From assembly GCF_963921235.1 (NCBI RefSeq), contig NC_086097.1, positions 18,354,001 through 18,418,000 of the forward strand: DNA of 64,000 nt. Direction: 5' to 3'. Each line of letters opens with the position of its first letter. Position 1 is the first letter of the stretch. Both the position numbers and the translations under genes were made by a program. Below, piece by piece: positions 1 through 64,000 of the stretch. The stretch comes from Mobula hypostoma. Taxonomy: Eukaryota. Below the pieces are notes generated by a model. That model was not told the origin of the DNA. It made no database searches and was given only the letters and a program-made list of their open reading frames with translations.

Positions 1-1354
1 TGTTACACATAGCGTAAAACTAGAGATAATTAAGCGTTTCGATTGTGGTGAACGAAGTACTGGACAAAGTGAGTTTGGCTGGTGGAAGCTGACGAACATG
101 ATGTTGAAAAGGTTTTGGCATCCCATGACCAAGAACTGATAGATGAAGAGCTGATGCAATTGGAAGAGGAAAGGATAACAATCGAAACTGAATGCAGTAG
201 TGAAATGAACGCGAAGCAACTGCGTGAGATTTTCACTGCAATGATAAGTACGACTTTAATTTTGAAAGGGTACGTAGGTCTAGGGGATATTTGCAGGATG
301 GTTTGAGTCCTTATGAAGAACTGTATGATAGAAAAATGCGTGAGGCTCAGTAGTCAAGCAAGCCTTCCACAGCAGCCACAGCAGACGACGAACTTCGACC
401 TTCGACATCGAGGCGGGCAGTCATAGGAGAAGATGAGCTGCCTGCTCTAATGGAAACAGACGAGGAGATGACACCCCAGTGTCCCACCACCCCAACCCCC
501 AGGCCACAGACAGATACTGTACTGATTCGCAGAGAATGCAGCAGTAGCCGGGAGGCACACAGCACATCTTTAAGAAAAAAGCCGAAATAAAGATGCTAAT
601 TAATTAGGTGCCGCCCCACACTTAAATGTCGGCCCAGATCAAAGGCGATGCAATCGGCAATCAGCACTGATCTGGGCCAACAATTACGTGCCGGGCATCC
701 CCTAATTAATTAGCATGTTTATTTTGGCTTTTTTCTTAAAGATGTGCTGGGTGCGTCCCAGCTACCGATGGACCCCTGCATGCTTCGCGGTTCGGTATCT
801 GTTGGCGGCCCGGAGGGTGGGGGCCACTGCACCACCCAACCTGCGACGACTCAGTCTAACACACCATCATCAGTCTGCTCGGCGCTGTCCCGATTCCGGT
901 AAGTGATATTACACTGTACATACATTATTTCTACTTTATATAGGCTGTGTATTTTTACGTGTTATTTGGTATGATTTGACAGCTTCATAGTTTAAAGGTT
1001 ACTGGAGAGTGCTTGCTTCGTGTTTTTGCCAACAGCGCTTGCGTGAGATTTTCTGCCGACGGTGCTTGCGTGAGATTTTCGCTACAGAGAACAGTTCAGT
1101 AATCATTGTGGAGAAGTATTTCTACTTTATATAAGCTGCGTATTTATCATATCACTCCTGCTTTTACTATATGTTACTGTTATTTTAGGTTTTATGAGTT
1201 ATTTGGCATGACTTGGTAGGTTATTTTTGGGTCTGCGAACGCTCACAAAATTTTCCCATATAAATAAATGGTAATTGCTTCTTCACTTTACGACATTTCT
1301 GCTTACGAACCATTTCATAGGAACGCTCTACCTTCGGATGGCGGGGGAAACCTG
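1..1354 (+). mobile_element. Internally deleted Tigger/pogo-like DNA transposon (left end outside window)
   Basis: Start translates VTHSVKLEIIKRFDCGER (CENP-B-type HTH), followed directly by DVEKVLASHDQELIDEELMQLEEE (Tigger-like C-terminal region); no DDE core. Ends GGGGGAAACCTG followed by TA at 1355-1356. Confidence 0.75.
544..765. repeat. About 220-bp imperfect palindrome inside the Tigger relic
   Basis: gtagccgggaggcacacagcacatctttaagaaaaaagccgaaataaagatgctaattaattagg pairs with cctaattaattagcatgtttattttggcttttttcttaaagatgtgctgggtgcgtcccagctac; inner stem ggcccagatca/tgatctgggcc; loop about 26 nt. Confidence 0.9.
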
Positions 1355-1764
1355 TACTATGGCAGTAGATGGATTTTCACAACGGTTTTGCGAGCTCACA
1401 GTCACTTTCATTATTAATAGTTCTTAATTCCAGATTTACTTAACCACATCAAAATAAGACCACCAGCTGCTTTGGTTGGTTGTGAAAGTAAGACCCTAGA
1501 CCAATGGATGCCTTCAGGATGCTGGTTCAGTAATTTAATGTCTCAAACAGTGTTGATAAAACAGACAACTATTTCAGAATTAAATATGAATAAAAATAGT
1601 GATACTGCCTCAGACAGTTCTATCTGGGAAGCTGTATGTACAGTAAAAGATTAGGAAGCTACTGTCAGCAAGGAGCATATTGAAGTTGAGACTTTATGCT
1701 GGGGGAGGCCCTGAGCTTAAGGAAAAATGGAATATGCTGGTAAGCCAAGGCTACCAACCGAGTT

Positions 1765-1860
1765 CTCATGAAGGGTCTCAGCCTGAAATATCGACTGTTT
1801 ACTCTTTGCCATAGATGCTGCCTGGCCTGCTGAGTTTCTCCAGCATTTTGTATGTGTTAC
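1765..1860 (+). mobile_element. Short Penelope pLTR-derived repeat with decayed hammerhead
   Basis: atgaagggtctcagcctgaaatatcgactg...gatgctgcctggcctgctgag matches the pLTR end at 10941-11043. Confidence 0.75.
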
Positions 1861-2719
1861 TACCAACGATAGAGGCTGATTTAATGAACAAACCAAAATA
1901 TGCTCAAGACAAATTAGCTAACAGAGGTGGGTTAGAGAAACATATTTGTGGGAGGGGAGTGGATTAGATCATCATCCTTTTCCCAGGATTGGGAATAGAG
2001 TTAAACTGGAGAGGAGCATGACTTAAAGAGCACCTGACAGGAAATGTTTTCACACAGAGGATTACGGATAGATATAACAAGTTTCACGATGAAGCTGTAC
2101 GAGCAGATACAATTACAATGTTTAACAGACTTTTAGATGGATCCATACATTGAAACAAAAGGTTTGAAGGGGATGTGAGCTAAACACAAGCAAATGGGAC
2201 CAATTCAGGTAGTTGACTTGGTCACCATGTTAAGGGTCTGTTTCTATGCTGTTCAATTTAAGTCACTATGTCATGAATATGCTAAAGGAAGCTCCCGGAA
2301 AACATGAGGATAAGTTTAAGGATATGTACATCCATTGGCAATAGGAGCACCAAGACTATCCCATCTACCAAATACTATCAAGACTACAAAAGCAAACTGA
2401 AACTTAAAAAAATTCAGATACTGGTTACCTGAAATAAAATTAGATAAGGAATCTTCCATCTGAAACGTTAACTCTGTTTCTCTTTCCACAGGTGCTGCCT
2501 AATTTGACAAGTGTATCCAGCATTTTCTGTTTTTATGCCAAACCAATCTGTACCGAATGCTTAGAAACACGAGTGGAAGAAAGTTAAACAAATTAGAGAA
2601 ACACAGAGTAACAGTGAAAAAGCCACAGAGTGAATGGGCTATGCTCGTAGTGTTGGTGCAGAAGAGAAACAAGGTAATACAGTCCTGCAGAAATTATAGC
2701 GACATCTATGGAGCAGTGA

Positions 2720-3265
2720 ATGATTGACTCACACCTCACAAATTTCTACAGATGTACCGTGGAGAGCATTCTAACTGACTGCATTACTGTCTGGTATGGG
2801 GGTGGGAATACTTCACAGCACCACAATAAACTGCAGGGAGTTGTAAACTTAGTCAGCTCCATCATGGGCACTAGCCTCCGTGGTATCCAGGACATCCTCA
2901 AGGAGCGATGCCTCAAGAAGGTGGCATCCATCATTAAGGACCCCCATCACCCAGTTCATGCCCTCTTCTCATTGCTGCCATCTGGAAGGAGGCACAGGAA
3001 CCTGAAGGCAGACATTCAGCAATTCAGGAACAGTTTCTTCCTTTCTGCCAACTGACTTCTGAATGTACATTGAACTCATGAACTCTACCTCAATACTTTA
3101 TAAAAAATATATTTTTGCACTGATTATTTAATTTAGCTATTATATTATTTATTTACTGTATTTCAGTTTTTTTCTCTCTATTGTCATGTATTGCAATGTA
3201 CAGCTGCCGCAAAGATAACAAATTTCACGACATTTGTCAGTGATATTAAACCTGATTCTGATTCT
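2720..3265 (+). mobile_element. Rex1/Babar LINE 3' fragment
   Basis: LTNFYRCTVESILTDCITVWYG...IIKDPHHPVHALFSLLPSGRR...FRNSFF, followed by a 3' UTR with (ATTCTG)n tail. Confidence 0.85.
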
Positions 3266-3353
3266 GCTTTTATGTGCTGGATTGGAAGGGGTGAAACTCT
3301 TCACTATATTTAGCCCATTTTATGTCTTTGGCCGGTTTAATGAGGATGAGGTA

Positions 3354-3737
3354 GTAGGCAGCTGTCGATCCCAGGGGATCATGGGTTTGCGCCTCTGGTG
3401 GACTGTGTCCTTTCCAGGTGAAAGCCTGGGTGGGAAGATTTGAAGAACCGGCTGTTCCTCATGCAGCGGGTTCCTCCTCTCCACGTCATTGATGTCGTCC
3501 AAGGGAAGAGCATGCACCAGTACAGCTTGGTACCAGTGTCCTCGCTGAGGCTGCCAGAGTGAAGTTGTAAACAACATCAAACTGACATAGGGACCCTGGC
3601 TCTGGATTTCTTCCTCGTGGTTTCATCCCAGAGCCTTTCCCATGGGTGGGTATGGCCGCAAGGCAGCGGAGGTTTGAAATCAGAGTTTTCCTTCTCCTAG
3701 GCGGGCTGCCATCCAAGGCTAAAAAGCCCCACCTGCC
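3354..3737 (-). mobile_element. Non-autonomous RTE-derived retroposon (RTE 5'UTR-like head)
   Basis: TSD TAATGAGGATGA(G/A)GTA at 3338-3353 and 3738-3753. Minus-strand head contains taggagaaggaaaactctgatttcaaacctc, typical of RTE 5' UTRs. Body shared with the SINE at 59948-60254. Confidence 0.75.
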
Positions 3738-3829
3738 TAATGAGGATGAAGTATGGTAACACTATTTGACAATTAACATCCACAAGGGTTTGTCCCAAAA
3801 GACTTCCAACATTTTAAGGATTTAAAGAC

Positions 3830-4110
3830 CAACTTCATTTGTCACATGTACAAGGACACATACAATAAAAAGTGCCATTTGCATCAAGGATGTGCTGGAG
3901 GCAGCCCGCGAGGGTTGCCATGCCTCTGCCGTCAACATAGCATGCACAAAATTCACTAACCCTAACTCGTACGTATTTGGAGTGTAAGAAGAAATCGGAG
4001 CATCTGTGGGAAACCAACACAGTCACAGGGAGAATGTACAGTCTCTTTACAGACTGTGGCAGGAATTGAAATGCTGCTGAAAGAGTTACATTAACCATTA
4101 TGCTACCAGG
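3830..4110 (-). mobile_element. HE1/V-SINE-like SINE
   Basis: Reverse complement of the V-domain-like motif (ggagca...ggaaacc...acagggagaatgtaca...acagac). Related copies near 13720-13880(-), 14040-14345(+), 21790-22080(+), 23855-23970(+), 43720-43860(-) and 53760-54110(-). Confidence 0.65.
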
Positions 4111-5239
4111 CTGCCTCACAAAGTGTGTCTGATCTACGTTACTGAAATGATTTGGCTTCAGTGTGTGTCGATGACTGTTGGTGGCTGTAACATGGATGGT
4201 AGGGAAGAGGATGTTGACGATTAAACGTACTGCCTGCAGACTTTCTCGGACTGATAGGCAGAGGTAGATTTATTGGTTGGCCTACTTTACTGCCAATCTA
4301 TAAGTTCTGTTACCCAGAGTATGTCATTGTTCAAATTGTATGTTGCTTAAAAGGAAATCATCTAAAAGGTAGTCAGAATGCATATCCCACTGTATCATGT
4401 AGTTTAGAGTTTAAAAGAGGCAATTTAACTGAGGCTGGTCTCATCAGACTAGACGTGGTGAAGATGTTTTTGTTGACTGGGTTTCTAGGACAAATGATCA
4501 CAGCCTTAGGTTACTGAAAAGGGGATTTATAACTGAAATGAAGAGAACTTCTTTACTCAGAGTATGGTGAACCTCTGGAATTTGCTGCTAATTGGGGCTG
4601 TAGATACCAAGTCATTGAATATTTTTAGAAGGAGATAGATTCATTTTTAGAGGGATTGTAGGGCCTGGGGTAAGAGATTGAGATTGAGATTGGTATTGAG
4701 ATTGGTGATAACCCACTTTTGCATTGAATAGCAGAACAGTCCTGAAGGGCTGAATGGCAACCAATTTTCAACACTTCTATGTGTACTTACTAAACAATCA
4801 GATTGATGTACAAATGCAAAACTCTTCAAATGGAAGAACAGAACCAATGTTAAATTTATGAAACTCTCTCCAACTAATCTGAACACAATCCCTCTCTATT
4901 AACGCTATTACTATCCAAAAATCAGCACAAAGTCCCTCTTTTCTAGGATGCCTTGGGCTTGCAAACCAAATATCTCCGACCACCCAAACTTTTAAATCTT
5001 GTTGTCAATTCCTTCCACCACAGTCACAAGTTCTTCAGACTTTTTGATTCACTCCAGCATTCTTCATGCCAGAAGAACTTATACAATGTCTTTTAAAAAT
5101 TTCACAAGGGGATTATTGAACAAGGTACAACACTAATCCACAAAAGGAAATAACAGAATCAATTAAAATGGGACTGAGAGATAGGTTCGCGGAAGGGGGG
5201 AAGGGTTTATTCCAGAACATAAGGACTAGATCAAAGGTG

Positions 5240-5920
5240 TAATGTGACTTGGGAGTCCATGTGCAGGATTCCCTAAAGGTTGACTTACAGGTTGAGAAGG
5301 TGGTAAGGAAGACAAATGCAATCTTAACATTCATTTAGAGTATAAGAGCAAGGATGTAATGCTAAGGCATTATAAGGCATTGGACAGACCACACCGAGTA
5401 TTGTGAACTGTTTTGGGCCCATTACCAGATGTGCTGCTGGCATTGAGAAGGATCCAGAGGAGGTTCAGGAGTATGACTCCAGCAATGAAAGGGTTAACTT
5501 CTGAGGAGTATTTGATGGCTCTGGACCTAAACTCGCTGGAGTTTAAAAGGGGGATTTCATTGAAACATATCAAATATTGAAAGGTCTGGATTGAGCGGAT
5601 GTGGGGAGGATGTTGTTTATGGTAGGTGAGTCTTGAACCAAAGGGCACAGCCTTTAAGACAGACATGAGGAGGAATTTCTTCAGCCAGGGGGTAGTGAAT
5701 CTGTGAAATTCATCACCATGTATGGCTGTGGAGGTCAAATCATCTGATATATTTAAAGTGGAGGTTGATCTGTTCTTGATTAGTTAGGGCATCAAAGGTT
5801 ACGGGGAAAAGGAAGGAGAATGATCAAGAGGGATAATAAATCAGCCATGAAAGAATGCCAGAGCAGACTTGATGGGATCAATGGCCTAATTCTGCTCCTG
5901 TGTCTTATAGTCTTATGACT
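5240..5920 (+). mobile_element. CR1 LINE 3' fragment (decayed)
   Basis: ORF2 C-terminal remnants and CR1 3' UTR ending ggcctaattctgctcctgtgtcttatagtcttatg. Similar fragments near 1950-2260, 4380-4770 and 7550-7830. Confidence 0.8.
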
Positions 5921-6504
5921 CAGTGCAAGAAATGAAAATCCAACATTCAGCAGAGGTAACAGAGGAAGTGAGGGGCAAGGTCATGAAAGATAACAAAAAA
6001 ACGAGCGAACGGACTGTTGCAAGGTTGGGAACAGCTATAAGTCAGCAAGCGCCAGGATAATCAATAAACTGGACCTGATGCAGCAAAATGTTGGACGAGC
6101 TCCAGTTTACGGATTATGGAAGTTATTCATGGCCAGCCAAGATTTCTTCCAAATAACCTTTTATGTCTAATAAAAGTGTTTTAACGACCAGTTTCAGTGA
6201 CAGAAGAACAATTAGTTCCACTTTGATCTTCTTTCTTTTGACCCTGTTCTACATGAATAAGCTAGAGTAATAAATGTGATTAAGCTGGAGAGAGAGCAGG
6301 AAAGGTTCAAAAGGACCGGAGGGCTTGATTTTTGAGGAGGGACTGGATCAGATTCCCCTGAAGTTAAGAATGCTGTTAGGTAGTCTTACTGAAGTTTATA
6401 AAATCATGAGGGGCACAAATAAAGTGCTCATCAACTTTTTCCAAAGATTCAGATTTGAGATTGTTTAATATCATTTCCAGTACACAAGTGTAAAGGAGAA
6501 TGAA

Positions 6505-7134
6505 GGCGAGAGGAGAAGATGGCGGCACGACGCAGCGCGCGCAGCTCTCCGGTGAAATGATATCATATTTGTAAGTAGGATGCCATGCACAATTCTGATT
6601 TGATGGAGACAGACGTGAAGAAGCGCAGAGGAACATCTGGAGAAATTTCTGAAACGCCCGGTTCACTGCGGCTGCTACTGTGCGATCGAGAATCTCCGGA
6701 GGGAAGGCCCCAAAATCCCCAGCTTTGCCTACTGCTGGAGACCGAGGCTGGGGTTGAAGCATTCGGCAGAGATGGTGCTCGGTGCTCGGTGTCGGAGGGC
6801 TGATCGGAGGCTCAAAGTTTTCGGACGACTCAGAGTCGGACTGTGGTCGGGCATGGCAGGGAAAGTTTTCTTCCTTCTCCCGTCTGCGTGAGATGTGGGA
6901 CTTGCAAGAGACTTTGAACTTTTTTACTGTGACCATGGCCTGTTCTTCATCAAGTTATAGCATTGTTGCACTGTTGTAACTATATGTTATAATTATGTGC
7001 TTTTTGTTAGCTTTTCCAGTTTTGGTTTGTCCTGTGTTTCTGTGATATCACACCGGAGGAATATTGTATCATTTCTTAATGCATGCATTACTAAATGACA
7101 ATAAAAGAGGACTGTGTGTCCTCATAATCTAATC
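6505..7134 (+). mobile_element. CpG-rich non-autonomous retroposon inserted in a minus-strand Rex1 3' end
   Basis: Starts ggcgagaggagaagatggcggc. Ends with AATAAA, a GAGGAC/GTCCTC hairpin and a (TAATC)n tail. A 5'-truncated copy of its 3' end lies at about 21578-21656. Host Rex1 resumes at 7135-7540. Confidence 0.65.
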
Positions 7135-8261
7135 ATTGTTACTCTGGATCCATTGCATCACAGAAAAAAAACTCAATAAGATAAAGAACACAATAATAAA
7201 GAAACACAATAAATATAAATACATAAAAAGCTTATATACAAAGACTGATTGTATGTCTATAAAGTGACAGCAGGCACAGGAGTGACTTTGCATATGGAGA
7301 CTCTGTTGGTGGTTGGGGCCGTTGACCAGCCTTACTGCTTTTGAGTCTGGTGGTCCTGCCACGAGTGCTATGTAGCCTCCTCCCTGATGGGAGTGGGACA
7401 AACAGTCCATGAGCAGAGCGGGTGGGATCTGTTGTGCTGTTACTGGCCATTTTCTGGCACCATTCTGCATATACTGAATGTCCATGATGGCTGGCTGGTG
7501 CTGGTGAAGTGATGGGCAGTTTTGACGACCCATTGTAGAGCCTATCAGTTGTAGGGCACAGGTATCTAAAACTGGAGGGCATAGTTTTAAGTTGAGATGG
7601 GAAAGATTTAAAGGAGGTCAAGGTGGCACGTTTTTCACACAGAGGATGGTAGGCATATGGAACAAGCTACATGATGTGGTAGAGGCAGAAACATTACAAT
7701 GCTTAAAAGACATTTGGGCAGGCTCGTGGATAGGGGAAGGTTTAGAGGCATTTAGGCTAAATAGGACGAGCTGAGGAATTCATTTTTTACCAGCATAGAC
7801 AAGTTGGGCTGTTCTTCATCCTACAGAACTCTAAGAATCTGGAGGTCTCTGTCTAAACCCTCACCCCCTGCCCTTGCCTCTCTCTTAAGCCTCTCGGAAA
7901 ATGTTCCAGCAAGGCACACAGTTGCCTCCCTGATCTCTTCCAAAGTGACTGTACTAATGTTCTTTATACAGTGCCTTGAAAAAGTATTCAGTCCCCACAA
8001 CTAGTTTCACATTTTACTGTCTCATTTTCTAAACTTAGAATATACTGAAGTAGTACTTTTTTGACCTAATCTACAAAACATTGCACATCATATCAAATCA
8101 AAAAAAATTCCAAAACCTGCCAACAGTTTACTAAAAATTGAAAACCAAAATCGTGAGGCTGAAAAAGTATTCATCCCCTTTGTAATTACTATGCTAATTT
8201 TCCTCAAATAAAATATTACTTGACCAACTCACCCAATTTGCTGATGTAGAAGATTGGAGGA

Positions 8262-8404
8262 CTCAGTTAGTCCTGACAAAGGGTCTCGGCCTGAAACATT
8301 GACTGTACCTCTTCCTAGAGATGCTGCCTGGCCTGCTGCGTTCACCAGCAACTTTGATGTGTGTTGATTGAATTTCCAGCATCTGCAGTATTCCTGTTGT
8401 TTGC
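8262..8404 (+). mobile_element. 143-bp solo Penelope pLTR-end element with hammerhead motif
   Basis: Perfect 12-bp TSD AAGATTGGAGGA at 8250-8261 and 8405-8416. Sequence matches the pLTR end; the hammerhead core is mutated (CTGACAA, GAAACATT). Confidence 0.85.
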
Positions 8405-8845
8405 AAGATTGGAGGATCACCAGTTTTCAATGAATTCATGATTTCAATGAATCCCCTCTCCCTGTAAGGTCAAACAGTATGGTACATTTTCAACAGACCA
8501 AATCAAAATGAAGACAAAAGAGCATTCAAGACAAGTCAAGGAAGTTATAAAAGAGAAGCTCAAGTCTGGGGAATGGTACAAATGTGGTTCAACCAAGTAC
8601 TGATCAAAGGGGGATGAATACTTTTGAACTGCTGACGTATCAGTTTTTGAATTTTGAGTTTTTCCACTCTTTACAATTTTCCCATTTTTTAATCTCTACT
8701 GTGATTCACAAATAAAATTTCTCGGTTCAATTAATCTAAGTCCCAGGTTATAATCACGAGGAAATCTGCAGATGCTGGAAATTCAAGCAACACACATCAA
8801 AGTTGCTGGTGAACACAGCAGGCCAGGCAGCATCTCTAGGAAGAG

Positions 8846-8890
8846 GCACAGTCGACGTTTCAGGCCGAGACCCTTCGTCAGGACTAACTG
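8846..8890 (-). ncRNA. Minimal type I hammerhead ribozyme (Penelope pLTR)
   Basis: Minus strand reads AGUUAGUC-CUGACGA-AGG GUCUCGG CCU-GAAAC-GUC-GACU: intact core with palindromic helix III. Confidence 0.8.
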
Positions 8891-10941
8891 AAGGAAGAGT
8901 TAGTAAGAGATTTGAAAGTGGGAGGGGGAGGGAGAGATCCAAAATGATAGGAGAAGACAGGACGGGGAGGGATGGAGCCAAGAGCTGGATAGGTGATTGG
9001 CAAAAGGGATATGAGAGGATCATGGGACAGGAGGCCTAGGGAGAAAGAGAAGGGGGAGGGGGAAAAACCCCAGAGGATGGGCAAGAGGTTTAGTGAGAGG
9101 GACAGAGGGAGAAAAAGGAGAGAGAGAAAAAAAGAACGTGTGTATAAAAATGAGTAACAGATGGGGTACGAGGGGGAGGTGGGGCCTTAGCGGAAGTTTG
9201 AGAAGTCGATGTTCATGCCATTAGGTTGGAGGCTACCTAGACGGAATATAAGGTGTTGTTCCTCCAACCTGAGTGTGGCTTCATCTTTACAGTAGAGGAG
9301 GCTGTGGATGGACATATCAGAATGGGAACGGGACGTGGAATTAAAATGTGTGGCCACTGGGAGATCCTGCTTTCTCTGGCAGACAGAGCGTAGGTGTTCA
9401 GCAAAACGATATCCCAGTCTGCGTCAGGTCTCGCCAATATATAGAAGGCCACATCGGGAGCACCGGATGCAGTATATCACCCCAGCCGACTCACAGGTGA
9501 AGTGTTGCCTCACCTGGAAGGACTGTCTGGGGCCCTGAATGGTGGTAAGGGAGGAAGTGTAAGGGCATGTGTAGCACTTGTTCCAACGACTGCATTGGCG
9601 CTGCTTCCTGCATGCATGCTGAGCTCGTTGACTTCATTAACTTTGCCTCCAACTTTCACCCTGCCCTCAAGTTTACCTGATCCATTTCTGACACCTCCCT
9701 CCCCTTTCTAGATCTTTCTGTCTCTGTCTCTGGAGACAGCTTATCCACTGATGTCTACTATAAGCCTACTGACTCTCACAGCTGTCTGGACCATTCCTCT
9801 TCTCACCGTGTCTCTTGCAAAAATGCCATCCCCTTCTCGCAATTCCACTGTCTCTGCCGCATCTGCTCTCAGGATGAGGCTTTTCATTCCAGGACGAGGG
9901 AGATGTCCTCCTTTTTTAAAGAAAAGGGCTTCCCTTCCTCCACCATCAACTCTGCTCTCAAACGCATCTCCCCCATTTCACGCACATCTGCTCTCAATCC
10001 ATCCTCCCGCCACCCCACTAGGAATAGGGTTCCCCTTGTCCTCACCTACCACTCCACCAGCCTCCGGGTCCAACATATTATTCTCCGTAACTTCCGCTAC
10101 CTCCAACGGGATCCCACCACTAAGCACATCTTTCCCTTCACCCTCTCTCTGTTTTCCACAGGGATCGTTCCCTACTCAACTCCCTTGTCCATTCGTCCCC
10201 CCCGTCCCTCCCCACTGATCTCCCTTCTGTCACTTATCCTTGTAAGCGGAACAAGTGCTACACATGCCTTTACACTTCCTCCCTTACCACCATTCAGGGC
10301 CCCAGACAGTCCTTCCAGGTGAGGCGACACTTCACCTGTGAGTCAGCTGGGGTGACATACTGCGTCTAGTGTTCCCGATGTGGCCTTCTATATATTGGCG
10401 AGACCCGATGCAGACTGGGAGATCATTTCGCTGAACACCTACGCTCTGTCCACTAGAGAAGGCAGGATCTCCCAGTGGCCACTCATTTTAATTCCACGTC
10501 CCATTCCCATTCTGATATGTCTATCCACGGCCTCCTCTACTGTAAAGATGAAGCCACACTCAGGTTGGAGGAACAACACCTTATATTCCGTCTGGGTAGG
10601 CTCCAACCTGATGGCATGAACATTGACTTGTCAAACTTCCGCTAATGCCCCACCTCCCCGTCGTACCCCATCCGTTATTTATTTATATACACACATTCTT
10701 TTTTTCTCTCTCTCATTTTTCTCCCTCTGTCCCTCTCACTATACCCCTTGCCCATCCTCTGGAGTTTCCCCCCTCCCCCTTTTCCTTCTCCCTGGGCCTC
10801 TCGTCCCATGATCCTCTCGTATCCCTTTTGCCTATCACCTGTCCAGCTCTTGGCTCCATCCCTCCCCCTCCTGTCTTCTCCTATCATTTTGGATCTCCCC
10901 CTCCCCCTCCCACTTTCAAATCTCTTACTAACTCTTCTTTC

Positions 10942-10987
10942 AGTTAGTCCTGACGAAGGGTCTTGGCCTGAAACGTCGACTGTAACT
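10942..10987 (+). ncRNA. Minimal type I hammerhead ribozyme (Penelope pLTR)
   Basis: AGUUAGUC (helix I), CUGACGA at 10950-10956, helix II AGG/CCU, GAAAC at 10970-10974, cleavage triplet GUC at 10975-10977, then GACUGUAACU pairing back to helix I with a 2-nt bulge. Confidence 0.85.
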
Positions 10988-11588
10988 CTTCCTAGAGATG
11001 CTGCCTGGCCTGCTGCGTTCACCAGCAACTTTAATGTGTGTTGCCCAGGTTGTAATAGTCATTTATGTGAACAAAGGGTCGAGGCTGAATACTTTTACAA
11101 TGCACTGTATCTAGCTTATTCCTTTCCTTTCTCAGCATTTTTCTAAAGTTAATAAATGTTTTGTTAGTGCAATATGCTGCCACAAAACCACATATTTCAT
11201 GACATATGCCAGTGATAATAAACGTGATTCTGATTCTTTTGTACCTTTAACGTACTCTTGGCAAAATGCAATTCTCGGCATCACTTCCACAGACAGTTAG
11301 TTATAAAGTTTTTCACCCAGAAGGTACTTAAATACATTATATGGAAGAGCAGTCGCAGCACATTCTCTTTATCACACGGAGCCCATACAGTGGTGGCATT
11401 CCACACACACACATACACACTACTTAACAGCAAATTAAATTGGTAAATGAAAATTGATCTGAGCCCTCCTCTATGGAAGATATAATCTGCCACTGCCACA
11501 AAAAGCAAGCAAGCTTCCTCTCGTCATGTTGCTGTCTGCCGGCGAATGGAGGGTCTAACTTGGAGTTACATGTGCTCCAGAATTAGTT

Positions 11589-11603
11589 AGGTCAAAATGA
11601 CCT
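11589..11603. promoter_or_regulatory. Perfect palindromic nuclear-receptor IR3 site (consensus estrogen response element)
   Basis: AGGTCA-AAA-TGACCT, overlapping TGACGT at 11603-11608, in a stretch with no recognisable repeat. Function untested. Confidence 0.4.
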
Positions 11604-12459
11604 GACGTTTGAACTCGATTGAATCTCCCTTATTTTCTGAGCTGCTTTCTGATGAAGCGTGATGTCACTGCTGGGCACAGCCATCAGAGAGTAGGCTGAT
11701 GCAATCTTAGGCGGTATGAAAGGTGCCAGTCACTGACCTGCTGAGGAGAGTGTGAGAAATGAGGCATGTAATCTTCAAAACATAAAAAGATGAAAACAGC
11801 AGAGAATATTTAACTTATCTTCCCATCTCTTTATTACTATGTTTTTCTCCTGGTATTCCTTGTAATTTTTCTTCCTAGCCCTAGGCTTGTTTCTATTCAC
11901 TTCTGCTTCCCCAATTAAAATTCAGCGCAGGGTAGTGACAGAAACATTAATTTCAGTGTCTCCTGTGTATGGGTGAGCAACTACTGATTTACTTTGTTTA
12001 TCTGCTATTAGACCAAGAATTTTTCATTTTACCCACGTTGGAAATGTTGCACTGTGGTTAGGTTACAGACTAGTGTCTGAAGATTTGATTTATAGATTTG
12101 CAGATCTGAGTTCAAGTCCCAGTAGAAGAGCTAAAAACTTAATTTCATATAATTAAATAAATCTGAAATCTGAAAAGCTACTGTCAGTCATGGTAACCTT
12201 GGAGATCCTAGGTTGATGTAAAACTCTGGCTAGCGTTATACCTGACACCAGCCCAGTCCACCTCTACTCAGCTGTCTGAGGCGAACCATTCAATTTATTT
12301 ACCTTTAACTTCGACAACAAATTTGGTGACATGTCAGTGGTAATAAATCTGATTCCAATTCTGAGATATAGCAGGTAACAGGCCTCTTCAGGCCAATGAG
12401 TCCATGCCGTCCAACTGTCCCCATGTGACTATTAACCTACTAACTCTCATGCCCCTGTT

Positions 12460-12880
12460 ATGTCACCAAAAACACTCGCAAATTTCTACAGATGCACTAT
12501 AGAGAGCATTCTAACTGGTTGCCTAATCCTCTGGTATGGAAGGGGGCATGGCTGGGATGCTACTGCTGGATCAATAAGAGCTGAAAAATTAGTCAGCTTC
12601 ATCATAGGCACTAGCTTCCGTATTATCCAGAACATCTTCAAGGAGCAGTGCCCATCATTGAGGACCCCATCATCCAAGGCATGACCTCTTCTCATTGGTA
12701 CCATCAGGGAGGATGTACAGAAACCTAAAGGCATGCACGCTGTGATTTAGGAACAGATTCTTCCCTTCTGCCACCCGATTTCTGAGTAGACATTGAGCAC
12801 ATGAGCACAACCTCACTGCTTTTTTATTTCCTATTTTTCTGCACTACTAATTCAATTTAACTATTTAATAAATAGATAAA
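12460..12880 (+). mobile_element. Rex1/Babar LINE 3' fragment
   Basis: MSPKTLANFYRCTIESILTGCLILWYG. The 3' UTR appears to resume at about 13451-13712 after an insertion. Confidence 0.8.
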
Positions 12881-12885
12881 ATAAA

Positions 12886-13450
12886 TAGGAGGCTATCCCT
12901 GTTACACAGGGTGCTTTGTGCAGGTGAATGGCTTCAAGGAGGAAGGACCAACACTCCTGTGGGAGACCCGTTTGCTCGAGGTGGATTTCGAGTGACGTTT
13001 GGAAGGCGGTGTGTGCTCTCACACAGAACAAGGGTCCAGCGCGTGAGTTACAGACAAGTTCAAGATGAGGTCCAACTTATGTGTGCATTTGACTGCTTAA
13101 GAATAATGGTCTCTCTTTGTTTTTTTTCTTCTTCTTTCTTTCCTTTCATAATTGTTTGCCAAAGTTAGCTTTCTTAAATATACTTCTTTACAGTTGTATA
13201 TAGTGTACGATCTGTTATTTCTTGCCGATGGGCGATTGCCAGGGGCAGTAAATCACATAGCAGACACACAAACCGGGGTTTGGGCAGGCAAGACAACCCA
13301 ACCTGATGGATTTGGCGGGACCAACGTCGTCTGCAGCCTAGATGTACAAAGCCTGAGAAAGGTGGCTTTCTCACTGCCTTGTCCAGTGGCTGTTAGCAGG
13401 GGGCTAACAAGTCGTATTTCCGGAGATGCCCAATTAAAAGGGGTTTCATA
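12886..13450 (+). mobile_element. Probable partial LTR inserted in the Rex1 3' UTR
   Basis: CpG-richer block ending ggggtttca, which resembles the termini of other LTRs in this window. No TSD found. Confidence 0.4.
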
Positions 13451-14349
13451 TATAATACTTATTTATTTATTTGTTTGTTGGCTTGTTTGCCAGTTTATTT
13501 ATTTACTTATTCTTTATTTTGTATTTGTACAGTTTGTTTGATGTCTTTTGTATGTTGGTTGTTATCCCATCCTGTTGGGTGCAGTTTTTCATTGATTCTA
13601 TTCTGTTTCTTTGTACTTACTGTGAATGCCCGCAAAGAAGTGAATCTCAGGTTTGTGTATGGTGACATGTACAGTATGTACTTTGATAACAAACTTATTT
13701 TGAACTTTGAACTTAAGCCATTAACTGGTGCATCTTTGGACAGTAGGAGAAAACAGGAGCACCAAGAGGAAATGTCTGCAGCTGTGGGGAAGGTGCACTA
13801 ACTCCCTACGGACAGTGCTGGAATTGAACTCTGAACTCCAACACCCTGGGCTGTAATAGTGTTGCGCTAACGTGCTACAATCCTGTCTCTCTTTGATTAT
13901 TTCTGTCAGAATCTAATTTCTTTTGGCCAGTAATCGGGAAGGGAATCTCGGTCTCGTCCTCCATGTGGGCCATCGTGTTCATTGCTCCTGTTCCTGAGCA
14001 TAGCAACATAGAATAATGAACAGGCAGGACTCACTGTGATGGCATGGCAACACAGCGATTAGTGCAACACTATTACAGTGCCAGCTGTAGGATCAGGCTT
14101 CAATTCCTGCTGCAGTCTGTAAGAAGTTTGTACGTTCTCCTCAAGACCATATAGATTTCCTCCGGGTGCTCCGGTTTCCTCCCACATTCCAAAGATATAT
14201 GGGTCAGGGTTACTAAGTAGTGGGCCTGCTATGTTGGTGCTGGAAGTATGGCAACACTTGTGGGCTGCTCAGCACAAACAATACTGACTTGACTCAGTGC
14301 AAATGATGTATTTTGTTGTATGTTTTAGTGGACATATGACTAATGAAGG

Positions 14350-14589
14350 ATTCCCTAGCTTCTTTGTTCCCTCCCTCTTTCCCTTCTTCCTTCCAACGTT
14401 TTCTCCCTCCTTTCTTCCTTCATTCCTTTCCTCCTTCCCTCCTTCTTTCTCTCCTCATTTTCTTCCTTCCCTCCTTCTCTCCTTCCTTCCTTCCTCTTTC
14501 CTTCCCTCCTTCCTTCCATCCTTTCATCTTTCCCTCCCTTCATACCACCTTCCCTCCCTCCCTCTTTCCCACTTTCATCCCTTCCTTCT
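14350..14589. repeat. Degenerate (CCTT)n polypyrimidine tract, left part
   Basis: Low-complexity C/T run. Confidence 0.9.
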
Positions 14590-16677
14590 TGTATGTTTGT
14601 TCTTAATAAGGACAAAGAGCGTGGGTAAATGCTAGAATATTTTATTTGCAGAATGGCTTTGGCTGCACACTGAGTGTGTGCGACCAGCTCCCCCATTGAA
14701 GCTTCTGGTTCTGGGGTGAACCACCCACATTGCACACTTGGAACTGAAGATCTTCATTATGTACACACATAACACATCTTCCCGCCCCACCCCCTTAACA
14801 AAAAGCAAACACAATAGTATGTTCTCATAAACTTGTAAGGAACAATAATTCTTTCCAACAATGATATCCTCATTAACTTTAATCGTAATGAGCAAATACA
14901 GTCCCTTATTCACTCATCATCTTTCAATCAGTTTCTGAGGTGGTTTCATTATCCTTTTCAGTCTTCAGTTTGTTTCAACAGATGTATTGCTTTTATTTGC
15001 TGCATTAATATTAGTGTCTTTCTGAGAACTATGATCAACATGTTCATTTGTTTCACATCCTTCTGTTAGGATTCTAACTTTTTTCACCAGGTTGAGCTTT
15101 TCACATGCATTTAGACCTAATATTGGCCATACTCCCTTTTCTACAATCAGTAGTTGCGTCTTTAGGTGCTGCCCCTTGAGATTGAAGGTCACTATGCAGT
15201 CTCCTTTTACTGGAAATTTCACTCCAGGATAGCCTGTCACTTTTAAGTCACTGGGTAAATCTTGCTGTTTACTTTGAGATTCCTGTAATTGTCTATGGAC
15301 AACAGATTCACCTGGGATTCAGTGTCAAGCTTGAATGGATTTACTATCTCATTCACAGTCATTGGAGCAACCCATTTCCTCATCAATCGTGTGCACCTTT
15401 CTCTTGGTAGCCCCAGCTATGCAGCACTTTGCAAAATGATTCTTCTTCCCACAATTACTGCAGAGATTTCCATAAGTAGAACTCATCTTTGGAATGTGAC
15501 TACTTCTGTATTTGTTGCATTTTCTGTTTGAGCCTACCTTTTCGCTTTACTGTTGCTTTGGGAAATGCCTTTTGCTCTGCCCCTCTGTTGTGTTGGCTCT
15601 GTGAAGCTTCTTCAATTGTGCTCATGTAGTCTCTGCTGCTTTACACATATACACAGCCTTTTTCAGCATCATATTATTTTCACAGAGCAATCTTCCTCGG
15701 ATTACATTATCTGGGATTCCACAAGCTATTTTGTCTCTCACTAGTGAGTCTCTCAAATCTCTAAACTCACAGACTTACTCAGAGTGTGAACCTCAGGTAA
15801 GTATTGGTCGAAGCTATCACCTTGCTTCTGGTCACAGAAAAAGAAATTATATCTCTGAAAGGTGATGTTTTTACTTGCGACAAAATACTGTTCAATTTTT
15901 GTGCACAGAGTGTCCAACGTAAAGGCTATCTCAACAATTTGAAAGCTGTTGTAGATGTCCAAGGGCCAGATGGTGGCGTAGTGGCATCTTCTCTGGACTT
16001 TGAGGCAGATAGTCCTGAGTTCAAATCTAGCCAGATCCCCAACTGGGCAACAGCAGTAACTGCAGGGAAGAATGGCCTGGCAATCTACTTCCGCATCTTG
16101 CCACAAAACCCAATGAACAGCTATGATAGTCACAGGGTTGCCATGAATCAATGGCACTTAACAACAACAACCTAGATGTCCAAATCAACTTCGGCAATTA
16201 CATGTAGAAAAATAGAGACTTTAGATTTTTTATGGGTCCCGCTCCCTCCCCTACCTGCTGAATGAAGCACTTCCAATTATCAGTTAGATTTCTGGAAAAC
16301 TGCGTAGATGCAAGAGGACTTATGTTATCCATGGTGGGAATTTTCAGCCTCTCGCCTGAATTTCTCTTGGTTAATTTAGGAACAACGTGCTCTGTTGTCT
16401 CACTGGCCTGCTTCTTTTTGTTGGAGTCTCCTTCTCAGCTGTGCATGGTATTCATTTACACTCTCTGGTTAAAGCTTACACTGACTTCTGACACCATGTT
16501 AAGTTTGTTCTTACTAGTGACGAACTAAGCATGGGTAAACACTAGCACATTTTATTTATAGAATTGTTTCGGTTCCACACTGAGGGCATGTGACAAGCTC
16601 CCCATAAAAGCTTCGCATTAGGGGGTGAACTGCCCACAATGTCCACAGGGGACTGAAGTTCTTTATTATGTACAAAC
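14590..16677 (-). mobile_element. Short Gypsy-like LTR element with gag and protease only
   Basis: Diverged LTR pair at 14590-14774 and 16497-about 16677. PBS TGGTGTCAGAAGT (tRNA-Leu type) at 16484-16496; PPT at about 14775-14795. Gag NITFQRYNFFFCDQKQGDSFDQY, knuckle CSNCGKKNHFAKCC, protease FKLDTESQVNLL. No RT or integrase. Confidence 0.85.
15963..16172 (+). mobile_element. tRNA-derived SINE with RTE-type tail
   Basis: 11-bp TSD TAGATGTCCAA at 15952-15962 and 16173-16183. A-box TGGCGTAGTGG, B-box GAGTTCAAATC, (CAA)n tail. Confidence 0.85.
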
Positions 16678-17052
16678 TTCCTTCCTTTCTTCCCTCCATC
16701 CCTCCCTCCTTACCTCTTTCATTCTTTCATTCCCTCCTTTCCTCATACCATCTTTCCTTTCTTCCTTCTTTCCCTCCTTCATTCCCTTCTTCCTTCCCTC
16801 TCTCCTTCCCTCCATCCTTCTTTTCCTCCATTCATTCATCCTTCCCTTTTTCCTTCCTTCCGTCCATCCTTCATTTGTTCCTTCATTTCTTTCCTCCCTC
16901 TCTCCTTCCCTCCTTCCTACATTCCTTCCTTCTTTCCCTCCTTTCCTCCTTCCTTCCCTCCTTCCTTCCCTTCCTCCCTCTATCCCTCCTTCATTCCTTT
17001 CTTCTTTCCTTTCTACCTACTCTCCCTCCCTCCTCCCTTCCTTCCTTCTTTC
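16678..17052. repeat. Degenerate (CCTT)n polypyrimidine tract, right part
   Basis: Low-complexity C/T run. Confidence 0.9.
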
Positions 17053-17540
17053 TGAGAATCAACACTGGTGCACGTCAGGGATGTGTGCTTAGTCCACTGC
17101 TCTGCCCTCAATGCCTATGACTATGTGGTTAGGCACAGTTCAAATCCCATCTATAAATTTGCTGATGATACAACCCTTGTTGCCAGAATCTTAGGTGGGG
17201 ATGAGAGGGCATACAGGAGCGAGATATATCAGCTAGCTGAATGGCGTCACAACAACAACCTTGCACTCAACATCAGTAAGACCAAAGAATTGCTTGCGGT
17301 CTTCAGGAAGGGTAAGAGGAGGGACTACAAAATGGAGAGGGCTCAGAAATGGAGAGAGTGAGCAATTTTAGGTTCCTGCATATTAATATCCCTGAGGATC
17401 AAACCTGGTCCCAGCACATTGATGCAGCTATAAAGAAGGCAAGACAGTGGCTATATTTCATTAGGAGTTTGAGGAGATTTGGTTTGTCACCCAAAACACT
17501 TGAAAACTTTTACAGATGTACAATGGAGAGCATACCAGTA
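17053..17540 (+). mobile_element. Rex1/Babar RT fragment
   Basis: INTGARQGCVLSPLL; YKFADDTTLVARI; KKARQWLYFIRSLRRFG. Confidence 0.85.
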
Positions 17541-18297
17541 TACTAGTCCAGAAAAGGACAACTAAGTTGCGTAAAAAAAGGTAACAAAATTTATGTTTGT
17601 TGCTTCTTTTTCTTCATTTCACCTTCAGTGATTTACTTCACAGAACTTCAACACATTTTAACTGAATTTCTAAAAAAAGAATTCAATTACTGTATTATAG
17701 CTGCTTTTAAATGTCTTGATTTAGAAATTGTGGCCATTAAAAAATAACAGCACCGTTGTGGCCGGGGCATGTTTCCAATAAATGAGAGCTAGTCACTGCT
17801 TGCTGACATCTGCTTTGGTGTTCGGCAAGCACGACAAGGCCTGGTACAAATGGAGAATGAGTGGCTCTGCATTCTTGGGCTTGCTAGTTATCACAGTTCA
17901 CATGCAGAGTAGTTTGTCTTCATAAACACCAGGTTACAATGGAATTTTAAATTTGCACAGACCTCACAGAGTAAATATGTGTGCATGGTAGTAATAAATC
18001 AAACAATAAATACCATTATGAGCGCAAACAACAAAATGATGCAAAGATCATAATGCAAACTGAAATAGTGCAAAAAAGAGATACTGAATTGACAATAATG
18101 GAAAGGGTAGAACTGAGGACATGACAGCAGCACTGGAAGGGGATGCGAGAAAGGTGACTGGTGAAGTCGTCTGATATCCGTGGAGAAGAAGCTGTTTTTA
18201 AGTCTTGTCTTCCTGCCTTTCAGAGGGGATGAGAGAGATAAGGGAATGGCCAGGGCTGCAGGCATCATTAACAGTCACTTAGATGTCCTGAAACAAA

Positions 18298-18985
18298 TGT
18301 AGCCCCCTAGTAAGCCTCAGGCTCACTCAGCTCGCTTTCGTCTAGGGGGAGCAGCCTTCGGCCCTGCCAAACTGGGTAATCAAGTTTGTGTGGATGCTGT
18401 GTGATGTACCCCACCACGCCAAATAAGAGACAATACACCATATGTGATTAAATGATTACACTTTAGAGATCTTACTGGAACTATGTAATTAATAGAGATA
18501 AAATATAAAAGGAAAGTAAAAGGCGCCAAACTTACCAAAGTTCAAGCTCTTCGTGCACAACAGTTGGAACTCTAGTAATGGGGTCAGATTTCTACCATTC
18601 GACCCCCTCCGACCACTGCGACCCGCTATCTGGGACCAACCACGGTGGTCGACCAGACGCTCCACTTGAGTCTGTCTTCATCTCCTCTCCTCGCTGAAGA
18701 CCCTGTACCTCGGACTCCGGCTCAGAGTCCGTCCCGTCGGCCAGCTCACAGCATCGCGTCCACTCTCTCTCTCCCCATCGCGCCTTCTCTCAAAAACCCG
18801 CGCATCACAGTAGCTTACAGACACACAAGAAAGAATAGCATCTATCCCAATTGGTTAGCAACTGAATACAACTCTCTCTATAACCCAAGCAAGCTGCTAG
18901 CGAGAGAACTTTCTCAGCAGTTAACATAACAAAGAAGCCATTTCGATTAGTCTACGCAGTAACATAAAAGAAGAAATCCCTTACA
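18298..18985 (-). mobile_element. Solo LTR
   Basis: TGTAG...TTACA termini and 4-bp TSD CAAA (18294-18297, 18986-18989). Homologous copy at 45267-45974. Strand is inferred. Confidence 0.85.
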
Positions 18986-19152
18986 CAAAGAAGCTTGAAG
19001 ATGGACCAGACTGAAGTAAGTTATAAAGTCACAGAGCAATACACCATGGAGATAGGCCCTTCGTCCCAAATTATCCATGACAGTTATGTTCAAAGTACAA
19101 TGTACGTTTGTTATTAAAGTTACATACAACGCTGAGACTCAGTTTCATGTGG

Positions 19153-19488
19153 TGTAACACACCAGCATCAATAGATATGAAATTGAATCGGATTTTTATA
19201 AATAAACAACGAAGTTTATTAACCTCTACTCAAAAATATAGAAATGTAAACAAACGGCTAACAAATGGAAGTTAACAGTGTTATGTGTCTTTAGTTATCA
19301 GTCGAACTTAAAGACAATTCTTAACAGATCTTACTCAAACACAGTCTTAAGGTGGTGGTTCAAAGAGTCCAAGTGATTTATGAAATAAGCCAGAGGAGAG
19401 ATCTCCCAAACCAGCGATAAAGAAGAGACAAAACTGCCGACACAGATCCCAGCCGAGAAATTTTTTTTCATTTCTATTTATTTGATTT

Positions 19489-19537
<49 letters not shown>

Positions 19538-19737
19538 CCCCCCCCCCACGATTGCATAACCACCGACTGTGACTCCCCAACAAAAAACGACGCAACACAC
19601 TGTGGTCTCCCCTTTTATACTTGTTGGAACATGCCATCATGTGACATCACATCACCCCATTATCACGACCATTACGTCATGCCACTATCATGAGACAATT
19701 ACATCATGCTCATGAGATACTCACAGGACAGGTAACA
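19153..19737. mobile_element. Solo LTR of a second family with an internal (CT)n run
   Basis: TGTAAC...GTAACA termini; TSD GTGG at 19149-19152 and 19738-19741. Confidence 0.8.
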
Positions 19738-20367
19738 GTGGGAAGACGCAATAAATCAATAATAGAATCAGTAAAAGGCTACACCAACTAGAGTTCAACC
19801 ATGTGTGCAAAAGACGCCATACCTGATGGTTGAGGGGTACTAATATGGAGGTAGGTCCTTCATTCCAACTCATCCATGACAACCATGTTTCCTGCCAAGC
19901 TAGTCCCATTTACCCGTGTGTGGCGCATATCCCATGAAACCCCTCCTATGCATGTCCTTATCCAAATGTCTTTTAAATGTTGTTTGATTATTTGCCTCAA
20001 CCACCTTCTCTGGTAGTTTGTTCCATAGATGCACCACCTTTTGCATGAAAAAATTGCCTCTCAGGTCTTTTTTGAAAGTCTGAAATGCGAAGCCTATAAT
20101 GGGCTGGCTAGTGTTCATCACCTTCTGAGGGTTTCATCAGACTGTTTCCATGCTGGATGACTCCTTGGACCACCATATCCATGGCAACCGTCAAATGTCA
20201 CCTGTATCAACACATGGACCAAAGATCATGATGTCATACAGCACAGAAAGAAATCTTGCAGCCTTCTGTGTTCATGCCAACCATTGAGTATCTGTACTAA
20301 CATTTGGAATCTGTAAATCTAAATTAACACTCTGATTTTACTTTACTACTTAACACACTCATACATA

Positions 20368-20718
20368 TCATCATCACTATGTGCCATATCATTTGAATGG
20401 GCGATCATATCTTGACCATGAGTGTTCTTGGTTAATTTTTCTATAGAAGTGCCTTCTGAGCAGTGACTTTACAAGACAGGTGACTCCACCCATTATCAAT
20501 ACTCTTCAGAGATTGTCTGCCTTGTTTCAGTGGTAGCATAACCAGGACTTGTGATATGCATCAGCTGCTCATACAGCTATCCACCATCTGCTCCTATGGC
20601 TTTACATGACCCCTCAGGGTGGGGGGGGGGGTGGGGGCTAAGCAGGTGCCATACCTAGCGTAGGGAAGGTGCTCCTTACTCCACCTTTGGTAGAGACATA
20701 ACTCCACCCTGCCACCCT
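20368..20718 (-). mobile_element. SINE with RTE-type 3' tail
   Basis: (TGA)n tail on the minus strand. A partial plus-strand copy at about 24948-25118 contains agaaggcaatggcaaaccact. Confidence 0.6.
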
Positions 20719-22366
20719 TCTCATGTAATAGAACAAGTAGAACAGAAAACAAACTTAAATAAATAATTGTCAAACAGTCTTGTATTGGCACTTCTAGTGT
20801 TACGTGGCTCTGTCTTCTTGGGATCCCATTGAACTGGAATGAATTCCTCAGCCTCAGGGTTGGGAAGGCTGGTTGAAGTTGGTATAAAAGCTGATACTGA
20901 GGCCAAAGGACCGTTTGCGGAAGGCCTTTACATCCTTGGGACCTGAACCCCAAGTTAATAAGTTCTGTGAGTCTATGTTTCTTGCTCATTATTGTGATTG
21001 AGGAGTTCTAGGCCATGGGTTCTTGATATTGACTAAAACCTCACAAGGAGGCACTAAATAGGTATTCTTTCCTACACACAGCACTTTATTAGGACATCAA
21101 AAGCAGACTGAAAATGATTTTCAAAGCTAAATGATTTGTGTGTACAAAGCATAGCTCCCAGACTCATTTAATCATTTCTTCAATTGGATCACTTGATATT
21201 GTCATAAACCTCAGGGACTATGGAAATAATAAACCTTCTATGTTATATCTTTTGATTGGATTTATTGAAATATTGTTCAGTTACAAGTTTAATGTAAAAA
21301 ATTCTATTGCTTCTCAGTCTAGCTTCTGTACCTTTATTAAAACAGACAAGTAATAGATTCATATTCTGTTCAGTGACCTTCTGTATCTCCTCACCACCTG
21401 TCATGGGTTCATTAGCCTGACTTTGCTTTTATCTCCCTACTTTCATGGTCCTTATTCTCCGTTTCCCTCCTAAGGAGGAGGAACAATTCAATCAGATTCT
21501 CCCTCATCCTTTTGAACTCCATTGCAATTAGGACCAGAGAAATCTATCATTTCTCATGTGTTAAATTTGTCTTTCTTGGGAGGAAATATTGTATCATTTC
21601 TTAATGCATGCATTACTAAATGACAATAAAAGGGGACTGTGTGTCTTCATAATCTAAAAAAAATTCAGGTGAACTTCCTCTCGACCCTCTCCTGGGCATG
21701 CACATCCTTCCTTAAATACGGAGTTGAAAACTGCTCACAATTTTCATATGGAACATAAAACACTGAAGTACAGTACAGGTAAGATGCATCATGGGATCAC
21801 AGTAGAGTAGTGGTTAGTGAGATGCTATTACAGCTTGAGGGAGTCAGAGTTCAGAGTTCAATCCCAGCATCATGTGTAAAAAGATTTACGTTCTCCCCAT
21901 GACCATGTAGATTTCCTCTTGGTGCTCTGGTTTCCTCCCATGATCCAAAGACATACTGATTGGTAAGTAAATTTGTCATTGTAAATTGTCCTGTGATTAG
22001 GCTAGGGTGAAATAGATGGATTGCTGGGCTGAAGACTCTGTTCTGTATCTCTAAACAAATAGATAAATATATAAATAAATAAATGTTGCAAACATCTGGA
22101 ATAAATAGGCACTTGCTTCCTGTCTATAAATTTGGTAGCAAAAATTAGTGCCCAAAGAACATGCACTTCGTAGGACAATGTACAGCGTGATAACTCCTTT
22201 CAGCCTTGTATGCATTTAAGCACAGGTGTAGACTACAGAGTCAAATTCACCAGACCTGCCCTCATCTCTTGCTTCCTTGTCTAAAGCTTTCCCCATTCCT
22301 TTCCTTTGTTGCCCAGCTTCTTTCCATCTCACCAGCTATCGTTTGCCACTAGCTTCTGTTGCCTTC

Positions 22367-23180
22367 ATAGAACATAGAACATAGAATAGTACAGCACAGT
22401 ACAGGCCCTTCGGCCCACAATGTTGTGCTGACCCTGAAACCCTGCCTCCCATATAAGCCCCCACCTTAAATTCCTCCATATACCTGCCTAGTAGTCTCTT
22501 AAACTTCACTAGTGTATCTGCCTCCACCACTGACTCAGGCAGTGCATTCCACTCACCAACCACTCTCTGAGTAAAAATCCTTCCTCCAATATCCCCCTTG
22601 AACTTCCCACCCCTTACCTTAAAGCCATGTCCTCTTGTATTGAGCAGTGGTGCCCTGGGGAAGAGGCGCTGACTATCCACTCTATCTATTCCTCTTATTA
22701 TCTTGTACACCTCTATCATGTCTCCTCTCATCCTCCTTCTCTCCAAAGAGTAAAGCCCTAGCTCCCTTAATCTCTGATCATAATGCATACTTTCTAAACC
22801 AGGCAGCATCCTGGGAAATCTCCTCTGTACCCTTTCCAATGCTTCCACATCCTTCCTATAGTGAGGTGACCAGAACTGAATAAGTACTCCAAGTGTGGCC
22901 TAACCAGAGTTTTATAGAGCTGCATCTTTTCATCGCGACTCTTAAACTCTATCCCTCGACTTATGAAAGCTAACACCCCATAAGCTTTCTTAACTACCCT
23001 ATCCACCCGTGAGGCAACTTTCAGGGATCTGTGGACATGTACCCCGAGATCCCTCTGCTTCTCCACACTACCAAGTATCCTGCCATTTACTTTGTACTCT
23101 GCCTTTGAGTTTGTCCTTCCAAAGTGTACCACCTCACACTTCTCCGGGTTGAACTCCATCTGCCACTTCTCAGCCCACTT
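22367..23180 (-). mobile_element. Young CR1 LINE 3' fragment
   Basis: WAEKWQMEFNPEKCEVVHFG; LERRRMRGDMIEVYKIIRG; (TTCTATG)n tail. Closely similar to the CR1 at 50427-52930. Confidence 0.92.
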
Positions 23181-25129
23181 AGATGCTTGCCCACTTGTAA
23201 TAACTGACAACTGTCGAAAAGAAGCATTCATCCATAACTCAACGTAAGCTGACAAGAGCTGACAAAAACCAAAAGCTCTCTAAGGGACTGTTAAATTAAA
23301 TCCATTTTTATTATTTTGGACTGCATTAGTTAAGGAAACATTATGTTTCAAATGTCTCTCAAAGCAATAAGAAATTTGCATAGATTCAAATAGAAAGCAG
23401 AGTTGTGCTATTGAAAACTGGCTTGGCCTGAAGCGGAGCAGCTTTGTGGAAACAAATTGCTGATGCAAAATTTTGAAACAAGAACAAAAGTTGTGGAATA
23501 ATGCAGCCAGTCAGGCAGCATCTGTGGAAAGATAAACCAGTCAGAAAGGCAGTTTTGATGGTGGGTCCCAGTCCCAAAAGCTGCTTTCTACAGATGCTGC
23601 TTGACTGTTTGAGTTTCTCCAGTATTTCAGTTTCTATTAGAGCAATTTTATGTTACTTTTGTGGATACTTTAGCATTCTTCAGGGGAAGTTTTGTTCTCT
23701 CTTGCACATATATTCCAGCATAATCTGCTCCAAATAACATCCACACACAATATTCACCTGCAGTGAGGTTTTGAACCTCAAAAACCTTAAAAGTACCAGT
23801 TTCCCCATGCAACCTTATTACTTGGAAGGTGTATACCTAGGTTCAAATATGACCTGTCTCTGTGGGATCTGCACATACACACTGTGATTGCCCGAGCTTC
23901 CTCCGAGAGCTGTGGTTTCATCCCGCATTCAATGTTGGTAGGATGCTTAGCCATGGTAAATTGCCCCTAGGATGGACGTGAACGGTAGAACCTTGGGGAG
24001 AATACAATGGGATTGGTGTACATAGCACAATGCAGCATAGGGACAGGTGCTTCAGGCCACGATGTCTGTGCTGACCATAATGCTAAATTAAGCTCAATGT
24101 ATTGGTCTTCACATGATCCATATCTCTCCATCCCCAGTGTGCTCATGTCCCTGTCTAGATGCCACTATCATATTTGATTCTGCCACTTCCCTGGCCGTGC
24201 TTTCCCGGTGCCTACCACTCTCTGTGCAAACGACATGCCCACACATCTCTAAACGGAAATTTCCCTCTTTCACCTAAAAGATATTTTCCTCTAATATTTG
24301 GCAATTCTACCTGGGAATAAAATTTCTAGTGTAGTACTGGTGCAACTGGGTGCTTTGATATTTAGTGTTGACAATTGGCTGGGCCTGGTGGGGCAAAGGT
24401 TAGTTTTAGAAGCCGTATGACTTCAGAACAGTCCACACTTATGATAGGACTGCTTTTCTCATGGAGATCAAGACGATGGACATCTTCAGCTTCTCAGCCT
24501 CAGAGTCATTCCATGCTGCTCACCTCTGCATTTTTAACAGCATGCTGCTCACAGCTGTATTAGATTTTGTAAGGTATTGGTCAGACCACATTTGGATAAT
24601 TGTAATCCAGAGTATGATCCCAGGAATAAAATGGTTAACATAGGAGGTAGCGTTTTTTGGCTCTGTGTCTGTAGTCGCTGGAGTTCAGAAGAGTAAAAGG
24701 GGATCTCATTGTAATTTGCCATATATTGAAAGATCTAGATAAGTGGACATGCAGAGAATGTTTCCGATAGTGGGAGAGTCTAGGAACATAAGGCACAGCC
24801 TCAGAACAGAAGTCCCATTAGTAAAGAGATGAAGATTAATTTCTTTATCCAGAGGTGGTGAATCTGTGGAATTCATTGCCACAGACAGCTGTGAAGGTCA
24901 ACTCATTGGGTATATTTAAAGTGAAGGTTGGTAGCTTCTTGATTAGTCAAGGCAGACAATCTCTGAAGAGTATTGATAATGGTTGGCATGGCCCATCTTG
25001 TAAAGACACTGCCCAGAAGAAGGCAATGGCAAACCACTTCTGTAGAAAAATTTGCCAAGAACAATCATGGTCATGGAAAGAGAATGATTGCCCATGTCAT
25101 ACGATGTGGCACATAACAGATGGACTACT

Positions 25130-27870
25130 TGACCAGGCTCCTTTCCATCATTAGCAATCTGCTCTCAAAGAAGCTATGAAATTGAAGTGCTCACCAGTCA
25201 TTTGTCCTGGTTTTGTCAGTACCACTCAGTTACAGAACTCATCACACCTTTGTTCCAAACACAGATTAAAAAACTGAGGTAAAAGTTCCTCCCCTGGACA
25301 TCTTGGAGATTTGTTCCAAACACTTATTAAAAAAACTGAGGTAAAAGTGCCTCCCCTGGACATCTTGGAGATTTGTTCTAAACACAGATTAAAAAACTGA
25401 GGTAAAAGTTCCTCACCTGGACATCTTGGAGATTTGTTCCAAACACTTATTAAAAAAACTGAGGTAAAAGTTCCTCCCCTGGACATCTTGGAGATTTGTT
25501 CCAAACACTTATTAAAAAAACTGAGGTAAAAGTGCCTCCCCTGGACATCTTGGAGATTTGTTCCAAACACTTATTAAAAAAACTGAGGTAAAAGTGCCTC
25601 CCCTGGACATCTTGGAGATTTGTTCTAAACACAGATTAAAAAACTGAGGTAAAAGTTCCTCCCCTGGACATCTTGGAGATTTGTTCCAAACACTTATTAA
25701 AAAAACTGAGGTAAAAGTGCCTCCCCTGGACATCTTGGAGATTTGTTCTAAACACAGATTAAAAAACTGAGGTAAAAGTTCCTCCCCTGGACATCTTGGA
25801 GATTTGTTCCAAACACTTATTAAAAAAACTGAGGTAAAAGTGCCTCCCCTGGACATCTTGGAGATTTGTTCCAAACACTTATTAAAAAAACTGAGGTAAA
25901 AGTGCCTCCCCTGGACATCTTGGAGATTTGTTCTAAACACAGATTAAAAAACTGAGGTAAAAGTTCCTCCCCTGGACATCTTGGAGATTTGTTCCAAACA
26001 CTTATTAAAAAAACTGAGGTAAAAGTTCCTCCCTTGGACATCTTGGAGATTTGTTCCAAACACTTATTAAAAAAACTGAGGTAAAAGTGCCTCCCCTGGA
26101 CATCTTGGAGATTTGTTCCAAACACTTATTAAAAAAACTGAGGTAAAAGTGGCCCCCCTGGACATCTTGTCAATTTGCTCCAAACACATCATCAGAGACT
26201 TGGTGAAAGTGAAGTCGTTGGGCATCAGTGGAAAACACCACAGTGACTGGAGTCATACCTTGCTAAAAAGGTTGTGGTTATTGGAGACCAGTTCAAGGAC
26301 CTCACAGAAAATGACAAATTTAAACGGGTAAGGGTTTAAGGTGAGAGGGGCTAGTTTAACAGGGATTTACGTGGCAAGTTTTTTACATAAAGAGCGGTAG
26401 GAGTCTGGAAACCATGTCAGAAGAGGCAGTGAAAGCAGATACAATAGCAAAGTTTAAGAAGTATTTAGAAAGGTATATGAACAGGCAGGGGATGGAGGGA
26501 TAGACACCATGTGTTGGCAGATGTATGGTTTAAATTGGCAACATGCACAACATGCACAGACGTTGTGAGTCGAAGGGCCTCATCAATGTTCTAAGTTTCT
26601 ATCCTGAGCCAACCATATTGATGCAATTACAAAGAAGACACAACAGCAGTTATGTTTCACTAGGAGTTTGAGGAGATTTCATATGTCACCCAAGACTCCA
26701 GCAAATTTCTACAGAGGCGCTGAGGAGAGCATTCTAACTGCTATGGAGAGGTCACTGCACAGGGTCAGAAAAAGTTGCAGAAAGTTTCAAACTCAGCCAG
26801 CTCTAACATGCGCCCTAGCCTCCCCAGCATCAAGGTCAGCTTCAAAAGGTGATGCCTCAGAAAGATGGCATCCATCATTAAGGACCCCCATGACCCTGGA
26901 CATACTGCTTCTCATTGCTACCATCAAGGAAGAGGTACAGGAGCCGGAAGACCCATATTCAATGTTTTAGGAACAACTTATTTTCCTTTGTCATCAAATT
27001 TGATTTTTTCTCTCTCTTTTTGCACTACTTGTTTAATTTAATTTATAGCTTTTAAACATTATTATGTATTGCAGTGTACTGATGCCGCAGAACAACAAAT
27101 TTCAAAACATATGCCAGTGATACTAAACCTGACTCTGGTTCTGTGTAGGACTCCAGTCCAAAGTATCAATGACTTCACTACTTTTAAAAGGTTCACTGAT
27201 GACTGCACAATATTCAGTTTTATTTCTAACGTGCCTGCAGATGAAGCATCCAATGACTGCTTGCTGCGAGGCTGATAAGTGACTGGTGATATCATTGCCA
27301 CACAAGTGCTAGGCCCAACAAAGGGCTTTCCAACCCTTTGGCCTTTGGCATTTATTGGCATTACCATCATCATGTAAATACTGAAGCTGAGTACCCTGTG
27401 GCAGTTGTCCCAACTTCTGACACACTTACCATCAGTGACAAGGCATAAGGCAGAAGTTCCACTTACTGGATGAAAACACCTCCGACAAGAAACTTGACAT
27501 TATGCAATACAAAGCAGACCACCCCACTGGTACCGCATTCATTCTCTCCAGAAACTGGAGCTGCAGTGTTCAGCATCTACAAAAAGCATTGCAATTGCTC
27601 ACTTAAGCTTTTCCAGCAATGACTCCCAAATCACCGCCTCCACTATTATGAAGGACAAAATCAGAGAGTGGCTGGGAAGACAGTCAGCTGCAGATTGCCT
27701 TTCCTTGGAACCACTCAGATTCAGAAATATATCTTTCGGCCTTTATCATTGCTGTGTATGTACACTGTAACCAACAGTACAATTGGAGTACTTTCACCAG
27801 AAGAGCTGTGGTGGTTGAAGCAGTCAGCTCACCATCGCCACCATCCAATTCTAGCTTGGACTCTGGAAAT
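25130..27870 (+). mobile_element. Old CR1/L2-group LINE RT remnant interrupted by a minisatellite and by CR1 and Rex1 pieces
   Basis: FCQYHSVTELITPLFQT before the array; VAPLDI...DLVKVKSLGISGK after it; FTDDCTIFSFI (YADD-like) near 27190. Confidence 0.6.
25250..26187. repeat. Minisatellite: 15 units of 61/62 bp plus a partial unit
   Basis: Unit ttgttc(c/t)aaacac(aga/tta)ttaaaaaa(a)ctgaggtaaaagt(t/g)cctcccctggacatcttggagat, head-to-tail with no spacers. Confidence 0.97.
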
Positions 27871-27874
27871 GTAG

Positions 27875-30355
27875 AATATATGGCAGTACAGGAAAAAGCC
27901 CTTTGGCCCACAGTGTTGTTCCAAACCAATTAAATTGGTAATCAATTGGCCAACTAACCCCTTCTGTCTACACAATGTCCATATCCTTCCATTTTCCTCT
28001 CATTTATGTGCCTACCTGAACATCTCGTAAAATTCTCTAATATTTCTGGCTCTACTACCACATTCCAGGCACTCACCACACTGACATGCCCCTCACATCT
28101 CCTTTGACATGGCGCCCTTTCACCTTAAATGTGTTCCCTCGTTATTAGGCGTTTCAACCTTCAGAAAAAGATACTGCCTGCCTACTCTATCTATGCCTCA
28201 ATCTATATACATTGAGGAGCATGCACCTAACCATGAACCAACCATGGTATCAAACACGGACTTCAGCAGTAATCTTATAAATGAAACTCCATAGCTGCCT
28301 AGTAGGTGGATTTATGGAATTGTACATTAGATAAACGGACTTTTTTGGTTCATACCAACTGTGATGCCTAGCTACAGAAATCCCATTTACCCATGTTCTA
28401 CATTTTTCCCATCTAAATATTTGTCCAAATTTCTTTGAAACATTGTAATTAGATCTGCCTCCTCCACCATCTCTGGCAGCTCAGTCCAAATGCTCACCAG
28501 CCACTGTGTGAAAAACTTAGATCTCAGATCACCTTTCAATTTCTCCCCTCTCACCTTAAATCTACACCCTCTAGTTCAGGACTCCCCTGTCCTGGGAAAC
28601 AGATTTTGACTCTTTATCCTATCTATCCCTTTTATATTTATAAACCTCTACCAGGTCTCTTCTCAGCCTCCTGTATTACAGTGAGAACAAACTCAGCCTA
28701 TCCAAGCTCTTCATATAATCACAGCCCTCCACTGTAGACAACATCCTGGTGAATCTCTTCTGTGCTCTCTCTATTGCTAGCACATCCTTCCTGCAGTGTG
28801 GTGAACAGAACTGTACATAATACTCAATGTGTGGTTTGTCCAGTGTTTCGTATAGCTTCAATGTGATATCCCAACTTTTATACTCGTTCAGCCTAAAAAG
28901 GGAAGCATTTTAAATATATTTTCCACTACCCTATCCACCTGTGCCACTATAGATTATCAGACACGATAGATTTGTAGCCCAATTAGATCTTTTTGTCAAA
29001 GGTAGGAGCGCTATATGCTGGTGGTTTGCTATACCTGTGCTTTGGGCTGAGGGAGTCATCTCGGTGAAGGTAGTGGGTGTGGGGGGGAGTTGTCAGAGTG
29101 AGAAGATCGGGGAAGGTAACTTGAAAATCAAATTAGGCAGCATTTCGGCAATGCACACAGTAAGGGTCTTTGAACCATCACAGCTCCAGAATTTCCTTTT
29201 GGATTGCGTGGTATTACTGCTGTTCATCTGACCCCAAAATAGTTCTGCTTTTCCTAAATTACAAGTGATTAGCTTCTGCTGCCAGGGTAATGAAGTGCTT
29301 TGGGAACTGCTGAAGTCGTGAAAGCCATGTCATGGTCATTTTTCTTTTTCATTTTTTCCCAGCTGTCACCACCTATATTAACCCATTAAAGTGGAAGCTG
29401 TCGACATTAATTACTATCACCAGACACCATTAATTGCTATCACCAGATTTAGGTCTCTTCTAATACACAGACTGACAGAAACTCTCAGATTATTCAGACC
29501 AGGTGGCAGGATGCCATAGTTTTGAATGCCATCCTGAATTCTAAGAAGGATTATTAGAACAATGTAAGATAAGATATGGCCATAAATTATAGGAACAGGA
29601 TTAGGTTACTTAGCCAATCGAGTTTGCTCCACTATCTCATCATGGCTGATTCATTTCCCTCCCAGCCCCATTCTCCTGCCTTCTCCCTGTAAACCTTCAT
29701 ACTCTGACTAATCAAGGATCTATCAACCTCTGCCTTAAATATAGCCAATGACTTCGACTCCAGAGCCACCTGTGGCAATGAATTGCACAGATTCACCAGT
29801 TTCTGGCTAAAAATAAAATTCCTCCTCATCTCTGTTCTAAATGGGCGTTCCTCTACTCTGAGGCTATGAACTCTGGTCCTAGACTCTCCCAACATAGGAA
29901 ACGTCTTTTTCACATACACTCTACTGACGCCTTTCAACTTTCGGTAGGTTTCAATAAGAACACCCCTCATTCATCTGAATTCAATGTATAAAGGGGTCTT
30001 GAAGTGCTCCTGGAGAGAGGCACAAGGTTTGTTTGCTTCCATTGGCCAGGCTACTGAGTATGAAAGTTAGGGAGTCTTGTTGCAGCTCTATAAAACTCTG
30101 TTAGGCCTTATATGGAGTATTATGTGCAGTTCTAATTGCTGTATTACAGAAAGGATGTGGAGGCTTTGGAGAGGGTACAGAAAAGTTCACCAGATTATAG
30201 AGTATTAGTTATAAAGAGAGGCTGGAAAAACTTGGGATTATTTTCTCCGAGGTGTTGGGGAGAGAGAGGAGAGACCTGATAGAAGTGTATAAGATTATGA
30301 GAGGATGGGTCAATAGAGGATTTGTCTCAGGGTGGAAATGTAAAATCTCAGAGGA
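27875..30355. mobile_element. Cluster of decayed CR1 3' fragments (27875-28210-, 28330-28950-, 29575-29985-, 30020-30355+) around an apparently unique island
   Basis: Translations such as KPHIEYYVQFCSPHCRKDV and MRGVLIETYRKLKG. Confidence 0.75.
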
Positions 30356-30949
30356 CCATTATTTGATAAACATTTCTTTACTGGATTATTTAGGTACCTG
30401 CCGGCGAAGGTAATGTTTGGGACATATCGGGTAAAATGCAGTGGCCGTGATTGGGACTTTGACCATAGCTGACTACACAGCCTATCATCCTACTTCCCTA
30501 GATCTTACGTTCGGGGAGGTGGTACAAGAGCCTGAAGACACACTCAATGTCTTAAAAACAGCTTCTCCCTACCCACCATCCAATTTCTAAATGGTCCATA
30601 AACCAACAAACACTACCTCATTATTTGCCTTCTGTAATATTAATTTGTTTTGTAACTCATAGTAATTTCTATGTTTTGCACTGTACTGATGCTGTATTTA
30701 CAGGACAGATTCATGGCACAGACTGGATGGGCCACAAGGCACGTTTCTGTGCTCTAGGATTCTTTAACAATGTATATTAGTGTTAAGAAACCTAATTCTG
30801 AAACTGGGAGACACGACACTGCCAGACCTGGGTGGTTGTGCTGAATCTGTCACTTTGCTTCATCACTAGACACCATGGAGCCCGGCAACGGCACTCAGCC
30901 TTGCGGAAGTTCTTCAGCATTTCGCAAATCCTGTACCAGATTAGACCTA

Positions 30950-31480
30950 AGAATCGGAATCAGGTTTAATATCACCGTCAAACGTCATGAGATTTGTTAA
31001 CTTTGTGGTAGCAGTTCAATGCAATACAAAAAAATGAATTCCAGTAAGTATATATATGCATTTTAAATGGTTAAATTAAAATATGGAGTGTAAAAACAGA
31101 AATTAAAAACAAGTAGTGTGGTAGTGTTCATGGGTTCAATGTCTGTTTAGAAATCGGATGGCCAAGGGGAAGAAGCTGTTCCTGAATTGCTGAGTGTGTG
31201 CCTTCAGGCTTCTGTACCTCCCTTCTGATGGTAATAACAAGAAGAGGGCATGTCTGGGGTCGTGGGGGTCCTTAATGATGGAAGCCGCTTTTTTGAGGCA
31301 CTGTGCCTTGAAGATGTCTTGGATACTATGGAGGCTAGTAGCCATGATGGAGCTGACTAACTTTACAATTCTCTGAAGTTTACTTCAATCCTGTGAAGTA
31401 GTCCCACCCCCAACACCCATTCCAGACAGTGATGCGGCCAGTCAGAATACTCTCCATGGTACATCTGTAGAAGTTTCTGT
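30950..31480 (-). mobile_element. Rex1/Babar LINE 3' fragment
   Basis: ASIIKDPHDPRHALFLLLPSEGRYRSLKAHTQQFRNSFFPLAIRFLN. Confidence 0.85.
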
Positions 31481-34400
31481 GTGCTTCATCTTTTTGCAGC
31501 CAGGTCCTAGGACACCAATCAGGACATCAAGGGGAAGTCATGATGAAAAGTCTCAGCCTGAAATGTTAACTGTTTATTCCTCTCAGTAAACGCTGTCTGA
31601 TCTGCTGAGTTCTTCCAGCACGTTATGTGTGTTGCTCTGTATTTCCTGGTCCAGTCACCATTTGGACCTCATTATTGTACTGAAGATCAGTAAAATCAGC
31701 ATTCTACACATGATATAATAGGCATGGATCTGCAATGACAGCAAGTGATGATTCTGGACAGTGGGTCACGTTGAACATGATCCGGCCATTGGCTTTTGGA
31801 ATTCTTTTGGGATGATTATTAGAAAGTTTACTGTCAGCACTTGGGTGGCTTTCCATTTGCAAGATCAGCTGATGAAGATGACAGGCTCAAAACAGGCTTA
31901 TTATTGCAATGACCTCTAACAAGCAAAATCTTTCAACCTGGAGTATTTTACAAGGTTGTCCCTAATTGCTTTCCAAACATTTTCAGCATGTTGTCCTTTC
32001 TCAACCTGTTGAAAGTAATAAGATCCCACGTCATATCTCCTCAAGTTTTTGATTTTTCCAATAAATAAGTCTTCCAATTCTTGCTTGGCTTTAAGAAACT
32101 CAACAAAGAGCTGTCAACACCTTGACAAATACAGTATGGTTCCACATACTGATTTATGAAAAAAAAACTCCAGGGTTTGTACCATGCTGGGATTTGAGAG
32201 CAGACTGTAGCGCTATGCACTTCCTGAAGCTTTCTTACAATCCCATCTGTCAGGTACATTTCATCTAATACTTCTCATTAGCTTCTAGTTGACTACCTCA
32301 AATTAAAGGTCTCTTGTTTTACTCCTTTGTGTACGTATGTATGGTAATTTTATAGCAAATCATAACTTTAATCACTTCCTCACTTCTGTTCCGAGGGAAA
32401 TAGATGCCGATTATTCATTCCTTCTTGATGAGTCTTTCTCATCAACCTTGTAAATTTCTGTATACCCCCCCCCTCGCCAGTGCCTACGTATCCTTTTTTA
32501 TATAACATGGGAGCCAGAAGTTGAGTGTCAAGTTCATTGTCATATGCACAGTACATGTCTACACAGGTACAATGAGAAACGTGACATGCTGCAGCCTCAT
32601 AGGCGTCTGCAGTTGGAGCATTGTGACATACCAAGCTGGCACCACAATGTGTGGTGACACTTACAGGCTGTCCACGGCACACCCATAGCCATGTTGGTTG
32701 TTAACTAAATGCAAACTACACATTTCATTCTATATTTCGATGCACGTGTAATAAATAAACTTGAATCTGAACTACAGTACTCTGAATGACTTAAATTCAA
32801 TACACATTTAATAAACAGTATTTTTTTCAGTTCTATCCTTTTTAAAATAGCCCTTTGTACTGGGTTTGATTTTATTACAGGTCTATTGATCACTTGTGGC
32901 AACGTTTAGTGATTTATATATTTGTGTTTCTAGATCTCTTTGCTTTTCTACTCCTTCAACAAGTAATAATAAGCTCCTTACATTTCCTCAAGAATGTAAT
33001 TGCTTTTTTTTGTAATAGTGTTGAAATTCATCAGCCAATTATAGGGCCATTCTTCAAGTTATTTCAATAATGCAATATGTTGCATTTCTCTTGGTGCTGA
33101 CTTCCCTTTACAATTGGACTGGATTTATGATGTTAGCACTCTAACAGAACTCCCAAATGTAGCATCACTGAAGGGAGATTATTATCTAAGAAGGCCAATT
33201 CTGTATTGTTAGTGGAGAACGGGACCTTCACTACGCACACAGTGCAAAATGGTAGAATTCGCAAAGTGGGTCCCAGTAACCCACACTATGTAACTTATTA
33301 CAACTCAATCTTACAGTGTCAGCTTGAGGGAAACAGGTAGCATAGACACTAGAGTATGACAGACCAAGAAAATCCAGCCAGACACACAATGAGATTGAAC
33401 AAAATGAAATGATAGTTTCCGTTAAAATCTGAGAAGTGATCAAGGTTATCAAATGTTAAGTTACAGCAATAATGGCTGCAAAATAGAACTATCTTGTGTT
33501 CTCATCTTTTAAAGACAAAAGATGTCTATCTTCAAATCTACCTCATCATAGTCCTTACACTTTATTTTTCTACCTGCACAGCACCCTCTTTCCAAACACA
33601 ATCTATGACCTCAATATAATTCCGCACGGCTTATTTATTTAGAGATACAGGCCGGTCCAGCCCAGCAACCCATGTATTTCACAGCATTTGCCAGTGATAT
33701 TAAACCTGATTCTGATTCAGATTCTATTTAACACTGCCCTAATCACAAGACAATTTACAATGATCAATTAACCTGTATTTGTCAAGGAGGGACTGTACTT
33801 GATTTGTTATTGGGAAATGAACCTAGTCAGGTGTCAGATCTCTCAGTGGGAGAGCATTTTGGAGATAGTGTCAAGGGCAGGTCGTGCTTTACGAGCCCGA
33901 TTGAATTTTTTGAGGATGTGACTAAACACATTGATGAAGGGAGAGCAGTAGATGTAGTGTATATAGATTTCAGCAAGGCATTTGATAAGGTACCCCATGC
34001 AAGACGTATTGAGAAAGTAAGGAGGCATGGGATCCAAGAGGACATTGCTTTGTGGACCCAGAACTGGCTTGCCCACAGAAGGCACAGAGTGGCTGTAGAT
34101 GGGTCATATTCTGCATGTCGGTGACCAGTGGTGTGCCTCAGGGACCTGTTCTGGGACCCTTACTCTTCGTGATTTTTATAAATGACCTGGATGAGGAAGT
34201 GGAGGGATGGGTTTGCTGATGACACAAAGGTTGGAGGTATTGTGCATAGTGTGGAGGGCTGTCAGAGGTTACAGCAGGACATTGATAGGATGCAAAACTG
34301 GGCTGAGAAGTGGCAGGTGGAGTTCCACCCAGATAAGTGTGAGGTGGTTCATTTTGGTCGGTCAAATATGATGGCAGAATATAGTATTAATGGTAAGACT

Positions 34401-34995
34401 CTTGGCAGTGTGGAGGATCGGAGGGATCTTGGGGTCCGAGTCCATAGGACACACAAAGAAGCTGCTCAGGTTGACTCTGTGGTTAAGAAGGCATACTGTG
34501 TATTGGCCTTCATTAATCATGGAATTGAATTTAGGAGCTCAGAGGTAATGTTGCAGCTATGTAGGACCCTGGTCAGACTCCACTTGGAGTAATGTGCTCA
34601 GTTCTGGTCGCCTCACTACAGGAAGGATGTGGAAGCCATAGAAAGGGTGCAGAGGAGGATTACAAGGATGTTGCCTGGATTGAGGAGCATGCCTCATGAA
34701 AACAGGTTGAGTGAACTCGGCCTTTTCTCCTTGGAGTGACGGAAGGTGAGAGGTGACTTGATAGAGGTGTATAAGATGATGAGAGGCATTGATCGTGTGG
34801 ATAGTCAGAGGCTTTTTCCCAGGGCTGAAGTGGTTGCCACAAGAGGACACAGGTTTAAGGTGCTGGGGAGTAGGTACAGAGGAGATGTCAGGGGTAAGCT
34901 TTTTACGCAGGGAGTTGTGAGTGCATGGAATGGGCTGCAGGCAACAATGGTGGAGGCAGATACGATAGGGTCTTTTAAGAGACTTTTAGATAGGT

Positions 34996-37900
34996 CATCA
35001 TCATCATCAGGTGCCATGCCCAGTTTGAGCTTTGACTGCCATGGCCCACACACTCCTGTTTCGGGTCAAGTGGATCAATTCATTGGTATTCATGTCCAAT
35101 TCTCTGGCTGCTGTCTCCATCATCATTTGTCTTTGTCTTCCTCTTGCTTTCTTCCCTTCAATCTTTCCCATAATTACCGTGTATTCTAACTCCTCTTTCC
35201 TAATCACATGTCCAATGAAGTTACGTTGCCTTTTCATGATCTCATACATTATTCCTCTTTCGTCCATGATATTCCTTGTATCCTCTTCAAAAACCACATT
35301 TCTGCTGCTACAATTCTTTTCCTCATGTTACTTGATATTGTCCAACATTCTGAGCCATATAACATAACTGGATAAACATAACATTTCAGTACTCTGAGCC
35401 GGGTTGTCATGCCTAGTTTAGTGTTGGTCAGTATACTCCTCATTCTCGTAAAGGTGTCTTTTGCCATTCCTATTCTTTTTTTAACATCCAAGTCGCACCT
35501 GCCATCTGATGTCACCCAGCTTCCTAAGTAGCAAAAGTTCTTTACATGTTTTATGTCTTCCCCGTTTATTCTCAGCCTGCAGATAGGATTCTCCTTCTTT
35601 TTGGATATCACCATACATTCTGTCTTTTTGCAATTGATAGATAGACCCATTTTTGCACTTTGTTCAACAATTATATTAAGTTTTGTAGTTCTTCCTCCGT
35701 ACTTGCAATTAACACAGTGTCATCTGCATATCTGAAATTATTGATGTTTTCACCACCAACTTTGATTCCCAAGATGTCTCTTATTTTTGTAATATTGTTT
35801 CACTGTACACATTAAATAAATCAGTGGAGAAAACACACCCTTGTCTAACACCCCTCTTGATTTTCGTAAACTGACTCACTTCTCCATCTATTCTTACAGC
35901 GGCAGTTTGTTCCCAGTACAGATTTCTGATTAGGTGGAGGTCTTTCAAATCTAGATCAAGAGTTTTCTGTAATATTTCAATTAACTTATTGTGCTTCACT
36001 TTATCAAATGTTTTTGTGTAGTTGATAAAACAAACAAACAAATCTTTCTGCACTTGAATAGCTTGTTCTGATAGTATCCTTAACATCAATATTGCGTTTC
36101 TTGTGCATTTGTCTTTCACACTGTTCTTTGCCTATTTCAGCTTGTATCTTACTTTTAGCTCTTGTCATCAAAATTGTTAGAAGTATCTCGGTGATATGAC
36201 GCATTAAACTTATGGTCCTATGTAATTCACATTCTATTGCTCCAGGTTTCTTAGGAAGAGTGATAAGTGCTGATTTTTTTCATCTCTTCTGGTATTATTC
36301 CAGTCTGATAAATGTTATTGATTAAATCAGTAAGTTTTTCAAATCCATAATCTTCAAGGACAATAATTTGTTCCATTACTAATTCATCAGGACCTGCTGC
36401 CTTTCCTTTCTTCATCTTATTTATTGCATTACGAAATTCAGATTTTAAAATACTTGGACCTTCAATGTTTTTCTTAATTTCTGGTTTTTCGCCTTGATTG
36501 TCTTCAAACAATTCCTGAATATACTCAGTCATCTGTTCATAATCTCATCTTTTTCCATGATAATGGTACCGTGCTTTGCTTTCAAACATCCACCTGAAGA
36601 ACAGAGGAGCTTTTTAACCGGTGATATTCTTGATTTGTTGATGTAACCTTTTTGGATCAGTAATAGGGATTCTTTCTATTTGCTCACATTCCTGGTTTAA
36701 CCATTATTCTTTGGCTTTTTGACATAAGCTTTTAACTTTTTTATCTAAGGACTTACATTCTATTGGATTTGCTTTCGTCTGTCTCCTTTCTTCCATTAGA
36801 TTTTTGATTTCATCTGTCATCCATTTATTCCTTGTGGTTTTTTCTTTTTTAGGAATCACTGACTTTGCTGATTCTACCAAGGCATCCTTTAGAGAGTTAA
36901 ATTTCATTTCTACATGATTGCTATCATCTTCAACAGATTCTACTTCTAGACTTTGAAATCTATTCCTTACTTCAATTGTAAATTTTTGTCTTACATGTTC
37001 TTCTTTAATTAATTGCAAGTAGTCAAGGGATCGTTCAGGTAGTTGCTTCTTTAGTTTTTTAAGTTTTACTTTTACATGACATACTACTGGGTTATGGTCA
37101 CTATTACAGACTACACCTGGATATGTTTTGCGTTGAGTCACTGAGTTTCTAAATCTTTGGTTTATAGTAATAAAGTCAATTTGATTTCTAGTGTTATCAC
37201 CTGGACTTTTCCAGGTCCACAAGCATCTTGGATGGTTTTTAAAGTAGGTATTCATAATGACCTGATTGTTCATTTTACACCATTCTACCCATTTCTCACC
37301 TCTTTCATTTCTTTCCCCCGTCCAAATTTTCCTATGGTATTTCCATCAGCACCTTGTCCTACTTTAGCATTTGGATCTCCCAAGTCAATAACAATATCTT
37401 GAGATTTGCATCCATTCTTTGCTTGTTCAAGCTCTTCATAGAATTTATCCATATCTTCATTTGTTCCATCTGTTGTGGGTGCATATACCTGTATAATTGC
37501 TAAATCAAAAGGTTGTCCCCTGAATCTAACAAGGAGCATTCTTTCTGATATTGCCCAATGTCCTAAAACACTTTTTGCCATGTTTTCATCCATAAGAATT
37601 CCTACTCCATTAGTATGGAATGTTCCACAAGAATAAACTGGTGTTTTATTTCTAATTTGACATGTTCCAGCACCTATCCAACGAACTTCGCTAATCCCCA
37701 TGATGTTAATCTTTAGTCTTTATATTTTATTTATCACATTGTCCAATCTTCCTGCTTGATATAGGGTTCTTACATTCCAAGTGGAAATAATTTTCTTTTG
37801 TGTTACTTTAATTTTATGAGTAGAGCTTGATGATGGTCGGGGATCCCCTGCTGGCCAGAATCAGCACTACCGAGTGAAACATCTTCAGAGTTGTCTTGAA

Positions 37901-40900
37901 GATCCTCTTGACACTATTGTTGTGTGATACATTTTGTGAGTTTGACCATGGTTTTCTTAGCAAATTTCAGTGGTGGTTGGGCGAACACTGGGTCGAAGGG
38001 CCTCTGCTGGTAGCTCTGGATCACGGCAGCCTTTCATTTCTGTTTCCTTTCACCTGGCCATGTGGGTTCTGGCCCAGCCCCTTTCCTTTTTTGGACTTCC
38101 TCCAATTACCTGCTTGTCTCCTCATTTGCACCCACCTGTTTCTAATTTTCACTCATTACCCTGTCTATTTAAACCCCGCCTTGACTAGTATTCTCTGTCA
38201 GTTTGTCCCAGTTCTGACCTGTGTTGTTCTAGCCTGTCATTATGACTTCTGCCAACTGATTTTGCCTGATTCTATGTTTTGGATTTTGCCTGTTCTTGGA
38301 CCTGATTTTTGCTTGTGCACTCTGGATTGTCTGTCCTTGCCTGACTGCCTTTCCTGGTAAGACCTCTGCCTGCCATTTTGGATTTGTGCCTGCCTTCTGT
38401 TTTTGAAAGACTGTTGCCTTTGTGCTCCCTAATAAATCCTGGTGAAAAAGTATTCATTGGTCTGCATTTCAGTCCAGCTGAAACCCGACAGAATGAATTG
38501 GCCAAGGTGTACTCAGTGGACCCCAACCAGGTGTGTGAGGCCCTCTCCCGACAGGGTGTGTTGTTAGGGAGACATGAAATGCAGTTTGCCTCTATCAACC
38601 AGTCGATGGAAGCCTTCTCTGCCACTCTGACCAGCATAGTCTCCCAGCTGCAGCAGATTCAGCTGGTGCTGAGCTCTAACCTGCCTTCTCTCGCTGCGCC
38701 ATCAGCCCCACAGACTCCAACCCAACCAGCCTGAGAGCCCTGTTTACCTCCACCTGAACTTTACAATGGTAAACCAGGCACCTGCAGATCCTTCCTGTCT
38801 CAATGCTTGCTGATTTTTGAGCTGCAGCCCACTACCCTTCCCACTGATTGATCCCGTATTGCTTATGTTATCACGCTGCTGTCAGGAAGAGCAAGAGAGT
38901 GGGGTATGGCTGTGTGGGACAGCAGAGCCCCTTTTTGCCACACGTTTAAGGACTTTTGTGAGGAGATGAGAAGAGTCTTTGACTGTTCCCAGCAGGGGTG
39001 AGAGGCAGCAAGGGAGATGTTGTGCGTTCGTCAGGGTAACCGTTCTGTTTCGGACTACGCCATTCAGTTCCGCACATTAGCCGCCACTACCAACTGGCAT
39101 TCGGCGGTCCAATCTGACGTGTTCCTCTATGGGCTTAGCGAAGAGGTTAAGGATGAACTAGCCACCTGCGACCTGCCTGCTGGCTTCCAAGAGCTGGTCG
39201 ATTTGGCCATTAAGATTGACAGCCGCATAAAACAGCGTCAGCAGGAGCGTGATGTCTGGGCGGGGGGGGGGGCATCTGACCTCTTTCCAGCCAACACTCA
39301 GATCTCCTTCCCCGAGTCCTCAGTCACCCCCAACCAGCCCAACAGAGCTCATGCAGATTGATCGTACCCGTCTGTTTCCTTCGGAAAGAAGGAGGAGAGT
39401 CAGTACCAACTCCTGTTTGTATTGTGGTCAGGCCGGTCACTATGTATCTACCTGTCCCGTAAAGGCCAATGCTCGCTCGTAAATGGGGGACTACGGGCGA
39501 GCAGTACTTCCTTCCCCCCGGTTCCCCGTCACTCGAACCCTGCTACCTGCTTTTATACTGGCTGAAGGGAGGAGACTCACCGTTTCAGTTTTTATCGACT
39601 CTGGGGCTGATGGAAACTTTCAGTTCCAGCTTTGCAGCCAATCTCGGGATGCCACTCTCCCGTCTGAAGCAACCCCTGGAGGCCAGCGGCGTAACCGGAG
39701 TGAAACTCGCCATGGTTACCCACTCTACAGCTCCGGTGATTCTCCTAATTTCTGGCAATCACCAGGAGAGCATTGCTTTCCATGTGATAGATTCCCCCAA
39801 AGCTGAAGTTGTGTTAGGCCACCCATGGCTAGCTCAGCACGGTCCACACATTGATTGGTCTAATAACAGTGTTAAGCTGGAGTCCTTTCTGCCTAAATCA
39901 TTGTCTGCGTGTTGCTCATACTACTCAAAGTCCGGTTCCTCTGCCTACAGAAGAGTTTCCCGATCTGTCCTCTGTACCCCCTGAATATCTGGACCTAAAA
40001 CTGGTATTCAGCAAGACTCAGGCCACCACCTTACCCCCACATCACCCCTATGACTGTGCTCTAGATCTCCTTCCGGTACTTAACCACCTAGGAGCCGTCT
40101 GTATTCCCTGTCTCCACCTGAAAGGGAAGTGATGGATGAATATATCCAGGAGGCCCTGGCTGCATGAATTATCCGTCCCTCTTCCTCTCCAGCAGGCGCA
40201 GGATTCTCCTTTGTAGCCAAGAAGGACGGGTCCCTGCATCCTTGTGTGGACTATAGAGGTCTCAATGAGGTCACCGTTAGGAACCGCTATCCTCTTCCTC
40301 TTGTGTCATCTGCATTTGAATTGCTCCAGGGCGCTTCTATCTTCTCCAAGCTCGACCTCCGCAACGCTTACCATCTGGTCCGCATAAGAGAGGGAGATGA
40401 GTGGAAGACCGTGTTCAATATGCCCTCTGGGCACTACAAATATTTGGTAATGCCTTTTGGACTTACTAATGGTCCTGCTGTGTTCCAGTCCCTGGTGAAT
40501 GACGCTCTCAGAGATATGTTGAATCAATTTGTATTTGTGTACTTGGATGACATTCTGATACTTTCTGGTATTTTCTAGGTCCCTCTCTGAACACAACCAG
40601 CACATCTGTTGGGTGCTCCAACAACTCCTGGAGAATCAGTTGTTTGTGAAGGCAGAAAAGTGTGAATTTCACCAGAGTTCAACTTCATTTCTGGAATATG
40701 TGATCAGCGCTGGAGGAATCCAGATGGACCCTCAGAAGATCAAGGTGGTAGAGGAGTGGCCACAACCCAACTCTCAATGAGATGTCCAATGCTTTCTTGG
40801 GTTTGCCAACTTCTATCGCCGATTCATTTGAAATTTCAGCATCCTGGCCGCCCTGCTGACTGCCCTAACCTCCTCCAAGTCGAAGTTCGCCTGGAATCCA

Positions 40901-43582
40901 GGGGCTGAGAAAGCCTTTTCTGATCTAAGACCCATTTCACCACAGCACCTATCCTCCTTCAACCCGATCCTACAAGGCAGTTTATTGTAGAGACTGGCGC
41001 CTCTGATGTAGGAGTAGGGGCTATACTGTCACAGCATTTAGCAGAGGACGACAAGCTACACCCGTGCGCCTTTTTCCCCACAAATTTTCGCCTGCAGAAT
41101 GCAACCATGACATCGGCAATTGAGAGTTATTGGCTGTTAAACTTGCTCTTGAGGACAGGCGGCATTGGCTTGAGGGAACGACTACTCCTTTTCTAGTCTG
41201 GACAGATCACAGGAATCTGGAGTATATCCCTTCAGCCAAACGCCTCAACTCCCACCAGGCCCAGTGGTCCCTGTTTTTTGCCCATTTTAGATTCACCCTG
41301 GCCTACCATCCTGGCTCTAAGAACAGCAAGCCTGACGCGCTCTCCAGGCAGTTTCCAACAACTGATGAGACACCCGAGGTTACGACCATTCTCCCCAAGC
41401 AATGCCTGGTTGCCGCAGCACAGTGGGAGATTGAATCTGTGGTCCAGTCTACCCAGCAGGGTGAGTCTCTTCCTAGTTCCTGCCCTGCTAATCTTTTGTA
41501 TGTTCCCCAGTCTGTCTGCTCCCAGGTTCTCCATTGGGGACACACCTCCAGACTGGCATGTCACCCTGGCATCAGATGCATGACGACTTTCATCAGTTGA
41601 AGATTTTGGTGGCCATCCCTGAGGAAGGATGTTGAGAGCTTCATTTCTGCCTGCCCAGTCTGTTCACAGAACAAGACCTCCAGCCAGCCACCAAATGGTC
41701 TCCTGCAACCCCTGCACTGGACTTTGTCACCGGACTCCCTCTGTCCGATGGTAAAGCTACCATTCTTACCATAGTGGATCGTTTTTCCAAATAGATCCAC
41801 TTAGTTCCCTTTCCCAAGCTGCCCTCTGCCAAGGAGACTGCCAACCTGGTGATTCAGCATGATTTCCGTATTCACGGTCTCCCCGTTGAAGTGGTATCTG
41901 ATAGAGGTTCGCAATTTACCTCCCACTTTTGGAGGGCCTTTTGCAAACTACTCGGGATCAGGGTTAACCTCTCATTTGGGTTTCATCCACAGTAATGGCC
42001 AGACTGAGTGGGCTAATCAGCAGACGGAGGCAATGCTCCGTTGTGTGATGTCTCAGGAATCTTCCTCTTGGAGTCAGCAACTTCCCTGGGTCGAGTACGC
42101 TATTAATTCTTTGCCTTCTGCTTCATCAGGTTTATCCCCATTCCAGTGTTGTCTTGGCTATCAACCCCGCTTACCCACATCTCAGGAAGAGGAAGTGGGC
42201 ATTCCCTCAGCCGAAGCGTTTGTCCAGAGGTGTTCACGGACCTGGAGACGAGCCCGAAAGGCACTGCTTCAATCTACAGCCAGAATGAAGCAGCAAGCAG
42301 ACCGTCACCGCATCGAGGCCCCCCGTTACCGCCAGGGTCAGAAGGTGTGGTTATCTTCGCGTGACATCCCCTTGAATGTGGACTCCCGCAAGCTGGTGCC
42401 AGGCTACATTGGACCCTTCCCCATCACCAAGGTGATCAGCCCTTCGGCGGTGCATCTAAAACTACCCCTACCCTTCACAGAATCCATCCTACATTCCATG
42501 TTTCAAGGATTAAGCCCTTTGTCTGCAGCCCCCTCTGTCCCACCCCCAAGCCCCCTCCCCATCTCATGGATGGCTCAGAGACCTTCACCGCGCGCCGATT
42601 ACTAGACGTTCGACGCAGAGGTCGTGGACTGCAATACCTCGTTGATTGGGAGGGTTCCCCCGAAGAGAGGTGTTGGGTTCCCGCTCAAGAGATCCTGGAT
42701 CCCTCTCTCATTAAGGACTTTCATAGGAACCATCCCGTACCAGCAAGAAGGGGTGACGGTGGGGGCGGGTGGGGGGGCTACTTTTAAGGATCCAGGGCCT
42801 GTGCTGGTAGCTCTGGATCATGGCAGTCTTTAGTTTCTGTTTCCTTTCACCTGGCCATGTGGGTTCTGGCCCAGCCCCTTTCCTTTTTAGGACTTCCTCC
42901 AATTAGCTGCCTGTCTCCTCATTTGCACCCTCCTGTTTCTAATTTTCACTCATTACCCTCTCCATTTAAATGCTACCTTGACTAGCATTCTCTGCTAGTT
43001 TGTCTCAGTTCTGACTTGTGCTCTAGCCTATCATTACGACTTCTGCCAACTGATTTTGCCTGATTCTGTGTTTTGGATTTTGCCTGTTCCTGGACCTGAT
43101 TTTCTGCCTGTGAGTTCTGGATTGTCTGACCTCACCTAACTGCCTTTCCTGGTAAGACCTCTGTCTGCCATTTTGGATTTGTGCCTGCCTTCTGTTTTTG
43201 AAAGACTGTTGCCTTTGTGCTCCCTAATAAACCCTGGTGAAAAAGTATTCGTTGGTCTGCACTTGAGTCCAGCCAAAACCCGACAGAACTAAAGAAATTG
43301 CTATTTCTCTTCCCAAATGTTCATCTGCCTGTACTGTAGCCATTGATATTTGAGGTTGTAGCTCATCCACCTTCTCTGTCATAAGTTCAGTTACTGATTC
43401 TGCTGGATCTGTCATTGACCTTTGCTCATATCCTGAGCAGAAACCCTTTCAGGTGCTACCGTTCTGGGTCAGTGACCCTGGGAACAATGAATAACTGAGG
43501 GGTAACTCCACTTTCTGCAAAGCTCTGGAAGTCCCCAATCAGAGCCTCATCACCGGTTGCAGTTTAGTCATACCCAGGACTG
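34996..43582 (-). mobile_element. Near full-length RTE LINE (APE plus RT, disrupted), interrupted by a Gypsy element
   Basis: 11-bp TSD TTTAGATAGGT at 34985-34995 and 43583-43593; (TGA)n tail. APE motifs GISEVRW, QVYAPT and SDHNPV. RT motifs GVRQGCVFS and RYADD near 35713-35734. 5' region at 43286-43582. Confidence 0.92.
37987..43285 (+). mobile_element. Complete but inactivated chromodomain-bearing Gypsy (sushi-like) LTR retrotransposon
   Basis: LTRs at about 37987-38490 and 42782-43285, both ending CCCGACA; G-rich PPT before the 3' LTR. Gag knuckle CLYCGQAGHYVSTC, protease FIDSGAD, RT YLDDILI, RNase H, integrase, chromodomain [13 protein letters not shown]. Many stops and frameshifts. Candidate TSD GAAC. 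Confidence 0.93.
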
Positions 43583-44192
43583 TTTAGATAGGTACATGGA
43601 GCTTAGAAAAATAGAGGGCTACGGATAAGCCTAGTAATTTCTAAGGTTGGGACATGTTCCGCACAACTTTGTTGGCTGAAGGGCCTGTATTGTGCTGTAG
43701 ATTTTCTATGTTTCTAACCTAGTAGCTCGCAAATCTTTGGACTGTGAGAGGAAACCCATGCATTGACAGGTTGAACAAATGTACAAACTCCTTACAGATA
43801 GTGCCAAAATTGAACTTCAAACTCTGAACACTGAGCTGTAATTCAGTTGCACTACTTGCCACATTGGAGTGGGACACTCTTCTGTCTGGATGATATGCAA
43901 ACCATAAAACTTTTTACATGTACCAACAATAAACCAATATCAATACCATATTAATTAAACTTTGTGAACTCCTACTAGATTTGAGCTGGACTAATCAGGA
44001 AGGTCCATGGCTGTTTTGAATTAGACTGAATATGCTTATTGCAGACTTCTTCAACATCCTTGGGGAGTGAGATGACAACCAAACAGGTGCAGTGTTCCTG
44101 TCTGCAAACCTCACTCAATAGCCAGGAATTGATGATGGTTCTGAATGGAGCCATCATCATTCTCTTAAAATCCACATCAATTCCATATAGAA

Positions 44193-44305
44193 TCCTAATG
44201 ATGGGTCTTGGCCTGAATGTCGATGGTTTATTCCCCTCCAGGGATGCTGCCTGACCAGCTGAGTTCCTGCAGAATTTGCATGTGATGCTCAACATTTCCA
44301 GCATC
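44193..44305 (+). mobile_element. Penelope pLTR-derived short repeat (decayed)
   Basis: cctaatgatgggtcttggcctgaatgtcga...gatgctgcctgaccagctgag. Similar copies at 31540-31640(+) and 53935-54027(-). Confidence 0.7.
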
Positions 44306-44411
44306 TCTTATAGCCACATGGTTTTCGCTAGAACAGAGTTGATGGGCTGAGTGATTTAATTCTGATCCACTGTCTTATACTCTTAGGGATATGCTTTAGA
44401 AATTGTTTCCA

Positions 44412-47400
44412 TAAGACTATAATACATAGGCCATTAGCTGATCCTTTTTTCCCCTTCTCAGCCCCACTCCCAGGCTGTCTCCCTGTAACCTTTGATGCCG
44501 TGTCCAATCACCTCTGCCTTAAATACACCCAACAACCTGGTGTCCACAGCTGTGTGTGGTAATAAATTCCACAAATTCACCAACCTCTGGCTAAAGAAAT
44601 TTCTCTACGTCTGTTTTAAATGGATGCCTCTCTATCCTGAGGTTGTACCCTTTTGTCCTAGACTCCCCCACCACAGAAAACATCCTTTTCCCCCATCTAT
44701 TCCATCTAGGCCTTCCAACATTCAAAAGGTTTCAATAAGATCCCCCCTCATCCTACTAAATTCCAGCGAGTACAGACCCAGAGTCATCAAATAATCCCTG
44801 TATGATGACCTTTTCATTCCTGGAATCATCCTTGTGAACCTCCTCTGGACCCTCTCCAATGCCAGCACCTCTGTTCTTTGAGGAGCCCAAAACTATTCAC
44901 AATACTCAATGTGAGGCCTCACCAGTGCCTTATAAAGCCTCAGCATCACATCCTTGCTCTTGTATTCTAGACATCTTGAAATGAATGCTAACATTGCATT
45001 TGCCTTCCACATTACTGACTCAACCTACAAGTTAGCTTTTAGGGTATTCTGCACAAAGACTCCCAAGTCCCTTTAAATCTCAGATTTTTGGATTTTCCCC
45101 CAGTCTAGAAAATAGTCTGCACATTTATTTCTACTACCAATGTGCATGAGCATGCATTTTCCAACATTGTATTTCATTTGCCATTTTCTTGCCAATTTAC
45201 TTAATTGTTTTATGTCCTTCTGCAACCTTCCTGTTTCCTCACAACACCTACCCCTCCACCAATATTTGTAGCCCCCTGTTAAGCCTCAGGCTCACTCAGC
45301 TCACTTCCATCTAGGGGGAGCAGCCTTTGGCCCTGCCAAACTGGGTAATCAAGTTTGTGAAGATGCTGTGTGATGTACCCCATCCTGCCAAATTTCAGAC
45401 AATACACCATATGCGATTAAATGATTACACTTTATAGATCTTACTGGAACTATGTAATTAATAGAGATACAATATAAAAGGAAAGTAAAAGGCACCAGAC
45501 TTATCAAAGTTCAACTACTTCGTGCACACCGTTGGAGATCAATTAATGGAGTCTTCCTTCCACCATTCGATCCCCTCCGACCCGCTCGACTCGCTACCTG
45601 GGATCAACCACGGTGGTCGACCAGAGTGTGTCCTGCACATCCTTCCTCTTTGGTTCTCCTCCCGAAAAGCCCTGGGCCTCGGACTCCCTCATGGGTCCGA
45701 TCCTCGCCCAGCTTACAGCATCACGTCTCCTCTGTCTGTCCCTGTCACACCTCCTCCCCAAAGCCCGTGAAAACAATAGCTTGCAGACACACAATAACAT
45801 CTATCCCAATTGGTTAGCAAATGAATACAATTCTTGTTATCAGTGATTATAACCCAAACAAGCTGCTACCGTTAACTCAGCGGTTAACATTACAGAGAAG
45901 CAATTTCATTATAACATAACAAAGAAGCCATTTTATTAGCCTTAGCAGTAACATAAAAGAAGAAACCCCTTACAGTATCATCTGCAAACATAGCAACAAA
46001 ACCATCTATTGCACTATCTAAATCATTGATATACAGCATTAAATGAAGTAGTCCCAACACTGACCCCTACAGGACACCACTAGTCACTGGCAGTCAACCA
46101 GGAAAAAGATCCTTTTATTCCCACTCGCACTCTCCTACCAATCAGCCCATGCTCTAACCATGTTGGCAACTTTCCTCTTAGCTTGGTAAGCAGCCACATG
46201 TGTGGCACCTTGTCAAAGGGCTTCTGAAATTCCAATTATACAACATCTATAGCATCCCCTTTATCTATCATATTTGTAATCTCCTCAATGAATTCCAACA
46301 GGTTTGTCAGGCAAGATTTTCCTTAAAAGAAACCATGCTGACTTTGTCCTGTCTTGTCCTGTGTCACCAAGTGCTCCATCACCTCATCCTTAACAATTGA
46401 CTCCAACATTTCCCAACTGCTGAGGTCAGGCTAACTGGTCTATAATTTCCCTTCTGTTGCCTCCCTCCTTTCTTAAAGAATGGAATGAAATTTCCATTCT
46501 TCCAGTCCTCGAGCACCATGTCAGAGTCTGTCAGTTCTTGAATGATCATAACTAATGTCTCCACAATCTCTACCGCTACCTCTCTCAAAACACTAGGGTG
46601 CTGTTCATCTGGTCTGGGTGATTTATGTACCCTTAGGTCTTTCAGCTTTTTGAGCACCTTCTCCCTTGTAGTAGTAACTGCACTCACTTCTCATCCCTCT
46701 CAATGTTCAACATTTGGTTCACTGCTAGTGTCTTCCACAAAGAAGACTGAAGCAGAATACTCATTCAGTTCATCTACCATCTCCTTTTCCTCTTATTATT
46801 ATTTCTCCGGCCTCATTTTCTAGCTGTCTATCTTCACTCTCATCCCTCCTTTACTTTTTACATACTTGAAAAAGCTTTTACTATCCACTTTGATATTGTT
46901 TGCTAGCTGACTTTCATATTTCATCTTTTCCCTCCCAATGATTCTTTTAGATGCTCCTGGTAGCTTTTTAAAAGCTTCCTAAGCTTTTATCTTCTGGCTA
47001 ATTTTTGCTTTGTTGTATGCCCTCTCTTTTGCTTTTACATTATCTTTGACTTCCCTTGTCAGCCACGGTAGTACTATTTTGTCATTTGAGTATTTCTTTG
47101 TTTTTGGAATACATCTATCCTGCACCTCCCTCATTTTTTCCCAGAAACTCACGCCATTGCTGCTCTGCTGTCGTCCCTGCCAACAGCTCTTTCCAATTTA
47201 CTTTGGCCAGCTCCTCTCGTACCACTTGTAATTTTCTTTATTCCACTGCTCTTTCAGACTTCACTTTCTCCCTATCAAATTTCAAGTTGAACTCAATCAT
47301 TTTGTGATTACTGGCTCTTAAAGATTCTTTTACCTTAAGCTTTCCTAATCACCTCTGGTTCATTACTTAACAGCCAATTGGTATAGATGATCCCCTTGTA

Positions 47401-49035
47401 GGCTCAACAATAAACTGCTCTAAAAAGCCATCTCATAGGCATTCAACAAACTCACTCTCGTGAAATCCATTACCAACCTGATTTCCCCAATCAACCTGCA
47501 TGTTTAAACCTTCAATGACAATCATAACATTGCCTTTTGACATGCCTTTTCTATTTCCTGTTGTAATCTGTCACCGATATCCTAGCTACTGTTGGGAGGC
47601 CTGTATATAACTACCATCAGGGTCCTTTTACCCTTGCAGTTTCTTAACTCAACCCACAAGGATTCAATCTCTTCCAATTCTATGAGACAATTTTTTAATG
47701 ATTTGATGCCATTCTTTACCAGCAGAGACATGACACCCCTTCTGCCTACCTTCCTATCCCTCCGATACAATCTGTAACTTTGGACATTGAACTCCCAACT
47801 ACAACCATCCTTCAGCCACGATTCAGTGATGGCCACAACATCATACCTGACAATCTTTAATAGTGCAACAAGATCATCCATCTTTTTTCTTATACTCTGC
47901 ACATTGAGATATAAAACCTTAAGTACTATATTTGCTACCCTTTTTGATTCTGCATCCCTAATGCACTGATACTCACTCTGCAGGCTGCAATTTGGTCCTA
48001 TCATCTGCCTGCCCTTCCTGACAGTCTGACTGCATGCTATCTTTGCTTTTTTTACCATCTGTCCTATCCTGAGTCCCTTCACTCCGGTTCCCATACCCCT
48101 GCTAAATTAGTTTACCCCCCACCCCCATCAGCTCCAACAAATCTGCCAGTGAGAACACTGGTCCCCCTCGAGGGCAGGTGCAACCCGTCACTTTTGTACA
48201 GGCTATACCTCTCCCAGTAGAGATCCAAATGATCCAAGAACCCGAAGCCCTGCCCCTCCGCACCAGCTTCTCAGACACACATTAATTGGCCAAATCAGCC
48301 TGTTTTTATCCTCACTAGCATGTGGTACAGGTAGCAGTCCAGAAATTACCACCCTGGAAGTCTTGCTTCTCAGCTTTCTGCCGAGCTCTCTAAATTCTCT
48401 CTTCAGGCCCTCTTTACTTTTCTTCCTATGTCACTGGTACCAATATGTACCAAGACATCTGGCTGCTCTCACTCCCCCTCCAAAATGCTGTGGACACGAC
48501 CTGAGATGTCCCTGACCCTGATACCTCGGAGGCAACATACCATCCAGGAGTCCTGTTCACATCCACAGAATCTCCTGTCTGTTCCTCTGACTATTGAGTC
48601 CCCTATTACTACCGTTCCCTTCTTCTCCCTCTTCCCTGCTGCCTGTAGATGCATGTGCCTGTAACCTGGCCTCCATGGCCTTCCCCTCAGAGGTCATCCC
48701 CACAACAGTATCCAAAACGGTATACTTTTTATTGAGGCGAATAGCTACAGGGGTGCTCTGCACTAACTGCCTCTTTTCATTTCCATTTCTCCTGACAGTT
48801 ACTCAGCTACTCGCCTCCTGCAACCTAGGGGTGGCTACTTTCCTTTTAACTCCCATCAATTATCTCCTCACTCTCCCGTACAAGCCGAAGGTCATCCAGC
48901 TGCTGCTCCAGATCCCTAACACGATCTTCAAGGAGCTGCAGCTAGATGTATTTCATGCAGATGTAGGTCCCTTGGAGATTCTGGGTCTCCCAGGACTCCA
49001 ACATCCAGCATGAAGAACACACAATGGCCATTTAC
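44412..49035 (-). mobile_element. Near full-length CR1 (ORF1 esterase plus ORF2 remnants) with a solo LTR insertion
   Basis: ORF1 VVIGDSIVRGTDRRFCG (SGNH esterase); ORF2 APE YLNVQSIRKK...AITESWL...YRPP; GNYRPVSLTS; CR1 3' end near 44412. Confidence 0.88.
45267..45974 (-). mobile_element. Solo LTR, same family as 18298-18985
   Basis: TGTAGCCCCC...CCCTTACA; interrupts CR1 sequence ccaatattt|gtatcatctgcaaac. Confidence 0.85.
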
Positions 49036-49580
49036 TACATTAGGTACAGTGAGAGAGAATGAAAAGGGAACCTTAACAAACTCACCCAGTTTCTCTAACC
49101 TTGCATTGGGTAAGAACGCATCGACTAGCGTTCCATTCCTAATTGTGATACTATCATTATGAACATCAGAGATATTCAGAGATAGAGTATTAATTTTCTT
49201 CCAGTGTGCTTACTGCTAAGCAGAGCTGTGGGTTGGGGAAATCTGGCTGTTAAAGACCTTGAGCTGCTTCAGTAGAAGGGCTTCATTGTGACATTTTTGG
49301 CATTGCAGCCGGATGCATTGAGACAGAAATATAGTCCTTCTACATAAAAATCAGGGTAGCAAAGTTGAAAGTTTCAGCAAAGTAATTTTTTTTAATCAAA
49401 GCATGTATATGTCACCATCTATTACCCTGAGATTTATTTTCTAGAAGGTATTTACAGTAGAGCAGAGAAATATAATAAAATCAACAGAAGGCTACACACA
49501 AAGACTGACACTAATCTGCAAATGAAGATAAACTATAAATACAAAAAATAATACTAATAATAATATTAAATAATAATAAA

Positions 49581-50170
49581 AGAAGTCAGAAACAATCCAA
49601 CACATTACAGGATCCTGCAGCAGTTTAACTCAATCTGATTACTTACATGGGCATAATCAAGTTGGAAATGTCATTCACCAAAATCTTGCTTAAAAGTACA
49701 AACTCTTGAAAGACACCATACCTTACTATAAACATAAGCCTGCTTCAGTTTTAGAGTCAGAGTCCTACAAATTATATTATTATCAATCCAGTATTACAGA
49801 TAGGACAATCCATAATAACTGTCCAGACATAATATTGCAAGATAAACAAGCAAGAACAACTAACTTAATAGATATTCCAAACACACATTATGTACAGAAA
49901 TCAGTAAGTGAAAAACACCAGAAATATGCTGAATTAAAAGAGGAAATTGAAAGACATTTTATAACATAATATCTAGAATTGGTATCATCCTAAAGTCACT
50001 ACACAATAGCATTAAACAATTATGTCTACATAGTAATACCTATGTAAATTTCCAGAAAGAAATAGTACTAAACACCACAAGAATAGTCCAAAAATTCCTA
50101 GTAATCGAGAAATGAGTGTGCTTAGCTATGTCTGTATCTCAGGTTTTACCCTTTGAACTGAAAAAAAAAA
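49581..50170 (+). mobile_element. 5'-truncated R4/Dong-clade (RLE) non-LTR retrotransposon
   Basis: ETIQHITGSC (end of CCHC knuckle), HNQV, NCPDIILQDK, SEKHQKYAELKEEI (RLE motifs). A-rich tail; preceded by a (TAA)-rich tract. Confidence 0.8.
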
Positions 50171-50426
50171 TAAGTGGGTAAATAAATGATACTGAAAACA
50201 TTAGTTTTAGAGTTCATAAGACAGAGGAAGAGAATTAGGCCATTTGGCCCATCGAGTCTGCTCTGCCATGTCTGATCCTTTTCTCCCCTCCTCAGCCCCA
50301 CTCCCCGGTTCTTGAAAGTGATTCCATGGGCTGTGGAATCAGTTCAGTGCTGAGGTAAGTGAAGTAATCCATGCTGGCTTAGCAGCATGACGGTTGCAAG
50401 ATAATAACTGTTCCTGACACTAGTGG

Positions 50427-52930
50427 CATAGAACATAGAATAGTACAGCACATTACAGGCCCTTCGGCCCACAATGTTATGCCGACCCTCAAACCCTGCC
50501 TCCCATATAAACCCCCCCCCCACCTTAAATTCCTCCATATACCTGTCTAGTAGTCTCTTAAACCTCACGAGTGTATCTGCCTCCACCACTGACTCGGGCA
50601 GTGCATTCCACGCACCAATCCCCCTTGAACTTCTCGCCCCTTACCTTAAAGCCATGTCCTCTTGTATTGAGCAGTGGTGCCCCAGGGAAGAGGCGCTGGC
50701 TATCCACTCTATCTATTCCTCTTATTATCTTGTACACCTCTATCATGTCTCCTCTCATCCTCCTTCTCTCCAAAGAGTAAAGCCCTAGCTCCCTTAATCT
50801 CTGATCATAATGCATACTCTCTAAACCAGGCAGCATCCTGGTAAGTCTCCTCTGTACCCTTTCCAATGCTTCCACATCCTTCCTGTAGTGAGGTGACCAG
50901 AACTGGACACAGTACTCCATTTAAAGGACTACAGGTCCTTTAACATCTGCCGGACGATGCTGAGGATGATCTACGAGACTGTGGTGGCCAGTACTATCAT
51001 GTTTGCTGTTGTGTGCTGGGGCAGCAGGCTAAGAGTAGCAGACACCAACAGAATCAACAAACTTATTCGTAAGGCCAGTGATGTTGTGGGGATGGAACTG
51101 GACTCTCTGACGGTGATGTCTGAAAAGAGGATGCTGTCTAAGTTGTATGCCATCTTGGACAATGTCTCCCATCCACTACATAATGTACTGGGTGGGCACA
51201 GGGGTACATTCAGCCAGAGACTCATTCCACTGAGATGCAACACAGAGCGTCATAGGAAGTCATTCCTGCCTGTGGCCATCAAACTTTACAACTCCTCCCT
51301 TGGAGGGTCAGACACCCTGTGCCATTAGGCTGGTCCTGGACTTATTTCAAAATTTACTGGCATAATTTACATATTACTATTTAATTATTTATGGTTCTAT
51401 TACTATTTATTATTTATGGTGCAACTGTGACAAAAACCAATTTCCCCCTGGGATCAATAAAGTATGTCTATGACTATGACTATTTGTGGCCAACCAGAGT
51501 TTTATAGAGCTGCATCATTACATCATGACTCCTAAACTCTATCCCTCGACTTATGAAAGCTAACACCCCATAAGCTTTCTTAACTACCCTATCTACCTGT
51601 GAGGCAACTTTCAGGGATCTGTGGACATGTACCCCAGATCCCTCTGCTCCTCCATACTACCAAGTATCCTGCCGTTTACTTTGTACTCTGCCTTGTAGTT
51701 TGTCCTTCCAAAGTGTACCACCTCACACTTCTCCGGGTTGAACTCCATCTGCCACTTCTCAGCCCGCTTCTGTATCCTATCAATATCTCTCTGCAATCTT
51801 TGACAATCCTCCACACTATCTACAACACCACCAACCTTTGTGTCATCTGCAAACTTGCCAACCTACCTCTCTACCCCCCACCTCCAGGTCGTTAATAAAA
51901 ATCACGAAAATTAGAGGTCCCAGAACAGATCCTTGTGGGACACCACTAGTCACAATCCTCCAATCTGAATGTACTCCCTCCACCACGACCCTCTGCCTTC
52001 CGCAGGCAAGCCAATTCTGAATCCACCTGGCCAAACTTCCCTGGATCCCATGTCTTCTGACTTTCTGAATAAGCCTACCGTGTGGAACCTTGTCAAATGC
52101 CTTACTAAAATCCATATAGATCACATCCACTGCACTACCCTCATCTATATGCCTGCTCACCTCCTCAAAGAACTCTATCAGGCTTGTTAGACATGATCTG
52201 CCCTTCACAAAGCCATGCTGACTGTCCTTGATCAGAGTATGATTCTCTAAATGCCCATAGATCCTATCTTTAAGAATCTTTTCCAACAGCTTTCCCACCA
52301 CAGACATAAGGCTCACTGGTCTATAATTATCCGGACTATCCCTACTATCTTTTTTGAACAAGGGAACATCATTCGCCTCCCTCCAATCCTCCGGTACCAT
52401 GCCCGTGGACAACGAGGACATAAAGATCCTAGCCAGAGCCTCAGCAATCTCTTCCCTCGCCTCACAGAGCAGCCTGGGGAATATTCCGTCAGGCCCCGGG
52501 GACTTATCCATCCTAATGTATTTTAACAACTCCACCTCCTCTCCCTTAATATCAGCATGCTCCAGAACATCAACCTCACTCATATTGTCCTCACCATCAT
52601 CAAGTTCCCTCTCATTGGTGAATACCGAAGAGAAGTATTCACTGAGGACCTCGCTCACTTCCACAGCCTCCAGGCACATCTTCCCACCTTTATCTCTAAT
52701 TGGTCCTACCTTCACTCCTGTCATCCTTTTGCTCTTCACATAATTGAAGAATGCCTTGGGGTTTTCCTTTACCCTACTCACCAAGGCCTTCTCATGCCCC
52801 CTTCTTGCTCTTTTCAGCCCCTTCTTAAGCTCCTTTCTTGCTTCCCTATATTCCTCAATAGACTCATCTGATCCTCGCGTCCTAAACCTCATGTATGCTG
52901 CTTTCTTCCACCTGACTAGATCTTCCACCT
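50427..52930 (-). mobile_element. Young CR1 ORF2 fragment (RT), interrupted by Rex1 at about 50919-51483
   Basis: 361-aa open stretch with [36 protein letters not shown] and [11 protein letters not shown]. Confidence 0.93.
50919..51483 (+). mobile_element. Rex1/Babar 3' fragment with (ATGACT)n tail
   Basis: YETVVASTIMFAVVCWG...HPLH...SFLPVAIKLYN; the CR1 host continues on both sides. Confidence 0.85.
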
Positions 52931-52934
52931 CACT

Positions 52935-53598
52935 ATTACAAATACCTGGGGATACGAATTGACAATAAACTGGACTGGTCTAAGAACACTGAGGCTGTCT
53001 ACAAGAAGGGTCAGAGCCGTCACCATTTCCTGAGGAGTCTGAGGTCCTTTAACATCTGCCGGACGATGCTGAGGATGTTCTACGAGTCTGTGGTGGCCAG
53101 TGCTATCATGTTTGCTGTTGTGTTCTGGGGCAGCAGACTGAGGGTAGCAGACACCAACAGAATCAACAAACTCATTCGTAAGGTCAGTGATGTTGTGGGG
53201 ATGGAACTGGACTCTCTGACGGTGGTGTCTGAAAAGAGGATGCTGTCCAAGTTGCATGCCATCTTGGTCAATGTCTCCCATCCACTACACAATGTACTGA
53301 TTGGGCACAGGAGTACATTCAGCCAGAGACTCATTCCACCGAGATGCAGCACAGAGCGTCATAGGAAGTCATTCCTGCCTGTGGCCATCAAACTTTACAA
53401 CTCCTCCCTTGGAGGGTCAGACACCCTGAGCCAATAGGCTGGTCCTGGACTTATTTCATAATTTACTGGCATAATTTACGTATTACTATTTAACTATTTA
53501 TGGTTTTATTACTATTTATTATTTATGGTGCAACTGTAACGAAAACCAATTTCCCCCAGGATCAATAACGTATGACTATGACTATGACCATGACCATG
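52935..53598 (+). mobile_element. Rex1/Babar 3' fragment, sister copy of 50919-51483
   Basis: YKYLG...KKGQSR...YESVVASAIMFAVVFWG; (ATGACT)n tail. Confidence 0.85.
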
Positions 53599-54689
53599 AG
53601 AAGTGAGCATGGCCTGGAAGGTGGAAGCTCTGAGTGGCGGAGGCTGAATTCTTGTGGCGGCTTTCGGGCAAATGTGCTCAATGCAGAGTCAGATTTTGAT
53701 TGTGAGCATTGTTTAGAGGCGGGGATGCAGGTGACTATAATTTTATGTATTTCGAGTTACAGTGTGGAATAGGCCCTCCCCGCACATCGAGCTGCTCCAC
53801 TCAGGATTTAACCCGGATTTAACCCTAACCTAATCACAGGACAATTTACAATGACCAGTTCACCTCTTTGGACTGTGTGAGGAAACACGCATTCCACAGG
53901 GAGGACGTGCAGCGACTCCGTACAGAGAATGTAATGTATACAAAATGTCAGAGGATCTCAGCAGGTCAGGCAGCATCTATGGAAAAGAGTGAACAGTTGA
54001 CATTTCGGGCTAAGACCTTTCATCAGCACCTACAGGGAATGCTGGGATCGAACTCCGAACTCCGACACCTCCAGCTATAAAGGCGACACTCTAACCGCTA
54101 CACTACCATGGCATAAGTTATTAATATTAACTTCCCATGGTAATTGTAACTGGGAGACCAGCTGATAAGATGAACGGTATCTGTCAAGAGTACTTGGGAC
54201 CGAATAAGACAAGAAACAAGGGGTGGTGATCCAAGCATAGAAATGATCACAGTTATTGATTTATTATTTTATAATCATGAGATCAAATGTTAGCTCAGAA
54301 GATAAGAGACTATAATTAGAATAAAAACAGGTTGGCAATACAAATTTGCCCTTTTGCATTTCTAATGTGGGCAGTAATTATACCCCCACACTGACAGGAT
54401 AAATACCATACCAATTCCCTTTCTCAACTGACGTGTAATCAATGAAATGAAGTCCTGTAATCTTAACTCAGTTTCTGAACACATTCATCTACAGCATTGA
54501 ACACTCTCTAATGATATATCGATTAATACAAACAGGGCAGTCTTGCCTATTTTGAACTGGGACTTCAATTTGTAACATTGCTTTTGTTTCATGGTCACGT
54601 TTGCTTTGATCTGTCCAATGACATACAGCTGAACTCCATTGAATGAAAGATTTCAATAATATCGAAAAAGTACACAAAAATGTACAAAA

Positions 54690-56175
54690 ATGATGCTGGG
54701 ACTAGAGGACTTGAGTTATAGAGAAAGGTTGAATATGTTAGGCAGCGAGTGGGAATAAAAGGATCCTTTGGTTGGCTGCCAGTGACCAGTAGTGATCTGC
54801 AGGGGTCGGTGTTGGGACCACTTCTTTTTATGCTGTATATCAATTATCTAGATGATGGAATAGATGGGTTTGTTGCTAAGTTTGCAGATGATACGAAGAC
54901 TGGTGGTGGTGCAGGCAGTGTTGAGGAAACAGATAGGCTGCAGAAGGATTAAGAGAATCAAGAAACTGACAAATGAAATACAATGTTGGAAAATGCATGC
55001 TCATGCACTTTGGTATCAGAAATATATGTGCAGACTATTTTCTAAACAGGGAGAAAATCCAAAAATCTGAGATGCAAAGGGTCTTGCGAGTCCTTATGCA
55101 GAACACCCTGAAGGTTAACTTGAATGTAAAGTCAGTGGCGTGGAAGGCAAATGCAATGTAGCATTCATTTCAAGAGGTCTAGAATACAAGAGCAAGGATG
55201 TGATGCTGAGGCTTTATAAGGCACTGGTGAGGCCTCACCTTGAGTATTGTCAACAGTTTTGGGGTCAGTTTTGGATTCAGAGGAGGTTCAAAAAGATAAT
55301 TCCAGGAATGAAAGAGTTATCATACGAGGAACGTTTGATAGCTCTGGGCCTGTACTCACTGGAATTTAGAAGGATGGGGGGGGTGGATTTCATTGGAACC
55401 TTTTGAATGTTGAAAGACGTAGACAGGATGTTTCCCATGGTGGAGAAGTTTAGGACAAGAGGGCACAGCCTCATGATAGAGGGGCACCTATTTAAAACAG
55501 AGATGGTGAGAAATTTCTTTCATCAGATGGTGGTGAATTTGTGGAATTTGTTACCACAGGCAGCTGTGGAGGCCAGGTTGTTGGGTGTATTTAAGGCAGA
55601 GCTTGATAGGTTCTTGATTGTACACAGCATCAAAGGTTATGGGGAGAAGGCTGGGGAGTGGGGCTGAGGAGGGAATAAAGGATCAGCCATGTTTAAATGG
55701 TGGAGCAGACAATGTGCCAATGGCCTAATTCTGCTCCTAAATCTTATGGTCTTATTATGGTCTTTATTCCCTGGAGTATAGGAGAATGAGTGGAGATTTG
55801 ATGGAGTATACAAAATTATTATGGGTATAGATAGGGTAAATGCAAGCAGGCTTTCTGTACTAAATTTGTGTGACACTAGAACTAGAGGTTGTAGGTTAAG
55901 AATGAAAGGTGAAATGTTTAATTGGAATCTGAGGGGAAACTTCTTCACTCAGAAGGTGTTGAAAATGTGGATTGAGCTGCCAGCGAAAGTGGTGGATAGG
56001 AGTTTGATTGCAATACTTAGGAGAAGTTTGGATAAGTATATGGATGGGAAGGTATGGAGGGCTGTGCTGCAGGTGCAAGGTGATAGGACTAGGCAGGAAA
56101 ACAGTGAGGCACAGATTACTAGATGGGCTGAATGGCCTGTTTCTGTGCTGTAGTGCTCTATGATTCTATGACTCT
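54690..56175 (+). mobile_element. Two adjacent CR1 3' fragments
   Basis: [15 protein letters not shown]...KFADDTK; two separate CR1 3' tails near 55760 and 56175. Confidence 0.8.
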
Positions 56176-57572
56176 AATGGGAATTTAAGGTACAACTGTG
56201 TCAGTTCAAGTTCAGCAAAAGGACTTTCATGAAAGACCTAAATGACAAGGACTTGCATTTGCACAAACAAACGTTGCAGAACAAGTTAAAAGTTTTCTTT
56301 TCTTATATTCATGGCATGCCTGCTGTTAAAGTTTCCATTATTTTAATGTTAATGAACACGATCCTAGCTGGCCTTAAAGCAAGCTAAATAATAGGAACTG
56401 AAGGATATGTAATTACTTATTCTAATACACTAATAGACTTATTTGAAAGAGTCAGCATTGTTTGTGTGTGTTTGTTCATGACTTACCAACTTGACTGAGC
56501 TTTCTGAGGAGGTGGCAATCAACTGGGATTGAGGAGTGAATGTTGTTTATGTGGATTTCAGTAAAGCATTCAATCAGGTACCCTACTTGAACTAGAAGAT
56601 TAAGGTTCATGTGATCTACTGTATTTTGGAAGACTGGGTTCAAAATTAGCTTTTTCATAGCAGACAAGATAGTGGAGGAAGGTTGTAATTCTGACTGAAG
56701 GATAAATGACAATAAGATCATAAGACATAGGAGCAGAATTAGGCTATTCGACCCATCAAGTCTGTTCCACCATTTCATCATGGCTGATCCATTTTTCCTC
56801 TCAGCTCCATTCCCCTGCCTTTTCCCCATAACTATGCATGCTCTATCTAATCAAGAATCTAACAATCTCTATGTTAAATACACTCAGTGACTTGGCCTCC
56901 ACAGCTGCCATTGGCAACGAATTCCAGATTCACCACTCTGGCTAAAGAAATTCCTCATCTCCATTCTAAGTTGTCGTCCCTCTGTTCTGAGGTAGTGCCC
57001 TCTGGTCTTTGTCTCACCGACTATAGGAAAAATCCTCTCCGCCTCCACTCTATCGAGGCCTTTCAACTTTTGGTAGGTTTCAATGAGATCACCCCTCATT
57101 CTTCTAAATTTCAGTGAGTGCAGGCCCAGAGCCATCAAATGCTCTTCATACGATAACCCTTTCATTCCCAGAATCATGCTGATGAAACTCTCTGAAACCT
57201 CTCTAATGTCAGCACATCCTTTCTTGGTTAAGGGACCAAAAACTGCTCACAATACTCTGTGCGGTCTCACAAATGCCTTATAAAGCCTGAGCATTACATT
57301 CTTACTTTTATATTCTAGTCCTCTCAAAATGAATGCTAACATTGCATTTGCCTTCCTTACCACTGACTCAACCTGCAAATTAACCTTTAGGGAATCCTGC
57401 ACAATGGCTCCTAAGCCCCTTTAAACTTCAGATTTTTGAATTTTCTCCCCATTTAGAAAATATTCTACGCTTTTATTCCTTCTCCCGAAGAGCATGACCA
57501 TACACATTCCAATGCTGTATTCCATTTGCCATTTCTTTGCCCATTCTCCTAATCTGTCTAAGTCCTTCTGTA

Positions 57573-57679
57573 ACACACACAAAATGGTGGAGGAATTCAA
57601 CAGACCAGGCAGCATCTATGGAAAAGAGTACAGTCGATGTTTCGGGCCAAAGCCCTTCTGCAGGACTCCTGTTAACATA
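57573..57679 (-). mobile_element. Penelope pLTR-derived mini-element
   Basis: TSD TTCTGTA at 57566-57572 and 57680-57686. Minus strand agtcctgcagaagggctttggcccgaaacatcgactg is a decayed hammerhead. Confidence 0.75.
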
Positions 57680-59259
57680 TTCTGTAGCCTCTTTACAGCC
57701 TCAACACTACCTGCCCCACCACCTATCTCCCTATCATCCACAAACTTGGCCACAAAACCATCAATTCATCATCCAAATCATTAACATGCAATGTTTTAAG
57801 GAGCGGTCCCAACACCAACCCCTGCAGAAAACCACTAGTCACCAGCAGCCAACCAGAAAAGGCTCCCTTTATTACCAATCTTTGCCTCTTTCCAATCAGT
57901 CAATGATCTATCCATGCTAGTATTTTTCTTGTAATACCATAGGCTGTTATCTTGTCAATCAGCCTCATTCACAGTACCTTGTCAAAGGCCATCTGAAAGT
58001 TGAAGTACACAACATCTACCAATTCTCTTTTGCTTATCCTATTTGTTATATCCTCAAAGAATTCCAATAGGTTTGACAGGCAAGATTTTCCCTTAGGCAA
58101 ACCATGCTGACTTTGGCTTATTTTATCATGTACTTCTAAGTACCCTGAGAACTCATCCTTAGCAATCAATTTCAACATTTTCCCAAACACTGAATTCAGG
58201 CTACCTGGCCTATGTATAGGTTCATTTCTTCCGTCTCCCTCAGTTTCTTGAACAGTGGAGTGACATTTTCAATTTTCCAGTCCTGTGTCTATGCCAGAAT
58301 CTAGTGATTCTTGAAAGATCATTACTAATGCCTGCACAACCCTTCTTTTTTTACGCAGAGGGTGGTGAGTGCATACTGCTAGTGTCTTCCGCAGTGAAGG
58401 CTGATGGGAGATACTTATTCAGTTCATTCACCATATCCTTGTCCCCCATTACTACCTCTCCAGTGGTTTGGCTTGTTTTTAGTTGCCTTCTGCTGGTTTT
58501 TAAAAGCTTCCCAATTTTCTAACTTCCCATTTATTTTTGCTTTATTAGATGCCCTTGCTTTTGCTTTTATGTTGACTTTGACTTCCCTTGTCAGTCATGG
58601 CTGTGTCATCCTGCTTTTAGAATACATATTCTTCATTGGGACGCATCTATCCTGCACCTCCCTACCTGCTCCCAGAAACTCCAGCCATTGCTGTTCTCCC
58701 GCCATCCCTGCTAGTGTTGCCTTCCAATCAATTTTGGCTCGTTTTTTTCTCATGCCTCAGTAATTCCCTTTACTCCACTGTAATACTGATACATCAGACT
58801 TTATCTTCTCCTTCTCAAATTGCAGAGTGAATTCTATCATATTATGACCACTGCCTCCTAAGGGTTCATTTCCGTAAGCTCTCTTAGTCAATTTCCGGTT
58901 CACTTCACAACACCCAATCCAGAATGGCTGCTCTAAAAACCCATCTTGTAGGCATTCTACAAAATTCCCCTCTTGGGATCCAGCAACAACATAGATTTCC
59001 TAATCTACCTGCACATTGAAATCCCCCATATCACAACATTGCCCTTTTGACATATGTAGAAACATAGAAAACCTACAGCACAATACAGGCCCTTTGGCTC
59101 ACAGTGCTGTGTCAAACATGTACTTACTTTAGAAATTACCTAGGGTTACCCATAGCTCTCTATTTTTTAAGTGCATGTACCTATCCAGGAGTCTCTTAAA
59201 AGACCCTATCGTATCTACCTCCATCACTGTCGCTGGCAGCTCATTCCACGCACTCGTCA

Positions 59260-59700
59260 GTCAGTCAGTGGGAAAAGTCCCGAATCCGGGGTTGGTGGCT
59301 ATGCACCTCCATCTTCCATCTTGCAACAGCACCGAGTACAGCCTCTCCTCCAGTTTGTTCTCACTGGCCGCCTTGGCAATGCCTGCCGCCGCCCCCGCCA
59401 AACTCGAGCCGGAGGCCGTGTTGGCCTCCAGCCGCGGCCGCTTCTTCAAGCTCGGCCCTTCCTTAGGCGGAGGCCTTGGGCAGGTCCAGGCACACGGTGC
59501 AGCGCCCAAGTTCATCATGTCTCTTCTAACTGGGTGCATAGCATACGATTTGTAGATACATGGTGAGGCTTTAATCTCTTCCACGGAAGATGGCCGTTGG
59601 CTCACAAGAAGCTCATCTGCCCTTTGTCGGGTCTTGTTTATTTTTTTAGTCCTGCTGGGTGTCCTCACACCCTCCTCACCAGACTAAGTCCGGTGGGGGA
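59260..59700 (-). mobile_element. 441-bp retroposed element (RTE-like ends) carrying a captured host coding fragment
   Basis: TSD GCACTC(G/A)TCA at 59250-59259 and 59701-59710, inside a CR1 3' end that is continuous once the insert is removed. (ACTG)n tail. The 3' part translates QDGRWRCIATNP, resembling an RTE ORF C-terminus. Confidence 0.8.
59326..59503 (-). pseudogene. CYHR1: Circularly permuted fragment of CYHR1/ZFTRAF1 N-terminal coding sequence
   Basis: 59503-59468 encodes [11 protein letters not shown]. 59467-59326 encodes PKEGPSLKKRPRLE...[12 protein letters not shown]. Rejoining CTG T + GC TGC ACC restores [22 protein letters not shown], which I recognise from memory as the start of the CYHR1 RING region. 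Confidence 0.82.
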
Positions 59701-59947
59701 GCACTCATCACTCCCTGCTTAAAAAAACTTACCCCTGACGTCTCCTCTGTACCTACTTCCAACCACCTTAAAACTGCCATTTCAGCCCCGGGAAAAAACC
59801 TCTGACTATCCACACGATCAATACCTTTTCTATCTCCCATTGTAATTTGTACCACTGTTCAGATGCCTGTACATAACTCCTCTTGGGGTGTTTTTACCCT
59901 TGCAGTTTCTTATCTCTGCCCACAGGGATTCTACATCTTCCAATTCT

Positions 59948-60254
59948 TATATAAGCATCTGTTTGTCTCATGAGACCATGGATTTGCACCTTGGAAGGGT
60001 TCCAGGGCGCAGGCCTGGGCAAGGTTGTATGGAAGACCAGCAGTTGCCCATGCTGCAAGTCTCCCCTCTCCACTCCACCGATGTTGTCCAAGGGAAGGGC
60101 ATTAGGACTCATACAGCTTGGCACCAGTGTCGTCGCAGAGCAATGTGTAGTTAAGGGCCTTGCTCAAGGACACAATATGCTGCCTCAGCTGAGACTCGAA
60201 CTAGTGACCTTCAGATCACTAGACTGATGCCTTAACCACTTGGCCACATGCCAC
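59948..60254 (-). mobile_element. tRNA-derived SINE with RTE-type body and tail
   Basis: 15-bp TSD ACATCTTCCAATTCT at 59933-59947 and 60255-60269. A-box TGGCCAAGTGG, B-box GTTCGAGTC. Confidence 0.88.
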
Positions 60255-60649
60255 ACATCTTCCAATTCTATGCCACCACTTTCTAAAGATGTGATTTCAT
60301 TTTTTTTTTACCAACAGAGGAACACTGCCTCTTCTGCTTACCTGCCTGGCCTTTTGATACAATCTGTACACAATGTATGGCTCTCAGCTATAATCATCTT
60401 TCTGCCACAACTCAGTGGCACCCACAAAGTCATAACTGCCAGTCTCTAACAGCAGGACAAGATTATATATCTTATTCCATATGCAGTGTTCACTCAAATA
60501 TATCACCTTTAGTCCTGTATTCCTCGCCCTTTTCAATTTTGTCCCCATGTTACACTGCAACTCATCCCATTAATTGCAATTTTGCCCCACCGTTTGCCTG
60601 TCCTTTCTGACTGTGCTCGTTGGTGGTGAGGGCTTTATCTGTAATGGAC

Positions 60650-61100
60650 TGAACCATACACATTACCTTTTGTAGGCTTTTCTGTATGAGGTGTTTCCAT
60701 ACCAGGCCATAATGCAACCAGTCAATATGCTCTCTACTACGTGTCTATGGAAGTCTGTCAGAGTTTTAGTTGACATGCCAAATCTTCGCAAACTTCTAAG
60801 AAAGTAGAGATGTTGCATGCTTTCATTGTAATTGCACTTGCATGCTGGACCCACGACAGATCCTTTGAAATGATAACACCAAGGTATTTAATTTTGCTGA
60901 TCCTCTCCACCGCTGGTCCCCCAGTGAGGACAGGCTCATAGATCTCCAGTTTCCTCCTCCTGAATTCAAAAATCAGCTCCTTAGTCTTGCTGACATTGAG
61001 TGAGAGGTTGCTGTGGCAGATTCAATCTCCCCTCTAAAGGTTGATTCATCACCACCTTTGATTCGGCCAGCAACAGCGGTGTCCTTGGCAAACTTAAATA
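60650..61100 (-). mobile_element. Rex1/Babar RT fragment
   Basis: FKFAKDTAVAGRI; LYFLRSLRRFGMSTKTLTDF...ESILTGCIMAWYG. Confidence 0.8.
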
Positions 61101-61384
61101 TTACCAGGATGTTCACCATGGTGTTGCCTGGATTCGAGATTAGCAATAAGGAGAGGTTGGACAAACTTGGGTTGATTTTCTTGGAGCAGCAATGCAGCAG
61201 GATAAAATTAAATAAAGTTAAGATAAATATAGATAGGATAGTCAGAGTCATTTTCTTAGGTGGGAAATGTCAAATGGCATAGTTTTATGGTGAGAGAGGC
61301 AATATTTAAGGAAGAGTTGTTAGGGATTTTTACACACAGGGTAATAGGTACTTTAAACATGAGACAATAAGATATATATATTTA

Positions 61385-62895
61385 TATTTGTCTGACAGAA
61401 GTATTTCAAATGTCATTAGAAACGGGAATGGTGCTGGAGGATTGGCGTATTGCTCATGTGGTTCCATTGTTTAAAAAGGGTTCTAAGAGTAAACCTGGCA
61501 ATTATCGGCCTGTGAGTTTGATGTCAGTGGTGGATAAATTGATGGAAAGTATCCTTAGAGATGGTATATATAATTATCTGGATAGACAGGGTCTGATTAG
61601 GAACAGTCAACATGGATTTGTGCAAGGAAGGTCATGTTTGACAAATCTTATTGAATTTTTTGAAGAGGTTACTACGAAAGTTGACGAGGGTAAAACAGTG
61701 GATGTTGTCTATATGGACTTCAGTAAGGCCTTTGACAAGGTTCCTCACGGATGGTTAGTTAGAAAGGTTCAATCGTTAGGTGTTAATATGGAAGTAGTAA
61801 AATAGATTCAGCAGTGGCTAGATGGGAGATGCCAGAGAGTAGTGGTGGATAACCGTGTCTCAGATTGGAGGACGGTGTGTAGCAGTGTGCCTCAGGGATC
61901 TGTACTGGGTCCATTGTTGTTTGTAATATATATTAATGATCTGGATGATGGGGTGGTAAATTGGATGAGTAAGTATGCAGATGATACTAAGATAGGTGGT
62001 GCTGTGGATGATGATGTAGGTTTTCAAAACTTGCAGAGAGATTTAGGACAGTTAGAAGAGTGGGCTGAAAGATGGCAGATGGAGTTTAATGCTGAAAAAT
62101 GTGTGGTTCTACATTTTGGTAGAACTAATCAAAATAGGACATACATATTAAATGGTAGGGCATTAAAGAATGCTTTAGAACAGAGGGATCTAGGAATAAT
62201 GGTGCATAGTTCCCTGAAGATGGAATCTCATGTGGATAGGGTGGTGAAGAAAGCTTTTGGTTTGCTGGTCTTTATTAATCAGAGCATTGAGTATAGGAGT
62301 TGGGATGTAATGTTGAATTTGTATAAGGCATTGGTAAGGCCAAATCTGGAGTATTGTGTATAGTTCTGCTCACCGAATTATAGGAAAGATGTCAATAAAA
62401 TTGAGAGAGTACAGAGGAGGTTTACTAAAATGTTGCCTGGGTTTCATCTCCTAAGTTACAGAGAAAGGTTGAACAAGTTGGGTCTTTATTCTTTGGAGCG
62501 TAGAAGGTTCAGGGGGGACTTGATAGGGGTATTTAAAATTATGAGGGGGATTGATAGAGTTGACGTGGTTAGACTTTTTCCTTTGAGAGTGGGAAAGATT
62601 CAAACAAGAGGACATGGGTTGAAAATTAGAGGACAAAAGTTTAGGGGTAACATGAGGGAGAACTTCTTTACTCAGAGTGGTAGCTGTGTGGAATGAGCTT
62701 CCAGCAGAAGTGGTTGAGGCAGGTTCTATGTTGTCGTTTAAAGTTAATTTGGATAGATATATGGACAGGAAAGGAATGGAGGGTTATGGGCTGAGTGCAG
62801 GTCGGTGGGACTAGGATAGGGTAAGAGTTCGGCATGGACTAGAAGGGCCGAGATGGCCTGTTTCAGTGCTGTAATTGTTATATGGTTATATGGTT
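61385..62895 (+). mobile_element. CR1 ORF2 3' half
   Basis: [43 protein letters not shown]; (TATGGTTA)n tail. Confidence 0.93.
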
Positions 62896-63545
62896 GTATA
62901 GGAGCAGAATTAGGCCATTCAGCCCATCAGCACTAATCTTCCTTTCCATCATGGCTGATTTACTATCCCTCTCAACCTTATCCTTCTGCGTTCTCCCTGT
63001 AACTTTTGATGCCCTGACTAATCAAGAACATATCAATTTCCACTTTAAATATATCCAATGACTTGGCCTGCACAGCTGTCTGTGGCAATGAATAGCACCC
63101 TCTGGCTAAAGAAGTTCCTCCTCATCTCCGTTCTAAATGGACATCTCTCTATTCTGAGACTGTGCACTCTGGATCCAGAGATGCTGCATGTGGGATTAAT
63201 TTAGATTGGCATCACGGTTCTTACAGGTATCATGGGTTGATGAGACCGTTCCTGTGCTGTACTGTTACATATTAATACTAGTAGAGAAGAATGCTGTCGC
63301 TTTGAGACCATCACCCGCTAAAGAGAGACTAACTGCTCTCAGGGCTGTATTGTATGTGAAGCGTCCAGAGACAGCCTGTGAAGATGCCTTAAATAAATAC
63401 CACGTTTGGTTTGAACTCCTCCTCTCTCCTCTGTATCAGTCTCACACTCTGTAACTGGATTGGAATCAGAATCAGAGTCAGGTTTAATATCACTGGCGTA
63501 TCTCGTGAATTTTGCTATTTTGTGGCAGCAGCACAATGAAATGTA

Positions 63546-64000
63546 TGAAATCCCGCTGGTCTCATTGGCTGCATAAGTCTAGGGGAGGCACTCTCCAGTT
63601 CTGCAGGAGATTGAGATGCTCTTCCACCCCAAAACCCCTTTTGTGTGGATGCTGTGTAATTTGCTACCCTGTTACAACTCAGTGCCAAGAAACAACTACA
63701 CACGATTAAAGGAATTATATTTATGACTCTTAACTAAAAGGTTAGTAAAGAAAACAAAAAACAAAAAAGACCCATTATTATTAAACAGTTAAATGTGCAC
63801 CAGTGGAGCACAATTCACTGATCCTCAGTCGATACCACTGTCTGGCTTCATCGAATCATGATCTCCCCACCGAGTCGTATCCTACGATTTGTTCGGTGGG
63901 AGAGGAAGAGAGAAGACACTGGAGAGGACCAAAGACCCAGCTCACATTCCAAAGCATCCGTTATCTCTAACCATAACCCAAGCACTGTTTCTACAGAAAG
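63546..64000 (-). mobile_element. Probable LTR running off the window end
   Basis: Shares tctagggg and tttgtgtggatgctgtgt motifs with the solo LTR at 18298, and interrupts a Rex-type 3' end. Confidence 0.5.

Follow-up and report, generated by a model that had tools for sequence, protein, structure and literature searches.

A piece of ZFTRAF1 exon 1 in swapped order

The window, the whole stretch of DNA analysed here, covers 64 kb of contig NC_086097.1 of Mobula hypostoma. Its minus strand carries a 178-nt piece derived from the first coding exon of ZFTRAF1 (CYHR1), in which two neighbouring parts of the exon, designated block A and block B, stand in swapped order. The piece is situated inside a 5'-truncated copy of a short retroposon. 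The features of the locus are as follows.

59129..59250, minus strand: host site, 3' coding end of a degenerate LINE-like repeat (..WNELPATVMEVDTIGSFKRLLD..), outside the element
59251..59255, minus strand: downstream copy of the target-site duplication GAGTG, read from the sequence
59256..59702, minus strand: retroposon copy, 447 nt, 5'-truncated, consensus 103-549, 94.0% identity to the consensus
59256..59325, minus strand: 3' module, from the alignment of copies, with an (ACTG)3 tail at 59256-59269
59326-59503, minus strand: ZFTRAF1-derived piece, both blocks, 178 nt
59326..59463, minus strand: block A, 138 nt of ZFTRAF1 exon 1, 128/138 identical to native exon 1 (L034 reverse strand, 1646-1783)
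59464..59503, minus strand: block B, 40 nt of ZFTRAF1 exon 1, 39/40 identical to native exon 1 (L034 reverse strand, 1784-1823)
59504..59587, minus strand: module 3, consensus 215-298, adjoining block B, from consensus and alignment
59588..59702, minus strand: module 2, truncated and head-like, matching its relative in a second repeat family (L024) at about 75-80% identity
59702..59706, minus strand: upstream copy of the target-site duplication GAGTG, read from the sequence

Read on the minus strand from 59503 to 59326, the piece gives first GCTGCACCGTG...GCCTCCG, coding for 11 residues, and then CCTAAGGAAGGG...CTCGGTGCTGT, coding for PKEGPS and onwards to a final run of 10 residues. Block B, the first in the element, corresponds to the codons of 14 residues in the native gene. 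Block A, the second in the element, reads EEGPS and onwards to the same kind of 10-residue run in the native gene, where it is placed directly 5' of block B. The swapped order of two CYHR1 blocks on the minus strand had been noted in a preliminary description of this DNA, and was confirmed both by reading the strand and by alignment with the native gene. The total of 178 nt given there also stood, while the block sizes of 36 and 142 nt did not; the alignment gives 40 and 138 nt, with the joint 4 nt further on. Block B extends to ...GCCTCCG(T>C)CTA when aligned with the native exon, and the internal swapped joint in the window is ...CCTA|AGGA..., block A beginning with AGGAAGGG.

Comparison of the 47-aa block with a large protein collection revealed one match, P0002, annotated at its source as zinc finger TRAF-type-containing protein 1 isoform X2 from a sawfish; 98% of the query aligns with it at 65% identity (E 3.8e-6 for the whole database). 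P0002 also carries the 25-residue motif that the preliminary description had given as the conserved start of the CYHR1 RING region. This match, along with the agreement between native exon and family consensus given below, upholds the proposed origin from ZFTRAF1/CYHR1. A search of the window's own genome with P0002 gave 102 matches, four of which represent the native exons on the minus strand of contig G000:C5, while the other 98 are element copies covering residues 43 to 113 at most. The native ZFTRAF1 is on a different contig of the same genome from the window.

Native coding exon 1 (reverse strand of the locus sequence L034) is unbroken from the ATG to ...GTC TAC CAG|gtacag and contains block A followed directly by block B, at ...GGTGCTGT|GCTGCACC.... 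It had been predicted that the source genome would hold a native locus with the blocks in the opposite order and adjoining at CTGT|GCTGC, and this was found, in agreement with the claim of an exact permutation with no base lost or duplicated. The captured stretch corresponds to the 178 nt at 1646-1823 of the L034 reverse strand. It begins 145 nt downstream of the ATG and stops 4 nt short of the exon-1 splice donor; the outer ends are therefore not exon boundaries, as had been supposed, but the distance of the junction to the true exon end is 4 nt and not 8 (...GTCTACCAG|gtacag). Microhomology, which had been suggested as a check, was not found between the outer ends of the captured stretch, where the native flanks read ..CTGG|AGGA.. 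and ..TCTA|CCAG... The stretch belongs to a first coding exon and shows a GC content of 0.71 and a CpG observed/expected ratio of 0.91.

The window copy and its landing site

The span of the window copy is common to 29 other loci. Its target-site duplication, GAGTG, could extend to as much as 9 nt with the last tail unit included, and base 59702 belongs either to the element or to the duplication. The adjoining host sequence at 59129..59250 shows similarity to the C-terminus of a LINE-like ORF of L024 (E 6e-6). This LINE-like repeat is the landing site only, with the window copy nested inside it. The idea of a mobile-element carrier is correct; the carrier is not the LINE-like repeat around the locus but a non-autonomous retroposon of 550-575 nt.

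Other retroelement remains were observed near the window copy, a fragment of an RVT_1 reverse transcriptase (E 1.5e-14) and an ORF matching PF09004 (E 2.8e-5), located at 61371-61805 on the plus strand and 60663-60887 on the minus strand. PF09004 is a Pfam family which often matches LINE-derived sequence. The ATGATGA just 5' of the insert (window 59504-59530) and the CTGA repeats in the tail (59256-59269) are C/D-box-like. A C/D-box snoRNA identity was rejected, as Rfam gave a weak match to the archaeal sR32 (E 0.6-0.9), which is probably due to chance.

Structure and copy number of the retroposon family

The 178-nt query gave 928 first-look candidates in the genome; the best 40 were scored, and each of them aligns over 176-178 nt at 93-100%. 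With at most 2 mismatches allowed, a 22-nt word spanning the swapped junction was found 738 times genome-wide, on many contigs, against 0 for the reversed control, which bears out the amplification suggested earlier. The aligned loci share a unit far longer than 178 nt. The family consensus is 549 nt and the longest copies have about 25 nt more at the 5' end, giving an element of about 550-575 nt. From 5' to 3' it is composed of GC-rich subrepeats, module 2 (76-214), module 3 (84 nt), the ZFTRAF1 module (299-476), and a 3' module followed by an (ACTG)n tail.

The consensus of the ZFTRAF1 module is identical to the native exon at 175/178 positions. This agreement and the conservation of the peptide in sawfish ZFTRAF1 indicate the direction of transfer, from gene to element. 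The three deviations from the exon occur in 51-58 of 59 copies; being found in nearly all copies, they either predate the spread of the family or reflect a later change in the gene. Module 3 and the other modules showed no match to the sequenced pieces of the ZFTRAF1 locus examined, in which only the 178 nt match.

The GC-rich part at consensus 1-75 (for example L002:1203-1277) is made up of subrepeats about 30 nt long, in which internal deletions are frequent (for example in L048 and L042). The truncated 5' ends of 7 copies cluster at consensus 61-75. Such a cluster could mean that the reverse transcriptase meets a strong stop here, or that some transcripts start at an alternative site about 8 nt upstream of an A-box-like motif. 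Thirteen nucleotides across the swapped joint are missing in 5 of 100 listed copies (...CCCAAGG|AAGGG..., for example G000:C1:57922467-57922671), a loss that amounts to a deletion between two AAGG repeats, either by recurrent slippage or as the mark of a subfamily. Two element copies in opposite orientation are placed less than 1 kb apart in L022/L025 (G000:C80:8177419-8178536).

Module 2 recurs at about 79% identity in a second, high-copy family, for which 1788 candidates were obtained; the best 40 were scored, and 40/40 cover the full query. This family, represented by the 340 nt of L024:1081-1420 (G000:C80:14671152-14671491), matches at 94-100% in all 40 scored of the 1788 candidates. It shares only module 2 with the element and diverges directly after ...CAACGGCCATCT. 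By eye, a hairpin in the shared module pairs despite changes on both sides (CACCGGAC/GTCTGGTG versus CACCAGGC/GCCTGGTG), hinting at a structured head RNA.

A search for papers naming both CYHR1 and SINE as whole words found none, and the family may already have a name in repeat databases.

Mobilization of the element

The 5' ends of 63 distinct copies are spread over consensus positions 1 to 422. A target-site duplication of at least 9 nt was observed in 9/24 truncated copies; over 200 shuffles of the flanks, the mean number of such copies was 0.375 and the highest 3. In the window and 70 loci (about 270 kb), all 54 of 54 (ACTG)n runs of at least 3 units follow the 3' module. Target-site duplications, scattered 5' truncation and a fixed 3' end with a tail together point to target-primed reverse transcription by a LINE. 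The element is a LINE-dependent, non-autonomous non-LTR retroposon which spread by this mechanism.

It does not encode a reverse transcriptase. The consensus has a longest frame of 122 aa, which includes the ZFTRAF1 piece, and no relatives of this frame were found in the protein collection among proteins of 67-214 aa. A coding function of this open frame was rejected as unsupported, since by a rough estimate its survival is about that expected under neutral decay at the present divergence. No partner LINE sharing the (ACTG)n tail was found in the approximately 270 kb comprising the window and 70 loci.

SINEs are described in the accessible part of the SINEBase account as short (<700 bp to 1 kb), interspersed elements of at least 100 copies with a head derived from a pol III transcript (PMC3531059). 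The element agrees with this in length and copy number, having a consensus of 549 nt and 738 junction matches on many contigs. As for the head, ARAGORN predicted 0 genes in L002, and 3 full-length copies compared with Rfam at E up to 1 were without a hit to tRNA, 7SL or 5S RNA; by eye only, TGGTCGAGTGG resembles an A-box and another stretch a D-arm. As no tRNA, 7SL or 5S head was detected, the element is called SINE-like and not a proven SINE.

A single capture in the founder

At non-CpG positions, the copies differ from the consensus by 2.23% in the ZFTRAF1 module, by 2.42-2.97% in module 2, module 3 and the 3' module, and by 4.16% in the GC-rich 5' part; the sample was chosen as best matches, so the absolute values are biased low. 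The divergence of the ZFTRAF1 module, being about that of the other modules, indicates that it is equally old. Loci picked by the upstream modules alone all carry the ZFTRAF1 module (30/30, 1 with an internal deletion). The motifs flanking the module are 175-200 nt apart in 208 places, and a spacing of 0-30 nt, as in a copy without the module, was found in 0 places genome-wide using exact motifs, which a diverged ancestor would escape.

A 76-nt query over the native colinear joint gave 46 matches among the best 40 scored of 1113 candidates, of which only the native gene is full and 45 stop at the joint. Since the colinear joint is present only in the gene among the scored candidates, there are no colinear retrocopies among them and no copies of more than one turn. 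Equal age of the modules, the lack of a module-free copy and the lack of a colinear copy together indicate one capture at the founder stage, before the spread. The ZFTRAF1 module almost certainly belongs to a family amplified after a single capture. It was taken from host exon 1 once, in the founder and before amplification, and no local event took place in the window; the view that the capture happened at the window locus is therefore replaced by one event in the founder of the family.

Comparison with known systems

Pseudogenes derived from circular RNA resemble the element in that host exonic sequence is found in non-colinear order, with the mouse copies apparently multiplied with a retroelement (PMC4897178). 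In mouse, 33 copies derive from one RFWD2 circle, are flanked by LTR sequence and have a junction from exon 6 to exon 2 (PMC4897178). These pseudogenes join back-splice sites, whereas both ends of the ZFTRAF1 piece lie inside exon 1 and off the splice sites; the carrier here is a short non-LTR element of more than 700 copies and that of the mouse case is LTR-flanked. The element is non-colinear in order, while it does not join an exon end to an exon start. According to Dong et al., non-colinear junctions can also arise without a circle (PMC4897178).

SVA_F1 with MAST2 exon 1 and the chimpanzee pt_SVA_D6 with STK40 exon 1, for which 84 and 94 copies are reported in the portion of the source at hand, likewise have a GC-rich first exon fixed and amplified in a non-autonomous non-LTR retroposon (PMC6139936). 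As far as that portion goes, their exons are spliced in, end at the exon 1 donor, and are 5'-terminal and colinear (PMC6139936). The ZFTRAF1 module, in contrast, is internal, permuted, not bounded by splice sites and, by the copy numbers given in that portion, about 10 times more numerous. A capture by splicing of the SVA_F1 type does not describe it, as the piece stops 4 nt short of the donor, is permuted and is internal.

Chimeras formed by LINE template switching are similar in having RNA copies fused head to tail in one orientation with joint target-site duplications, and double switches are documented (Gogvadze et al. 2007, PMC2104539, in the available sections). In these sections the chimeras join different transcripts and are mostly single-copy, whereas the ZFTRAF1 element contains two adjacent parts of one transcript, swapped, in a high-copy family (PMC2104539). 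The same sections document serial template jumping and chimeric retrocopies by non-LTR reverse transcriptases (PMC2104539).

MicroDNAs are a few hundred bp in length, most frequently 200-400 bp, and are enriched in 5'UTRs, exons and CpG islands, according to the accessible text of PMC7177960. The ZFTRAF1 piece is like them in its size class and in its origin from a GC-rich CpG island and 5' exon, with 178 nt, a GC content of 0.71 and a position in the first coding exon. It is unlike them in that microDNA and other eccDNA are known, within that text, as extrachromosomal molecules, and no microhomology exists at the ZFTRAF1 junction; the return of such a molecule into a retroposon of the germline, with later amplification, does not come up in that text.

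SINEs with simple-repeat tails, which rely on a partner LINE, are also short and non-autonomous, with a head, a body, a tail and hundreds of copies (PMC3531059). The element differs from them in that neither a tRNA, 7SL or 5S head nor, in about 270 kb, a partner LINE was detected. A body module from a host coding exon is also not among the body origins given in the part of the SINEBase description that was available (PMC3531059).

Assembly of the founder

The exact abutment at CTGT|GCTGC implies that a single break separated blocks A and B. With no more than two blocks present, permuting a circle and exchanging two neighbouring fragments give identical results. We infer that the source stretch was cut at three points and that two adjoining pieces were rejoined in swapped order, both in sense orientation. 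If a rolling or linear template were entered and left at random points, the same base would seldom be regained. The preliminary description had proposed a 178-nt circle opened once, and such a circle does explain the swap; it is not the sole reading, as swapping two adjacent fragments is equivalent.

The favoured reading, to which we assign a probability of roughly 55%, is that the swap arose at the RNA level while the founder was assembled by a template-jumping LINE reverse transcriptase. The enzyme would jump from template end to template end while building the founder. Serial template jumps by non-LTR reverse transcriptases are documented. In one variant, a ZFTRAF1 transcript would be nicked and fragment A would be copied first and then fragment B, giving a sense product X-B-A-Y with no circle involved; this takes three cuts and three joins, as does an opened circle. 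In the other, a small 178-nt RNA circle would be nicked once and copied end to end.

Several observations lean slightly towards RNA. Both blocks run in the sense direction of the element, which is built as a mosaic with module 2 also present in a second family. The piece stops 4 nt from the exon-1 end, which would fit a released or trimmed 5' exon and not random DNA breakage. In both the minimum-energy and the centroid fold predicted for the native 178 nt, the nick is situated in the middle of the hexaloop of a hairpin, GGUGC-UGU|GCU-GCACC, a point that was made post hoc and concerns a stem of only 5 bp. A nick site in such a predicted loop would also lean towards RNA. Compared with shuffled sequences, the complete 178 nt do not fold into a significantly more stable structure (z -1.85). 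A search of sequencing runs by sampled words found no RNA runs containing the element; at least half of the sampled words were present in 9 runs with three organism labels from three studies, and one of these runs may stem from the source sample.

Module 3 and the 3' module may have been separate RNAs or, alternatively, one older element that received the insert. An 11-bp complementarity exists between them, and in the predicted fold the resulting stem closes around the insert. Against assembly at the RNA level, this predicted flank stem would also fit an insertion into a pre-existing hairpin, and 178 nt of CpG-island origin fit small DNA circles equally well.

In such a scenario, a 178-bp double-stranded DNA circle (microDNA or eccDNA) from the CpG-island exon 1 of ZFTRAF1 was cut once and ligated at a break in the master copy of an already existing retroposon, which then spread it. 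This route, the one put forward in the preliminary description, we regard as possible but unlikely. It would account for the exactness of the swap and the single opening point, for outer ends that are not splice sites, and for a source with a GC content of 0.71 and a CpG ratio of 0.91 in a 5' exon; the 178 bp are near the reported size class, and the flank complementarity could mean that module 3 and the 3' module were once one hairpin of an older element. Such an older, insert-free element was found in 0 places against 208 with the insert, by exact motifs which a diverged ancestor would escape. The scenario also requires re-integration in the germline into exactly an active master copy. Sense orientation would be a 1-in-2 outcome of ligation, and an end 4 nt from the exon end is not predicted by random DNA breakage. 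Lack of microhomology at the junction counts against it weakly, since microhomology is seen at only a share of microDNA junctions, 37% in one study and 75% in another among those cited in the accessible text of PMC7177960.

Two adjacent DNA fragments of exon 1 might also have been joined in swapped order in the master copy with no circle formed, by end joining of shattered DNA or by replicative template switching. This demands the same three breakpoints as the other models. End joining can insert several fragments in arbitrary order, and a multi-fragment insertion of that kind would yield the swap. Both fragments being in sense orientation would be a 1-in-4 outcome, the source is on another chromosome-scale contig than any copy examined, and the empty ancestor was not found with exact motifs. 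Replicative switching is in addition not expected to restart at the exact base of first entry. Such a joining of DNA fragments is accordingly judged improbable.

Reverse transcription of a back-spliced ZFTRAF1 circRNA, giving a circRNA-derived pseudogene (Dong et al. 2016), is very improbable. It would share with the piece the non-colinear order and a 3' end 4 nt before the authentic donor CAG|GTACAG, and the first two bases of block A are AG, about 34 nt after a branch-point-like CTAAC motif. The true donor joined to the AG of block A would read ...TCTACCAG|GAAGGG. To arrive at the observed ...CCTA|AGGAAGGG, 2 nt would have to be deleted and one base substituted within 6 nt, against 2 differences in the remaining 172 nt. 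The start is also inside exon 1, 145 nt after the ATG, and the exon is unbroken from the ATG in the genome.

An assembly artefact at the window locus can practically be dismissed, and chance resemblance is ruled out, as the same junctions are found in hundreds of places on many contigs and the family consensus agrees with the native exon at 175/178 positions.

Significance of the element

Host exons picked up by retroposons and non-colinear pseudogenes of the circle type are known separately, and here both are combined. A short retroposon family carries a piece of a coding exon, swapped with single-base precision, as a fixed body module in more than 700 copies. With all four joints kept in hundreds of copies and a source gene agreeing at 175/178 positions, the family is a clean record of the assembly of an element.

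For annotation, an open frame of about 47-60 ZFTRAF1-like codons distributed genome-wide means false ZFTRAF1-like hits in gene prediction. Throughout the genome, element copies whose open frames reach 122-294 aa match as ZFTRAF1-like proteins, and they are a probable source of false gene models.

The family provides a test case for whether LINE reverse transcriptases build SINE-like elements in vivo by serial end-to-end template jumps, and for whether small circles of RNA or DNA can feed sequence back into the germline. Tentatively, and with assembly from RNA preferred, a mononucleosome-sized microDNA from the CpG-island exon of a housekeeping-type gene might have re-entered the germline via an active master copy and been broadcast to about a thousand loci. 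If true, this would be a natural record of the re-integration and amplification of a small eccDNA, and would add a new way for mobile elements to gain coding sequence from the host.
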